Positions 1 to 64,000 of a stretch of DNA of 64,000 nucleotides are shown here, one piece after another. The translations under genes and the position numbers were made by a program. The stretch lies in IMG/VR virus record IMGVR_UViG_3300028029_000006, positions 24,236 through 88,235 of that record; one strand, written 5' to 3'. This DNA is from a virus. Under the pieces are notes generated by a model. It ran no database searches. It was not told where the DNA came from and saw only the letters and a program-made list of their open reading frames with translations. The number at the start of each line of letters is the position of its first letter. Within the stretch, counting starts at the first letter, position 1.

Positions 1-1278
1 ATTGGAGCTGCGCTTGAAGATACTAAATCTACTTTAGCTGAATGCCGTAAATTAATGAAGTCATTTGTTATGTATGCCAAAGGTTCTGAAGCTGTAGAGA
101 AGAAAGCGGCAAAACTTAAATCTGATTTACTTAAAGTTGCTCAACCTGCAGATCCAAATGATCCTTTAATGGGTCTTGAAGGGGAAATGTTAGACTTAAG
201 TCCTGAAGGATTTGAAGCTGAAGAAGCGGAAAGAGCACGTCAACAGCGATTAGTTGATTACAAAGCAAAAATGCAACGTCAGCAAGGTGCTGCATATGAA
301 GCTCCAAAAGAAGCTCCAGGTTTATTTGATGTTCCTGAAACAATGGAAGAAGCAAAAAACCAAAGAGGCGGAGAAGCAGGCGGATACCAAAGTGGATTAA
401 CTGGACCATTGTCTGGCCATTCGCCAGGTGGAAATAGGTTGCTTGACGACTTAGATATGGATGATGTTGATATGGATGATGCTGATATGAATAATTTAGA
501 AATGGTTCTTCAAGATGGTACGAAAATTACCGCTGCAAAGAAGCTTGATAAAACCACCAAGTCTGGCCGAGCTGCCATTCGTGAGAAATTAGCTCAAAAA
601 GCACTTCAGTACTCAGATATGCTTGAAAAAGCTCATCCAGGTGGTGGAGAAACAACTCAGTTAGATGTTAAGCCTACTGGTGATCTTGCTAAGGTTGAAC
701 GTATTGATGAAGTGCAAGCCAGAATGATGGAAGTAGCAACTGCTCCTCCACGTGTTCAGAAAATGGCTGCAGAAATTCAAGAACTGGTTATTGAAGGTAA
801 AATCAATCCTGATACTGATTTTCCAGGACTGATTGCTCAAAGCCTTGACCCTGCCGCAGTTAAATACTGGAAAGATTTTTACGGTGAAATTAAAGATGGC
901 GGGAGTGAATTCGCTACTGAATTGGTTAAAGAGATTGCAACCAAAAAGAAAGCTGAAGAAACGCAAAACCTTCATGTTAAATATGCTCGCGCATATGAAT
1001 TAGCTGATAATATGGTTAGCAAAGGCATGTTAGCCAATGATCGTACCGCTAAACAGTCACAAATTAAAGAAATTCTTAAGTTTGATGATAATGCATTTAG
1101 TAGCTTCAGAAATTTTGTTGCCCGCCAAGCTACAGTTAAAAAGTTTGCAATGCCTCAGGTTGGATTAATGGGAGATTCAGGAGTTTTTCTTCCTGCTCCA
1201 GAAGTTAAGCGGTCTGATTTATCAAGTGAATTAGATGCTATGTTTGCCGGAAATGGTCTGAAAACTCGTAACTTTTAA
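1..1278 (+). CDS. Prohead scaffold/core-like protein, 5'-truncated
   Basis: Frame 1 is open from base 1 (IGAALEDTKSTLAECRKL-MKSF...). Acidic, coiled-coil-rich protein upstream of the capsid genes, ending in a short 'SELDAMF' helix. Function inferred from composition and synteny. Confidence 0.5.
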   Translation: MGAALEDTKSTLAECRKLMKSFVMYAKGSEAVEKKAAKLKSDLLKVAQPADPNDPLMGLEGEMLDLSPEGFEAEEAERARQQRLVDYKAKMQRQQGAAYEAPKEAPGLFDVPETMEEAKNQRGGEAGGYQSGLTGPLSGHSPGGNRLLDDLDMDDVDMDDADMNNLEMVLQDGTKITAAKKLDKTTKSGRAAIREKLAQKALQYSDMLEKAHPGGGETTQLDVKPTGDLAKVERIDEVQARMMEVATAPPRVQKMAAEIQELVIEGKINPDTDFPGLIAQSLDPAAVKYWKDFYGEIKDGGSEFATELVKEIATKKKAEETQNLHVKYARAYELADNMVSKGMLANDRTAKQSQIKEILKFDDNAFSSFRNFVARQATVKKFAMPQVGLMGDSGVFLPAPEVKRSDLSSELDAMFAGNGLKTRNF

Positions 1279-1286
1279 TTAAAGCG

Positions 1287-1323
1287 AAATATGGGTATGG
1301 AGCAATGCTTCATACCCATATTT
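1287..1323 (+). terminator. Stem-loop after scaffold-like gene (terminator or processing hairpin)
   Basis: aaatatgggtatg-gagcaatgctt-catacccatattt inverted repeat. Confidence 0.55.
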
Positions 1324-1349
1324 AATCTTAACCTTTTAATGGAATAAAA

Positions 1350-2270
1350 ATGCCAAAAAACAGTATTGGAAACATGGTCGCTTTAGAAATGAAATCCGTT
1401 TTAGAAAGTGACGAACATAAAAAGCTTTTTTGTAAAGAAGCTTCAGTTAATGAAAATAAAGAAGCTTTAGTTTCTGATGAATTAGAAACAGTTGCAACTA
1501 TTGAGGTTGAATCTTTTGGAGTTAAAGAATCTTTTGATAACTTAGTTAAACGTTTTGTTGCTCTTTCTGAAGATTTAGATAATCTTGGTTTCGAAAAAGC
1601 TTCTTCGAGCCTTTTAAACTCTTTTGATGTACTATTGAAAGAAGCTAATGGTGAAAAAATTGAAGAGATGATTGAACAAACCCTCCAAGGTTTTCAAGAT
1701 CCAAATTCAGATTTTGAAATCAATGTAGATGTTGATATGAAAGATCCAGTTTTAGAAGCCGATCCTCGTCTTTTAGGTGGTGAACTTGAAGAGCCGCAAA
1801 TGATGGATCTTGATGAAGCGTTAAAAGCAATTGAGGAATTAGGTTTAGACCATCCAGAAGGACCTCTCTCCCAGGAAACTAAAAAAGAAATGAAAGATGT
1901 TGGCCTTGGCGGATTAGCTAAAGAAATTGCTGAAGCATCTAAAAATGTAGATGCTTGGTTATCAAAAAATGCTGATTTAGATGAACAACCATTTAGCGAT
2001 TTAGAATTAGATGCAGATTTATCTGCTCTTTTAGGTTCTGAAAGTTTAGATGACCAACTTTTCGCCAAAGATGAAGACGAAGATGAAGGCTGTTGTTGCT
2101 CAAAAGGCAACCTTTGCCCTTGTAAAGATGATTGCTCTTGCAAAAAAGACAAATGTTCCTTCGATAAAGATGAAGATTCTTCAAAAGCTGATGATGAAGA
2201 TGAAGAAGATGATTTAAAAGCTGATGACGAAAAGGATGACACCGATGCAAAATTCGAAGAAGAAGATTGA
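1350..2270 (+). CDS. Highly acidic putative internal head protein with Cys-rich C-terminal patch
   Basis: 306 aa, D/E-rich, K-x-A motifs, GCCCSKGNLCPCKDDCSCKKDKC segment. Confidence 0.5.
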   Translation: MPKNSIGNMVALEMKSVLESDEHKKLFCKEASVNENKEALVSDELETVATIEVESFGVKESFDNLVKRFVALSEDLDNLGFEKASSSLLNSFDVLLKEANGEKIEEMIEQTLQGFQDPNSDFEINVDVDMKDPVLEADPRLLGGELEEPQMMDLDEALKAIEELGLDHPEGPLSQETKKEMKDVGLGGLAKEIAEASKNVDAWLSKNADLDEQPFSDLELDADLSALLGSESLDDQLFAKDEDEDEGCCCSKGNLCPCKDDCSCKKDKCSFDKDEDSSKADDEDEEDDLKADDEKDDTDAKFEEED

Positions 2271-2454
2271 TATTGGCGCAGAAATGGAAGCGTTACTTAA
2301 CCCTAACACTATTCAAAAAAGTGCTAAATCAAAAAATGTTAAAGACGCTTTAGATAGTTTAAGTAAAGCTGCTGATATTCTAGATGACTTAGGTTTATTT
2401 GTTATCGCTGAAGCCGCAACTCAAATGATGGAAAATATTCATAACAAGGATTAA
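2224..2454 (+). CDS. Small putative head protein
   Basis: 76 aa with AADILDDLGLFVIAE motif shared with neighbouring ORFs. Confidence 0.5.
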   Translation: MTKRMTPMQNSKKKIDIGAEMEALLNPNTIQKSAKSKNVKDALDSLSKAADILDDLGLFVIAEAATQMMENIHNKD

Positions 2455-2456
2455 AT

Positions 2457-2960
2457 ATGCTTTTTTTAGACCATACCACTGAAAATGAATTCTTTTTATC
2501 TTTAAAGCAGGGAATAAAGAAAAATGCTTCTTTTAATGAAGATTTAATTGAATCTAAAATTAAAAAAGCTTCTTCTTACTTAACTTATGCAGCAATCTGC
2601 TTAGAACAAGCTGGTTTCAAAAAAGAAGCCCAAATGATAACTGTTTTGGAAGAAGCTTGTTCAGATCCTGCCACAGAAGGATTAACTCCAGAAAATATGC
2701 TTTCAAATTTGGAAGAAAAAGGTTGGGTTTTTAATGATTCTGATGAAGGATGTTCTTGTAAAAAAGATGATTGCGCAATGTGTTTAGAAGGTGAACAGCC
2801 GCAATTAAGCCAATCAGAACTTTCCAAACTACGTAAAATTCTAGGTGACGAATCTAGTGCTATGGATGGTGATGCTAAAGAAGGTTTAACCGATATGTTT
2901 GGTAGTATGGAAAAAGAAGATAGAAAAGAGATGTTAAAACGTCTTAATAAAGATTTCTAA
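2457..2960 (+). CDS. Putative internal head protein
   Basis: 167 aa; AAICLEQAGFKKEA motif and GCSCKKDDCAMC patch. Confidence 0.5.
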   Translation: MLFLDHTTENEFFLSLKQGIKKNASFNEDLIESKIKKASSYLTYAAICLEQAGFKKEAQMITVLEEACSDPATEGLTPENMLSNLEEKGWVFNDSDEGCSCKKDDCAMCLEGEQPQLSQSELSKLRKILGDESSAMDGDAKEGLTDMFGSMEKEDRKEMLKRLNKDF

Positions 2961-3013
2961 TCTACGTTATATATATAATAAAAGTATCCTGATATTCAGG
3001 AGAATAATATAGG

Positions 3014-3721
3014 GTGAAAGTTATTTTTCGCATTTTACATAGCGGTAATACTATGCCGTATTCATTTCCTGTTGATCCTGATGCTGAATTTGAAGCTGGG
3101 CAAATTGCTCAGCTTTATTTAAGAGGAAACCAGGTTGTTTGCGGTGTTAGTGATGGAACAGCTCCATTTGGTATTATTGATGATATTAAAAAGAATACAT
3201 TTTCTTCCACATCAATTGATGAAACAGTTATAGTTTACGTTGCTCCAATAGCTGCTCCAGGACCTGGTGGATCATTGGTTACCTCTGTAGATATATTAAA
3301 GGAACTTAATAATCCAAATATAAAAGGCGCATCGTTTATTTCAAGTCCAGTTGATATTGAATTAATTGAAAGAAATGGAGTTGTAAGATTTTTAGCGGGA
3401 ACTACTCTTAATTTTGATCAAGATGGAGATGGTATTGCTGATTCTATTAAGACAGTAGTTAGCTATTCATTTTTTGTTCCTAATGTTCCTGGAGATGATT
3501 CAACTCTTTCATCTGGGCGCATTACTGTTTGGTTTCAAAAGTTAATTGGTGCTACTGATGCTTTCGAAACTAACCGAAGGTACCCTCTTAATAACCCTTT
3601 ATTTGTATCTGAGGCAGGCTTATTTACTACTAGGCAAATTCAACCTGATTATCCAGCAGTAGCTATAGTAATGAATCCGCCAACTAACATACATGGCAGT
3701 CTAGAATTTTTATTATTATAA
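3014..3721 (+). CDS. Putative capsid cement/decoration-like structural protein
   Basis: Beta-rich 235 aa; GTAPFGIIDD, SGRITVW and LFVSEAGLFT segments parallel SGKVTLW and IYATAAGLLT in 10732..11400. Confidence 0.45.
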   Translation: MKVIFRILHSGNTMPYSFPVDPDAEFEAGQIAQLYLRGNQVVCGVSDGTAPFGIIDDIKKNTFSSTSIDETVIVYVAPIAAPGPGGSLVTSVDILKELNNPNIKGASFISSPVDIELIERNGVVRFLAGTTLNFDQDGDGIADSIKTVVSYSFFVPNVPGDDSTLSSGRITVWFQKLIGATDAFETNRRYPLNNPLFVSEAGLFTTRQIQPDYPAVAIVMNPPTNIHGSLEFLLL

Positions 3722-3739
3722 TTGATATATATATTATAT

Positions 3740-4117
3740 GTGATTGAAATAATTGAACAAGTTGGTAAGCCTTTAATGATTAAGGCTTATCATAATTTTG
3801 CTTTAGGTTTGTTGGTTAAACTAATTAGAACTCCAAACGATATTTATGCATCATTAAGTTTGGGAAAAAAACCTTTTGGTGTTGTGGCGGGACCACCTAA
3901 TCAATTTAAAATGATTCCTGTTCTGTATAACAGTTCAACTTTACTTAAGCTATATTATTTTGAGAATGAATTATCTTATTCTTTAGGAGATCTTTTATAT
4001 TCAAACCCTTGGGGAAGAATAACTTCAAAAAAAACTTACCCTAATTCTATTCCTATAGCTTTTGTTGAGGAAAATTTAAAAGAAAATGAAAATTTATTAA
4101 AAATTCGATTAATTTAG
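3740..4117 (+). CDS. Divergent short paralogue of the cement-like protein
   Basis: PFGVV and LGDLLYSNPWGRIT segments; GTG start at 3740 preferred over the track start at 3722. Confidence 0.4.
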   Translation: MIEIIEQVGKPLMIKAYHNFALGLLVKLIRTPNDIYASLSLGKKPFGVVAGPPNQFKMIPVLYNSSTLLKLYYFENELSYSLGDLLYSNPWGRITSKKTYPNSIPIAFVEENLKENENLLKIRLI

Positions 4118-4179
4118 CCTATTTGTCCCATGCATAAATTCACATTGTTGTGACCATTATTAAAGGTCTTAGGATAATT

Positions 4180-4458
4180 ATGAACGAAGATTGGACAGCA
4201 ATAATGGATTCCGAAGTAATGCGGAATTACCTTCAAGCAGAATTGGCAAAAGAAGCCGCTGTTAAACCAAAACCTGAAATTGATGAGGAGTCAGTTGTAG
4301 AGGCATTTGTAGACTTTGAAGATCAAATTAAAAATGATCCTAAATTACTATTTGCGTTTAAGCAGTACCAAAAAAAGATTGGTAGCGATTCAAATTATGC
4401 TAAACAATGCAACCCTTTATTTGCTCAAGCAGTTATGATGCTTGATCTTGATGAATAG
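4180..4458 (+). CDS. Hypothetical head protein
   Basis: AGGA precedes ATG 4180; N-terminal DSEVMR matches DSEIMR of the next ORF. Confidence 0.5.
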   Translation: MNEDWTAIMDSEVMRNYLQAELAKEAAVKPKPEIDEESVVEAFVDFEDQIKNDPKLLFAFKQYQKKIGSDSNYAKQCNPLFAQAVMMLDLDE

Positions 4459-4465
4459 GATTAAT

Positions 4466-7400
4466 ATGACAATAGCAAAAAAAAGCGGAAACTTCTTAGA
4501 TAGTGAAATAATGAGAAGTCTTGAAACAGTAGCTATTAAACGTGGTTTAATCACTCCTGATCCTATCAAAAAAGAAGCCTCATCAAAAGATTTAAAAACG
4601 TCTGATGATTTACATGATGATTTAATTAATTTAGTTTCATTATTAAAAAATAGGGGATATGAAAAAGAAGCTAATCTATTAGAAGATAAAATTCATATTC
4701 ATAAGATGGCGGAAACTCATTTGTACAATACTCATGATGAGACCGGTGAGGATTTAATTGATTTTGCTCATCCTGATGGTGATTTTGAAGTTGCTCCATC
4801 TAAAGATGATTATGGTAAAGTTGAAACCGTTTTATCTACTCAGAAAAAAATTATTGAAAAAATTCACAAAATTCCTACTGGTAAATATGCTGCAATGGAT
4901 CCTATTGTAACTATGAGTTTAACTTTTGGAGAAGCTATGTCTCCTATTGTTAGAATTCCTGCAGATGATATTGCAGATACAGTTATGGAAAATTTGGTCC
5001 GTTCCATTAAAGAAGATTATAAAGGTCCTGTTTCGGGCCTTCATAAGATTGCTAACTTATTTCATACTGATATTAAGAATGAAGCCTCAGATTGGGGTCA
5101 GCAAATTCAAGAAGAAAAACAGAAAAATCCAAATTACAAAATGGATGAAGCTTTAGGTATTATTGCTGAAATAACTTTTGCTAGGGCTCATAGTAGATAC
5201 AAACAACCTCTTCGTGAAGGTACATTTTCATCCATTACTCAAAGTACTTTAAAAAAAATGGCTGAACCAAGAAGTAAAGCTGAAGCTGAAGTATGGATTA
5301 CTCAAAATGTAATTCCTTATACTAGAAGTTTAGTTGATAAATTAAAAAAATCAGCTGATGATTTGTTTTGGTGGGAAAATAAAACTTGGGGTTTTAGTGT
5401 TGACGTCATGACTACTAAATTATCACAAGCTATTTTTGGATATCTTAAAACTTGGCTTAAAAACGGTTTAGACCCAGAAAGTTTAATTAATTCAATTAGC
5501 AAGCAAATGTTAGCTAATCATAAATTAGGTAGCTGGTATGATAATGAAGGTGATCTTTGGGTTGGTAGATTGTTTTCCGCTGGAACCGCTGGGGATGGAT
5601 TTGATTTTATTGAAGGTCAAAACATTTCTCCCATTAAAGAAAAACTTGAAGAGAAATCAAAAGCTGAAGAAAAAAAAGAATTTAACCTTTCTGTAACTAA
5701 AAAAACGCTTAAAGATAAAATTTTATCTTTAAGAAGTATTAGAGAAAAAAATAATGTCCATGCTGATAATCGTAAATTAGCTTATCAAATTGAACAAGAA
5801 CTATTAAGCATACATTCCGCTATTAAATCATCAAATACAATTAGCGAACTTATTGGTATGCTAAGACAATCTGTTAGTGATGTTGATAATTGGGATGAAA
5901 TCAATGATATTACTGATATTAAACGCCTTCTTAATATCGAAATTGATGCTGTAAGCAGTTGGTTGGACATTTTAAATAGTCCAGAGTCTTATCGTAAAGA
6001 AGCTTCATCAAAATCTGATTTAAATAAAAAAGCTGTAGTAAAACCACCTAGCGGAACAAAAAAGCAAGAAGTTAAACCAGGTGGTGCAGCTTATAAAGCC
6101 GTTAGCCCTCTTACACAATTAACTTTAAAAATACAACTAGAGCTTAAAAAACTAGCAGATGCTTTTGAAAAACGAGGTGGTAAAAAAAATCTAGCTGATG
6201 AAATGAGAAACACAGGTGCTCCAGGGTATGGGCCTAAAGTTAAAAGAGCGCTTGAAATTGCCGAAGGTATTAGAGCTAAAAATTTAGAATCAAATCCCGC
6301 TATCTCAATTCCTCCAACTAATGCTACTTTAAAATCTTTGGAAGCCCTTACTTCAACTCTTGAATCAGGGAAAACGAAAGCATCAAATGTTTTGGGAATA
6401 TATAAAGAAAATATTCCAGTTAACAGAAAGGATACTTTATCACCTTTCTATTTTTACCGTTGGGGTCTTGAAAATAATCTCATTCCATATGATACAGATG
6501 AAAGTGGAGAGGAAACTTTTAATATTAAAAATTTATCTGACTTAATCAAAGATGTTGAAGAGACTTCCAGAACACAATTTTCTAAAGCTGAAGGTAGAGA
6601 AGCAAAAGTTGCCTCATTAAGATTTGTTAAAGCTATTAATGAAATAAAAAAAGCTTTTGCTAAAATAATTGTAACAGGTTATTATAACTGGAACCCACAA
6701 ACTAGAAGATGGAAAAAAGGAATTGTCCCAACACATATGAGAGTTAGTGATCTAAAAATAGTACCATCAGTTAAAGGTAGACTCAGAACTCCTGGACAAC
6801 CAGGACAGTCAGGAACAAATCAAACAGGTTCAATGAATGTTGATGAAAACGGCCGTTTATTAGATGGTGTTCAAATTGAATTTATTTCCGGGCAACCACA
6901 AAGAATTGGTAAAGGTTCAGCTGTAAGCCAAATTCCACCCATTACCAAAGTGATTAACTTGAGTGATAAATTTTGGTGGAGAAAAATTCCTGAAAGATTC
7001 CCAATGAGTTATCATGAATGGGAAAATGCTAACGTTAGATCATTAGCAAACTTATACTTTGGTCATAATGATGGATTATCTGACGCTGAAATTCAATTAG
7101 CTATATCAAATACACCATATAGATTTACTCGTATGTATCAAGGACAAGCTTATGTATTAATTGCTGATGGAAAAGGAGGATCAACAGAAGTTTCTGCTAA
7201 TAGTGTTCCTGTTGTTAACCAAGCAATTCAATCAATTGAATCTCAAAGCTCTTTATCTAAATTTGCCAGATTCTTAAGAAGAATGAAAGCAGAAGTGTCT
7301 TCTGTGTTTTTAAGGTATAGTCGTGGAGTCACAGATCCAATTGTTAAACAAAAATTAGTAAATAGATCTGCCCAAACTGCACTTGCATGGCAAGCTCTTT

Positions 7401-7468
7401 TTGATGCATTAACAGGCGAAATTGGTCGTGAAATGCGATCAGTTCAAAAACAAAGAACATATCGATAA
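4466..7468 (+). CDS. Large putative internal head/ejection protein
   Basis: About 1000 aa, helical, many K-x-A motifs and an AHP module; AGGA precedes ATG 4466. Confidence 0.5.
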   Translation: MTIAKKSGNFLDSEIMRSLETVAIKRGLITPDPIKKEASSKDLKTSDDLHDDLINLVSLLKNRGYEKEANLLEDKIHIHKMAETHLYNTHDETGEDLIDFAHPDGDFEVAPSKDDYGKVETVLSTQKKIIEKIHKIPTGKYAAMDPIVTMSLTFGEAMSPIVRIPADDIADTVMENLVRSIKEDYKGPVSGLHKIANLFHTDIKNEASDWGQQIQEEKQKNPNYKMDEALGIIAEITFARAHSRYKQPLREGTFSSITQSTLKKMAEPRSKAEAEVWITQNVIPYTRSLVDKLKKSADDLFWWENKTWGFSVDVMTTKLSQAIFGYLKTWLKNGLDPESLINSISKQMLANHKLGSWYDNEGDLWVGRLFSAGTAGDGFDFIEGQNISPIKEKLEEKSKAEEKKEFNLSVTKKTLKDKILSLRSIREKNNVHADNRKLAYQIEQELLSIHSAIKSSNTISELIGMLRQSVSDVDNWDEINDITDIKRLLNIEIDAVSSWLDILNSPESYRKEASSKSDLNKKAVVKPPSGTKKQEVKPGGAAYKAVSPLTQLTLKIQLELKKLADAFEKRGGKKNLADEMRNTGAPGYGPKVKRALEIAEGIRAKNLESNPAISIPPTNATLKSLEALTSTLESGKTKASNVLGIYKENIPVNRKDTLSPFYFYRWGLENNLIPYDTDESGEETFNIKNLSDLIKDVEETSRTQFSKAEGREAKVASLRFVKAINEIKKAFAKIIVTGYYNWNPQTRRWKKGIVPTHMRVSDLKIVPSVKGRLRTPGQPGQSGTNQTGSMNVDENGRLLDGVQIEFISGQPQRIGKGSAVSQIPPITKVINLSDKFWWRKIPERFPMSYHEWENANVRSLANLYFGHNDGLSDAEIQLAISNTPYRFTRMYQGQAYVLIADGKGGSTEVSANSVPVVNQAIQSIESQSSLSKFARFLRRMKAEVSSVFLRYSRGVTDPIVKQKLVNRSAQTALAWQALFDALTGEIGREMRSVQKQRTYR

Positions 7469-8517
7469 TGAATAGACACGCAAAATTACAAGAAATCTAT
7501 GATGAATCTATTGTCAACACTTTAGCTTCATCAAATGATTTTAATATTATCAAACAAGCTGGTCTTTGGGATGAGTTAGGGTTTGGTTCTATAGCCTCTG
7601 TCATTAAAGACCAAGTACAGACCCATGTTGTTAAAGAAAACTCCAAGGAAGGCTATTTAGATGCCTTGGGTAATGTTTTATTATCTGGAGCACTCTTTAA
7701 AATTCATCCCGTACTTGGAATTGCCAATACAGTTGCAGGCGCACTTGGAGTAGATGTTATTGGAATTATATCAAAAGTTTTTGGCGCAGCAAAAAGCGCC
7801 TTAATGCAAGGCGGAACATTATCTGAAAGTACATTTAATTCTTTAACCAAAACGGCTTTTAGTAAAAATCAATTAAAAAAAGAAGCTCAAATTTTTTCTA
7901 GAAGAAGAAGCTTAAATACTCCTGATATTCCGTTTTTACCAAAAAAGAATCAATCTGTAATAGTAAGAGTTTTCGGAAATCTTTTCGCAAAAGGAAAAAG
8001 AACAAGAGCATCATGGTTGGCCAAAGGAATTATTATCTGGGCTCTTAAAACAGCACTACTAGGAGCAGGATTATTAACAACAACAGGAATGGTCACTTCT
8101 TTTGTTAAAGATTTAACTGATAAAAAATCTGAAGAAACGCCAACAGAAACAATTGAAATGCCAGGCAAACATGAGCAAGCTTATGTGGCGCCAAAACAAG
8201 AAAAATATGTTTCTAAACTTAGATCTAGTGGGGCGGGAGAAAAAGTTTTTAAAAATGATCTTGATCATATGTGGATTGTTCCTCTTATTGGAAATATAAG
8301 CAATACTGTATTAGCTTGGACCGAAGAAATTTACCCACAGTTATCTGGATATGACCACATAATAAAGAGTAATCCTGCATTTCAAAGAACTGTAGCTTTA
8401 CTAGGAAGAGATAGAAGTTCTACTAGCCAAGATTCACTTTTAGTGCCTCCTGGTTTTACTAGTCGTAAACAAGTAGTAGATTTATTTGCACATGAAGCAG
8501 CAAAGGGTTTAATATGA
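7468..8517 (+). CDS. Putative ejection protein with Gly/Ala-rich hydrophobic segments
   Basis: 349 aa; hydrophobic helices (LGIANTVAGALGVDVIGII; IIIWALKTALLGAGLL); K-x-A motifs. Confidence 0.45.
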   Translation: MNRHAKLQEIYDESIVNTLASSNDFNIIKQAGLWDELGFGSIASVIKDQVQTHVVKENSKEGYLDALGNVLLSGALFKIHPVLGIANTVAGALGVDVIGIISKVFGAAKSALMQGGTLSESTFNSLTKTAFSKNQLKKEAQIFSRRRSLNTPDIPFLPKKNQSVIVRVFGNLFAKGKRTRASWLAKGIIIWALKTALLGAGLLTTTGMVTSFVKDLTDKKSEETPTETIEMPGKHEQAYVAPKQEKYVSKLRSSGAGEKVFKNDLDHMWIVPLIGNISNTVLAWTEEIYPQLSGYDHIIKSNPAFQRTVALLGRDRSSTSQDSLLVPPGFTSRKQVVDLFAHEAAKGLI

Positions 8518-9620
8518 GTGATATTTTTGATGAATACGCCAAAATTGCAATTGAACAAGGTTTAATTAAAAAAGCCGAGGATGTAACCAAACAAACAAAT
8601 CCTCGTTTTGATTCATTAGATCTAGAAGCTATTGAAATGCTCTATGGCGTTAAACCAAATGGCAAAGATGATGACATTCATATTGTTGAACAAGCTCATC
8701 TAAAATCCGTTGTAGTGTCCCCTTCCTATGATCGAGTTAATGGATTGGTAGAAAATATTTTGGAACGACAAGATATTATGCATTTTATTGCTACCAAACC
8801 AACTCATGGAAAACTTATTCAAGAACGATATGTTAAAGCTCATCAGGAATTACTTGATGAAGTTATTAAAGTTGCTTTTATTTTAGATCGCGATGATGAA
8901 CAAAATTTAATGTCTTTTGCAGATAATTGTGCAGAAAGATTAACTAAAAAGGGGTTTGTTTTTACTGCTTCTACTGTTTTAATAGCTTTAAAGATTGGTG
9001 CTGTAGCTTTGGCGGCTACTGGGTTAATTAATAATTTTGGCGGAATGATGGATGCTGGATTTGTTGATAATGCATCTAGAGCTGTTGAAGAATTAACCGA
9101 TCTTGTTAATGATAATGAATTACCTGGAGAGCAGCAGTCATTACAAGAATTAATTGAGTTAATTAAAATCGTTAAACAACAATATCAAGATCTTAACTCT
9201 TTTAGTATAACTGGTAGCACAGAAGAAGAGGTTAAGGCTGAACTTGGTATTGGAAAAAAAATATTAATCCAATACGTTAAAGATGCTAAAAAACTAGCTT
9301 CACAAATTACAGTTTTCCTTAGGGTTATTGAAAGCTCAGGTAAAACAGAAGAAAGTTGGATGAGTAAAAATTTAGGTGATGCTGGCTTAGCTGTAGAAAA
9401 AGTTTTTGAAAGTATTTGGAGTGATGATAAACGAGACGCTTTAACAATTTTAGATACTTTAAAAGAAAGCCTCTTAAATTCTGTCTCTAATATGCAAAAA
9501 TATTTTTCAGCATTAAAAGCAAAAGCCGAAACAATGAATGTAGAAGAACTTACCGAATCTTTAACGGAAAAAACAGAATCTGAATTTTCTGAATCAACAT
9601 TATCTGATCTTGAACTGTAA
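8514..9620 (+). CDS. Putative internal head/ejection protein
   Basis: 368 aa; AH module; hydrophobic helix after TKKG. Confidence 0.45.
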   Translation: MSDIFDEYAKIAIEQGLIKKAEDVTKQTNPRFDSLDLEAIEMLYGVKPNGKDDDIHIVEQAHLKSVVVSPSYDRVNGLVENILERQDIMHFIATKPTHGKLIQERYVKAHQELLDEVIKVAFILDRDDEQNLMSFADNCAERLTKKGFVFTASTVLIALKIGAVALAATGLINNFGGMMDAGFVDNASRAVEELTDLVNDNELPGEQQSLQELIELIKIVKQQYQDLNSFSITGSTEEEVKAELGIGKKILIQYVKDAKKLASQITVFLRVIESSGKTEESWMSKNLGDAGLAVEKVFESIWSDDKRDALTILDTLKESLLNSVSNMQKYFSALKAKAETMNVEELTESLTEKTESEFSESTLSDLEL

Positions 9621-10333
9621 TGAGTAAATCAACCATAACAGACAATACTCAAAATGATGGTTTACTAAATACAACAACCATTAATGAATTTTCTAATGCT
9701 ACAACTTTTGTTGTTCCATCTGAAGATAGGGATTTCTCACGTCCAAAAGAGCCTTTTATGAATCAAACTTTCCCCGAAGATTCTGCTTTAGCCAATGATG
9801 GCGGAAAAGATTGGGTTAAACAAATTCAAAAAATTATGAAAGGAAACCCCATTAGCCCTTCATACCCAGGACCAATTGATGGCAAAATTAATCGAAAATT
9901 ATTAGATGTACTTCTTAATTTCTCCTGGACTCTCAAAAGAAAAACGGGAAAATCTTTTAATCTTATTAATGGTAACTCTATTAATCAAAGCCAATTTCTT
10001 AAAGCAATGGTTGTTTTGAAAAATTTTCTTAAACCAAAAAAAAAAATAAAAACAGAAGAAGTCACATTAAAAAAAAATGAAATAGTATTAGCATTTCAAA
10101 AATTCTTCTCAAGTTCTCATCCAATTATTGGTACCCTTTATAATGGATCTAAAGATGGTGAAATTAATTCTGAATTAATTACAGCAGCTCAAAAAGCAGA
10201 AGGAAAAATTTCTTTGGCAATTAATAATAAAAGTGTTAAAGGAATGATTTGGGGAGGAGATAATTTCTCAACCTCTCCTGATGATGTATCTACTGCTTTA
10301 AACTTCATTAATCAATATAAACAAAATACTTAA
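9620..10333 (+). CDS. Protein with two peptidoglycan-binding-like repeats
   Basis: VKQIQK...YPGPIDGKIN and VLAFQK...YNGSKDGEIN resemble the PG_binding_1 pattern. Confidence 0.45.
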   Translation: MSKSTITDNTQNDGLLNTTTINEFSNATTFVVPSEDRDFSRPKEPFMNQTFPEDSALANDGGKDWVKQIQKIMKGNPISPSYPGPIDGKINRKLLDVLLNFSWTLKRKTGKSFNLINGNSINQSQFLKAMVVLKNFLKPKKKIKTEEVTLKKNEIVLAFQKFFSSSHPIIGTLYNGSKDGEINSELITAAQKAEGKISLAINNKSVKGMIWGGDNFSTSPDDVSTALNFINQYKQNT

Positions 10334-10349
10334 GTTATATAATGTAAGT

Positions 10350-10592
10350 ATGAGAGTTATTAAAGATATTTTACATAATTTTGGAATTATTAAATACTCA
10401 GGAATAGATCTTGCTATATATAATACACAAAAAGCAGTTACAAGATTGAGAAGCAAAATTACAGACCTAGAAATGAGTGAATATGAACAATATGAACGGC
10501 CTGATTTAAATCATCTTTATGAAAAAATTGGCAGACAGGAAAAATATTTAAGTAGAATGAAAAAAAAACGTGATAAAAAATCAAATAAATAA
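10350..10592 (+). CDS. Hypothetical protein
   Basis: 80 aa ORF in operon orientation. Confidence 0.45.
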   Translation: MRVIKDILHNFGIIKYSGIDLAIYNTQKAVTRLRSKITDLEMSEYEQYERPDLNHLYEKIGRQEKYLSRMKKKRDKKSNK

Positions 10593-10731
10593 TGCTAATC
10601 ATTAAGAATATTTAATTTTCTATTAATATAGGTACATTATTATCGACCGATTCTTTTTAAAGCAATTTGGACGAAGTAAGACCTTTAAAGAAAATTTAAA
10701 TACGCTCAATAAGCGTTTATAGGATATAAAA

Positions 10732-11400
10732 ATGGCACTTAAACCGTTATTTGGAAAAAATCTTCCATATGGACAATTCGATGGTCTTGACTCACAAGTT
10801 ACTAGCTCCCTTGGTGGAGAGGTTTGTACTTTCACTTATGTTGCTTTAGCTACTGATACCCACGCTGCTGATGTAGAAGATGGTTATATGGCTGCTGCTA
10901 ATACTCGGGCTGCAGTTACAAGTACGTTAACTACTGGCGCACGTCCTCTTTTCCTTTGTGATGAAGGAACTTCAGGATATGGAACCATTTTCGGCTCCCT
11001 TGTTGGTGCTACTGTTGGTCAAATCGTTACTGGTGGAGCTGTTCTTGGACCGCACACTGCTGCTGGTTCTGGCAAAGTGACGCTTTGGGACGCTCATGGT
11101 ATGTACGGTATCACTCTTGATGCAGTTGATACTACAGTTAATAGCGGTTTAGTTCCGACTAACCCCGCTCTTGTTGGTGGAGATGCGATTTATGCTACTG
11201 CTGCGGGTCTCTTGACTCCTGACGCAGGTTCAGCATTTGAAGCAGTTGTTCTTGGTCGATTCATTGAATTCGCGCCTAATGGAAATCTTGTTACTTCTAG
11301 TCTTGGTCAGATTCAAGGTCTTAACTCTCCAACAGGTAGCTCTGCTCCTGGCGCACAGTTCGATATGGCAGTGATTCACTGGGCACCCGAACTTAGCTAA
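10732..11400 (+). CDS. Capsid cement/head decoration protein
   Basis: Gly/Ala/Thr-rich 222 aa with strong codon bias, just upstream of the major capsid gene; AGGA SD. Confidence 0.6.
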   Translation: MALKPLFGKNLPYGQFDGLDSQVTSSLGGEVCTFTYVALATDTHAADVEDGYMAAANTRAAVTSTLTTGARPLFLCDEGTSGYGTIFGSLVGATVGQIVTGGAVLGPHTAAGSGKVTLWDAHGMYGITLDAVDTTVNSGLVPTNPALVGGDAIYATAAGLLTPDAGSAFEAVVLGRFIEFAPNGNLVTSSLGQIQGLNSPTGSSAPGAQFDMAVIHWAPELS

Positions 11401-11421
11401 TACTTTTTAGCTTAACTTTTT

Positions 11422-11453
11422 AAAAAAGACCTAGTTTTCTAGGTCTTTTTTTT
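11422..11453 (+). terminator. Rho-independent terminator
   Basis: aaaaaagacctag-tttt-ctaggtctttttttt. Confidence 0.8.
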
Positions 11454-11476
11454 GTTTAAAATGATATATTCAATAT

Positions 11477-12256
11477 ATGCATCCATTAAACATATCTAAA
11501 GATAATCTAGAATATTTATATCTGAATCAAAAACTATCTGATTCAGAAATTGGAAAAATACATAAAGTTTCACTAGGTAGAATTCATAGACTTAGAAATA
11601 AATATAATATAAGTACAATTGAAAATTACCAAAGACATCATAAACAAAACTTATCATTAACAGAAAAAGAATTTTTAATTGGAACTTTACTTGGAGATGG
11701 GCATTTAAGATGGAGAAATAAAACATCTAAAAAGTCATATCCACAATTAATGCTTGAACAATCTATTAAACATCATGAATATATTATTTGGCTTAAAGAT
11801 CAAATGAATGATTGGCTTTTTAATCCTAAAAAAGAATTAAAACAAATAACAAAACCAAATAAAAAAACAAATAAAACATATTATTCTTATGCTTTTACTA
11901 CTATTTGCCATCCAGTTTTTATTGAGTTTTATAATGGGTTTTATAAAGATAAGAAATCTATTAATATAGAGTTTATTTCAAAATACTTTTCTAAATTATC
12001 TTTAGCTGTTTGGTTAATGGATGACGGAACGATCTCTAAAAACAGAAATATTATGCTTTGCTCTCATAATTTTACAAAAATGGATAATGAGTTGTTATCA
12101 AAATTTCTTAATGATAAATTTAACTTATCTTCAAATATTTGGAAGAGTAAAGATAAGTATTATTTAGGTTTTTCAAAAGAGAATTCAATTAAATTAACTA
12201 ACCTTATTAAAAATTTAGTGATACCTTCTATGCAATATAAACTTATTTCCCAATAA
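11477..12256 (+). CDS. Free-standing LAGLIDADG homing endonuclease with N-terminal HTH
   Basis: LIGTLLGDG and AVWLMDDG motifs (LAGLIDADG_2 type). Confidence 0.9.
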   Translation: MHPLNISKDNLEYLYLNQKLSDSEIGKIHKVSLGRIHRLRNKYNISTIENYQRHHKQNLSLTEKEFLIGTLLGDGHLRWRNKTSKKSYPQLMLEQSIKHHEYIIWLKDQMNDWLFNPKKELKQITKPNKKTNKTYYSYAFTTICHPVFIEFYNGFYKDKKSINIEFISKYFSKLSLAVWLMDDGTISKNRNIMLCSHNFTKMDNELLSKFLNDKFNLSSNIWKSKDKYYLGFSKENSIKLTNLIKNLVIPSMQYKLISQ

Positions 12257-12375
12257 ACATAATATACTCATATAGTTCTATCAATTTTTGAATATGGAAA
12301 TGCATTAATCTTTTTAATGCGTTTGAACAAAATCACTGGTTAAGTCGAGTGATACCAAATTTGGAGAACATATAT

Positions 12376-12658
12376 ATGAGTAATCTTTTTAATGCTCAAG
12401 GAGAAACGAATGCATCAAGTTTACAGGATGCACTTTCTGCCTTAGTAAAACACGCAGCCATTTTGCAAGACAATATGTCGTCAAATGTTGGCCTGACTGG
12501 TCAACCCGGATTGGGCGATGATCAGCGTGATGAGTTAATCACTCGCGCTATTCAGACTCATGAAGGAAAACTTGCTTTGGCTCAAGCGATGGCTAATCCT
12601 ATTCGTAGGAACCTTGATTATCAGGGAATTGCCAGAAGAGCGTTAGTTGTTGATCCGT
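12376..12658 (+). CDS. Major capsid protein, exon 1 (joins 13785..14515; 337 aa spliced)
   Basis: GGAG SD then ATG 12376; LAQAMANPIRRNLDYQGIARRALVVDP continues in frame as LPQGALPVYDRDID after splicing. Confidence 0.85.
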
Positions 12659-13784
12659 TAACGGTAGCGGCTTAATCAAGTAATTGATTAAGAAAATTTG
12701 GCTATATGCTGGAAACTCTGTTTAATATAATTGTACTTTTTAAAAAAATATCCTCGATACTGCATCAGGATGACATAGAAAAAGTAAAAATCAATTAAGC
12801 TGCGCAGACAATCAGCAGGAAAGAGAAAGATGATTCCTAAAGAAAAACTAATAGAACTATATGTCGAAAAACGATTAACTACTTATGAAATTGCAGAGAT
12901 TTACAGTCTCAATAGAACAACGATTTCTAAATGGTTAAAAAAATATGATATTGATATTAATCCGAAACAAAGAAAATTCGAATTAATAAAAAAAATACCA
13001 TTTACCAAAAAACAAAGAGAGTTAATTTTTGGTACGTTATTAGGCGATGGTTGTATTGCTCCACATGGTCGTAAAAATAAATCTCATAGATTATATATAG
13101 GCCATTGCGAAAAACAAAAAGATTTTGTTTTTTGGAAAAAAGAAATTCTTGGTAACTTCGTTAATGTAGTTAACAGGAATGTAGATAAAAGGGGCAATTC
13201 AATTATGTATAGTTTTGTATCCATTACCCATAATGAATTCAAATTTTTTTATAACCTTTTTTATGAAAATAATAAAAAAATAATAAGAGAATGCATGATT
13301 CATTATTTAACACCTTTTGCATTAGCAATTTTTGTTATGGATGATGGAAGTAGATACAAAGTAAAAAATACAATGAGAATATCTACAGATGGTTTTTCAA
13401 AAGAAGAAAATGAACTTTTATCAAAATTTATTAAATTGAATTTTAATATTAACGCAAAAGTTTGTGAATATAGCAGAAATGACAGGAAATATTATTACCT
13501 ATCATTTAATGTTAGAAATTCAGCTCTTCTTTCGGATGTTATTAGGCCATATGTTATTGACTGTTTAAGTTATAAACTATGCCCTTCTCGCTCCTCAACG
13601 ACTGAACGCCAAACTCCTGAAATTAAAATTATCCCAAAAATCTCTAATTGGAGAAAAGATTGGAAAATTTTAAAAAATAAAATTTCAGGAAGATGATACA
13701 GTCTGATCTGCATGTAAACATGTAGAGTTAGGCAGAAATGACCTAACCAACCTCACCGGAGGTTGTAACAAAACTCCCATTATG
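12659..13784 (+). mobile_element. Group I self-splicing intron (1126 nt) in the major capsid gene
   Basis: 5' exon ends in U; P1 pairs ccgU with gcgg (U.G wobble); P10 pairs ggta with tacc. P atgctggaaa ~12706, Q aatcagcagg ~12810, R tcaacgactg ~13595, S gatacagtct ~13695; P3 tttggc/gccaaa; terminal G at 13784. Confidence 0.92.
12830..13696 (+). CDS. Intron-encoded LAGLIDADG homing endonuclease
   Basis: IFGTLLGDG and AIFVMDDG motifs; lies between intron elements Q and S. Confidence 0.9.
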   Translation: MIPKEKLIELYVEKRLTTYEIAEIYSLNRTTISKWLKKYDIDINPKQRKFELIKKIPFTKKQRELIFGTLLGDGCIAPHGRKNKSHRLYIGHCEKQKDFVFWKKEILGNFVNVVNRNVDKRGNSIMYSFVSITHNEFKFFYNLFYENNKKIIRECMIHYLTPFALAIFVMDDGSRYKVKNTMRISTDGFSKEENELLSKFIKLNFNINAKVCEYSRNDRKYYYLSFNVRNSALLSDVIRPYVIDCLSYKLCPSRSSTTERQTPEIKIIPKISNWRKDWKILKNKISGR

Positions 13785-14515
13785 TACCACAGGGAGCCCT
13801 TCCGGTTTATGATCGTGATATTGATGTGACTGCAGTAGTCATTTCAGCTCATGGTTCTGGTCCTGAATCTCGTGTTTTTGGAGATCGTGTTACGATTCCT
13901 GAGTTTGAAGTTTATTCAAACCCGACTGTTCGTATCGCTGAAGTGAAAAGACGTAGATTCAACGTAATTGATCGTGCGGTTCAGAAAGCACGTCAAGAGA
14001 TTATGGCACAAGAAGACGCTAACGTCTTCGCAGCTCTCGATGCTTCTGCTGTAGTTGAAAACCAACCTCAGGATGTTGCTGATGGTGGTCTTCTTAAGCG
14101 AGATCTTGTTGAACTTAAGGTTCAGGTTGATCGTTGGGACCTGGTTACGACCAAGTTCTTCATGAACATCAATGAATTCACTGATATCCTTAACTGGGCA
14201 TCTGGTGGTGGACAAGGCGCTGGTGGTGGAGAAGTTGATGCTGTCACGCAGCGAGAGATCCTTCAAACTGGGCTTTATGCTCACATTTGGGGAGCTGACA
14301 TCATGGTGTCAAAGATCGTGCCTCCTGGAACGATTTACTCTTGTGCCGATCCTGAATTTGTTGGGGTCATGCCGATTAGGCAAGATATCGAAGTATTGCC
14401 AGCGGATGAACCTCGCAAGCTTAGCCTGGGTTGGGTCGTCTCAGAAATCATTGGAATTGGTATTGTTAACCCCCGAGGCGTTGCAAAGGGCAGCAAATCC
14501 CAAGCACCTGGTTGA
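13785..14515 (+). CDS. Major capsid protein, exon 2 (HK97-like fold)
   Basis: PEFEVYSNPTVRIAEVKRRRFNVIDRAVQKARQEIMAQED...GWVVSEIIGIGIVNPRGV; strong codon bias. Confidence 0.85.
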
Positions 14516-14541
14516 GCTAAAACCTAGTAAATAGATAGTTA

Positions 14542-14576
14542 AATAGGGCCGCTGGAATTCCAGCGGCCTTATTTTA
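14542..14576. terminator. Bidirectional terminator between convergent capsid and endonuclease genes
   Basis: aatagggccgctgga-at-tccagcggccttatttt. Confidence 0.8.
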
Positions 14577-15620
14577 TTTGTCCGAATAACGCTTTGAATA
14601 TCCTTGTATATTATTTTTAATTAGACATTGTGTCTCATCTATTTGATTAAGCAACTTTAAATATATTGAATGTTTACGATCCATAAATATATTGGCATCA
14701 CTGTAAAGCCATTTCATAATTTTTTCTACTTGCCTATTACCAGCCGATGTAACATCAAATACTACAGAGTGTTGTGTACTTAAATAAATACCCATGTTTA
14801 CATTTACATTATCTATAATCACTTTTCTAACTTCTTCTGCAAATTGTTTAATAGAAGTAATTTTAAAATATGAACTGGCACCTTTTTTAGTGTTAACATA
14901 AATACTACCATCGCCATCAAAATAACCTCTTATGAAGTGCTTTTGTAATTCTGAATCTAACCATGTTGGGAAGGTAATTTTAAATGTCTTAGCTGGCATA
15001 CAACCTTGCTTCTCTAAAATTGAACAAATGTGTTTACTGTTTATATTCAAATAACAGCTGTAGTAGTTTTTAAGACCATTTCCTAAATCTCTTTTTCGAG
15101 TGCATGATTTTACATGAATTTCGGGATTTTCTTTATAAATCAGTTTGGCAAATTTATGTAAAATATCATTATCTTGTTTTTGCAATTCAATTCGCACAAA
15201 ATTCCCAGATTTAACATTGCCACCATCAGCGTAAAGAAAACCTAAAAAATAAGCTTTTTCTTCTGTGTTTATCACATCAAAAAAATCTTCATTAATTGGA
15301 TATTTCCTATGACATTCAGATGAATTACGTATTTCAATATTGTTTCTTTTTAAATATCTAAGAATAATCGTATTACTTACATTGTAAGTATTTGCAATTT
15401 GTGAGGCAGATTGTCCATCGGAATAAAGTTGACACATATCCTTTATATCTTTATGTAAAAGTTTACAAATTTTAGTTCTAATTTTAATATCTTCACTTTT
15501 TAATAGTTTAAGTATATATGTTGAAGATCGACTAAATCTCTTAGCTATCTTGGTTGAACCTATGCCGTTTATATATAGTTTTTTAATATCTTTTTTTTCT
15601 TCATCTGTTAATTTCGCCAT
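14574..15620 (-). CDS. Free-standing LAGLIDADG endonuclease with tandem HTH N-terminus
   Basis: YFLGFLYADG and FIRGYFDGDG motifs. Confidence 0.9.
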   Translation of the reverse strand: MAKLTDEEKKDIKKLYINGIGSTKIAKRFSRSSTYILKLLKSEDIKIRTKICKLLHKDIKDMCQLYSDGQSASQIANTYNVSNTIILRYLKRNNIEIRNSSECHRKYPINEDFFDVINTEEKAYFLGFLYADGGNVKSGNFVRIELQKQDNDILHKFAKLIYKENPEIHVKSCTRKRDLGNGLKNYYSCYLNINSKHICSILEKQGCMPAKTFKITFPTWLDSELQKHFIRGYFDGDGSIYVNTKKGASSYFKITSIKQFAEEVRKVIIDNVNVNMGIYLSTQHSVVFDVTSAGNRQVEKIMKWLYSDANIFMDRKHSIYLKLLNQIDETQCLIKNNIQGYSKRYSDK

Positions 15621-15676
15621 TTTAAGCCTTTTTTTTAAGGGGTGCTAGTTAGTCTCTGATGGTTATATAAACAACT

Positions 15677-16645
15677 ATGGCACATTTGACTTCACCTCAA
15701 ATAGATGAAATTATTGAATTATATTTATCTGGAAAATCTCCAAAAGAGATTGGTAATTTGTTTGGAATTTATAATTCCAGTGTTAGCAGAATAATTCGAC
15801 GAAATAATATACCATGCAATCAACAAAACAGAATAACAGATGAACAATTATTTTATATTTGTGAAAATTATGTATTAGGTAATAGCTCTGAGAAAATAGC
15901 TAAGGAATTAAATATTAATCCTAGTACAGTTTGTAGGATTTTAAAAAGAAACAATATTAAAATTAGGGACAACTCAGAAAATAAAAGAAAATACTGGTTG
16001 AATAAACATTGGTTAGATGATATTGATTCACAAGAGAAAGCTTATTTCTTGGGGATATTTTGGGCTGATGGGAGTGTTAGTAAATCTAAAAATGACATTT
16101 CTTTACGTCTACACACCAAAGATAGAGACGTATTGACGAAAATATCTCACTTTTTCTATGGAAAAGATCGTGTTAGTGATTATATTGAAGACACCAACAA
16201 GGTCAGCACACCTGTGTCAAGGATATCCTTGTATTCAGAATATTTAAAAAACAGGATGAAATGTTTAGGAATTAAGCCTAACAAGTCTAAACAGATTAAA
16301 TTTCCGACTAAAAAAGCAATTAAAAGCAGTTTATTATCTCATTTCATTCGAGGCTTGTTGGATGGTGATGGTTGTATATGTATAAGGCGAAATGGCAGAG
16401 CTACTGTTGACTTCACTGGAAATACATATGTGATTAACGCTTTGAATTATAAATTATTGAAGCTTGATTTTAATAATAGAGTTTATTATAGTGAAATTAA
16501 AGATTCGTGGTCATTACAAATTAATAGTGATAGTAATATTATTAATTTTTTAGATTGGATTTATAAGGATAGTACAATTCATTTGGAAAGGAAATATGCA
16601 AAATATAGAGAAATCAAAAATAGATCAGATCAAACAAATGACTGA
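15677..16645 (+). CDS. Free-standing LAGLIDADG endonuclease with tandem HTH N-terminus
   Basis: YFLGIFWADG and FIRGLLDGDG motifs. Confidence 0.9.
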   Translation: MAHLTSPQIDEIIELYLSGKSPKEIGNLFGIYNSSVSRIIRRNNIPCNQQNRITDEQLFYICENYVLGNSSEKIAKELNINPSTVCRILKRNNIKIRDNSENKRKYWLNKHWLDDIDSQEKAYFLGIFWADGSVSKSKNDISLRLHTKDRDVLTKISHFFYGKDRVSDYIEDTNKVSTPVSRISLYSEYLKNRMKCLGIKPNKSKQIKFPTKKAIKSSLLSHFIRGLLDGDGCICIRRNGRATVDFTGNTYVINALNYKLLKLDFNNRVYYSEIKDSWSLQINSDSNIINFLDWIYKDSTIHLERKYAKYREIKNRSDQTND

Positions 16646-18218
16646 AGAAGGGTATTCTGCGAGAAAAATTGCGAGAAATCTAGATATTAAGTTCACAAAA
16701 GTTAAGGAAATTGTTAAAAGCAACGAATTTTCAATTAAAAAAGAGTTATTTGATTATGATTTAATTGATAGTATAATTAGATTATATGAATTAGGTGTTT
16801 CTGCTAAGAATTTGGGTATTAAATTTTCTATTGATAAGAGAAGAGTGCAGCGTTGGGCTAAAGAGAAGGGTCTTTTAAGAGAGAGAGGTGGTGATAATCG
16901 ATTAAAACATCAAATTAAAGTTAAACCTATCACAGCTAAGAAAATTATTGAGTCTATTATTGTCCCTAAAAAGGTAGAGAAGGTTAGGGTGGAGAAAAAG
17001 ATTTCTGTTTTAAAGCCTTGTTTGAGCGAGAACCCTAATTTAAGACCTGAAAAGAAAAAATGGGTTGGAGAGATTAATTTTCCAAAGACTAATAATATAA
17101 GTAATGATCATGACACATTAATTTATAATGATCATTTAATTTGGAAAGGCAATAAATTAACGGATAAATTTTTAAGAACTGTTGATGAGGAAGCTAGAGA
17201 TGAGATTGGTAAAGATATTTTTAATTTCTATCTTAAGTATGATTTTGGTAATTTCAGAGTTCCTGAGGATAGAATTAAGAGAAGCATGTTATCTTTGAAA
17301 GCATATAAACCTAAAAGTGAAATTATTGATGATATTGTTTATTTATCTAATTCTGGGACTACAGGTTATGATGTATATAAAGGTTTTTTTCCAAATATAA
17401 TTAAGATTAAAGGAGTTGGTCGTCCATCTGTATATGATGTTGTTACTAATAGAGAGAAGTTATGGGCAACTATAAGGAATAGGTTGGGAAATACTTTATT
17501 ATGGAATCCTGGTGGGGGAACGCCTGTACAGTTCCCAATGAATCAAACATTGTCTCAATTATTAATTGGGGCTAAGAATTCTGGTTTGGCTAGTATGGGT
17601 TCTATTTTTAAGCCGACTGTAGCTAAGGCTATTTATCAGCAGTGGGCTGGAAATGATTTTAATGTATTGGATTATTCATGTGGTTTTGGTACTAGATTGT
17701 TGGGTTTAATGGGTTGTGGTTTTGATAATGTTAAGTATTTTGGATATGAACCTAATACAGAAACTTATAATGGTTTAATTAAGATGATTGATTATTTTGA
17801 TTTTGATGCTAAGATTAAAAAATGCGGTTCTGAGGTGGAGTGTTTTTCTGAGAAGATGGATTTGGCATTTAGTTCTCCTCCATATTGGACTCAGGAGATT
17901 TATAGTGACGAGGCTACTCAGTGTTATAACAAATTTACTGAGTATAAAGATTGGTTGAAGGGTTATTGGAGAGCTACTGTTAAGAATATAAACTTTATGT
18001 TAAAGGATGATGGTGTGTTTGGGATTAATATTGGCGGACAATCAAATCCTTTAATGCAAAAATTAGCTGATGATCTTAATAAAATTATTGTTGATGAGGG
18101 TTTTGAGTTAACTGATACTTGGTATATGAAAACAAGCAAAAGTCATTTATCTGGTAAGAAAAATAATCCTAATAAGAAGATTAAATTGGAAGGGATCTTT
18201 TTTTATAAGAAAAGATAA
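16596..18218 (+). CDS. DNA amino-methyltransferase (m4C/m6A) with N-terminal HTH repeats
   Basis: SAM motif VLDYSCGFG followed by catalytic SPPY. Confidence 0.8.
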   Translation: MQNIEKSKIDQIKQMTEEGYSARKIARNLDIKFTKVKEIVKSNEFSIKKELFDYDLIDSIIRLYELGVSAKNLGIKFSIDKRRVQRWAKEKGLLRERGGDNRLKHQIKVKPITAKKIIESIIVPKKVEKVRVEKKISVLKPCLSENPNLRPEKKKWVGEINFPKTNNISNDHDTLIYNDHLIWKGNKLTDKFLRTVDEEARDEIGKDIFNFYLKYDFGNFRVPEDRIKRSMLSLKAYKPKSEIIDDIVYLSNSGTTGYDVYKGFFPNIIKIKGVGRPSVYDVVTNREKLWATIRNRLGNTLLWNPGGGTPVQFPMNQTLSQLLIGAKNSGLASMGSIFKPTVAKAIYQQWAGNDFNVLDYSCGFGTRLLGLMGCGFDNVKYFGYEPNTETYNGLIKMIDYFDFDAKIKKCGSEVECFSEKMDLAFSSPPYWTQEIYSDEATQCYNKFTEYKDWLKGYWRATVKNINFMLKDDGVFGINIGGQSNPLMQKLADDLNKIIVDEGFELTDTWYMKTSKSHLSGKKNNPNKKIKLEGIFFYKKR

Positions 18219-18224
18219 TTAAAA

Positions 18225-21200
18225 ATGAAAGAATTAATAATAAAATTAGCTGAAAAGTATAGTGCCAATGGATCTTTTGTGAGTTTTGAACATGATGGTA
18301 AATTGAGCGAAGAATCCCAAAAAAAATTTAAAGATAATATAGATTGGGCTTACATTTCTCAATTTGAAGTGTTATCTGAAGATTTCATTAGAGAATTTAA
18401 AGATAAAGTAAATTGGATGTATGTATCTTTTTATCAAGATTTATCAGAGAATTTTATTAGAGAATTTCAAGATAAAGTAGATTGGGTTAAAATATCTTCT
18501 TACCAAAAGTTATCAGAAGAGTTTATTAAAGAGTTTAAAGATAAAGTAGATTGGTTTTCTATATCTTATAATCAAAATTTATCTAAAAAGTTTAAAAAAG
18601 AATTCCAACATAAATTAAATCCAGAATCAAAAAAAGAAGTTATGAAAAATTCATTAAAAGAAGAAATTAAGAAAATTGCCAAATTAAGTGATTGTTCAGG
18701 GATGGTATTTAATGATAATGGTAAATTAACTGAAAAATCAAGGAAAAAATTTAAAGATAAAGTAAATTGGATGTATGTATCTTTTTATCAAGATTTATCA
18801 GAGAATTTTATTAGAGAATTTCAAGATAATGTAGATTGGTTTTGGTTATCTTGTGGTAATAATCCTGAAGATTTTATTCGAGAATTCAGCCATAAAGTAG
18901 ATTGGAAATCTATATCTTCTAATCAGAATTTACCTGAAGAGTTTATTCGAGAATTCAGCCATAAAGTAGATTGGGTTTGGATATCTAGACGTCCGAATTT
19001 ATCTAAAGAATTCGAAAAAGAGTTTCAATATAAATTAAATGAAGCTATGAAAGATTCATTAAAAGAAGAATTTGAGGATAATATAAATTGGTTAAAGGTA
19101 TCTGAATCTCAAAAGTTATCTGAAAATTTTATTAGAGAGTTTCAAGATAAAGTAGATTGGGGTTATATATCTTGTTATCAAGATTTATCTGAAAATTTTA
19201 TTAGAGAGTTTCAAGATAAAGTAGTTTGGTTAAATATATCTAAATCTCAAAAATTATCTAAAGATTTCAAAAAAGAATTCCAACATAAATTAAATCCAGA
19301 ATCAAAAAAAGAAGTTATGAAAGATTCATTAAAAAAAGAAATTATATATCTTGCTCGTTTAAATAATTGTTTAGATATGACGTTTGATGAAGATACTGGT
19401 AAGCTAACAACAAAATCAAAAGAAGAATTTAAAGAGAGAGTATTTTTAACTTGTCACCATGAAGAATTATCTGAAGATTTCATTATAGAGTTTCAAAATG
19501 AAATAGGTTGGACATCTATATCTATTTATCAAAATTTATCAGAGAATTTCATGAGAGAATTTCAGCATGAATTAAATTGGGTTAATATATCTAGATGTCA
19601 AAAGTTATCTGAAGATTTTATTAGAAATTTTCAACATAAAGTAGATTGGTTTTGTATATCTAAATATCAGGTATTATCTGAAGATTTTATTAGAGAATTT
19701 CAAGGTAGAGTTAATTGGCCTGAAATATCTTGTAACCAAGTATTATCAGAAGATTTCAAGGAAGAATTTAAACATAAATTGAATCAAACAAGAATAAATG
19801 AAATTGATTTTTTTAAAAACCTCCATAACGAGACAAATTCGGAATCGCTATCTACAGAATTTTTTATAGAACTACAACATAAACTAGATATAGATAAATT
19901 AAATTCAGGCTTAAAAAAAGAAATTAAGAAAATTGCCAAATTAAATAATTGTTCAGAGATGATGTTTAATTGTTATAATGGTGAATTAACTAAAAAATCA
20001 AGAGAAGAGTTTATAAATAAAGTAGATTGGATAGCTATATCTACTCAAAAACTATCAGAAGATTTCATTAAAGAATTTCAAGATGAAGTAGATTGGCGTA
20101 ATATATCTAATAATCAAAAACTATCAGAAGGTTTTATAAGAGAATTCAAAGATAAAGTGTGGTGGTATGAAATATCCATTAATCAAAAACTATCAGAAGG
20201 TTTTATAAGAGAATTCAAAGATAAAGTGTGGTGGTATGAAATATCCATATATCAAAAGTTATCTGAAGAGTTTACTAAAGAATTTAAAGATAAAGTAGTT
20301 TGGTTAAATATATCTCATAAGCAAAATTTATCTGAAGATTTTATTAAAGAATTTCAAAATAAAGTAAATTGGATTAATATTTCTTATCACCAAAACTTAT
20401 CAGAAGGTTTTATTAAAGAATTTAAAGATGAAGTAGATTGGGATGGTATATCTAATAATCAAAAACTATCCGAAGATTTCATTAGAGAATTTCAAAATAA
20501 AGTAAATTGGTTTTCTATATCTTATAATCAAAATTTATCTAAAAAGTTTAAAAAAGAATTCCAACATAAATTAAATCCAGAATCAAAAAAAGAAGTTACG
20601 AAAGATTCATTAAAAGAAGAAATTAAGAAAATTGCCAAATTAAGTTATTGTTCAGAGATGGCGTTTGATTATTATAACGGTAAATTAACTGAAAAATCAA
20701 GGAAAAAATTTAAAGATAAAGTAGATTGGTACAATATATCTAGTTGGCAAGACTTATCTGAAGAGTTTATTAAAGAATTTCAAGATGAGGTATGTTGGGG
20801 TGATATATCTTGTTATCAAAAATTATCAGAAGGTTTTATTAGAGAATTTCAAGATGAGGTATGTTGGGGTGATATATCTTGTTATCAAAAATTATCAGAA
20901 GGTTTTATTAGAGAATTTCAAGATAAAGTAGATTGGGTTAACATATCTCATAAGCAAATTTTGTCTGAAGATTTTATTAGAGAGTTTCAAGATAAAGTAT
21001 GTTGGCACTACATATCTTTAAGTCAGGTATTATCAGAAAAGTTTAAAGAAGAGTTTCAGCATAAATTAGATCCAACAAAGAAAAAAACAAAAATAGATCT
21101 AGTAAAACAATCTGGAAATAAAATTAAAGATTCAATCAAACATGGAATTGCAGTTGGAGCTGCTACAGAAGCGATTAATTATGTGTTTAATTTAATATCA

Positions 21201-21557
21201 AAACAACTTGGGTTATCAGAAGAAGCTTTAAATAATCCAGTTAAACGAGAATTAGTTATGGGGTTAAGTTTAGCTGCACTTCATATAGGATCTACCGTTT
21301 TCCAAGATCAAATTCCTGGAATGGATAAGGTTCAAACTGGATGCGAATTAGTCATTGAAGGTAAAAGCAAAGATAATTTTTCAGCAATGGTGAAACATCT
21401 TGCACCTGTTTTAATTAAATCTTCAAATTTAATGGATCCTAAGCAATACCTTTCCAATTCCATTAAAGAAAACAGTTTAATTGAAAAAGAACTATCTTCA
21501 AAAGAAGAAATTGAAGAAATTGAAATTACATATGATTTAGAAAGAGAAACAATATGA
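18225..21557 (+). CDS. Trp-repeat (23-aa) solenoid protein with hydrophobic C-terminal domain
   Basis: About 29 copies of xWxxISxxQxLSExFIxEFxxKV in six capped blocks. Confidence 0.8.
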   Translation: MKELIIKLAEKYSANGSFVSFEHDGKLSEESQKKFKDNIDWAYISQFEVLSEDFIREFKDKVNWMYVSFYQDLSENFIREFQDKVDWVKISSYQKLSEEFIKEFKDKVDWFSISYNQNLSKKFKKEFQHKLNPESKKEVMKNSLKEEIKKIAKLSDCSGMVFNDNGKLTEKSRKKFKDKVNWMYVSFYQDLSENFIREFQDNVDWFWLSCGNNPEDFIREFSHKVDWKSISSNQNLPEEFIREFSHKVDWVWISRRPNLSKEFEKEFQYKLNEAMKDSLKEEFEDNINWLKVSESQKLSENFIREFQDKVDWGYISCYQDLSENFIREFQDKVVWLNISKSQKLSKDFKKEFQHKLNPESKKEVMKDSLKKEIIYLARLNNCLDMTFDEDTGKLTTKSKEEFKERVFLTCHHEELSEDFIIEFQNEIGWTSISIYQNLSENFMREFQHELNWVNISRCQKLSEDFIRNFQHKVDWFCISKYQVLSEDFIREFQGRVNWPEISCNQVLSEDFKEEFKHKLNQTRINEIDFFKNLHNETNSESLSTEFFIELQHKLDIDKLNSGLKKEIKKIAKLNNCSEMMFNCYNGELTKKSREEFINKVDWIAISTQKLSEDFIKEFQDEVDWRNISNNQKLSEGFIREFKDKVWWYEISINQKLSEGFIREFKDKVWWYEISIYQKLSEEFTKEFKDKVVWLNISHKQNLSEDFIKEFQNKVNWINISYHQNLSEGFIKEFKDEVDWDGISNNQKLSEDFIREFQNKVNWFSISYNQNLSKKFKKEFQHKLNPESKKEVTKDSLKEEIKKIAKLSYCSEMAFDYYNGKLTEKSRKKFKDKVDWYNISSWQDLSEEFIKEFQDEVCWGDISCYQKLSEGFIREFQDEVCWGDISCYQKLSEGFIREFQDKVDWVNISHKQILSEDFIREFQDKVCWHYISLSQVLSEKFKEEFQHKLDPTKKKTKIDLVKQSGNKIKDSIKHGIAVGAATEAINYVFNLISKQLGLSEEALNNPVKRELVMGLSLAALHIGSTVFQDQIPGMDKVQTGCELVIEGKSKDNFSAMVKHLAPVLIKSSNLMDPKQYLSNSIKENSLIEKELSSKEEIEEIEITYDLERETI
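18342..21068 (+). repeat. 69-bp coding tandem repeat arrays
   Basis: Units visible in DNA; near-exact adjacent duplications at ~20111-20248 and ~20774-20924. Confidence 0.9.
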
Positions 21558-22186
21558 AAACAAATGATATTTATTGTGGTGATGCTTTAGATTTACTAGA
21601 AACAATGGATAATAATCCAAATCTCATTATTATGAGTCCTCCAGATATAGCAGAGACAAGTTATTCACTACCAGAATATAAAAATTTCCTTAAAAAGGTA
21701 TATGGTTTAGCTGTTAGTAAACTAAGTAAGAATGGTGTTATTGCATCTATTACTACAGATAGAAAAATGAAAGGAAAAATATATACCAAACATGTGGATA
21801 TTATTAATTTTACAGATTTAAATCTTTTTAATTACAAAATTTGGGCAAAATCACTTAAAACAAATCTTTATATTCTTAATTATTGTCATATGTTGTTTTT
21901 CAGGAATAAAAAGTGTACAAATAATAAAGTTAAAGAATATTATCCAGATGTTTGGTTGATTGAATTAGATAAATTGCCTTGGTATCCTAGCAAAGATAGT
22001 TTTCCTAGTGAATTAATTGAAAGAATAATTCTTAATTTCACAAATCCAGGAGATTTAGTATTAGATCCATTCATTGGATCTGGAAAAACAGCTAATATGT
22101 GTATTAAAAATGATAGAGAATTCCTTGGATTTGATTTAGATCCGAAAATGATTGAATTAACAAAGAAACATTTAAACATTTCTTAA
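21554..22186 (+). CDS. Beta-class DNA amino-methyltransferase (N6_N4_Mtase)
   Basis: IYCGDAL, MSPPD, FPSELIERII and VLDPFIGSGKT motifs. Confidence 0.85.
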   Translation: MKTNDIYCGDALDLLETMDNNPNLIIMSPPDIAETSYSLPEYKNFLKKVYGLAVSKLSKNGVIASITTDRKMKGKIYTKHVDIINFTDLNLFNYKIWAKSLKTNLYILNYCHMLFFRNKKCTNNKVKEYYPDVWLIELDKLPWYPSKDSFPSELIERIILNFTNPGDLVLDPFIGSGKTANMCIKNDREFLGFDLDPKMIELTKKHLNIS

Positions 22187-22187
22187 G

Positions 22188-22799
22188 GTGAATATGAATA
22201 AAATAACAAAATATTACACTTATCTAAAAATGAAATTTGGAATTGAGGTAAAATTATCAGAAGAGTTTATTAGAGAGTTTAAGGATGAAGTAGATTGGTT
22301 TTATATATCTAGTAAACAAAAATTATCTGAGAGTTTCATTAGAGAATTTCAAGATGAGGTATGTTGGGTTGAAGTATATGTTAATCAAGTGTTATCTGAG
22401 GATTTTATTAGAGAATTTCAAGATAAAGTAAATTGGAGGTATATATCTCAATTTCAAAAATTATCCGAAGATTTCATTAAAGAATTTCAAAATAAAGTAC
22501 ATTGAGATTACATATCTGCTTATAAAGAATTATCAGAAGATTTCATTAGAGAATTTAAAAATAAAATAGATTGGCACCAAATATTTATTTTTCAAAAATT
22601 ATCAGAAGATTTTTTAATAGAATTTAAAAATAGGGCAGATTGTATAGATTGGGCTAAAATATCTTGTTATCAAACATTATCTGAAGAGTTTATTAGAGAG
22701 TTTAAAGATAAAGTAGATTGGTATAATATATCTAAATGTCAAGATTTATCTGATAAATTCTTAAAACAAATGTATTATAAATATAAAAAATTAAAATAA
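22188..22799 (+). pseudogene. Trp-repeat protein interrupted by TGA at a conserved Trp codon (22503-22505)
   Basis: Repeats continue in frame past the TGA (H*DYISAYKELSEDFIREF...) to TAA 22797-22799. Confidence 0.8.
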
Positions 22800-22863
22800 T
22801 TATATTATTTTTATTAAAACTCAACAAAACATTCCAAAGGCAATATTTTAACATATTTTTGAT

Positions 22864-23676
22864 ATGAGCATCAAAAACAAAACATTGCCTTTGGATGGGT
22901 GTGTCAATTTAGTTAATAGCTTAGTAGAAGACTTCGTTAAAACAGCTGATACTGGAGCAGAATTCCCCTCTAAGAAGGATTATAAAGTTATTTCAAGGGA
23001 TGAGCCGGCTCTTGTTAAAAGAGCCGCTAGAATGGCTGCTATGAAGTCTTTGCAAATAACCCCATTAACAAAACTTGCCTTTGATACTCGAAGAGTTGAC
23101 CAAAAAACAGAAAGAGTCCCAAGAGCAAACCTGCAACATTGGAATAGATCCCAACAATTTCTTGATGATGAAGTTAAAGAAAAAATCAAATCATTCTCAA
23201 AATTACTTCCATCACTAGAACAAATTAAAAGTAAATACGGTCATCATCCAGAATATTTCCAAAGCTACGCCAAAACCCTGTTAGATTCAGTTAAAAGAAT
23301 AGCAAGAGTTGGCGAAAGTGAAATGGATATATTTAGACCACAAGTTGATTATTTAGAACAATTATTATTTACTCGTTATAGATTAAGTCTAGACGAAATA
23401 ACAAAATCTTCCAAATCCAAAATTTATGACAAACTCATGAAAAAAGATGAAGATCTTGTTAAAAGAGACGCTTACCTTAAAATGACTGGTGACTCTCAAG
23501 AAGAAAATACCAAAAACTCCTCAACTAATTTTGCCAAAGATGGTAACTCTCTAAATGATACAACTCAAGATAGTATTATTAGCGCCATTTTCGGGAATCA
23601 AGATTTAAGAAGAGATGGTGAAAAAAAAGTAGAACGAACTATTACTATTACTATTAAGGATGAGGTAATTGATTAA
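22864..23676 (+). CDS. Hypothetical head-associated protein
   Basis: 270 aa with KTAD, KRAA and KLAF motifs. Confidence 0.45.
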   Translation: MSIKNKTLPLDGCVNLVNSLVEDFVKTADTGAEFPSKKDYKVISRDEPALVKRAARMAAMKSLQITPLTKLAFDTRRVDQKTERVPRANLQHWNRSQQFLDDEVKEKIKSFSKLLPSLEQIKSKYGHHPEYFQSYAKTLLDSVKRIARVGESEMDIFRPQVDYLEQLLFTRYRLSLDEITKSSKSKIYDKLMKKDEDLVKRDAYLKMTGDSQEENTKNSSTNFAKDGNSLNDTTQDSIISAIFGNQDLRRDGEKKVERTITITIKDEVID

Positions 23677-24279
23677 GTGCCCAAACATTTTCACACTTTC
23701 TTCCCCAAAGCTGGAACGTGTTTTATTGTTAAAAATATAGCTCCCCAAGGGAAAAGAATTCGTATCTTTAACTGCCCTATACCAAATGGGGAAGAAAAAG
23801 ATCTATTAGCTATTCCTGAAATCTCAGAATCCGTTATCCGTCACTCCCTACTAAAAGGAGAACTACGCATTAAAGGTGTTTGTCAAGAAATCTTAATAAC
23901 TTGTAGTGATATCGATCTTACTCAATACAATGAAGAACAAAAAGCTTTTCTTATTAGTATTGGAATTAGCGATGGCCTCGATGGACCAGGACAAACAGAA
24001 ATCCCATTCTTATTCAAACAAGGCGCAGAACTATTAGGAACAAAAGATTCCTCTAATAGAATATTTACTACTCCAGATAAATTCATCAACGGAGCGTTTG
24101 GCGATAATGACTTCAGAATATCAGTAAAACATAATGGTAGAGATCTAATAGCTGGTTGCGATTTTACCATGATAGAATCTGCTGGTCCAGGAACGGGATT
24201 CGATACATTAACCTTTATAACTTTTGTGCCAAATAGTACTAGCGAGTTATTTGCTGACTATGTTACAGAAACAACATAA
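23677..24279 (+). CDS. Virion structural protein (shared N-terminal anchor-like domain plus beta domain)
   Basis: N-terminus homologous to that of 39820..41268. Confidence 0.5.
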   Translation: MPKHFHTFFPKAGTCFIVKNIAPQGKRIRIFNCPIPNGEEKDLLAIPEISESVIRHSLLKGELRIKGVCQEILITCSDIDLTQYNEEQKAFLISIGISDGLDGPGQTEIPFLFKQGAELLGTKDSSNRIFTTPDKFINGAFGDNDFRISVKHNGRDLIAGCDFTMIESAGPGTGFDTLTFITFVPNSTSELFADYVTETT

Positions 24280-24287
24280 AGGTTAAT

Positions 24288-25646
24288 ATGACAACTCGCA
24301 AAAATGCATTAGATCAACAATTAGATGTAAAAGGTTCATTAAACCAAAATTCATCTAAAAATCTAACAGATGAAACCAATTTTTTTGGCCAAGCAATTAC
24401 AGGTCAAACAGGATCTTCTATTAGTATTGATTCCGTCACTTCTGGAATCGTAACAACCTCTGGATTAACAGGAATGTCCTCTGCCTCAATTGGTAGATTT
24501 ATTACAATTACCAATGCAACTACACTTGCTAATAATGGCACTTTTTTAATTACATCTTTTATCTCTCCAACTTCAATTACTTATTCCAATTCATCAGCAA
24601 TATCTCCCGATGCCAATAATGGCTCAATCTCTTGGACTGAAAGAGAACCATATTCATTAGAAGACAATCTAAATTTCACCAGAACTGATAGAGCCAACAT
24701 TAAAGGTACAAGTTTTGATGATGATATCCCTACTTACACAAGACCTGATGATACTCTAACAGATGTATCAGCAAATCTTACCAATATTGCCAGTAAAACA
24801 TTAGATGCACACGCTTGGGTAGAATCAAGATTCCTTGAATCAATTTCTGTTTCGACTAGCGATAGCTTTATTACAGTTTCTGATCTAGGAAATCTAAAAC
24901 ACGCTGATTCTACTAATATTTTAGGCATCCCAATTACAGATGGCTATGATTCAGGAAATGAAAGATCCGCATTCGTTGAAATTGTTGACGCAGAAATTGA
25001 TGGTTATGGAGATGGCGCTAACCTTAGAGTTCTAAATGGCGCTAGAACCGGTGAAAGAATTATTGGATTAACAAGAGAAGGATCTTCCACTTCTCCTAAC
25101 TCAGTTGAAATTGAATTTTTCTCCATTGTAGTTGGCAATTGGTCTCTATCTTCTCTTACCCCTTATTCTTGGGAAGCAGATCAGCCAAATACTATCAATA
25201 TTTGTTATGGATATAGGCAAAGATTAGACCTTTTTAATGAAAATGCTACTAGAGAAGGTCTTATTAAAGGTTATCTTAGTGATATTTATGGAACTGGTAA
25301 TTCTGGAGGAGGTAGTGGAGGCGGTTTATCAGAAGAGCAACATAAAACTTTACGTCATTTAATTCATTTTATTGATGATGGACCAGGGGATGGTTTTGCT
25401 TCAGGAGCATTTAAAGAAATTTTACCTCAAGGAAACCCATTTCATACATCCGAAACTTGGTATGTATCAGCAGCTAAAACTAATAAAATTGTTGAACTAA
25501 TTATTACTAGAGGATCTGGACAAAAACCCATTCTAGAAATTTGGAATATTTATGATACCGATGGATCAACTATTTTAGCTTCAATATCTGACGCTATTTC
25601 TTATACAGGTCCATTTGAAGATTCTCGCACAAGAGTTATTAGCTGA
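24288..25646 (+). CDS. Virion structural/fibre protein
   Basis: Ser/Thr/Gly-rich and beta-rich, with a Gly linker and two DGY motifs. Confidence 0.55.
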   Translation: MTTRKNALDQQLDVKGSLNQNSSKNLTDETNFFGQAITGQTGSSISIDSVTSGIVTTSGLTGMSSASIGRFITITNATTLANNGTFLITSFISPTSITYSNSSAISPDANNGSISWTEREPYSLEDNLNFTRTDRANIKGTSFDDDIPTYTRPDDTLTDVSANLTNIASKTLDAHAWVESRFLESISVSTSDSFITVSDLGNLKHADSTNILGIPITDGYDSGNERSAFVEIVDAEIDGYGDGANLRVLNGARTGERIIGLTREGSSTSPNSVEIEFFSIVVGNWSLSSLTPYSWEADQPNTINICYGYRQRLDLFNENATREGLIKGYLSDIYGTGNSGGGSGGGLSEEQHKTLRHLIHFIDDGPGDGFASGAFKEILPQGNPFHTSETWYVSAAKTNKIVELIITRGSGQKPILEIWNIYDTDGSTILASISDAISYTGPFEDSRTRVIS

Positions 25647-25677
25647 TTTATCATTAATTTAATATATAATTAGTTAA

Positions 25678-26346
25678 ATGAGAAACGTTGCAAAAATATT
25701 GTATGACGGATATGGGCAACCATTAGCGATCTTAGAAGATCAAACCATCTTTGGAGACCAACCTGGATTAATCTTCGCGGGAAAAGATGATAATGGCCTT
25801 GCTAGATTCTTTAGAGTTACAGATTCAGGAGCAATTAAAACCGTTTCTGGAGAAAGAACTGTTTTAGGAGAGTATTATTTTGGAAGTGACTTGATTCTAG
25901 GATCAGGCTCAATTCAAGATCTAATTACTCTAGAAAATCCAATTGGTTCTGGATTAAATCTATACATAAATAAAATAACCATTAATGGAACTGTAGATTC
26001 TAGATTCACAACCGCTTTTCTTTATAGAATTTCAAGAACTACTGGATTACCTTCCGGGGGAACAACTCAAACACCTCAATTAAGAAACTCTAATGATACA
26101 TCACCAACTGGAATTATAAGAACTTCAGCAATTGTAACTTCGGCAACCGGTAACTTATGGACAGGATCTCCTGGTATAATGACAAAAGATGGAAGTCACA
26201 ATGTTAGATTAGAAGCAATTGCTGCTTTTGAAGAGAAAAAAGAAATAGTTTTAATTCCTGGAGAAGGAGTAGTTATTAGCGCAGATCCTAACTCTTCTAG
26301 TTGGAGGCATTGGATTAATTTGCATTGGAATGAGGTATTAATCTAA
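25678..26346 (+). CDS. Virion structural protein
   Basis: 222 aa beta-rich; ILYDGYGQP N-terminus. Confidence 0.5.
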   Translation: MRNVAKILYDGYGQPLAILEDQTIFGDQPGLIFAGKDDNGLARFFRVTDSGAIKTVSGERTVLGEYYFGSDLILGSGSIQDLITLENPIGSGLNLYINKITINGTVDSRFTTAFLYRISRTTGLPSGGTTQTPQLRNSNDTSPTGIIRTSAIVTSATGNLWTGSPGIMTKDGSHNVRLEAIAAFEEKKEIVLIPGEGVVISADPNSSSWRHWINLHWNEVLI

Positions 26347-26792
26347 TGGTTGATATATTTGATGTTTCATATACAGTTTTTAAAGAAGCTGCGACTAGAT
26401 ATACTGTTCATTATTTCTCTAGACCAGCTCTTGATGGATATACCTTAGGAACAGGAAATAAAGACGTGGTTTATACTACTAATATTGTTGAATCTTCTGA
26501 TGTTAATGATTTTATTAATAATCTACTATTAACTGCAGATGAGTCTGAAAAAGAAGGTGATGTTTTAGCTAAACCAACTCTATCTACTCAAGGAAATGTT
26601 CAAAAACAATATGATCTAACAGATCCAAGTTTTCTTTATATAGGAACTGCTAAACCTGGAGTCGCTACATCATCAATTGGCTGGACAATCATACGTCATG
26701 CTTTAGATAATAATGGAACTGTTGTTGATAAAAAAAGCACAGTTGCAGACATTGCTGTGTGGGACGACAAAATCTTAGAAAATTATGTTTAA
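26346..26792 (+). CDS. Small virion structural protein
   Basis: C-terminal LYIGTAKPG...WTIIR module typical of small phage fibre-associated proteins. Confidence 0.5.
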   Translation: MVDIFDVSYTVFKEAATRYTVHYFSRPALDGYTLGTGNKDVVYTTNIVESSDVNDFINNLLLTADESEKEGDVLAKPTLSTQGNVQKQYDLTDPSFLYIGTAKPGVATSSIGWTIIRHALDNNGTVVDKKSTVADIAVWDDKILENYV

Positions 26793-26807
26793 TATACGGA
26801 TAATAAA

Positions 26808-28736
26808 ATGGCTATTTCTGGAATAACAACAACAGCAAATAATGGAGTTGAAAGAATAACTAATAAGCAAACTATCACAGGTATAGGAACTGCTGATGGC
26901 GAAACTTTAGTATTAGATGGAGGAACATCTACTCTTGAAACTGGAACATCAACAGGAACTGTGACTATTACTAATTGTCAAGTTAAATTAGATTCAGATA
27001 CACCTACAGGAAATGATGCCGCAGGAGCTATTAATTATGGAGGAAGAACTATAACTACAACCACAATGGCCTTCCGAGATAGTTTAATTTTGTGTGGGCC
27101 TTTTACAGGACGTCATAATATTCAAGTAACCGAATTAACTAGAACTAAAGTTATTGAAGCAGATAATACTGGAGAAATGTTTGTTTATACTGGGACAGAT
27201 GCAATTATTGATGATGTATTGTTTAGAGGAATTAATGTATGGGAAGTTTTTGCCCCACCTTCAATTCTTTTCAACGTTATTGTAGATGCCGTTGATTACG
27301 CATACCTAAATTGGGAAGGGGGAAGATTAGATTTTTTTAGTTTTGTTGTTTCCAATATTGGAATTGCTCATGCTTGGCACGGAACTGGAAATACCGGAAA
27401 TAATTTTGTTTATCAGTGGAATCCTGATGTTAGTTGGGATCCTGAATTAATGTATTTAACTGATACAAACAATAGAGTTTATATTGGGTATACTGCCACA
27501 TGGAGATTTGCCGATAGAGATACAGGATCTTCAGTTGAAGATGCTTTATTAATATTTAATGATGACAGAACTGGTAGTAGTTCAGAATTAGGTAGATTTA
27601 CAACAAATAGTAGTGGTATATTAACCGGAACTTATGACTCACAAAATAATTCCTCAGGTGGAAACATAGAAAGACCAACATTATTTATACAAACGTTGGA
27701 AGTAGAATCAGTTGACGAAGGAAGTCCAGGAGCTTTTACATTTCCTGTATCTGTTATTGGTGGAGATCAAGGCAATAGGCAAGCTAACTATGATATCGAT
27801 ACCATAACTCCAGAAATAGAAATTAGATCTTATCTACATGAATCTCCAACTGGTTTTGCTGTTGGTGATTCTTTTACTCCTACTGAAGAAATTGGAGCGA
27901 TCGCATCAGATTTATCTGTAACTAGATTTCAAGATTTCCTTTTACCTCCTGATGCTGGGATTACTGTTAATAAAACAACCGCTGATGCTTACTCAGGATT
28001 AGCTGATCTAGAACAACTTTTTGATAGAACTAAAGCTGAATGGAGAGATAACGACGGTTTCCCATTACCAATGAAAAATGGTGTTATTTTAGATTTTGGA
28101 GCAACTAATCTTGTTTTAGACGGAAATGCAGGGAGCACATTTGCTTTTGCTGGAAATACAATTACAGTTGATACAAGTACATCTAGTATTCCACCTATAT
28201 CTTTAGTAGGAACTACCGAATCTATTAGTTCTGGAGAAGATGACGAAATCACAATAGCTTTTCCTGGAGGAATTGCTGATGATGATTTTGCCATTATTAT
28301 AGTCGGTCATGCTCAATCTGACGAAAATGCATGGAACACACCAACTGACTGGGCAATTCCTACCGGTTTAACTGAAGTTCAAACAGGAGGCTCTCCCGCC
28401 TCTATTCCTGGAATTAGCGTTTTCACTAAAGTTCTTTCTAGTGATAGCGGAAGTGTTACTATTACTAATGTTGGAACAAATATTAGCGGAATAGTAGCTC
28501 AAATGAGAGTTTATAGAAATGTTGATACATCAGTTCCTATTGACGTTAACTCAACAACTGCATCAAATGCAACTGGGGATCCCAATCCTCCATCAATAAC
28601 ATCTGTTAATGATGGATCTATGATAATTGCTATTGGATTTCAAGATGATGGAGATCAAGCTGATCCAACTGTTCCAGCAGGATATGGTAACTTAGTTTCA
28701 ACCGCAACATTAGATGGTGCAGGAACAGGAGAGTAA
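26808..28736 (+). CDS. Fibre/surface protein, N-terminal part of a split gene
   Basis: Thr/Gly/Asp-rich; TAA is followed directly by an in-frame ATG. Confidence 0.6.
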   Translation: MAISGITTTANNGVERITNKQTITGIGTADGETLVLDGGTSTLETGTSTGTVTITNCQVKLDSDTPTGNDAAGAINYGGRTITTTTMAFRDSLILCGPFTGRHNIQVTELTRTKVIEADNTGEMFVYTGTDAIIDDVLFRGINVWEVFAPPSILFNVIVDAVDYAYLNWEGGRLDFFSFVVSNIGIAHAWHGTGNTGNNFVYQWNPDVSWDPELMYLTDTNNRVYIGYTATWRFADRDTGSSVEDALLIFNDDRTGSSSELGRFTTNSSGILTGTYDSQNNSSGGNIERPTLFIQTLEVESVDEGSPGAFTFPVSVIGGDQGNRQANYDIDTITPEIEIRSYLHESPTGFAVGDSFTPTEEIGAIASDLSVTRFQDFLLPPDAGITVNKTTADAYSGLADLEQLFDRTKAEWRDNDGFPLPMKNGVILDFGATNLVLDGNAGSTFAFAGNTITVDTSTSSIPPISLVGTTESISSGEDDEITIAFPGGIADDDFAIIIVGHAQSDENAWNTPTDWAIPTGLTEVQTGGSPASIPGISVFTKVLSSDSGSVTITNVGTNISGIVAQMRVYRNVDTSVPIDVNSTTASNATGDPNPPSITSVNDGSMIIAIGFQDDGDQADPTVPAGYGNLVSTATLDGAGTGE

Positions 28737-29486
28737 ATGCCAGGACCAGGTTTACTATTAGCTTCAGCAGATTTTTTACAAACAACTGCGGGATCAGAAA
28801 ATCCAGGAACTTTTAACTTTGTTAATAGTGATCCTTGGGGAGCTATAACTATTGCTCTTAGAAAAGGGGTAAACACAACCGCAATTTTAGCAACAGATAA
28901 ATTTACAACCATTGAAACAACTGGTACTGTCACTATTCAAGATGGCGCTATTGTTGATAATTTGATGTTTAATTCTGATGTCGTTATAGGAACTGTTACA
29001 GATCTTAATAATGTGATCATTAATGGAGATCTATCAATAACATTAGGAGGAACTTATAACTTCTCCAATGTTACCGTTACAGGAAATATAACTAATGATG
29101 ATAATACTCAAAATGTTGCTATAATTGGAACAAATAATTCTTCTTTATCAACAAGTGAACCAGGAACAGGTGCAACAGAAGTTGAAATAACTAACGCTGT
29201 TTTAATATTAGTAAAAGTTGTTAATGAAAAAGGGGGCAATGTTCCAAATGCACAAGTATTTGTTAGAAGAATAAGTGATTCAACTGTTTTATTAAATGCT
29301 GACACTAATGGATCTGGAGTAGCTTCAGCTCTTTATGATTTTACCATCTCTGAAGATGTAGAATATTCTGTTAGAAAATCTTCTCCAGGAGATACAAGAT
29401 ATTTAGATGGCTCAGGAACAGGCTCCATCATTTCATCTGGATTCTCTGTAGTATCATTATTATTAATTGATTCAAATATAGGTTAA
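28737..29486 (+). CDS. Fibre/surface protein, C-terminal part of a split gene
   Basis: Starts mid-domain; about 145 aa paralogous to the middle of 29491..31809. Confidence 0.6.
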   Translation: MPGPGLLLASADFLQTTAGSENPGTFNFVNSDPWGAITIALRKGVNTTAILATDKFTTIETTGTVTIQDGAIVDNLMFNSDVVIGTVTDLNNVIINGDLSITLGGTYNFSNVTVTGNITNDDNTQNVAIIGTNNSSLSTSEPGTGATEVEITNAVLILVKVVNEKGGNVPNAQVFVRRISDSTVLLNADTNGSGVASALYDFTISEDVEYSVRKSSPGDTRYLDGSGTGSIISSGFSVVSLLLIDSNIG

Positions 29487-31083
29487 GAAAATGGCAATTA
29501 CCAATATAGGAACAAATACAAGTAGTACCGGTAACTCATCAATACCATTAACGTTTAACCATACTCAAGTTGCTGGTTCAAATAGAGTTATTGTAGTTTT
29601 TGCAGGATCCGAAAATGCCAACGAAACTAGCACCTGGACAGTGACTTATGGTGGTCAAGCTATGACCATTGTAGAAGCACAACAAGGAGCGGGTTTTGCC
29701 AATAATGCTTTAGTTTGTTACCTATTTGAAGCTGATTTACCAGGAGATGGTTCCAATACAATTTCAGTTACATTCTCTGGAACTTCTGGATCCCTTAATA
29801 TTAACGCTTTCTGTGCAGAATATGATGGAGTTACTCAATTAATATCAGATACAGACATCGCTAATATAGGCAGTAACACTACTATTACTAATACTATTAC
29901 TGGAGCAAATACAGACTTACTCTGTTCAACTCTATCCTCAGGCGCAACAGGTAGTTTCACCCATAGTGATAGTCAAAATGAATTAATAGATTTTAATGCA
30001 AGTAGCTCGGTGTTTTCCGCCACCGATTTATTAGCAACTGGAGCTATCTCTTCACTTACATCTACATTTAGTTCCTCCGCCAATAGATTAGCTAGAGCTT
30101 GTATAGTCTTTAATGAGGCCCCATCAGGCGGAAACTACGATCAAACCAGCTTCAGAGGTAGAAACGATGATGGAACTGAAACAACAGCTACATGGAAAGC
30201 TGTTGCTAATACCAATTGGAATCAAAGACAAAATACAAATTTTAGAGTTAGATTTTTAATCCAAGAAGATGATGATGTTGAAGACCTTAATGTAGAATAC
30301 CAATTACAATATAACTTAAATGCTGCAGGTTGGAATGATGTCAATGGAGCTTCAGCTGTTGTAAGATCCTTCACATCACCAAACTTTGCAGATGGAGATA
30401 GTTGTACTCAACAAATTGGAGCAGGAACATTTATTGGATCCCAAAATGGAATGGATGAAGTTAATGGCCTTGTTGGTGGGGCCAATATGGATTGGTCAAC
30501 AACTATTAATGAAGAAACAGAAGTAGAATTTTGTTGCCAGATTAGAGGTGTTGATACAGAACGTGGAGATACTATAGAATTAAGATTACTACAAGAACCT
30601 GATATTGATTTTGGAACCTATACTTCAATTCCAACTATCACTATTCCTATTGGTGCGGGTTTAGTGTTAGCCTCATCTGATTTCTTTCAAACAACTGCGG
30701 GATCAGAAAATCCAGGTACATTTAACTTTGAAAGATCTTTACCGTGGGGAGCTATCACTATTGCTTTACGTCATTTAACTGGGGGAGCAACTAGTATGCT
30801 TCCAACAGATAAATTCACAACAATTGAAACTTCTGGCACAGTAACAGTTCAAGATGGCGCTACCATTGATGATTTAATTTTCAATGATGATGTTGTTATA
30901 GGAACCGTTACCGATCTTACAAATGTGATTGTTAATGGAGATCTGTCAATAACAGCGGGAGGTACTTATAACTTTTCTAACGTTACTGTCACGGGAGATA
31001 TTACCAATGATGATAACACTCAAAACGTTGTTGTAATTGGAACAAACAATTCCTCCTTATCAACAAGTGAACCGGGAACAGGA
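28750..31083 (+). repeat. Diverged ~420-bp duplication (about 28750-29170 and 30658-31083)
   Basis: Shared runs such as caaacaactgcgggatcagaaaatccagg and aatgatgataa.actcaaaa. Confidence 0.85.
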
Positions 31084-31809
31084 ATAACTCAAGTTGATAT
31101 TCAAAATGTAGTTTCATTAATTATATCCGGTATGACTATTGGAAGTAGCGCTTCTATGATTGGATTCGGAGGAATTGAAGATGAAAACGTTTTACTGTCT
31201 GGATACGCTGATAGCTCAGGTATTTTATCAGGAACATTTAGCGGAATAACTCCTCAAAATGTTTTCGTTAGAGCGAGAAATGGTGGAGTTATCGCAGCTG
31301 CAATTCAAGATGATGCCGGGGCTTTTACTGATTTTACTAATGAAGCAAGGGATAAGGCTGGTTCAAATGATGTGTTAATATTTCCCGCTACTCCAGCTGT
31401 TAATGATGCTTTTTATATGTCAGGTTTAAATGAATTTGAAGAAATCTTATTAAATGTAACAACTGCAGGCTCTGGAAATACTATAATTTGGGAATACTCA
31501 CAAGGATCAAGTTCATGGAATACACTTTCTATTACTGATAATACATCTAGCTTTGAAACAACTGGTTGGAATACAGTCACATTCTCCAAACCTTCAGATT
31601 GGGCCACAGATACAGTCAATAGCTTGGGGCCATTCTTCTTTGTTAGAGCTAGAATTTCTGGCGTTAGTGCACCAACACAACCTGCCGCAGAAGAAATTAC
31701 AATTAATAAAACTATTAAATATCTACCATTTGGTACCGTAGGAGTCATCTCTACTAACACAGGATTAACTGTTCCAGTATCATGGGTTATTGATACTATT
31801 AATCCATGA
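29491..31809 (+). CDS. Multidomain fibre/surface protein
   Basis: 772 aa, Ser/Thr/Gly-rich beta modules. Confidence 0.6.
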   Translation: MAITNIGTNTSSTGNSSIPLTFNHTQVAGSNRVIVVFAGSENANETSTWTVTYGGQAMTIVEAQQGAGFANNALVCYLFEADLPGDGSNTISVTFSGTSGSLNINAFCAEYDGVTQLISDTDIANIGSNTTITNTITGANTDLLCSTLSSGATGSFTHSDSQNELIDFNASSSVFSATDLLATGAISSLTSTFSSSANRLARACIVFNEAPSGGNYDQTSFRGRNDDGTETTATWKAVANTNWNQRQNTNFRVRFLIQEDDDVEDLNVEYQLQYNLNAAGWNDVNGASAVVRSFTSPNFADGDSCTQQIGAGTFIGSQNGMDEVNGLVGGANMDWSTTINEETEVEFCCQIRGVDTERGDTIELRLLQEPDIDFGTYTSIPTITIPIGAGLVLASSDFFQTTAGSENPGTFNFERSLPWGAITIALRHLTGGATSMLPTDKFTTIETSGTVTVQDGATIDDLIFNDDVVIGTVTDLTNVIVNGDLSITAGGTYNFSNVTVTGDITNDDNTQNVVVIGTNNSSLSTSEPGTGITQVDIQNVVSLIISGMTIGSSASMIGFGGIEDENVLLSGYADSSGILSGTFSGITPQNVFVRARNGGVIAAAIQDDAGAFTDFTNEARDKAGSNDVLIFPATPAVNDAFYMSGLNEFEEILLNVTTAGSGNTIIWEYSQGSSSWNTLSITDNTSSFETTGWNTVTFSKPSDWATDTVNSLGPFFFVRARISGVSAPTQPAAEEITINKTIKYLPFGTVGVISTNTGLTVPVSWVIDTINP

Positions 31810-32705
31810 CAAAAAAACATACAAATTTAACTTTTATTAAAAAAGCTAATATTATTCATAATAACAAATATAATTATTCAAAAATTAATTATATAAATAA
31901 TAGAACTAAAATAATTATTAATTGCAAAATTCATGGAGATTTTAATCAATCTCCAGACAATCACCTAAGAAAAAAAGGATGCCCTACTTGCGGATCTATT
32001 AAAACAAAAACTTCACAAAGAAAAAATACGAACAACTTTATTAAAGAATCTAAACTTATTCATAACAATAAATATTCTTATAATAAAACAAATTATATAA
32101 ACTCACTTTCTTCAATTATTATAATTTGCCCTACTCATGGTAAATTCAAACAACTACCAAATAATCATTTACAAGGAAAAGGATGCTCACAATGTGGAGG
32201 CTCCAATAAAAAAACATTAAAAGAATTTATTAATCAAGCAAACTCCATTCATAATAACAAATATAATTATTCTAAATCTAAATACATAAACTCAAATACT
32301 AAAACTATAATTATTTGTAAAATTCATGGAAAATTTCATCAAACCCCTGCTGCTCATATTAATCAATCTCAAGGATGCTTTAAATGCTGTAATTGGGCCT
32401 CACAATTAGAAAGCAATTGGCTTGATTCAATTAATATATTACCAGAAAATAGACATAAAAGAATTAAAATTAAAAACAAATTATTTATTGCAGATGGGTT
32501 TAACCCAAATACTAACACCATTTATGAATTTTATGGCGATTATTGGCATGGGAATCCAAAGGTTTATAAACCAAATATTATTAACAAAACTAGGAACTGT
32601 ACATTTGGTGAACTTTATAAAAATACAATTAATAGAGAGTTAATATTAAAAGAGGCTGGGTATAATTTAATTATAATTTGGGAATCAGATTGGAATAATA
32701 AATAG
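31806..32705 (+). CDS. Putative homing endonuclease with three C..HG...CxxC zinc-binding repeats and a PD-(D/E)XK/Vsr-like domain
   Basis: YNYSK..Y...IICxxHG.F.Q....H...GCxxC x3; ADGF...IYEFYGDYWHG. Confidence 0.75.
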   Translation: MTKKHTNLTFIKKANIIHNNKYNYSKINYINNRTKIIINCKIHGDFNQSPDNHLRKKGCPTCGSIKTKTSQRKNTNNFIKESKLIHNNKYSYNKTNYINSLSSIIIICPTHGKFKQLPNNHLQGKGCSQCGGSNKKTLKEFINQANSIHNNKYNYSKSKYINSNTKTIIICKIHGKFHQTPAAHINQSQGCFKCCNWASQLESNWLDSINILPENRHKRIKIKNKLFIADGFNPNTNTIYEFYGDYWHGNPKVYKPNIINKTRNCTFGELYKNTINRELILKEAGYNLIIIWESDWNNK

Positions 32706-32751
32706 TAATATTATTACATGAAATTGGAAAACCACTTGTGGAGAAAATTTT

Positions 32752-35394
32752 ATGGCAATTCAAGACGATATTACAATAGATGTAGTTAATAAAAAAATAA
32801 CCTATACTGGCGGATTTACTGACGACCGACCTAACAGCATCTATACTGTTAACGCATTGTACAGTTTTCTCCAGGATACTTTCGATGAACCAGGATTCAT
32901 GCAGCATTCAATACCAATGACTGCTCAGACTCCTACTCAGTATTCACTGATTAATATCTGGTTCATGGATCCAGAAACTATGAAAGCTCTTTATGGGGGA
33001 TCAATTCAAACAACCGATTGGACTAAGAATGGTTCAGTAGGAATTACCGCAATGAGATTTGATAGTGGATCCGCAGATGCTCCAACAAGTGGTGATTTAG
33101 GCGTAACTGTTACGGGTGGTACTTCTACAGCAACTGGAGTCCTTCTATTTGTTGATGTTTCTCCCTCACAAAATGGTACTGCTTCCAGAGACGTTGCTTG
33201 GGTTAGAAATTCCTCAGCCGCTCAATTCCAGGATACTGAAAATATTACTGGAACTGGAGTTGTTTGGGATAATGAAGGAAATACAGGGTTCCAATCTGGA
33301 GAAAATATTTGGGTTAACCTTTTTAGCGTTGGTTCCAAATCTGCTACTACAGAGGTTTATGTAGGGCAAGAAGATGATTACATGGGCGGAAGAGCTTTTC
33401 ATGATGGAGCCCTTACTAGTGCGGATATTTTAGATAGAAGAGTTGAAAAAATTGATGAATGGTGGGATACAGATGTTGACTTCGCTTCAGGATCACCCAA
33501 CCTTTTAGGTGGTGTTGACCATTTCGATATCTTAATGCTTACTCAAGAGGCTGGGAGATTGATTGATTCTGGTGACTTATTTGTTGGGGCGCGCCAATTT
33601 GGAACCATCTATAGTAACTTCCGCCTTACCGCCTCAACTGCTGGTAATTTCGTCGTGCCCTTCGCATCCACTGGAAATGATCTTAACTCAGCCGAAGGTC
33701 CATATAACTCAACATTTACAGGTAGATCTGGAAATGATCTTGAAGTTGGCGATATTCTCGTTAATGATGGCGCCCCAGCAGGGCGTTTAAGAGCAGTTGT
33801 AACAGCTGTAACTGGAGGCGCCAGTGCAACTGGTAACTTTGATTACTACTTAATTGGAGAAAACGAAGATTTAGCAACTACTGATAGAACTCTTAATCAA
33901 TTAACAGCAGCTGAAGTTTTAGATGTTCGAGGCGATACAACTACTTTCACAGTTGGTACTGTTACTGAAGTAACTAATGGTCCAGCACAAGCTCAAGGTA
34001 TTACTATTACATTTGCGAATGCGCAAAGAGATGTTAACGAAGATTCAACAGATGAAGAATATTCTTGTGTAATTGATTGTAACAATGTTGTATTACAAGA
34101 CGTTTATCAGTATATTCAATTTCTAACATCTCGTGGTAATCAGGACGGAAGCACTCCAGATACACAAGATACTTTAATTCCACTTACAAATGTAGCTGTT
34201 GATGAAGCAGGGGAATTTTACAGATCAGTTGGTGATATTACCGTTCCTTGGAATTCTAGAACAGGTACAGCTCCAGCAGAAGGTGTTTTAGTTACTAACG
34301 CAAACACTAGTTGGACAGCTTCTGGAATCGTTGTATCTTTATCAGATCCGACTGGATCAACAGGTCAGTTAACTTTGACTCAAGTAAAAGGAACTTGGGC
34401 AAACTCAGATACTGTAGCTATTGCTGGTAACCACGCAACAAACTTTGTTACTATTAACGGATCTCCAAGTTCAATTACTGCTAATACGGGTGCTCCTTTT
34501 GGATCATTCGCTGGTGGACGTTGGTTCGTTACCAGAGGAGTTGTACTAGATAATGTTCCTACCAGTGATGCTAATAATTGGCAGACAGTTGATTTATCTG
34601 GTAGCATCGTTACTCCACCTACTCAAAGAGCAATCACATTTGCAGGCTTAGTAGCAAATGATCGGGCTTCTTTATTTGAAGTTAATGTAGCTGGCACAGA
34701 TCAAATCACCAAAGCTCAAAATGGAGTTGGGGCTGCTGGAGCTTCTGCTGGAGATTCAGCAATCCCACTTGACAGCAATGTTGCTTTGGATGTTCCTGCT
34801 ACTGATAGCTGGGTTAGGGTTGTAGACACCTCTAGCGCTACTGGTGAGGAGTATAGGTTCTACTTTACCTCTGTTACTACATTAACCGTAACTCTTGATT
34901 CTGGAGCTAACACAGCCGGAACAGCTACATCATTAGGATCTGGAACTGTATTAAATGATACTGGAGCTTTTACAGCCTATGGAGCTAATGCAAGCGTTAG
35001 AACAGGTATGGAAATTAGAAATACTACAGATGGCTCTAGAGCGGTTGTATTAAGAAAAATTGATAATGATTCAATCGAGACAACTCCTCTCTCTGGAGGA
35101 ACTGATGATACTTGGTCGTCTTCGGATGTTTGGGATGCAAATAGAGTGGTGGTGGCACTTGTAGACGCGGATACAATATATTTCCCCTATATCGATGATG
35201 AGAGTACGGGTTCATCCCTAACTGCTTTGATTAAATATGTGTCGGATACAGACCTAATTGCCAGGATGAGGTTCTCAGACCCCGATGTTGGGGGAACAAG
35301 GATCCTACCTTTTCAGCAACTGAGTATTTCGCTAATAGACGCAGATCTAACGGTCACAGCTATTAGGACAGCAGATAGCATCGCAACTCCTTGA
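32752..35394 (+). CDS. Large fibre/surface structural protein
   Basis: 880 aa, Thr/Gly/Asp-rich; GGAG SD; shares domains with 37644..39785. Confidence 0.6.
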   Translation: MAIQDDITIDVVNKKITYTGGFTDDRPNSIYTVNALYSFLQDTFDEPGFMQHSIPMTAQTPTQYSLINIWFMDPETMKALYGGSIQTTDWTKNGSVGITAMRFDSGSADAPTSGDLGVTVTGGTSTATGVLLFVDVSPSQNGTASRDVAWVRNSSAAQFQDTENITGTGVVWDNEGNTGFQSGENIWVNLFSVGSKSATTEVYVGQEDDYMGGRAFHDGALTSADILDRRVEKIDEWWDTDVDFASGSPNLLGGVDHFDILMLTQEAGRLIDSGDLFVGARQFGTIYSNFRLTASTAGNFVVPFASTGNDLNSAEGPYNSTFTGRSGNDLEVGDILVNDGAPAGRLRAVVTAVTGGASATGNFDYYLIGENEDLATTDRTLNQLTAAEVLDVRGDTTTFTVGTVTEVTNGPAQAQGITITFANAQRDVNEDSTDEEYSCVIDCNNVVLQDVYQYIQFLTSRGNQDGSTPDTQDTLIPLTNVAVDEAGEFYRSVGDITVPWNSRTGTAPAEGVLVTNANTSWTASGIVVSLSDPTGSTGQLTLTQVKGTWANSDTVAIAGNHATNFVTINGSPSSITANTGAPFGSFAGGRWFVTRGVVLDNVPTSDANNWQTVDLSGSIVTPPTQRAITFAGLVANDRASLFEVNVAGTDQITKAQNGVGAAGASAGDSAIPLDSNVALDVPATDSWVRVVDTSSATGEEYRFYFTSVTTLTVTLDSGANTAGTATSLGSGTVLNDTGAFTAYGANASVRTGMEIRNTTDGSRAVVLRKIDNDSIETTPLSGGTDDTWSSSDVWDANRVVVALVDADTIYFPYIDDESTGSSLTALIKYVSDTDLIARMRFSDPDVGGTRILPFQQLSISLIDADLTVTAIRTADSIATP

Positions 35395-35420
35395 TATCAT
35401 TGAGTTAGAGGAATTTAAGA

Positions 35421-35515
35421 CTGTTTGGGCTCACTTTTTTGCTCTGTTTAGGTTCATTTGGTTCAGAAGTGACCCCAAACAGATTCAGTGAACCCAAACA
35501 CATGAGCCCAAACAG
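35421..35515. repeat. Array of 13-bp repeats (consensus TGAnCCCAAACAG) in inverted orientation
   Basis: Reverse copies 35421-35433 and 35444-35456 plus a partial at 35457-35465; forward copies 35470-35482, 35489-35501, 35503-35515. Confidence 0.85.
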
Positions 35516-35522
35516 ATAAATT

Positions 35523-35550
35523 AAAACCTACCATTTGGTAGGTTTTTTTT
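35523..35550 (+). terminator. Rho-independent terminator
   Basis: aaaacctacca-tt-tggtaggtttttttt. Confidence 0.8.
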
Positions 35551-35610
35551 ATTTGTATTCGAGTTGGTCTTGATCAGCACTCCTTCTTTTATTAGAAGGA
35601 GATTACGAAT

Positions 35611-37173
35611 TTGAATAACCTAACAGAAAAAGAAGAAGTAAAAATAAAAAAAATGTTTGAGCAAGGATTTGTGGCGTCAGATATTAGTTATAAATTAAAA
35701 TTAAAACCAATGTCAGTTAAAACTTTTATTAAAGAAAATAATATAACAATAAAAAAAGAAAAATTTAACGAAGAATTAATTATTAAATTATATAAATTAA
35801 AAATATCAATTAATAATATTAGTTTAAAATTTTCATCTACCCCAAGAACTGTCAAAAAAATTATTTTAAAAAGTGGATTAGTTTTAAGAGATAGAGTAAG
35901 TGTTGAAGACTGCCGTAAATTAGCTATTAATAGAGGTGGAATTTTTCTTAGTGATAAATATATAACTGCAAGAACTAATTATTTATGGGAATGTGATAAA
36001 AAGCATCAATGGGAAGCTCTTTATTCAAAAGTAAGGGGTGGGACTTGGTGCCCTACTTGTAATACTCCTACAATTTTAACATTAGAAGATTGCCATTTGG
36101 CTGCTAAGAAAAAAGGAGGCGAATTTCTTAGTGAAAAATATATTAATATAAAAATAAAATACAAATGGAAATGTGCTAAAAATCATATTTGGGAATCCGC
36201 TTTTGTAAACATAAAAAGTGGATCTTGGTGCCCTGAATGTGCGGGTAATAAAAAAGGTAATATTGAAGATTGTTATAAATTAGCTAAAAGTAAAGGTGGC
36301 TATTGCTTGGATGAAGTTTACTATAACAATGGTTATTTATATACCTGGAAATGTGAATTTAATCATGTTTGGAAAGAAAGTTATTCAAACACAAAATCAT
36401 GGAAATGGTGCCCTGAGTGTTTTCCTAGTAATAGATTGACTATTGAAGATTGTCAACAAACTGCAAAAGAAAAAGGAGGTTATTGTTTAAATAAAAAATA
36501 CACCACAAATCGTGAAAAACTTAAATGGAAATGTAAAAAAAATCATATTTGGGAAGCTACTTATATGAACATAAGAAAAAATAGTTGGTGTCCATATTGT
36601 TCTAATAGAGCTGGAGTAACAATTCAAGCATGTATAAATGTAGCAAAAGAAAAAGATGGTTACTGTTTAAGTTCTAAATACACAAGGTGTGGAGATGAAT
36701 ATGAGTGGAAATGTCATAAAAATCACATTTGGAAAGCTTCATTAAATTCAATAAAAGGCGGTAGTTGGTGTCCGCTTTGTAAAACTAAAACACAAGCACG
36801 CATTTTTTCTATAATTAAAAATATGTTTCCTTTACTTGAAGTTAAAAATAATTATAAAGGTTTTGATTGGTTTCTTTCAGAAAAAGGCAATAGGTTAGAA
36901 ATAGATATTTTTGTAGCTGGAATAAAGTTAGCGATTGAATATGATGGGGAACAGCATTTTTTACCTGTTAAATTTAATAATTATTCAGATGAAAAAGCTA
37001 AAAAGAATCTAGAAAACCAAATAATAAGAGATAAAATCAAGAATCAGCAAATTTCCGAGCATCCAGAAGATGTAAAATGTTTTATTAGATTTAATTATAA
37101 AGAGAAAACAACTGAAGATTATGTAAGAGATAAGGTTTTGAAAGCATTAAAAGAAGTAAATATAACGCATTAG
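35611..37173 (+). CDS. Zinc-ribbon-repeat PD-(D/E)XK endonuclease (homing-type) with N-terminal HTH
   Basis: Five W.C...H.W...WCPxC repeats; LEIDIF...LAIEYDGEQHF. Confidence 0.75.
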   Translation: MNNLTEKEEVKIKKMFEQGFVASDISYKLKLKPMSVKTFIKENNITIKKEKFNEELIIKLYKLKISINNISLKFSSTPRTVKKIILKSGLVLRDRVSVEDCRKLAINRGGIFLSDKYITARTNYLWECDKKHQWEALYSKVRGGTWCPTCNTPTILTLEDCHLAAKKKGGEFLSEKYINIKIKYKWKCAKNHIWESAFVNIKSGSWCPECAGNKKGNIEDCYKLAKSKGGYCLDEVYYNNGYLYTWKCEFNHVWKESYSNTKSWKWCPECFPSNRLTIEDCQQTAKEKGGYCLNKKYTTNREKLKWKCKKNHIWEATYMNIRKNSWCPYCSNRAGVTIQACINVAKEKDGYCLSSKYTRCGDEYEWKCHKNHIWKASLNSIKGGSWCPLCKTKTQARIFSIIKNMFPLLEVKNNYKGFDWFLSEKGNRLEIDIFVAGIKLAIEYDGEQHFLPVKFNNYSDEKAKKNLENQIIRDKIKNQQISEHPEDVKCFIRFNYKEKTTEDYVRDKVLKALKEVNITH

Positions 37174-37193
37174 TATGAGGTTATATAATAATT

Positions 37194-37625
37194 ATGGTAG
37201 AAAAGCAAGGAAAAGTAACTGGTTTTAAGATTGAAGCAACCAGACCTGAAGATTCAATTGCATTTATTGCGATTGAGTTATCTGGTTGTTTGCAGGAAGA
37301 GATGAATGCAAAAGGAGATGCTAAGGAGTTTGGAGAACAAGCTGTTAGAGAACGTCAGAAGGCAAAAAACTTTAGTAATTTAATGATCACATTAGGTGAA
37401 TATAACCGTAAGAAGGAGAAAGCATTAAAAGCTGGTGAAGTTCGAAAGGTAAGCCGTATGGAACCTATGGAAACATATGATATGGTTGAGATTAAGAAAG
37501 AGAGATTAATCATGTTAGAGCGAGCTACTGAATTAGATGAGAAGGTAATTTTTCATTTAGATATTGCTGACGAAGCAAGAAAGAAGTCTGTAGAGTTGCA
37601 GAAAAAACTATTAAAAGCTAAATAA
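37194..37625 (+). CDS. Hypothetical charged helical protein
   Basis: 143 aa ORF. Confidence 0.5.
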   Translation: MVEKQGKVTGFKIEATRPEDSIAFIAIELSGCLQEEMNAKGDAKEFGEQAVRERQKAKNFSNLMITLGEYNRKKEKALKAGEVRKVSRMEPMETYDMVEIKKERLIMLERATELDEKVIFHLDIADEARKKSVELQKKLLKAK

Positions 37626-37643
37626 TATATTTTGAGGAAGTAA

Positions 37644-39785
37644 ATGGCGATCATAGATAATGTTATTGTTAGGTGGGATTTATCTCCGCGTTTAATTGTA
37701 ATACCTATTCCCATTACCGAGGTTACGGTTCAGTCACTTCATGATACATTAAAAGAGATTGAGTCAAGGCCAGGCAATATGATTTACCCAATTTTAATTA
37801 CCACAACCGGTAAGGAAGATTTGGGTGGAGGTGTTTCTGTAGGATTAACCGCAACGTTGCAAAATGCTCAAGTATCTTTTGAAGCTAGGTATCCTAGAAC
37901 ATCAATTGGAGTATCAACAACAGCAGCATCTTCAGACGGTATTCTTTTAACAGACACTGGAGCTACATTTATTTCAGATGGAGTTATTAGAGGTGCAACT
38001 ATAACTAACTTTGATGAGCAAGCATATGCAACGGTAGTAGATATAATTTCAGAGACTGTTATTAGGCATGATCCTTTACAGGACGGTATTAATAATGATT
38101 GGGAGATTGGTGATACTTACAAAGTTCACAATGAGATTCAGTGTGAAGTAACTGGAGGTAATTTAGTTGCAGTTGATGATTTAATTGTAAGCATTGATCC
38201 AATTTCACCTACTGCATTTGTACAGATTGTAAGGACATCAGCATCATCATCAACTAATCAGAACTCATTAGATATTGAGTATGCGAGTTTTGGTGGTGGA
38301 GTTAGTGTAGATATTAATAATTTCACTGGTTTGTCTTCTTCTGGCACTAATTTTCCGGCTGGCACCCCTCGACAGCCATGTAATAATTTTGAAGATGCTT
38401 TAGAAATTTTAAATACACGAGGCTTTACAATATTATTTATAGGCGCTGGAACTACTTTAATTGACTCTGGATTAACTTATATAGGGATTACATTTATAGG
38501 ATCATCAAAAACAAAAAGTAATTTTGAAATTTCTTCTGACGCAATTACAATTGGTTGTGAGTTTGAGGATGCTACTATTACTGGAACTTTGGATGGTTAT
38601 TCAGTTTTGAAAAATAGTTTATTGGATGATATTAACTTTGTTGATGGTTTTGTTGAAGATTGTGTTTTACGAGGTACGATTATTTTAAGCGGTTTAAATC
38701 AAGCTAGTTTTTTACATTGTTCTAGTGCTATAGCTGGTTCTAATTCTCCTACCATTGATATGGGAGGGTCTGGAAGTAATTTAATTTTACGAGATTATAA
38801 TGGTGGTATTAAATTAATAAATAAGAGTGGTATTGAAAATGTCAGTATTGATATGAATTCGGGGCACGTGAATTTGGATTCAACTATTACTAATGGAACT
38901 TTAACTATAAGAGGAATTGGTAAGTTAACTGATAACAGTGGTGTTGGAGCTATTGTACAGGCTATTGATTTGATTGAAGGTATTAAGATTCAACGTTTAG
39001 CTTATGAGAGTAGTATTCATATTAACTCTCAAATAGGAATTGCTGGAATTACAGCAGGTGTTAATGGTTTACCATCAAATCCATCTAATAATATCCAAGA
39101 TTCTTTTATATTAGCCGATACATTAGGTTTAAACTCGTTTAATATTTTAGCATCCCTATCTTTAGATAGGGATATTTCTAATTGGAAAATTAAAAGTGAT
39201 GGTTTAGGTTTTTTAACTTTTGATGGATACTCAGCTGACTCTTCCACATTTAGTAATATGATTTTAAGTGGGGAAATTGGTGTGGGAAGTTCTTCTGCCG
39301 TATCAAGTTTAATAACTGATAATTGCGATTTAATTAATATAACTCAGTTTAAAGGGGTTTGTTCAAATATACAATTAGCTGGTACAGTTAGTTTAAACCC
39401 AAATGTCGCAACATTAATATCAAATTTGGCTACCGATGAAAGATCTTTACCGTTTTCAATACCATTAAGTATGACTGAATCTATTATAATATCTGAGCCC
39501 CCAACATTGGATGTTAATGGTGGTGAAATAACTATTCAAGGTTTAGATGGTTATTTAATTGTAGATAATGTAAATGTTTCAAGTTCATTATGTGTAATTA
39601 GTATGAATTCTGCCGAAGTATTTATATCACCATCATGTACTGATGGTGATATTATAATCAGAGGAACAGGTAATGTTACCAATGCTGGTTCATCTAATTT
39701 AAACATATCAGGCAATTTAAATGTTAATGAAATATCATCAGATATATTTAATAAATTATTCCCATTCACCGCTGGGGCCCAGTAG
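37644..39785 (+). CDS. Fibre/spike protein with beta-helix-like repeats
   Basis: 713 aa; two internal repeated modules (GTPRQPCNN / GLPSNPSNN); three DGY. Confidence 0.55.
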   Translation: MAIIDNVIVRWDLSPRLIVIPIPITEVTVQSLHDTLKEIESRPGNMIYPILITTTGKEDLGGGVSVGLTATLQNAQVSFEARYPRTSIGVSTTAASSDGILLTDTGATFISDGVIRGATITNFDEQAYATVVDIISETVIRHDPLQDGINNDWEIGDTYKVHNEIQCEVTGGNLVAVDDLIVSIDPISPTAFVQIVRTSASSSTNQNSLDIEYASFGGGVSVDINNFTGLSSSGTNFPAGTPRQPCNNFEDALEILNTRGFTILFIGAGTTLIDSGLTYIGITFIGSSKTKSNFEISSDAITIGCEFEDATITGTLDGYSVLKNSLLDDINFVDGFVEDCVLRGTIILSGLNQASFLHCSSAIAGSNSPTIDMGGSGSNLILRDYNGGIKLINKSGIENVSIDMNSGHVNLDSTITNGTLTIRGIGKLTDNSGVGAIVQAIDLIEGIKIQRLAYESSIHINSQIGIAGITAGVNGLPSNPSNNIQDSFILADTLGLNSFNILASLSLDRDISNWKIKSDGLGFLTFDGYSADSSTFSNMILSGEIGVGSSSAVSSLITDNCDLINITQFKGVCSNIQLAGTVSLNPNVATLISNLATDERSLPFSIPLSMTESIIISEPPTLDVNGGEITIQGLDGYLIVDNVNVSSSLCVISMNSAEVFISPSCTDGDIIIRGTGNVTNAGSSNLNISGNLNVNEISSDIFNKLFPFTAGAQ

Positions 39786-39819
39786 TTAACCAATAAATAA
39801 ACATGTTGTTGAGGTAAAT

Positions 39820-41268
39820 ATGACTGTAGGTTTCGATACTTTTTTTTCAAAGATAGCAGACGCTAAATTTGTTGTTAAAAATATTTTAACAAATAAGACT
39901 ATTAAGATATTCGAAATTAAGATACCACCTGGATCATTATATGATTTAATGACTATACCTGAAGTATCTGAGGCTGATATTAAGCATTCTATTTTGAAGG
40001 GTGTATTGCGAAATAGGATGAATTCTGGGGATGTAATTATCACAGATAGTAATATAAATTTAGTTCAATATAACACTGAGTTTATAAGGTTTATGCAGGG
40101 CAGCGGGATTGAATTCGGGGTAAGAGATCATGAAAATGACGAGAGGATTATTACTAATTTAATCGATCTTCCTGCAGCTGTAAACGGTGTAATCACTTTA
40201 AATGAAGATAATATTTTATATAAGATTAAAGGTCAGGTGGATCTTGGGTCTAATAAAATATTAGTCACAGCGATTGGTACTCAGTTTGAAGGTAGAGGTC
40301 CAAATTTTGATGCATTAATTGGAAATGTGGCAGGTCCATTATTGGATTTTACCAAATCTACAACAATATTGAATTTAGTAATAATAAATCCGTCTGGAAT
40401 TGGATTAAAAATTGATTCTATTAATGATACATCTATATTAGAATTTGTATGGTTTTTTAATTGTCAGAAAGCCGCAGTTTTTCAAAATATTAATGCTTTA
40501 TTAATTCAGGAACCTTTAATAGGTTTTTGTTTTGATGGTATTACGGTTAGCAATATTAATGCGGTTCAAATTTCAGGTTTTTTGTTTACAAATACTAATT
40601 TTGGATCAGCTATTGGTTTAACAATTCCTCCAAATAGTACTTTTAACTCTGTCAATTTACATAACTCTTCATTTATTCCAAAAGCTGGGCAAATTGCATT
40701 AAGTATTGATCCAACTGTTATTATTGGGGACAGAGGAATTATTCATAATAACACATTTGACGCTTTAGGTCCTGGGACACCGTTGGTAGGTATTGATAAG
40801 AAAAGATTATTATGGAGATTTTCAAATAATTCAGGCATTAGTGATAGTTTAGCTATTGGTTCTATTGGTTACGCATCATCAACTCCAACAGAAGTAACTA
40901 TAAATACTATTAATGAATGGGTGTTAATTAATGGTCCATATGTATTATCAGATGATAGTGAAAGGTTTTCTTTACAAAATGGTAATAGTATTATTTATGA
41001 TGGATATTTTACTCATCAATCAGAGATATCTGCGATTATAAACATCAAAGCGGCAACTGGTAATAGTAATTTGCAGTTAGCAATTGGTATTAACGGAATT
41101 CCAGATCCAGATTCAATTATAGAATCTGAAGTTAAATCAACTTATTTATCATATTCATTATTATCAATAGCTACATTGGAACAAGATGATGATGTTGGTG
41201 TTTTTGTTAGGAATATTACCAACACAAATAATTTTGATATAAGAACAATTAGACTTATAGCTTTATAG
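39820..41268 (+). CDS. Structural protein: anchor-like domain, beta-helix and C-terminal jelly-roll-like domain
   Basis: N-terminus paralogous to 23677..24279; DLPAAVNGVITL start of helix; C1q/BclA-like end. Confidence 0.5.
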   Translation: MTVGFDTFFSKIADAKFVVKNILTNKTIKIFEIKIPPGSLYDLMTIPEVSEADIKHSILKGVLRNRMNSGDVIITDSNINLVQYNTEFIRFMQGSGIEFGVRDHENDERIITNLIDLPAAVNGVITLNEDNILYKIKGQVDLGSNKILVTAIGTQFEGRGPNFDALIGNVAGPLLDFTKSTTILNLVIINPSGIGLKIDSINDTSILEFVWFFNCQKAAVFQNINALLIQEPLIGFCFDGITVSNINAVQISGFLFTNTNFGSAIGLTIPPNSTFNSVNLHNSSFIPKAGQIALSIDPTVIIGDRGIIHNNTFDALGPGTPLVGIDKKRLLWRFSNNSGISDSLAIGSIGYASSTPTEVTINTINEWVLINGPYVLSDDSERFSLQNGNSIIYDGYFTHQSEISAIINIKAATGNSNLQLAIGINGIPDPDSIIESEVKSTYLSYSLLSIATLEQDDDVGVFVRNITNTNNFDIRTIRLIAL

Positions 41269-41277
41269 GATATATTT

Positions 41278-42171
41278 ATGAGAGTTTTAGTGATGTCTGG
41301 GGGAGGAAGTAAAGGAGCATTTCAAACAGGTGTTTTAAAGCATTTATTAGGTGATTTAGAAAAGCATTACGATTCAATTTCTGGGGTTTCGGTTGGGGCG
41401 ATTAATGCTGCTTATTTAGGAATGTTTAAAAAAGGTCAAGAAAAAGAATGTATAGAAAATTTAGAGAAGTTTTGGAATAATTTATCTACCAAAGATATTT
41501 ATGTCGGTTGGGTTAATTTACCAAAACCATTTTATTATTTAGGTTACTTAGTCTCTTTATTTAAATCTAGTTTATACAACAGTACACCATTAGAAAATTT
41601 AATTAAAAATAATTATAATCTTAAAAAACTATCATTAAGTGGCAAAACAGTTAGAGTGGGTGCTGTTAGTGTTAATACAGGTAAGTACAGATTATTCGAT
41701 CAGACCTATGAGAATTTTATTGATGCAATTTTGGCTTCATCATCATTTCCAATGGCTTTCAAACCAATTAAGATTGAAGGTGAATTTTGGACGGATGGTG
41801 GGGTTAAAGAAATCACTCCATTAAAATCAGCTTTTTTGGAAAAAGATATAGATGAAATTGATGTTATTATGACCTCTCCAAAAGGAGAAGGAATTCGTAA
41901 TTATGAGAAGCCACCTAAATTATTAAAGCTGGGACCACGTATTTTAGATATAATGTCAGAAGAAATTTTAGATAATGATCTTGATAAAGCTTTAAAAATC
42001 AATGAGTTAATCAGAAATGGCGTGGTTATTCCAGGAAAAAAATATGTTCCTATCAATATTTACCGCCCTACCAAGCAATTTAAGTTTAGTTCTTTATCTT
42101 TTGAGCAAGAAGATATTCAACCAATGATGGCTGCCGGATATAAACGAGCAAAAGAAATAACAGGTGCATAA
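41278..42171 (+). CDS. Patatin-like phospholipase
   Basis: SGGGSKG, GVSVG (GxSxG) and DGG motifs. Confidence 0.92.
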   Translation: MRVLVMSGGGSKGAFQTGVLKHLLGDLEKHYDSISGVSVGAINAAYLGMFKKGQEKECIENLEKFWNNLSTKDIYVGWVNLPKPFYYLGYLVSLFKSSLYNSTPLENLIKNNYNLKKLSLSGKTVRVGAVSVNTGKYRLFDQTYENFIDAILASSSFPMAFKPIKIEGEFWTDGGVKEITPLKSAFLEKDIDEIDVIMTSPKGEGIRNYEKPPKLLKLGPRILDIMSEEILDNDLDKALKINELIRNGVVIPGKKYVPINIYRPTKQFKFSSLSFEQEDIQPMMAAGYKRAKEITGA

Positions 42172-42196
42172 AATTATATTAATTTGAGGTTTAACT

Positions 42197-42514
42197 ATGG
42201 TATTTCCTGATCCTGATAATAAAATTACATATGGTAAAAGATTTAATTTCTTTTTTGATGGCACCGCCGCTGGGGCAGCTTTTCCTATTAAAGCAGATTT
42301 CCTTACAAAAGTAAGAGGCCCATCTGTTAGTTTCTACATTAGAAATACTGGAGGTAACACTTTAGAATATTCTTTTAATGGAAATCATCTTGATGGAAGA
42401 ATAACAGCTGCTCAAGCAGAAAGGTTTTTTCCAAACAGATCTATTTCCAAAATATGGTTTAGAAATGTTGGTGGTAGTACTACAGTTGAAGTTGAAGGTT
42501 GGGTTGTGGCTTAG
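42197..42514 (+). CDS. Small beta-rich putative virion protein
   Basis: 105 aa; GAGG SD. Confidence 0.5.
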   Translation: MVFPDPDNKITYGKRFNFFFDGTAAGAAFPIKADFLTKVRGPSVSFYIRNTGGNTLEYSFNGNHLDGRITAAQAERFFPNRSISKIWFRNVGGSTTVEVEGWVVA

Positions 42515-42529
42515 GTTATATCTACCTTT

Positions 42530-43627
42530 ATGAGGCAGATATATTTAGATTCAAATGCTCATCTTCCAATGAGTAAAAATACATTAAAAGTCTATCAAGA
42601 TTTTAATAATTCAATTGCGGGTCATGGAAACCCATCTTCTCCATCTGTTCCTGGAAGGGCTGCTGCAAGTGCGCTTGAGTCTTCTAGAAGGAAAATTGCA
42701 AAATTAATTGGGGCTGAGGATGCTTCACAAATCATTTTTACCAACGGAGGCACTCAAGCATGCCATTGGGGCATGAGAATGCTGTCAACCCGGTTTATTG
42801 GTCTAACATACATATCTATAATTGAACATCCAGCTGTAACTCAAGGATGTGAAGCTGAAAAAGGTTTAATTTATTCTAAATTAGATGTTACATCTGATGG
42901 AGTGGTATTATTTTCAAAAAATATTGATCCAGGATCTGTTGCTTGTACACATATACAAAATGAAATTGGTACAATTCAAGACATTAAAAGTATTAATTAT
43001 TCAAGTTGCGGTGTGTTTTCAGATTTTTCTCAATCTTTAGGTAAAATCCCTGTTAATGTTAAAGATTTAGGAGTAGATATAGGGGTTTTTTGTTCTCATA
43101 AATTTGGTGGGCCAAGTGGTGTGGGTTTTATTTATATTAAGAACCATAGTTCATGGATTGAATTTGGTTCTGGATCAAGATATTTTATGGATATTCCAGG
43201 GACTCCAAATGTTGGTGGAATTGTAGCTACTGCTGCAGCTTTAGAGGAAGCTTTAAGTACATTAAATATAAGAACTGAGAAAATGTTATCATTTCAAAAT
43301 GCTTTGGAAAAAAGTTTGATTGATTTTAATTTTGAAGTTATTGGTAAAAATGTCTCAAGAAGTCCTAATACTACATTTGTTAAAACTCCAACAAATGTAA
43401 ATGCTTTAAGTTTAATGCTTGAACTAGGAACTTTAGGAATTCATTGCGGATTGGGGAGTGCGTGTGGATCTCTTTATACAGGAGGAAGTCCATTAATGAA
43501 TGCATTGGGAAGAAAAAGCGATGGCCAAGAGTATCTTAGATTTTCTCAGTTTGGAGATTATGATGATAAAGATGCTAAATTTGTAATCTCTAAAATTGAA
43601 AAGGTGTTAAATGTCTTATCTCGTTGA
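42530..43627 (+). CDS. iscS: Cysteine desulfurase (IscS/NifS family, PLP-dependent)
   Basis: YLDSNA, GNPSS, EHPAV, NEIGTIQ, DFSQ, SHKFGGP (PLP Lys) and GSAC (catalytic Cys). Confidence 0.92.
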   Translation: MRQIYLDSNAHLPMSKNTLKVYQDFNNSIAGHGNPSSPSVPGRAAASALESSRRKIAKLIGAEDASQIIFTNGGTQACHWGMRMLSTRFIGLTYISIIEHPAVTQGCEAEKGLIYSKLDVTSDGVVLFSKNIDPGSVACTHIQNEIGTIQDIKSINYSSCGVFSDFSQSLGKIPVNVKDLGVDIGVFCSHKFGGPSGVGFIYIKNHSSWIEFGSGSRYFMDIPGTPNVGGIVATAAALEEALSTLNIRTEKMLSFQNALEKSLIDFNFEVIGKNVSRSPNTTFVKTPTNVNALSLMLELGTLGIHCGLGSACGSLYTGGSPLMNALGRKSDGQEYLRFSQFGDYDDKDAKFVISKIEKVLNVLSR

Positions 43628-44088
43628 AAAAAACTTACTATAATGGGTATCGCTGTTCTTGTTGTGAACAATCTTATGAGGAAAGTAATGAATATGATAC
43701 ATTAAAAAAAGCTTTAGAGGAATACCCTGAAATCCCGCCTAAAAACCAACAAGAATATAAAATAAAAGAAGTCATCATTACTAATAATGAAAATCAAGAA
43801 GAAATTGCGGCTTTAACAGTTGATTGGATTCACAACCCTCAAAATCGCAGATATAATTATACTCAATATTATGGTTATAAAGGAAGTGAAGATTATTTTT
43901 GCATTGTAGTTAAAGGAGATTCAGAAGAAGTAATTGATAAATCTTGGGATGAAATTAATAAAGATGTTATTTTAAAAGATGATGAAAATAAAATTAGAAG
44001 ATTAAAAGAACAATTAGCTGAAGCTGTTAAAGGATTAAATTACTTAAAAATTAATGTGAAGGTGGAGTTTGAAAAGGATAAAACATAA
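43624..44088 (+). CDS. Hypothetical protein
   Basis: 154 aa; CSCC near N-terminus. Confidence 0.5.
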   Translation: MKKTYYNGYRCSCCEQSYEESNEYDTLKKALEEYPEIPPKNQQEYKIKEVIITNNENQEEIAALTVDWIHNPQNRRYNYTQYYGYKGSEDYFCIVVKGDSEEVIDKSWDEINKDVILKDDENKIRRLKEQLAEAVKGLNYLKINVKVEFEKDKT

Positions 44089-44425
44089 TAACACAATAAA
44101 TCAAAAATTACATAAAGATTTTTGCGAAGTTTGTTGCTGTACTGATAAAGAAACTTTACAACATCATCATATTGTTGAACAAACAGAGGTTAACACCTCT
44201 AATAACTCATACAATTACGCTGTTCTCTGTAGCAATTGTCATAATTTATTCCATCTTGGAGATAGATTAAAAATAATTGGCGTTTATCCAAGTACAGAAA
44301 AACATGGCAGAACATTAGTTTATGAACTTGACGGTATTTCCAATGTTCCAGGAATTACTGAGCCTTATTTTAAATACAAAAACCCTCAAATGAAGTTATA
44401 TAATAAAGACAATGGCAAAAAATAA
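44069..44425 (+). CDS. HNH-family nuclease
   Basis: CEVC...HHI...N..N..VLCSNCH...H. Confidence 0.7.
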   Translation: MKRIKHNNTINQKLHKDFCEVCCCTDKETLQHHHIVEQTEVNTSNNSYNYAVLCSNCHNLFHLGDRLKIIGVYPSTEKHGRTLVYELDGISNVPGITEPYFKYKNPQMKLYNKDNGKK

Positions 44426-44681
44426 AACAGAATCAGAAACTAGAAAAAGTATTATTAAACAAGCTTTAAGGTTTTACGGCCCAGAAGCTGAAAAGCAGGT
44501 AAGAATGCATTTTGATAAATATGATAAAATTCTTAAATCAACAAAAAATGAATCTGAACATAAACATATTAAACATTTAGCATTGGCAGAATTATATAAA
44601 ATGATGGGTTTTTATCAAGGGTTATCTGTTGATGGAGAAGAATTAATTCCACCAAAAGAGACTCCAACAACAAAATCATAG
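44412..44681 (+). CDS. Hypothetical protein
   Basis: 89 aa ORF. Confidence 0.5.
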   Translation: MAKNKTESETRKSIIKQALRFYGPEAEKQVRMHFDKYDKILKSTKNESEHKHIKHLALAELYKMMGFYQGLSVDGEELIPPKETPTTKS

Positions 44682-44727
44682 GCATAGATTAATATAATTG
44701 TGCAATTACAGTAAGTTAGGAGTGCAT

Positions 44728-44955
44728 ATGGAAGAAGAAGTTTTTTTTGGGGAAGTTATTTGGTTTAATGTTGAATGTGGATACGGTTTTATTTCATGGG
44801 AAAAAGATGAAATAAAACAAGATGACATGTTTTGTTATTATACTGATATTAATCAGGATGGTTTTAAACAGTTAAAAGCTCAAGAAAAAGTTTCTTTTGA
44901 GTTAGGATCTAATAATTCTGGAAAACCCAAAGCTGTTAATATCACAATTCTTTAA
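44728..44955 (+). CDS. Cold-shock domain protein
   Basis: GEVIWFN...GYGFI...DMFCYYTDI..DGFKQL...EKVSF...KPKAVNI; AGGAG before ATG 44728. Confidence 0.88.
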   Translation: MEEEVFFGEVIWFNVECGYGFISWEKDEIKQDDMFCYYTDINQDGFKQLKAQEKVSFELGSNNSGKPKAVNITIL

Positions 44956-45326
44956 TGAAAAATAAAAAAACAGAATTCTGGATTTGTAATATTTCAGAAA
45001 TGAATGTTACTTTAAGAGATTTAGCTATATCTGTTCCTGCTAAAAAGGGAATTAACCTTTTATCTAAACATTATTCATTTAGTTATGATCAATTAAAAAA
45101 ATCAATGACTACTGGATCTATTTTTATTAAAAGAGATAAAATTAAGGTTAGCAAAGGTCCACCTCAAGAGAACACTCCTCCTGATCAAACTGTTTGTAAA
45201 TACCCAATAGTTATGAGAAGGAAAATTTATGTTCCTGAAATAGAAGAAGTTACATTTGATGAATTTAATTTTTCTGACGAGCAATTTGCAGATGAAATGT
45301 CAAAAGAGTTTGATGAAGACTTATAA
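44955..45326 (+). CDS. Hypothetical protein, weakly related to the anchor-like domain of 23677/39820
   Basis: FWICN...SVPAK..INLL...QLKKSM..GSI pattern. Confidence 0.45.
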   Translation: MKNKKTEFWICNISEMNVTLRDLAISVPAKKGINLLSKHYSFSYDQLKKSMTTGSIFIKRDKIKVSKGPPQENTPPDQTVCKYPIVMRRKIYVPEIEEVTFDEFNFSDEQFADEMSKEFDEDL

Positions 45327-45343
45327 TATAATCTTATTAAGAC

Positions 45344-45679
45344 ATGACTATAGGAATATCAGCTAATCCAGGACAAACTGTAATTGTCGCTCTTCAAATA
45401 ATTGATTTGAATGGTGAGAGAATTGACGGTTATGTTCCTCAAATAGATTTTGTTATTAACCCAGCAGGATCTCAATTTACTGGTTATCCTGAAAATATGG
45501 CTAGATTATCTGAAGGTCTCTACAACTCTTCCATTGTTATTCCAAGTGGATTAGCAGCAGTAGGAACTTATTTGGTTAGTGTAAGTTGGTCACATCCAAA
45601 TACAGGATTTACTCAATCAGAATTATTTTTAATCAATGCTGCTCTTCCTTTTGGTACTAGCAGTGTTTCTCCAGCTTAA
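45344..45679 (+). CDS. Small Ig-like virion protein
   Basis: MARLSEGLY...GTYLVSVSW parallels the N-terminal domain of the next ORF; one DGY. Confidence 0.5.
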   Translation: MTIGISANPGQTVIVALQIIDLNGERIDGYVPQIDFVINPAGSQFTGYPENMARLSEGLYNSSIVIPSGLAAVGTYLVSVSWSHPNTGFTQSELFLINAALPFGTSSVSPA

Positions 45680-45726
45680 TTAATTATATTATTATTTTTA
45701 TATTATTTTTTTGATATAAAGTTGTA

Positions 45727-46626
45727 ATGGCTATTAAATCTAGATCTCAGATAATTCAATCCACAGATGTTGCGCAATTAAAAGCACAATTCAAGGACTC
45801 ATCATGTCAACCTGCAGATCTTGATGCTTTCCCTAGTATAACCATCAATCAGCCTTCTGGTAACATTTCTGTTGGTCCTACCAGCATAGGGGTTGTTAGG
45901 CTGGACACTGGATTGTATTCTTTTGATTATGATGTTGGTTGTAACCCTTCCTTAGGTGTTTATTCAGATATTTGGGAAGGATTATTGAATGGAATTCCTG
46001 TTAAAGGAGAATTTAATTTTATTGTTCATAATACACAAATGCCATTTGTTAATTCGGATGGATATAAATCCGTTGGCGATGACCCAGGAATGTGTTTTAG
46101 TCAGTTAGCAATTTGCAATATCAATAGACTTTTAAAAAGTTTAAGGGGAAGATTGGATTCTCGTGGTAAATCTAAATTTTGCGATGAGTTTGGAAATCCA
46201 GTTTATGTAGATTGTGATATTTTTTCTCCAGATCAATTGGTTACTTTTCTAGAACTAGGGTTATCAATGTTTAATGAGATTCCTCATTTTACAAACTTCA
46301 CTTTTGAAGACACTCAAATCATTGATCAATTCAGAGAAGTTTTAGTTCAAGGGGCGACTATTTATGCTTTATCAAGCAAAGCTTTATTGGAAAGAGGGAG
46401 GGAATTTTCATTAACTGATAATGGAATTAACTTTGTTCCTCCTGGAGTTAGCGATATAATGTCAACTCAATATAGTGCAGAGATGACCCAAAACTTTGAG
46501 AAAATTAAGCTTATTAAGTCTCAAATGAAACCATTCCCAATCGCACTCGGTACCTTGACTTTTTCAACGAGCCGAAACCCAGCTATTGCACGTTTGCGCC
46601 ACCTTAGATCAAGACAATTGTTCTAA
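45727..46626 (+). CDS. Putative neck/head-tail adaptor protein
   Basis: Ig-like N-terminus plus helical adaptor-like C-terminus (EFSLTDNGINF.PP); synteny. Confidence 0.55.
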   Translation: MAIKSRSQIIQSTDVAQLKAQFKDSSCQPADLDAFPSITINQPSGNISVGPTSIGVVRLDTGLYSFDYDVGCNPSLGVYSDIWEGLLNGIPVKGEFNFIVHNTQMPFVNSDGYKSVGDDPGMCFSQLAICNINRLLKSLRGRLDSRGKSKFCDEFGNPVYVDCDIFSPDQLVTFLELGLSMFNEIPHFTNFTFEDTQIIDQFREVLVQGATIYALSSKALLERGREFSLTDNGINFVPPGVSDIMSTQYSAEMTQNFEKIKLIKSQMKPFPIALGTLTFSTSRNPAIARLRHLRSRQLF

Positions 46627-46667
46627 GATATTGTTTGAGTTCACTTTCATTTGATATATAAATATGT

Positions 46668-47620
46668 ATGGACAAATCAAAATTAGAATATATATATAAT
46701 GAGATTGGAACCATTGTTGGAACAGCTAAGTATTTCAATTGTTCGTATGGCAAAATACGTTACCAACTAGATAAATATAACATTGAATACCAATTACAAA
46801 GAAATACAAAAAATATTTCCTTTCAAGATCTTAAAGAAGTTTATGATAATACTCAAAGCATTCGTGAAGTGGGAAAATATTTTTCTATGTCACATGAAAA
46901 AGCTAGACAGTTATTAAAAAAATATAACTATATAAATAAACCTGTAATTTATAATTGTAATAAAGATTTTTTTTTAATAATTCCGAAAAATCTTTTTATT
47001 GGGCTGGGTTTATTGCTGCAGATGGATGTGTATTAGATAATAAATCACCTTCTAAATCATTATCTATTGGATTATCTAAAAAAGATAAAAAACATTTAAA
47101 TAAATTTAAACAAGATATCGAAGCTGAAAATCCAATACATGATTGTTTAGTTAAAAATAGTAAAAGAAATTCAAATTGGAATGACACATGGAAAAGCGAA
47201 ATAAAAATAACATCAAATCAAATTTGTAATGATTTAATAAAATTCAATATTGTTCCTCGTAAATCTTTAACATATACATTTCCAAAATGGCTTATTAATC
47301 ATGAATTAGTTCATCATTTTATGCGAGGGTATTTTGATGGGGATGGTTCATTTTATGAGTCCAAATTGACCCAAGGAAGAATGGTTAAGCAAGTAAACTT
47401 TTCACTTCGGGGAACAATAAAATTTCTTAAAGTATATCGATCAATCCTAGAACGAGAATGTAACTTAAAAAAGCGCACCAAGGATATTCGTATTAACAGC
47501 GGAATAGGTGTCTTAGAATATGGTGGAAATGGTGTTATTAAACAAATTGTTAAGTTTTTATACAAAGATACCGTAACTCACCTTGATAGAAAAAAAGAAA
47601 TTATAAAAAAAATGTTATAA
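46668..47620 (+). pseudogene. Frameshifted LAGLIDADG endonuclease (T9 tract at 46967-46975)
   Basis: The -1 frame from 46976 reads NNSEKSFYWAGFIAADG...FMRGYFDGDG with no stop up to 47620. Confidence 0.85.
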
Positions 47621-47648
47621 TCACATTATTACTATTACGGGAGAAGTT

Positions 47649-48527
47649 ATTAAATACACTATTTATTTACATAGAAATAAGATCAACAACAAAGTTTATG
47701 TTGGTTTAACTATTAAAACTATTAAAATTCGTTGGATTGAACATAAAAAAAGGGCTAAATACCATTGTAAATTAGATAATGGTAATTATTTTCAAAGAGC
47801 TATTGTTAAATATGGTTCTGAAAATTGGGAATCTGAATTATTGGAGATTTGCTTTTCTTTATCAGAAGCAGAATATGCTGAAATTAAATGGATTTCACAT
47901 TTTAAATCTAACCAAAAAGAGTTTGGTTATAATTTAACTTCTGGAGGAAATGTATCTCAGTCAAGTACTGATCCTAGAGTTAAAGAGAAAATCTCAAAAA
48001 CAATGATTGAGAAATGGAAAAATTCAGAATATAAAAATAATTTTAAATCCAAAATTAAGGATTGGCATAAAAACAATGATAATCCATTTTTAGATAAGCA
48101 TCATTCCGAAGAATCGAAATTAAAAATCGGTTTAAAATCAAAGAATTGGCATAAAAACAACGATAATCCTTTTTTAGGTAAGAAGCATTCTAATGAATCT
48201 AGGAAAAAAATGAGTGAAGCAGCTAAAAAACGATGTAAAGATCCTAATTGGGTATGTCCATTATTAAGAAAACCAATATCTGATGAAACTAGAAATAGAA
48301 TGAGTAAATCAGGAAAAAAACGTTTCAATAAAAAAGAATATAAAGAAAAATTAAATGATATTAAAGTTAAATTATTTGAAGCTGCCAAAATTTGCAAAAC
48401 ACAAATAGAGATTTCCAAAAAAATAGGATGTACACCGTCTAATATTAGTTATTTAATAAAGCGTCTAGATATAAAAGACGAAATTAAAAATTTACTAAAA
48501 GAAAACTCTAAAAAGATTGATATATAA
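47649..48527 (+). CDS. GIY-YIG homing endonuclease with NUMOD3 repeats
   Basis: In frame upstream of the track start: KYTIYLHRNKINNKVYVGLT; GYNLTSGG; NPFLGKKHSNESRKKMS. Confidence 0.85.
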   Translation: MKYTIYLHRNKINNKVYVGLTIKTIKIRWIEHKKRAKYHCKLDNGNYFQRAIVKYGSENWESELLEICFSLSEAEYAEIKWISHFKSNQKEFGYNLTSGGNVSQSSTDPRVKEKISKTMIEKWKNSEYKNNFKSKIKDWHKNNDNPFLDKHHSEESKLKIGLKSKNWHKNNDNPFLGKKHSNESRKKMSEAAKKRCKDPNWVCPLLRKPISDETRNRMSKSGKKRFNKKEYKEKLNDIKVKLFEAAKICKTQIEISKKIGCTPSNISYLIKRLDIKDEIKNLLKENSKKIDI

Positions 48528-48533
48528 TCATGT

Positions 48534-48836
48534 ATGAATGAATTTATTAACATAATATCTACTCTTAAACATAAAGCTCGCCAGACTGGTAGAACAATTG
48601 CTATGCTTGAATCAATGAGATATATTGAAAATGCGGTTTTTATTACTATGACTGCTAGTGAAGCTTTTCAATATGAAAAGGAATTTAAAATTAAAGCTTG
48701 TTCAATTAACAACATGAAAAAATTGATAGGGTCTAATTCTGTTCTTTTTTATGATCATTTTGTTATTGAAAATATGGCGAATGAACTATTAAAATCTCAT
48801 AATAAATTAAATAAAATCAAATTAATGTTAGAGTAG
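48534..48836 (+). CDS. Hypothetical protein with degenerate P-loop-like ARQTGRT
   Basis: 100 aa ORF. Confidence 0.45.
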   Translation: MNEFINIISTLKHKARQTGRTIAMLESMRYIENAVFITMTASEAFQYEKEFKIKACSINNMKKLIGSNSVLFYDHFVIENMANELLKSHNKLNKIKLMLE

Positions 48837-48899
48837 TTAATAAATTCTTATATAGATAAAGGGCTAAATAATTAGTTTAAAACACAAAGTGAAATTGGA

Positions 48900-49208
48900 T
48901 TGGAAATGAAAAAACCTAACTCAACCTATTACTCATCATTTGAGTCTGCTCAAATAAGCATGTTAAAATACATGAAGACAAATGATCTTCATTTAACTCC
49001 AATTCATAAACTAAATAGACATAGTAATATTATGTTTTTTGGTTGGAAAGATGTAAACTCTAACTTTATTTGGAATATTTATAAAGGTGATTTCGAAAAG
49101 TGGCATGGGTATAAAACTTATGTAAAAGATAATATGTGCAGAAGTAAAGATTTTTCTGATACTATTAATAATATACTTAAATTAAGTTTTAATATTCTTT
49201 ATAGGTAA
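48900..49208 (+). CDS. Hypothetical protein
   Basis: 102 aa ORF. Confidence 0.4.
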   Translation: MEMKKPNSTYYSSFESAQISMLKYMKTNDLHLTPIHKLNRHSNIMFFGWKDVNSNFIWNIYKGDFEKWHGYKTYVKDNMCRSKDFSDTINNILKLSFNILYR

Positions 49209-49219
49209 ATAGGATAATT

Positions 49220-49702
49220 ATGAACCCATCTCATAAAGAAACTCTTCCAATCTTAGAGGAAGGAAAAAATAAAATTAAAGAATCTGATACATATAAAGAA
49301 CTTTGCAAAGAGCATGGAGTCGATGAAGATATTATTGATTTAATCCCAATGGCTTTTTCAGATCTTGATGTTTCTGCTAGAACTGAAAACGGATGTATTT
49401 ACTTTAATTATAAATTACTTGATAATTTCGATTCTAATTTACATTATATGTTACATGAATTTACTCATGCTCTTCAGCAATGTTGGGGAGATGGGCCAAC
49501 TCAAGGAGCAGATGACGGAGAATATTTAGATAATAAATTTGAGCAAGAAGGTTTTCAAGTTCAAACAAAGTATTTATCTGAAACTGAAGGAGACGGTGCT
49601 GCTGAAGCTTATACTGAAAAAGTCATGAATCATCATGATGTTCCTGAAAATGATAAGGAAAAAAGAAAAAAAGATCTTCTTAATTTAGCTAGTATGATTT
49701 AA
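49220..49702 (+). CDS. Zincin-like (HExxH) metallopeptidase-domain protein
   Basis: LHEFTHALQ followed by YLDNKFEQEGF. Confidence 0.65.
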   Translation: MNPSHKETLPILEEGKNKIKESDTYKELCKEHGVDEDIIDLIPMAFSDLDVSARTENGCIYFNYKLLDNFDSNLHYMLHEFTHALQQCWGDGPTQGADDGEYLDNKFEQEGFQVQTKYLSETEGDGAAEAYTEKVMNHHDVPENDKEKRKKDLLNLASMI

Positions 49703-49731
49703 AAATACACCAATATTAAAATATAATTAAT

Positions 49732-51327
49732 GTGGTATGTATTAATTTAAAACCTGTTTATGCTCCTCAAAAAATGGGCGGCTTAAACTTAGCTGCATCT
49801 AACAATGATGGTTACCAAATTGTATTAAGGTGGGATAAAGCTTATCCCAGTTCTTTTGGTAATCAGATTGCTTATAACATATATTTCTCAACTGTTAGAG
49901 AAGATATTATTAGTGAGGGTATAAAGTACGTATCAATTGATGGATATTTAAGTGCTTGCGTTCCCGATTTACCACCTGGTCAAACCTACTTCTTTATTGT
50001 TAGAGCGACTGAATACGATCCTTCTTGGTATGATTTATCGCTTTTAGAAGATGGTCCTACTGGATTAAAGATTTATACAGAAAGTATTTTATTATCAAAT
50101 ATTACAGAAGATGATTTATTAATTCCAGTATCTGATGTTGAGACTTGGCCATCTTTTGGAATAGTAGTTGTAGGTACTGAAATTATTAGTTATTCTTCTA
50201 AAGATGTTCCTAATAATAATTTAATTGTTTCTGAAAGAGGTTTTTTAGAATCAAATATCAGGCTTCATAATACAGATGGGTATGATGGTTATTATTTTCA
50301 GGATCCTATTGTTAGATTTTTTGGTGGTTTTGATGATGGAAATGAAAGAGTTCAGATTGAAACATCAACATTTTTTCAATCAAATGCCGCTTTTACATTT
50401 GCAGATGGTTACGCTACAAATGATGATAAGTTAAATACAGATTTTTCTAGTTCTGATGAAAATTTAGTAGATGTTCCTAAGTATGATCAGGTTGGTTGGC
50501 ATAGGACTGATCCTAGTAAAATAATTAGTGGTGCTTGCATCGGAACTTACATTGGTGGAGAGCAATGGTGTGCAGACGGATATTTGGGAGTTGGGAGACA
50601 GACCAGAGGCATCTCTTTAAACGACCAGGCGATGCGTAGAGAGGAGGTTCTACTTGATTCTATAGGTCAACCCGTTGTGTTAGTTAAACGCCTTTGGGCA
50701 GGGCTTAGGTGTCCTTGTGTTAAAATGGTTAATGAACAACCAGAATATAGATGTAGTTTATGTTTTGGGACTGGTTTTTCAACTGGTTATGATCAATATT
50801 ACAGTCCTAGAAGAAGTGATAGTAGAATAACGGTTCGCCCTGGTCCTTATCCAGATGATCTTAAATTTCACAATGCTGGGTTAGAATCGGAGGCAATTTT
50901 GGATCTTTGGACTTTGCCGGTTCCAGCAATTAAAGTTAAAGATTTTATTATAAGGTATAATAAAGACGGCACTGAGGAATTCAGATATGAAATTATCAGT
51001 GTTACTAGAAATATGCTTTTTAATCAAGAATTTGGGATTCAGAAGTTTAGAGCACAAAGAGTAAGGAAAACTAGTCCAATTTACATGTGGAAGGAATTTG
51101 GTAATACGGCTACTATGCCTAGTAAGTTAACTGTTTCAATTGGAATGTTAGCTGGAGCTGGTGGTAGTTTGATTCCTCATACACATGAGATAGTAATTAA
51201 TGAAGGAGTTACATCTTTAGGTCAGATAAATCAAACTACTTCCGTTGTAGAAGGGCACAATCATGAAATTCGTTCGGGGATTATTCAGGAAGAATACGGG
51301 CACTCTCATCAAATAGTTTTACCTTAA
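49732..51327 (+). CDS. Putative neck/head-closure protein with FN3-like N-terminus, CxC..CxxC finger and His-rich tail
   Basis: LRWDKA..YNIY...YFFIVRA; RCPC...CSLCFGTGF; HTHEI/HNHEI/HSHQI; six DGY. Confidence 0.6.
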   Translation: MVCINLKPVYAPQKMGGLNLAASNNDGYQIVLRWDKAYPSSFGNQIAYNIYFSTVREDIISEGIKYVSIDGYLSACVPDLPPGQTYFFIVRATEYDPSWYDLSLLEDGPTGLKIYTESILLSNITEDDLLIPVSDVETWPSFGIVVVGTEIISYSSKDVPNNNLIVSERGFLESNIRLHNTDGYDGYYFQDPIVRFFGGFDDGNERVQIETSTFFQSNAAFTFADGYATNDDKLNTDFSSSDENLVDVPKYDQVGWHRTDPSKIISGACIGTYIGGEQWCADGYLGVGRQTRGISLNDQAMRREEVLLDSIGQPVVLVKRLWAGLRCPCVKMVNEQPEYRCSLCFGTGFSTGYDQYYSPRRSDSRITVRPGPYPDDLKFHNAGLESEAILDLWTLPVPAIKVKDFIIRYNKDGTEEFRYEIISVTRNMLFNQEFGIQKFRAQRVRKTSPIYMWKEFGNTATMPSKLTVSIGMLAGAGGSLIPHTHEIVINEGVTSLGQINQTTSVVEGHNHEIRSGIIQEEYGHSHQIVLP

Positions 51328-51329
51328 AA

Positions 51330-51700
51330 TCATAACAATTTAATATTAACTATACCATTACTCCAACTAATAATTTTACCAACTGGCCTAACATTAATAT
51401 TATGTTTTGATGTTAATTTTCCATTAGTACTAATAAATAGCAGATTTTCAGTGTCTTAAAATTTAACATCTTCTTCATACATATTGGTTGCAAATTCAAA
51501 CCCAGATATTAATGGCCAAGTAGTAATTTTATCACTAGATAAACATGAATTATCATCTTTTGTATAAATGTCATCAATAATACCATAGATACTAGTACCT
51601 CTGATTTTAACATAGCAAACATGCCAGGTTCAAAGTGCTTACTATAATCAACATTATTACTTGTCGGTAAATTTAATTTTATATTTATAATTCTTAACAT
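51330..51700 (-). pseudogene. Degraded paralogue of the cement-like gene 3014..3721
   Basis: FEPGMFA then a frameshift to GTSIYGIIDDIY...SCLSSDKITTW...KF*DTENLLFISTNGKLT. Confidence 0.75.
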
Positions 51701-51710
51701 TTTATGCCTT

Positions 51711-52052
51711 TTATTTTGTGTGTAATTCTCCTTTCCAATCTACTTTTTTTTCAAATTCCATTATGAAATTTTTAGATAATTTTTGACAGCTGAATATACT
51801 AATCCATTTTACTTTATTTTTAAATTCATCAATAAAATCTTCTGATAATTTTTGATATTTAAATATTATAAGCCAATCTACTTTATCTTGAAACTCTCTA
51901 ATGAAACCTTCTGATAATTCTTGAGAACCAGATATATAAAACCAATCATCATTGTTAATTTTTTTAATAAATTTTTTCTTTTCTTTTTCAGTTAATTTAC
52001 CGTTTTGTTTATATTTTTTAATTACTTTTTTAACTAATTTATTTATATTCAC
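51711..52052 (-). CDS. Short Trp-repeat (23-aa) protein
   Basis: GKLTEK cap plus three DWxxISxxQxLSExFI units. Confidence 0.8.
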   Translation of the reverse strand: MNINKLVKKVIKKYKQNGKLTEKEKKKFIKKINNDDWFYISGSQELSEGFIREFQDKVDWLIIFKYQKLSEDFIDEFKNKVKWISIFSCQKLSKNFIMEFEKKVDWKGELHTK

Positions 52053-52110
52053 AATATGCCTTTAAATTTAAATTATTTTTTTTTTAAAATTTTTTTTAAA
52101 AAATTTTTGG

Positions 52111-52269
52111 ATCAACTTAGATCTCACTCTCTCACTTCGTTCGTTCATTCGATCTAAGTTGATGATTATATATATTAATATTTAAGTTGATTAAGTACTT
52201 GCCAAGGTGTTATAATTACCTTCATTCACTCTCTCACTTCGTTCGTTCGTTCATTACGTTAATTATAAC
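52111..52269. repeat. Two stem-loops each enclosing the exact 23-mer TCACTCTCTCACTTCGTTCGTTC
   Basis: Copies at 52124-52146 and 52226-52248; stems atcaacttagatc/gatctaagttgat and gttataatta/taattataac. Confidence 0.85.
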
Positions 52270-52459
52270 GGAGGTTCGTAGGAACTATATCATGGTTTTC
52301 AGAAAAAAAATGGAGATCTTGAAAAAAAGATCACTTTTAAGCAAAAAAAGTTCTAAAAGAATGTCTACAGATGTTTAAACATTAATACTTATAATTAGAT
52401 ATTTTTTATTTTAGAAGCTATTCCTTTAATTAATAATATGACATGGTACTGAGGTTTTT

Positions 52460-55400
52460 ATGACAAATAGATTTACTGGATCTGGAAGATTACAAGAAGG
52501 TGGCTTTTTAGCCACTCATAAACATGATTTCAATGTTCATGTTGAAGGAAATGATTGGAGGCATAAAGCAGATCATATTGATATGAATCCTTCTTTAGTT
52601 CAATTTCCTAATGATACAGTTCAAGGAACATTAGAGCTTTTAGGAAACTTTACTTCTTCTCAAGGATCAGGATTTATTTCAATTGGAAATACAACTACTG
52701 ATGGTTATGCTACAGGATCATATAATGTAACTAATTCAGTAACTTTAGAAACTGCTTTTGATTCTGCATTTACAGATACTAGATTACAAAATGGTGGTGT
52801 TATTCTAGTAATGTCTGGAACTTATAGATTATCTAATACAGTTACAGTTCCTTCAGGAATTACAATTATTGGAGAGAATGCTGGAACTGTAATTATTGGA
52901 GAAATGGGCGAACTTCCTATGTTTAATTTCTCTTTGGGAGAAACTTTACCTACAATTGGAGGAGATTCAGGATCTGGAGATATTTTATTAGAAGTAGGAG
53001 CGCCAATTGATGAAAGTAGATTAATGAATATTATTTTAGCAGATAATATAGATGGTTATGCTGCTTCAGGAAATTCTTCAATGCAAACTACTCCTATGGT
53101 TACAGTTGAAGCTTCTTCCAGAGTTCATTTTTATAATGTTAAATTTTTAGGAAGAATTAATAATGGAACAATTGCCAATAGAAATAAAACTTTAAGAGCA
53201 ATTGGTACAGTAACAGGTGGTGGAGATTCTACTCATTTAACAATTGAAAGATGTTTTTTTGACGGAATGGAAACTGCAGTTAGATTTAATCCACAAAATG
53301 GAGATTCAGATCATTTAACTGTAACTGGATGTAGGGCTAGATTATTTGGAACTGAAGATCTTAGCGCTATAGCAAATGAAGATAATTGTTTCGTTTCAAT
53401 GAGTCTTTGCAATTTATTAGCTGATAATAATTATGTGATTACTGGAGATAGTGGGGCAGATGAAATTTCTGCTTGTTTTGTAACTTTTGAGGTTGGGGCA
53501 AGCGGAACTGATTATTCAATTATAGTCGGTTCTACTTCTGGTGGACCAAGTGCTGGTAATAATGTTAAATCTGTATTTTTAGATAAAACAAGTTCATCAT
53601 TAAAAACTGTTGTTACCAATAATAATTGGGGAAATGATGTAGCCAACCGATGGTTTGTTACAGTTGGAGTTGGAGGTAGTGCAAGTTCTTCTTCTGGTGA
53701 TTTTACTGGAGCTGGGTCAATTGATCTTCTTTTAAGCACATCGGTGAATTACCCAACTACAGTAATTGTTAATCCTGGAACTTACACAGTTACAAATTCT
53801 GGTTCATCTAATTATAATTTCATAGGTAACCCTATGGTTAGTACTAATAATCCGGTTTTTGATTTAAATATTGGATCAGGAACGGATCAACTTGGTAATA
53901 GATTATTTACTTGTGGTAGACTTCTTAAATCAATTAATTTTCAATCTAATATTCCTTCAGGTAATTTTCATTCGGTTAGACCTGGTGGTGTAATTGGTGG
54001 GAGTATATCTGTTTATGTTGATGATTGTATTTTTAAAAATACAACTTTATCAGTTAATGATACAGTAACTAGTTTCGGTTTTGAATTTAATAATATTAAA
54101 ATTGAAAACACGGCTTTTAATCAAAATGGAGCTTTTAATGATAATGTATCATTTTTACTACCAGTTTTAGATACTACTGAATTAAGTAATTGTAAATTTG
54201 TAGGTTTTGGATATGCTGGTTTAATTGGAGATGATTCAGGTTTAGCTTATTCTACTTCTACAAATTTTGGTCAGGTAATAATTAAGAATTGTAATTTTGA
54301 TCAAACTGGTTTTACAATTGATGATGCTACTCCATTAACTCAAGAAGGGTTTTTAATAATTGATCATACAACAGCTAAAGTAACTATAGATAATACTATT
54401 ATTACTGCTGATAGTGGTTTAGGATCAATTAGTACAATTAATAGTACGTTAACAAATGCTGGTTTTGATAAATATATTTACATAAGAGCTGCGGATATTA
54501 ATATTGATAAATGTTTAATTCATTCACCTAACAGAACATTTATTGATACTGCAGTTACATATCCACTTTTTGGATTAAAAATAGAACCATATGAAAATTT
54601 AAATTTAACTGATTCTAGAATTTTATATGGAGTTTGTCAAATTGGAGGATCATCTTCCGTTTTATCTAGCACAGAAACAGGAAGTGTTAATATAATTAAC
54701 AATTTGTTTTCATCATTTACTGGAGCCGTTTCTTATTGTTTGTTGGATTTTGACATTGATCCCACGATAACGGCAGGTTTCCCATATATTTTTGTTAAAG
54801 ATAATAAATTCTTAAACTTTTCTCCCCAAGAAACACCAATTCCACCAATTCATTCAACTTCAGGCGCAACTTATGATGCTCAGGGACATGTTCAGATTTT
54901 TGTTGATGACATTAATGTAAAATTTGAAAGCAATACTCTTCAAGGGGTTATTAACGCTGCTGTTCCTGCTGGTATTGACCATGTTTCTGGTGTTGTTATC
55001 GATGTTACTAGACCTAGTGGAACTGCAAATACACATTCAATTATTAATGTTATTAATAATGAAATAAAAATAACTAATCTATACACTACAGCTACAGCAA
55101 CTGATTCAGCTTCAGCGCTTTATGTAATAGCAGCCGATCTTGTTATTAATGGTAATTTTCTTGGAATGAGAAATGAAGCATCTCTTTCAAGTAGTATTAT
55201 TTGTTGTGTTCATATAACAACTCAGGTTTATAATTCGGTTTCTCCAGAAAAAGCTTTAATAACAAATAATACTTTATCTAGAAAAAGATTAACATCTGGA
55301 GTTGATACCTCTTTAAGAGGAGGTTTTGTTGTTGCATTAGGATCGGAAGGTGGAATTATTAATTCAAATGTTTTTAGTAGTGATACAATTGATGGAGCAG

Positions 55401-55960
55401 ATGAGGATTTAATTTCTGCTAGTACTAGTTGGGCTTCATTTAATAATGTTAATGAAATAAAAACAATAATAACTCGTGGCGAACTTGGAACCATGGGTCT
55501 TCATGATCAAACTGGAACAGAACCAGTTTTTTATTTTTTAGGTGGAGCTGGTCTTGGCGTTACAATGTCATCAGCAATTACAGTTGATGTAACTAATTCT
55601 AGCGTACCTATTACTTTTGATTACACAGACACTGGAGATGATGTTAATTTTAAATGGTCTATACCTTTAGTTGGTATAATTCCTTGGGGAGCTACAATTT
55701 TAGAAATATCTGCAGACGTTGATGTTAGTGGTAATCCTAGTGTTACAAGCACTTCAAGACTTAGGTTAATAACATCTGGTGGAGTAGATACTGATACTCA
55801 AGCTACTTTAACTACAGCTGGTCATAGCCATATATTAACAGGTTTATCAAGAAAAATGTTTTCCAATACATATAATTATGTGGAAATTTTTGCCGAGATA
55901 GAAAGCGCAGGAACAATTGCTTATACAATAGCTCCTTTATCAATCAAATATAAGCTATAA
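52460..55960 (+). CDS. Large beta-helix (pectin-lyase-like) virion protein
   Basis: GGVILVMSGTYRLSNTVTVPSGITIIGE helix-start motif; many I.NC.F and I.NN repeats. Confidence 0.65.
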   Translation: MTNRFTGSGRLQEGGFLATHKHDFNVHVEGNDWRHKADHIDMNPSLVQFPNDTVQGTLELLGNFTSSQGSGFISIGNTTTDGYATGSYNVTNSVTLETAFDSAFTDTRLQNGGVILVMSGTYRLSNTVTVPSGITIIGENAGTVIIGEMGELPMFNFSLGETLPTIGGDSGSGDILLEVGAPIDESRLMNIILADNIDGYAASGNSSMQTTPMVTVEASSRVHFYNVKFLGRINNGTIANRNKTLRAIGTVTGGGDSTHLTIERCFFDGMETAVRFNPQNGDSDHLTVTGCRARLFGTEDLSAIANEDNCFVSMSLCNLLADNNYVITGDSGADEISACFVTFEVGASGTDYSIIVGSTSGGPSAGNNVKSVFLDKTSSSLKTVVTNNNWGNDVANRWFVTVGVGGSASSSSGDFTGAGSIDLLLSTSVNYPTTVIVNPGTYTVTNSGSSNYNFIGNPMVSTNNPVFDLNIGSGTDQLGNRLFTCGRLLKSINFQSNIPSGNFHSVRPGGVIGGSISVYVDDCIFKNTTLSVNDTVTSFGFEFNNIKIENTAFNQNGAFNDNVSFLLPVLDTTELSNCKFVGFGYAGLIGDDSGLAYSTSTNFGQVIIKNCNFDQTGFTIDDATPLTQEGFLIIDHTTAKVTIDNTIITADSGLGSISTINSTLTNAGFDKYIYIRAADINIDKCLIHSPNRTFIDTAVTYPLFGLKIEPYENLNLTDSRILYGVCQIGGSSSVLSSTETGSVNIINNLFSSFTGAVSYCLLDFDIDPTITAGFPYIFVKDNKFLNFSPQETPIPPIHSTSGATYDAQGHVQIFVDDINVKFESNTLQGVINAAVPAGIDHVSGVVIDVTRPSGTANTHSIINVINNEIKITNLYTTATATDSASALYVIAADLVINGNFLGMRNEASLSSSIICCVHITTQVYNSVSPEKALITNNTLSRKRLTSGVDTSLRGGFVVALGSEGGIINSNVFSSDTIDGADEDLISASTSWASFNNVNEIKTIITRGELGTMGLHDQTGTEPVFYFLGGAGLGVTMSSAITVDVTNSSVPITFDYTDTGDDVNFKWSIPLVGIIPWGATILEISADVDVSGNPSVTSTSRLRLITSGGVDTDTQATLTTAGHSHILTGLSRKMFSNTYNYVEIFAEIESAGTIAYTIAPLSIKYKL

Positions 55961-56018
55961 GCTAAACGCATAATCAGATATTTAACTGATAAACTTTTAA
56001 CTTATTTAAGGACTTAGA

Positions 56019-56384
56019 ATGGATGTGTTTAATCAGCTTATTTCGGTAGAGAATATAGTATTATGTTTTGCTATTGTGGCTCTTGTTTGGTTTCAACGTA
56101 AACTTGTTGAATTATCATTTCCTGCTGTTTTAAAAGAAGGGACTAAATTAAGAAAATGGTGGAAATCCTTCTTCATTCCCCTAGGGCCGATTGGATCTGG
56201 TGGGTTACTAACTTTGATTCCACAAATTCCAGTTCCAGAAATGTTTGCTGATGGCAGTGTTTCGAGGATTGTTTTTGGGGTATTTTTAGGTTTAATTAGT
56301 GGTTTAGTTTTCAGATTAGTTAAAAAGAATTTTATTAATCAAATTGGAGCTAAGAAGAAAGAAGATGAAACTGAATATTTATAA
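56019..56384 (+). CDS. Small membrane protein (holin-like)
   Basis: About three hydrophobic segments and a charged C-terminus. Confidence 0.45.
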   Translation: MDVFNQLISVENIVLCFAIVALVWFQRKLVELSFPAVLKEGTKLRKWWKSFFIPLGPIGSGGLLTLIPQIPVPEMFADGSVSRIVFGVFLGLISGLVFRLVKKNFINQIGAKKKEDETEYL

Positions 56385-56439
56385 GAATAATATTTTTAAA
56401 TAAATAAAGTTTTAAATTTTTTAACAATAAGGGTAATAA

Positions 56440-59400
56440 ATGAGCGTATATCCGTTTGAAATTGATACAGATGCTGAGCTTCCACGAGTTGATGATGACA
56501 TAACAGAGACTGGTGGGGAAGCAATTAATGCTACTCGCACTGCGATTTTTGCTATTGAAACTGAATTAGGTATTACTCCATCAGGAAGTTTATCTTCAGT
56601 AGCAGATCGGCTTGATGTATCATTAAATTCTGATGGTAGCATTAAATCATCTGCTTTAACTAGTATTGGTTTGGCTACATTACCAATTACTAATAATCAA
56701 GTTGCGTCTTCTGCAGGAATTCAGGAGTTCAAGTTAATTTTAGATCACTCTACCTCAAATCTTAACACTTTAATTACTTCCAACTCAGCTTTACTTAATT
56801 CTTTAGTTACATTTACAAATTCAACTGATTCTAATTTATCAACTCATATTGGTGGGGGAGCTATTCTTAGTGATGGTTCTGCTGGTCGTCATGTAGCAAG
56901 CCATATTGATATTAATGTCACTCCATCAGATCCAAGAGACATATCTTTTACTTGGGCAGGTCTGTTTAATAAAGATGGGAATCAAAGATCTGCTACTGAT
57001 GTGGCGACAGCTCTTCAGCAAATTAATGATGATTTTGTAGCACATCAAAATGCAGTTTCAGAAGCACATTTAGCTTCCGCCATAACACTTGATACATCTA
57101 ATTTCGAAGCTTTACCTTTAACTGTAGATACAACTCAAAAATTAGCTGATTATCTCGATGATTTTCAGGTAATAACGGTTGGACAACATGTTGCAACTCA
57201 GCATGCTAATGGAATTCCATTAATTGCTCGTTCTCAAGGGTGTAATTTAGATGGATATAAACAAAATGTTGTTCCATCAACGTCAGTTAGTACATATTTA
57301 GTAAGATCTCCCAACACTACTCCAGTAGATGATATTTCTGTTGGTGATAATATTATCAAATTCTCACCAGATAACACAGGTTTTGTTTTCGACTCTCAAT
57401 TTAGCCAAGTGCAAACTGGCGATATTATAACTGTTAATTATGGGACAGGTTTTGAGGCGTCTTTTATAATTGATTCTCTTAGATTTGTACCTGGTTCTGA
57501 ATGGATAGTTAGAATTAATGGAATTAATTTATCTGATAGTGATGGTTATGCTTTAGCAAGAATTGATCGCCCATCATTTGATAGAAGAACTGAAGGTGTT
57601 TTAGCTCTTGCTTCTGCCAATGCTACCCCTACAGGATCATTTAACACTTTTCTTTCTAGTGTTATTGTTGGAAATCCTCGTGGAGCGATGGCTTTTGGTT
57701 TAGGTTTCGATCCTGGACAGTTAGATGCCAGTCATTATAATCTTTATATAGAACTTTATCCAACAGGTAATCCATCTGATAGAGTTATTTCATTACCAGC
57801 TGTTGATGTCACAGGAGATTTTGGAACAACTGTAGGTAGTTATACGTTAGATGGTGTTGTTCAGAATATTAACAATAAATTCAGGGAAATTGGGTTTAAC
57901 TTTAGATTTATTGCATTTTCAGAAAAAGGAAATGTAGGAATTATGATGGCAGACGCCATTGATTGTGCTAGTTTTGCAATTATTAAAGGAAGCAATAGTA
58001 CCGGAACATTAATTGGAGGTATTTATTCTAATAATATTATTGGAGAAGCATCTGGAACTGATTTTGATGCTTTAGGATTGGGAGCCGCACATGCAAATGT
58101 GTCTAGCCCTGCATTTATTTCATCCTTTTCTGATGCAACAGCAGCTCAAATTCCAACCAAAGTTATTGTGCCACTTAAAAATAGAGATGTAGTTGTTAAT
58201 GGTGTTAGATTTGATACTTTTAATCCTACTTGGAATGAAAATGAAGATGCTAATGGCGATGGTTATTGGGATGGTTATATTTCAGCGAGAACTGAAGTAG
58301 GATCTTTTACAGTTGAAACTACTTACACTATTAATTTGGATCTCAAAGCTGCTGGACTTAAAGCTGGTAAAACTATTGTCATTCAACCTAAAGTTGAGTT
58401 TTCAGATTCAACATATTTTGATGTTGATTATGGTAGATTTATTATTAAATCAGTTAATTTTGTTCCGCCTTGTCCAGGTGATCCAGATAACACACAAATA
58501 ACAGTTATCAGTGGGGTTCATGGGGTTGGTACAGGCTTTTCGTTCAGTTCAGATGCTGGACTACCAGTTAGGGTTTATTTCTCTTCAGATTCCGTTAGTT
58601 TTGATAGCGAACAAGTTATCAATCAAACTCCAACATCAGATGATTATCATCGCAGTCATGAAATTTATATTAATGATGAAGGTAGAACTTTTAGTCATGA
58701 ACGAGCAAGAATGCTTGTACAGTCTGGAGGGGGGTCTTTGTTAGGTAGTGGAAATTGGCATGTAGATTTTGTTAGCCCTAAATTAAGAGGCTATAAAGAT
58801 GATAGTATTACCTTTAACAAATTTATAAGGTTTTATGTATTAGAATATGATACTGTTAGTGGTGAATTTGATGGGTATATTGGTAAAAGAAGCTCCACAA
58901 CTTCAAATATCCTTAATGTAGGACCAATTACACGTGGAAGGAAAAATGTTTCTACTAGATTTTATGATGAATCTAATTTAGATTATGTTGATTTAACATT
59001 TACTGAATTGGCTACTACAGTTGCGTCTGCTTCTGATATTTTAGGAGGTGGAATAGCTCCAAGATATGTTGATATTGAATTGTTTGATTCTTTAACTCAG
59101 CATGATGAGATATTCTTAATAGGAACTGCCGAAGTTAACTGGGATCCGGTTAGTGGTCAAGCAATTATTCAGCGAGTTGTTAATAGAAGAGAATTTGGCA
59201 GTGTTGATGAAGAGGATTTTACTCAATCTGCAATAGATTTTATTAATGCAGGAGATCGGGCTCTTCATGAAAATGGAATTATTAGAGGTTTTGACTTTGA
59301 TTTTATCAATACGACTGATAATAGAGAAATTTTTTACAAAGGCGGCTCAGCATTAGTTAATGGAAGTATTGTTGTTTTAAATGCAATATCTGTAACAATC

Positions 59401-64000: not shown

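Follow-up and report, generated by a model that had tools for sequence, protein, structure and literature searches.

A six-module tryptophan-repeat gene with a predicted variable face in an uncultured 409-kb phage

The name 'tryptophan repeat gene family' dates from the first entomopoxvirus genomes. Members include MSV027, MSV029, MSV205 and AMV029 of entomopoxviruses, gp558-563 of Bacillus phage G and gp053-058 of Bacillus phage vB_BpuM-BpSp (BpSp), which have their 23-aa unit and their predicted fold in common with the protein described here; as here, the entomopoxvirus and phage members form a multigene family with tandem genes. A further entomopoxvirus tryptophan-repeat protein, AMV254, was reported with an F-box (PMC7728225). 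In a literature search, no paper on the structure or function of the family was found, and the motif was absent from the papers using the name.

In the window analyzed here, the whole 64,000-nucleotide stretch of DNA from an uncultured 409-kb phage, the tryptophan-repeat ORF 18225-21557 (plus strand) reads through without a stop under table 11 and codes for 1110 amino acids. Its tblastn matches included phage G gp563 and six genes of BpSp whose annotation is 'tryptophan repeat gene family'. The top Foldseek match in BFVD was MSV027 of Melanoplus sanguinipes entomopoxvirus (E 4.2e-22, TM 0.79, rmsd 3.2, 201 columns, 43% identity), followed by AMV029 (46% identity), phage G gp558-563, and pithovirus and marseillevirus proteins, so that the poxvirus proteins are 43-46% identical to this protein over about 200 residues. 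In total, 63 viral models of BFVD matched at E<=1e-3, all of them predicted, with no family member solved. Sequence comparison places the ORF, as a large member, in the viral tryptophan repeat gene family, which reaches from bacterial phages to giant insect and amoeba viruses with identity over 40%. An earlier note on this DNA had correctly recognized a repeat protein but missed that the family was already named in entomopoxviruses, giant viruses and jumbo phages. New here are the predicted fold and variable face, the at least 32 paralogues, the accessory island, the rare C-terminal domain (domain A) and, in strain pairs of other phages, array differences by whole units of 69 nt.

Anatomy, relatives and genomic setting

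The features of the locus, with the third family member in the window, are as follows.

16596-18218, plus strand: HTH and N6/N4 DNA methylase, the upstream gene, separated from the repeat gene by 6 nt
18225-21557, plus strand: whole ORF, with six capped modules, C-terminal helical domain and acidic tail (phrog_3532 E 9.6e-232)
18225-18641, plus strand: module 1 (residues 1-139), N-cap, 4 units, C-cap
18642-19046, plus strand: module 2 (residues 140-274), N-cap from M140, 4 units, one of 22 aa
19047-19316, plus strand: module 3 (residues 275-364), truncated cap, 3 units, C-cap
19317-19889, plus strand: module 4 (residues 365-555), N-cap, 5 units with the first degenerate, degenerate linker
19890-20600, plus strand: module 5 (residues 556-792), three-helix N-cap, 8 units, C-cap; part modelled
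20601-21071, plus strand: module 6 (residues 793-949), N-cap 81% identical to that of module 2, 5 units
21072-21449, plus strand: domain A (residues 950-1075), basic, moderately hydrophobic, long helices
21450-21554, plus strand: acidic tail, net charge -7, also found after domain A in homologues
21554-22186, plus strand: N6/N4 DNA methylase (PF01555 E 7e-23), the downstream gene, its start overlapping the repeat-gene stop by 4 nt
22188-22797, plus strand: neighbouring family member with a phrog_3532 match; in-frame TGA at 22503-22505 where a Trp codon is expected, frame open to 22797
51711-52052, minus strand: family member of 113 aa, the third in the window (phrog_3532 E 9.5e-25)

The translation contains 29 units in six blocks of 4, 4, 3, 5, 8 and 5, in agreement with the earlier count of about 29. 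Units are 23 aa long in 26 cases and 22 aa in two, while one is degenerate. With the tryptophan as position 1, W1, S5, L10, F14 and F18 are invariant across the 26 regular units. N-caps and C-caps are found again at the block borders, where the earlier note had placed 'reusable caps'; what it had not recognized is that single-module proteins of the family normally begin and end in these caps. Internal Shine-Dalgarno sequences before the module-initial Met codons were unconvincing (local sequence aaaaaagaagtt ATG). The whole protein has a pI of 5.5 and a net charge per module of 0 to -13; the idea of a DNA mimic was dropped, the charge being no more than mildly acidic.

The further family members proposed at 22188 and 51711 both match phrog_3532. 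Genome-wide, the phage carries at least 32 paralogous ORFs, complete or decayed and several with stop codons, which comprise 171 units and occupy 6.3% of the genome. Two other multi-module proteins of the same genome (657 and 739 aa) have internal caps and a C-terminal helical tail, and multi-module proteins with these same features were also identified in unrelated NCBI contigs (P0143, 1446 aa; P0144, 882 aa).

The C-terminal domain noticed earlier is real and conserved, moderately hydrophobic and basic (pI 9.4; highest 19-residue hydropathy 1.2). Among 1.84 billion (1.84e9) proteins searched, domain A has 23 representatives at E<=1e-3, and it lies at the C-terminal end in nearly all of them. 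Its predicted model has a pLDDT of 85.9. No Pfam family was found for it, Foldseek against the PDB gave no match at E<=1e-3, a wide VIA-align search gave weak matches alone, the ESM Atlas returned nothing, and a pattern search of IMG/VR yielded no close relative. hhalign found no link between domain A and the C-terminal tail of P0144.

By synteny, ORF 18225-21557 sits in a lineage-specific accessory island, with a DNA methylase gene on either side. In relatives, the two flanking conserved genes are joined directly, or have homing endonucleases and one methylase alone between them. The repeat gene is thus an accessory passenger of a variable island and appears to be co-transcribed with the two DNA methylase genes. 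A promoter scan found sites no more numerous than in shuffled sequence, and no strong terminator-like hairpin was present in 15677-22800, where one weak 5-pair match lies at 17636.

Predicted fold and variable positions

The AlphaFold2 model of module 5 is all-alpha (pLDDT 93.7, pTM 0.85), and each unit in the model consists of two short helices, W1-x7 and E12-E17. The solenoid proposed earlier is thus what is predicted: the 23-residue units, with two short helices each, would stack into an all-alpha solenoid whose core is probably built by W1, I4, S5, L10, F14, I15, F18 and V22. No match of the array model to the PDB was obtained with Foldseek at E<=1e-3, and a wide VIA-align search gave weak matches alone; in the ESM Atlas the array matched viral look-alike clusters. 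The repeat has no Pfam family. PF08004, a precomputed label on homologues, was absent on recheck at E<=0.01, and engineered OspA repeats matched in a PDB sequence search by chance only.

Variation is concentrated at positions 2, 3, 6 and 7, with entropies of 3.58, 2.85, 3.46 and 2.59 bits within the ORF and of 3.96, 3.84, 3.88 and 3.14 bits across 162 units genome-wide. In the latter set the conserved core lies below 1.6 bits, and positions 9, 13 and 23 reach 2.3-2.8. The variable tetrads are distinct in 26 of the 29 units, 15-20 residue types occur at these positions overall (19-20 at positions 2, 3 and 6), and the consensus of 98 homologues has 'x' at the same four positions. As deduced from DSSP helix limits and helical periodicity, positions 2, 3, 6 and 7 would be found on the first helix of every unit, facing outwards, and together form one long variable stripe. 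Structure prediction had been suggested as a check on whether the variable residues share one face; by the same limits and periodicity, they fall on an exposed arc of one helix per unit.

The composition of these positions differs from the drift expectation. Tyr (4.7x), Cys (4x), His (3.2x) and Trp (2.3x) are enriched and Leu, Ala, Val and Pro are depleted; Tyr accounts for 16.5% of residues versus 3.5% in the proteome and 5.9% by nucleotide expectation, and Leu for 2.2% versus 8.3% and 11.3%, respectively. In a Nei-Gojobori analysis of 13,041 unit pairs, the variable codons were saturated (pN about 0.63) in every bin, and the low scaffold pS in these 19-codon units is mostly sampling noise. 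Because of this saturation, dN/dS between paralogues cannot separate diversifying selection from relaxed constraint.

Repeat copies, strain variation and assembly

Three features show exact copying within the ORF.

18550-18642, plus strand: last unit and C-cap, identical to 20506-20598 over 93 nt
20111-20248, plus strand: perfect tandem duplicate, 20111-20179 identical to 20180-20248 (2 x 69 nt)
20774-20924, plus strand: tandem duplicate, 20774-20855 identical to 20843-20924 (82 nt exact, spacing 69 nt)

In addition, 18394-18475 equals 18748-18829 exactly over 82 nt, and further exact matches join 18649-18689 to 20605-20645 and 18720-18764 to 20679-20723. Owing to the copies that start at 18550, 18649 and 18720, the junction of modules 1 and 2 nearly equals that of modules 5 and 6. 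DNA identity between the remaining units is only about 60-80%, and the exact repeats of 69-93 nt are therefore not due to chance. Among mosaic paralogues the C-terminal domain is identical over 345 nt, while the arrays differ by 22%. Strain evidence on array change was obtained in other phages rather than for this gene: in two diverged strain pairs, four units stood in place of five, and arrays differed by indels of 69 nt and 138 nt. Several strain pairs from different samples had identical arrays, which indicates that array change is episodic, and in one phage the arrays were identical in six to seven samples. The recombinational shuffling proposed from identical adjacent and distant units is thus borne out by exact DNA duplicates, mosaic paralogues and whole-unit replacement between strains of other phages. 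Duplication of units, unequal crossing-over and gene conversion among paralogues are the processes by which the family expands and diversifies.

The module order and exact tandem copy number were taken from just one metagenome assembly, built from short reads. The single public run with this stretch is a DNA run from an epibiont metagenome, in which short contigs break inside the array, without indels; no RNA run was listed among the public runs matching the stretch. Exact repeats of up to 93 nt, the contig breaks in the array and reported alternative joints (e.g., 18416 to 22529) would be compatible with an assembly chimera, in which short reads from several of the at least 32 paralogues had been joined in frame into one six-module ORF. 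We consider this quite improbable, since the pieces of Logan contigs listed for the locus span about 2.9 kb, with 0 differences in five of the six pieces within the gene and 2 in the junction piece 20574-20723; since the distinct variable tetrads supply unique words; and since other multi-module proteins exist in the same genome and in NCBI contigs.

Proposed role and known systems compared

Family membership, anatomy, recombination footprints and setting, together with the predicted fold, are probably explained jointly by a capped-module solenoid acting as a multivalent protein-binding adaptor, accessory to the phage and diversified by recombination. We infer the adaptor role, the partners and the role of the tail. 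The protein would present six capped modules in series, then the rare basic helical domain and then the acidic tail; each module would most likely recognize a partner via its variable face, and the C-terminal domain may anchor or pair the protein. Elsewhere, arrays are fused to PTP/DSP phosphatase, protein kinase, WG repeats or 'domain B', and these fusions, with the F-box reported for AMV254, suggest that arrays may serve as a generic targeting module.

It is unlikely that the protein is instead structural or a spacer, with outward positions that are unconstrained, vary neutrally and have no role in recognition. Codon saturation in all paralogue comparisons and the identical arrays of several strain pairs would fit such a spacer, but the residues at the variable positions, Tyr and Leu for example, occur at frequencies that depart widely from those of the proteome and from those expected from the nucleotides, other proteins carry arrays joined to enzymes, and the gene is missing from its syntenic place in relatives, which indicates that it is no core virion part. 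The constant frame, in which each unit has two variable dipeptides, and the adjoining DNA methylase genes recall code-reading nucleic-acid binders like TALE/PPR, in which the two dipeptides would specify a base. Such a reading is very improbable, as the variable positions use 15-20 residue types, at up to near-maximal entropy, where a code would need a small set, the modules and the whole protein are neutral to acidic, the unit has 23 aa versus 33-35, and no TALE or PPR profile was matched. The use of 19-20 amino acids in a neutral to acidic protein argues that the variable positions are no nucleic-acid code.

Programmed diversification, either by somatic cassette assembly (VLR) or by retroelement-guided mutagenesis (DGR), appears the least probable of all. 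Unit replacement between strains and variable positions rich in Asn, Tyr, His and Cys would be expected from it, but no reverse transcriptase was found in the 96%-complete genome (RVT_1 had no match in the 409-kb record and matched in control genomes). DGR AAY mutagenesis cannot yield Lys, Glu, Gln, Trp or Met, which make up about 17% of the variable residues. The genes are complete ORFs, whereas VLR genes are partial and flanked by cassettes, and the arrays of one phage persisted unchanged across samples. Diversification is by ordinary duplication and gene conversion, without a programmed VLR- or DGR-like process. With no sign of programmed assembly, no DGR reverse transcriptase, no nucleic-acid code and unchanged arrays in several strain pairs, the likeness to VLR and TALE systems drawn in the earlier note is not supported.

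Building on the adaptor model, a bolder and rather doubtful proposal is that tryptophan-repeat arrays could be a natural hypervariable binder scaffold, common to huge phages and to giant viruses of eukaryotes. They would be the viral equivalent of ankyrin/DARPin arrays, in a fold that the PDB lacks. With its rare C-terminal domain as anchor or pairing element, the six-module protein might then be a multivalent trap for several host proteins, retargeted by unit swaps between strains; in view of the methylase neighbours, defence or restriction factors would be possible targets. The fold is confidently predicted, and no solved structure comes close to it. Should the variable face bind targets, the compact 23-residue repeat would be a useful scaffold for binder engineering, and the family would represent a widespread, unrecognized class of virus-host interaction proteins. 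The question is testable in cultured carriers of the family (phage G of Bacillus megaterium, BpSp of B. pumilus and LPJP1 of Listeria grayi, an engineerable phage; PMC8460666).

The lamprey VLR is an LRR beta-strand solenoid, while the model here is all-alpha. The best solved match is the LRV protein of Azotobacter vinelandii (1LRV), with 24-aa units of two small helices in a superhelix; in VIA-align the match to the array is weak (Z 5.5, rmsd 6.0, 195 residues aligned), lacks a sequence relation (6% identity) and is no better than those to DARPins and ankyrin proteins, which tie with it at Z about 5, and LRV (PF01816) was not matched among Pfam at E<=0.1. DARPins and designed helical-repeat binders resemble the present protein in having a fixed consensus frame, capping units and few randomized surface positions rich in Tyr, Trp and His. 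However, those binders are engineered libraries on 33-aa ankyrin units, whereas the phage has natural diversity, distributed among its paralogues, and the binder role is putative. Pfam Ank profiles did not match this protein, and at a structural Z of about 5 the likeness to ankyrin and DARPins is one of general architecture only. Poxvirus ankyrin/PRANC (F-box-like) and giant-virus ankyrin, BTB and F-box families are likewise expanded, fast-changing helical repeats with a small C-terminal docking domain. The ankyrin/PRANC repeat is unrelated (33 aa versus 23 aa here), the Pfam matches of this protein include no F-box or PRANC, and the host here is a bacterium without SCF ligase. The closest relatives remain the named tryptophan-repeat proteins. 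BpSp carries six separate genes, whereas the present 1110-aa ORF unites six capped modules, and, unlike in the named members, a rare C-terminal helical domain is added and at least 32 genes occur in one phage.

Repeat units, modules and C-terminal domain

Read with the standard bacterial code, ORF 18225-21557 (+) has no internal stop and specifies a product of 1110 residues. Parsing of the product gave 29 units in blocks of 4, 4, 3, 5, 8, and 5, in agreement with the ~29 units in six blocks reported in an earlier note made from the sequence. Counting from the tryptophan as position 1, W1, S5, L10, F14, and F18 are invariant across the 26 regular units, the entropy at positions 2, 3, 6, and 7 is 2.6-3.6 bits, and 26 different variable tetrads occur among the 29 units. 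Every identical recurring unit named earlier was recovered as an exact DNA match:

20111-20248 (+): exact repeat of 69 nt, perfect tandem
20774-20924 (+): exact repeat of 82 nt
18394-18475 = 18748-18829 (+): exact repeat pair of 82 nt
18550-18642 = 20506-20598 (+): exact repeat pair of 93 nt

The 93-nt match continues, with short breaks, across an entire module junction. Since the remaining units are only ~60-80% identical to one another in DNA, these matches of 69-93 nt represent recent events. The only public run consists of short contigs breaking inside the array and the module order rests on a single assembly; least certain of all is how many copies the two perfect tandem duplicates comprise.

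The N-cap (MKELIKKIAKEYNC...GKLTKESRKEF), described earlier as reusable, is also the start of most single-module paralogues, so that the six blocks resemble six proteins of the family placed end to end. At three junctions of the gene the module start retains a Met. Since foreign multi-module proteins partly conserve it as well, this Met may belong to the cap instead of being the remnant of a start codon. Modules 2 and 6 have internal caps with 81% identity, and the caps next closest to them are the internal ones of the two other multi-module paralogues carrying domain A, the C-terminal helical domain (residues 950-1075). Unrelated contigs also encode proteins of several modules that have caps at internal positions and end in a helical tail (homologues P0143 and P0144), so this architecture recurs and is no isolated fusion.

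The C-terminal domain anticipated in the earlier note is present. It is basic (pI 9.4) and only moderately hydrophobic (maximum 19-residue hydropathy of 1.2), and is followed by an acidic tail. HMMER searches of 1.84 billion representatives identified 23 proteins with domain A at E<=1e-3. In the 16 strongest matches (E<=1e-10) the domain is located at the C-terminal end, with tryptophan repeats, MORN-like repeats or a different N-terminal portion ahead of it. Two database homologues, P0132 and P0133, join MORN-like repeats to domain A, and a paralogue at genome positions G000:C1:207140-207895 (-) has N-terminal MORN-like beta-hairpin repeats joined to tryptophan repeats. The domain A model (pLDDT 85.9, pTM 0.59) consists of long helices, and structural searches with it gave no informative match.

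Predicted fold and viral family

An AlphaFold model of module 5 (residues 556-792), built on an alignment of 98 homologues, predicts the proposed solenoid with a pLDDT of 93.7 and a pTM of 0.85. After a three-helix N-cap, each unit forms a pair of short helices, W1-x7 and E12-E17. As to whether the variable residues line one face, helix limits and periodicity place W1, I4, and S5 inside one 100-degree arc of the first helix and positions 2, 3, 6, and 7 on the opposite arc, so the variable residues should make a single outward stripe along the solenoid. Across 162 regular units genome-wide, 19-20 residue types occur at positions 2, 3, and 6 (3.8-4.0 bits), and the entropy at position 7 is 3.1 bits; conserved core positions remain under 1.6 bits, and values of 2.3-2.8 at positions 9, 13, and 23 are intermediate. 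The consensus of the 98 homologues, from many samples, likewise leaves positions 2, 3, 6, and 7 without a preferred residue. Tyr (4.7x), Cys (4x), His (3.2x), and Trp (2.3x) are enriched at the variable positions, and Leu, Ala, Val, and Pro are depleted, a composition differing from that expected from drift in an AT-rich genome. Such a composition resembles the recognition surfaces of binding interfaces and synthetic binder libraries. Paralogue dN/dS is saturated.

Foldseek searches of the PDB with the module 5 model gave no match at E<=1e-3. The best VIA-align match was 1LRV (Z 5.5, tied with DARPins), an LRV repeat protein with a 24-residue repeat; no solved structure is close. In BFVD, the model matched MSV027 of Melanoplus sanguinipes entomopoxvirus (E 4e-22, TM 0.79, rmsd 3.2, 43% identity), annotated as belonging to the tryptophan repeat gene family, as well as AMV029 (46% identity) and other entomopoxvirus members, gp558-563 of phage G, and proteins of pithoviruses, marseilleviruses, Orpheovirus, and Megaviridae. 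The family label originates in entomopoxviruses and is also used in a recent phage G paper.

No Pfam model was found for the repeat. The PHROGs match of the gene is phrog_3532 (function unknown, E 1e-231), shared by the two further members noticed earlier at 22188 and 51711 (-). Among cultured phages, tblastn located the family in multiple copies in Listeria phage LPJP1, Bacillus phage G, BpSp, AgentSmith, and Clostridium phage c-st; in BpSp the match corresponds to six genes in tandem that bear the label "putative tryptophan repeat gene family protein". IMG/VR yielded 140 matching stretches, their contigs reaching 497 kb and including giant-virus MAGs. Matches in 185,579 species genomes came to only 40 loci, almost all of them on small contigs of MAGs. 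Hence the family is in essence a viral one, reaching from phages to eukaryotic giant viruses. The repeat gene is a newly described and exceptionally large protein gene of this known, unstudied viral repeat family and not a new kind of system. The JGI names of some members (P0010, P0067, P0090, and P0088) include 'phosphoribosylanthranilate isomerase' or 'muramidase'; these look like annotation errors, since a Pfam scan of P0010 and P0088 found neither domain.

Genomic setting and diversification

The window belongs to an IMG/VR virus record (409,147 bp, 96% complete, 32% G+C), in which the repeat gene has the following setting:

14574-22800: island with two LAGLIDADG genes, HTH-methylase, repeat gene, second methylase, and decayed repeat gene
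14574-15620 (-): LAGLIDADG endonuclease gene, upstream of the repeat gene
15677-16645 (+): LAGLIDADG endonuclease gene, upstream of the repeat gene
16596-18218 (+): HTH-methylase gene, tightly 5' of the repeat gene
21554-22186 (+): N6/N4 methylase gene, its start overlapping the repeat gene stop; small repeat gene next

Homologues of the conserved genes 13826-14515 and 22864-23676 adjoin directly in three related phages (L097, L099, and L102), and in three others (L101, L104, and L106) only homing endonucleases and the HTH-methylase lie between them. No repeat gene was found between the pair in any of these six, and the five largest related records (17-66% complete) gave no family match. The repeat gene is thus lineage-specific cargo in a variable accessory island. 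A perfect hairpin of 15 bp, rich in G+C and with a T run after it, lies between convergent genes at 14541-14574, the only strong terminator-like site within 14400-23000. Homologues of the 452-aa product of 24288-25646 in L097, L101, L102, L104, and L107 match in two pieces (residues 1-332 and ~346-452) separated by 1.6 to 5.3 kb; these relatives therefore carry a large insertion or mobile element which the studied phage is without.

The paralogue count proposed in the earlier note gave at least 32 ORFs with two or more units, comprising 171 units and 6.3% of the genome. A translated search yielded 55 family matches, and internal stop codons interrupt 11 of these, a birth-and-death pattern. Domain A is carried by four paralogues, and domain B, a different C-terminal domain common in the family, by four others. 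Two overlapping ORFs at G000:C1:316094-317415 (+), of 165 aa (N-cap) and 296 aa (units and domain A), seem to derive from a single tryptophan-repeat/domain A gene that a frameshift has divided. In 22188-22797 (+), an in-frame TGA (22503-22505) falls exactly at an expected unit Trp codon (TGG), and the frame beyond is open for four further units, to 22797; the TGA arose as a very recent nonsense mutation or else serves for read-through.

The recombinational shuffling proposed earlier is borne out by the exact repeats within the gene and by further cases. Domain B is identical over 345 nt in paralogues G000:C1:181326-182654 (+) and 209914-211107 (-), and 22% of bases, at synonymous sites as well, differ in the five units immediately upstream, a sequence pattern indicative of mosaic recombination (recent gene conversion or domain swapping) rather than point mutation. 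In another phage sampled twice (L024/L025), one repeat gene keeps its cap, last units, and domain B, the first five units being replaced by four different ones, and a neighbouring paralogue has a converted domain B. Mismatch density in this pair is 4.6% in repeat DNA versus 0.75% elsewhere; in the pair L023/L028 it is 8.1% versus 3.0%, and 138-nt indels are also present. Several other strain pairs from different samples have identical arrays, among them a phage that occurs in six to seven samples. No reverse transcriptase was found in the genome carrying the six-module gene. Diversification is thus episodic and proceeds by duplication, gene conversion, and unequal crossing-over; nothing points to a dedicated mechanism.

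Putative role in protein recognition

Several lines of evidence point to the arrays being a protein-recognition module bringing an attached domain to its target. Arrays in family proteins are fused to tyrosine/dual-specificity phosphatase, protein kinase, WG repeats, domain B or domain A, and an F-box has been reported in the entomopoxvirus member AMV254 (PMC7728225). The same reading is favoured by the interface-like variable stripe and by the family being accessory, rapidly changing, and present in many copies. A nucleic-acid code read by the units is unlikely given the near-maximal residue diversity at the variable positions and a charge that ranges from neutral to acidic. Judging from its neighbourhood, with a methylase gene on either side, the gene may play a part in the contest with host restriction or defence.

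The family matters since it is widespread, its fold is without a solved counterpart, and cultured phages make experiments tractable. By analogy, tryptophan-repeat arrays may act like the ankyrin arrays of poxviruses and giant viruses, which bring an attached domain to a target.
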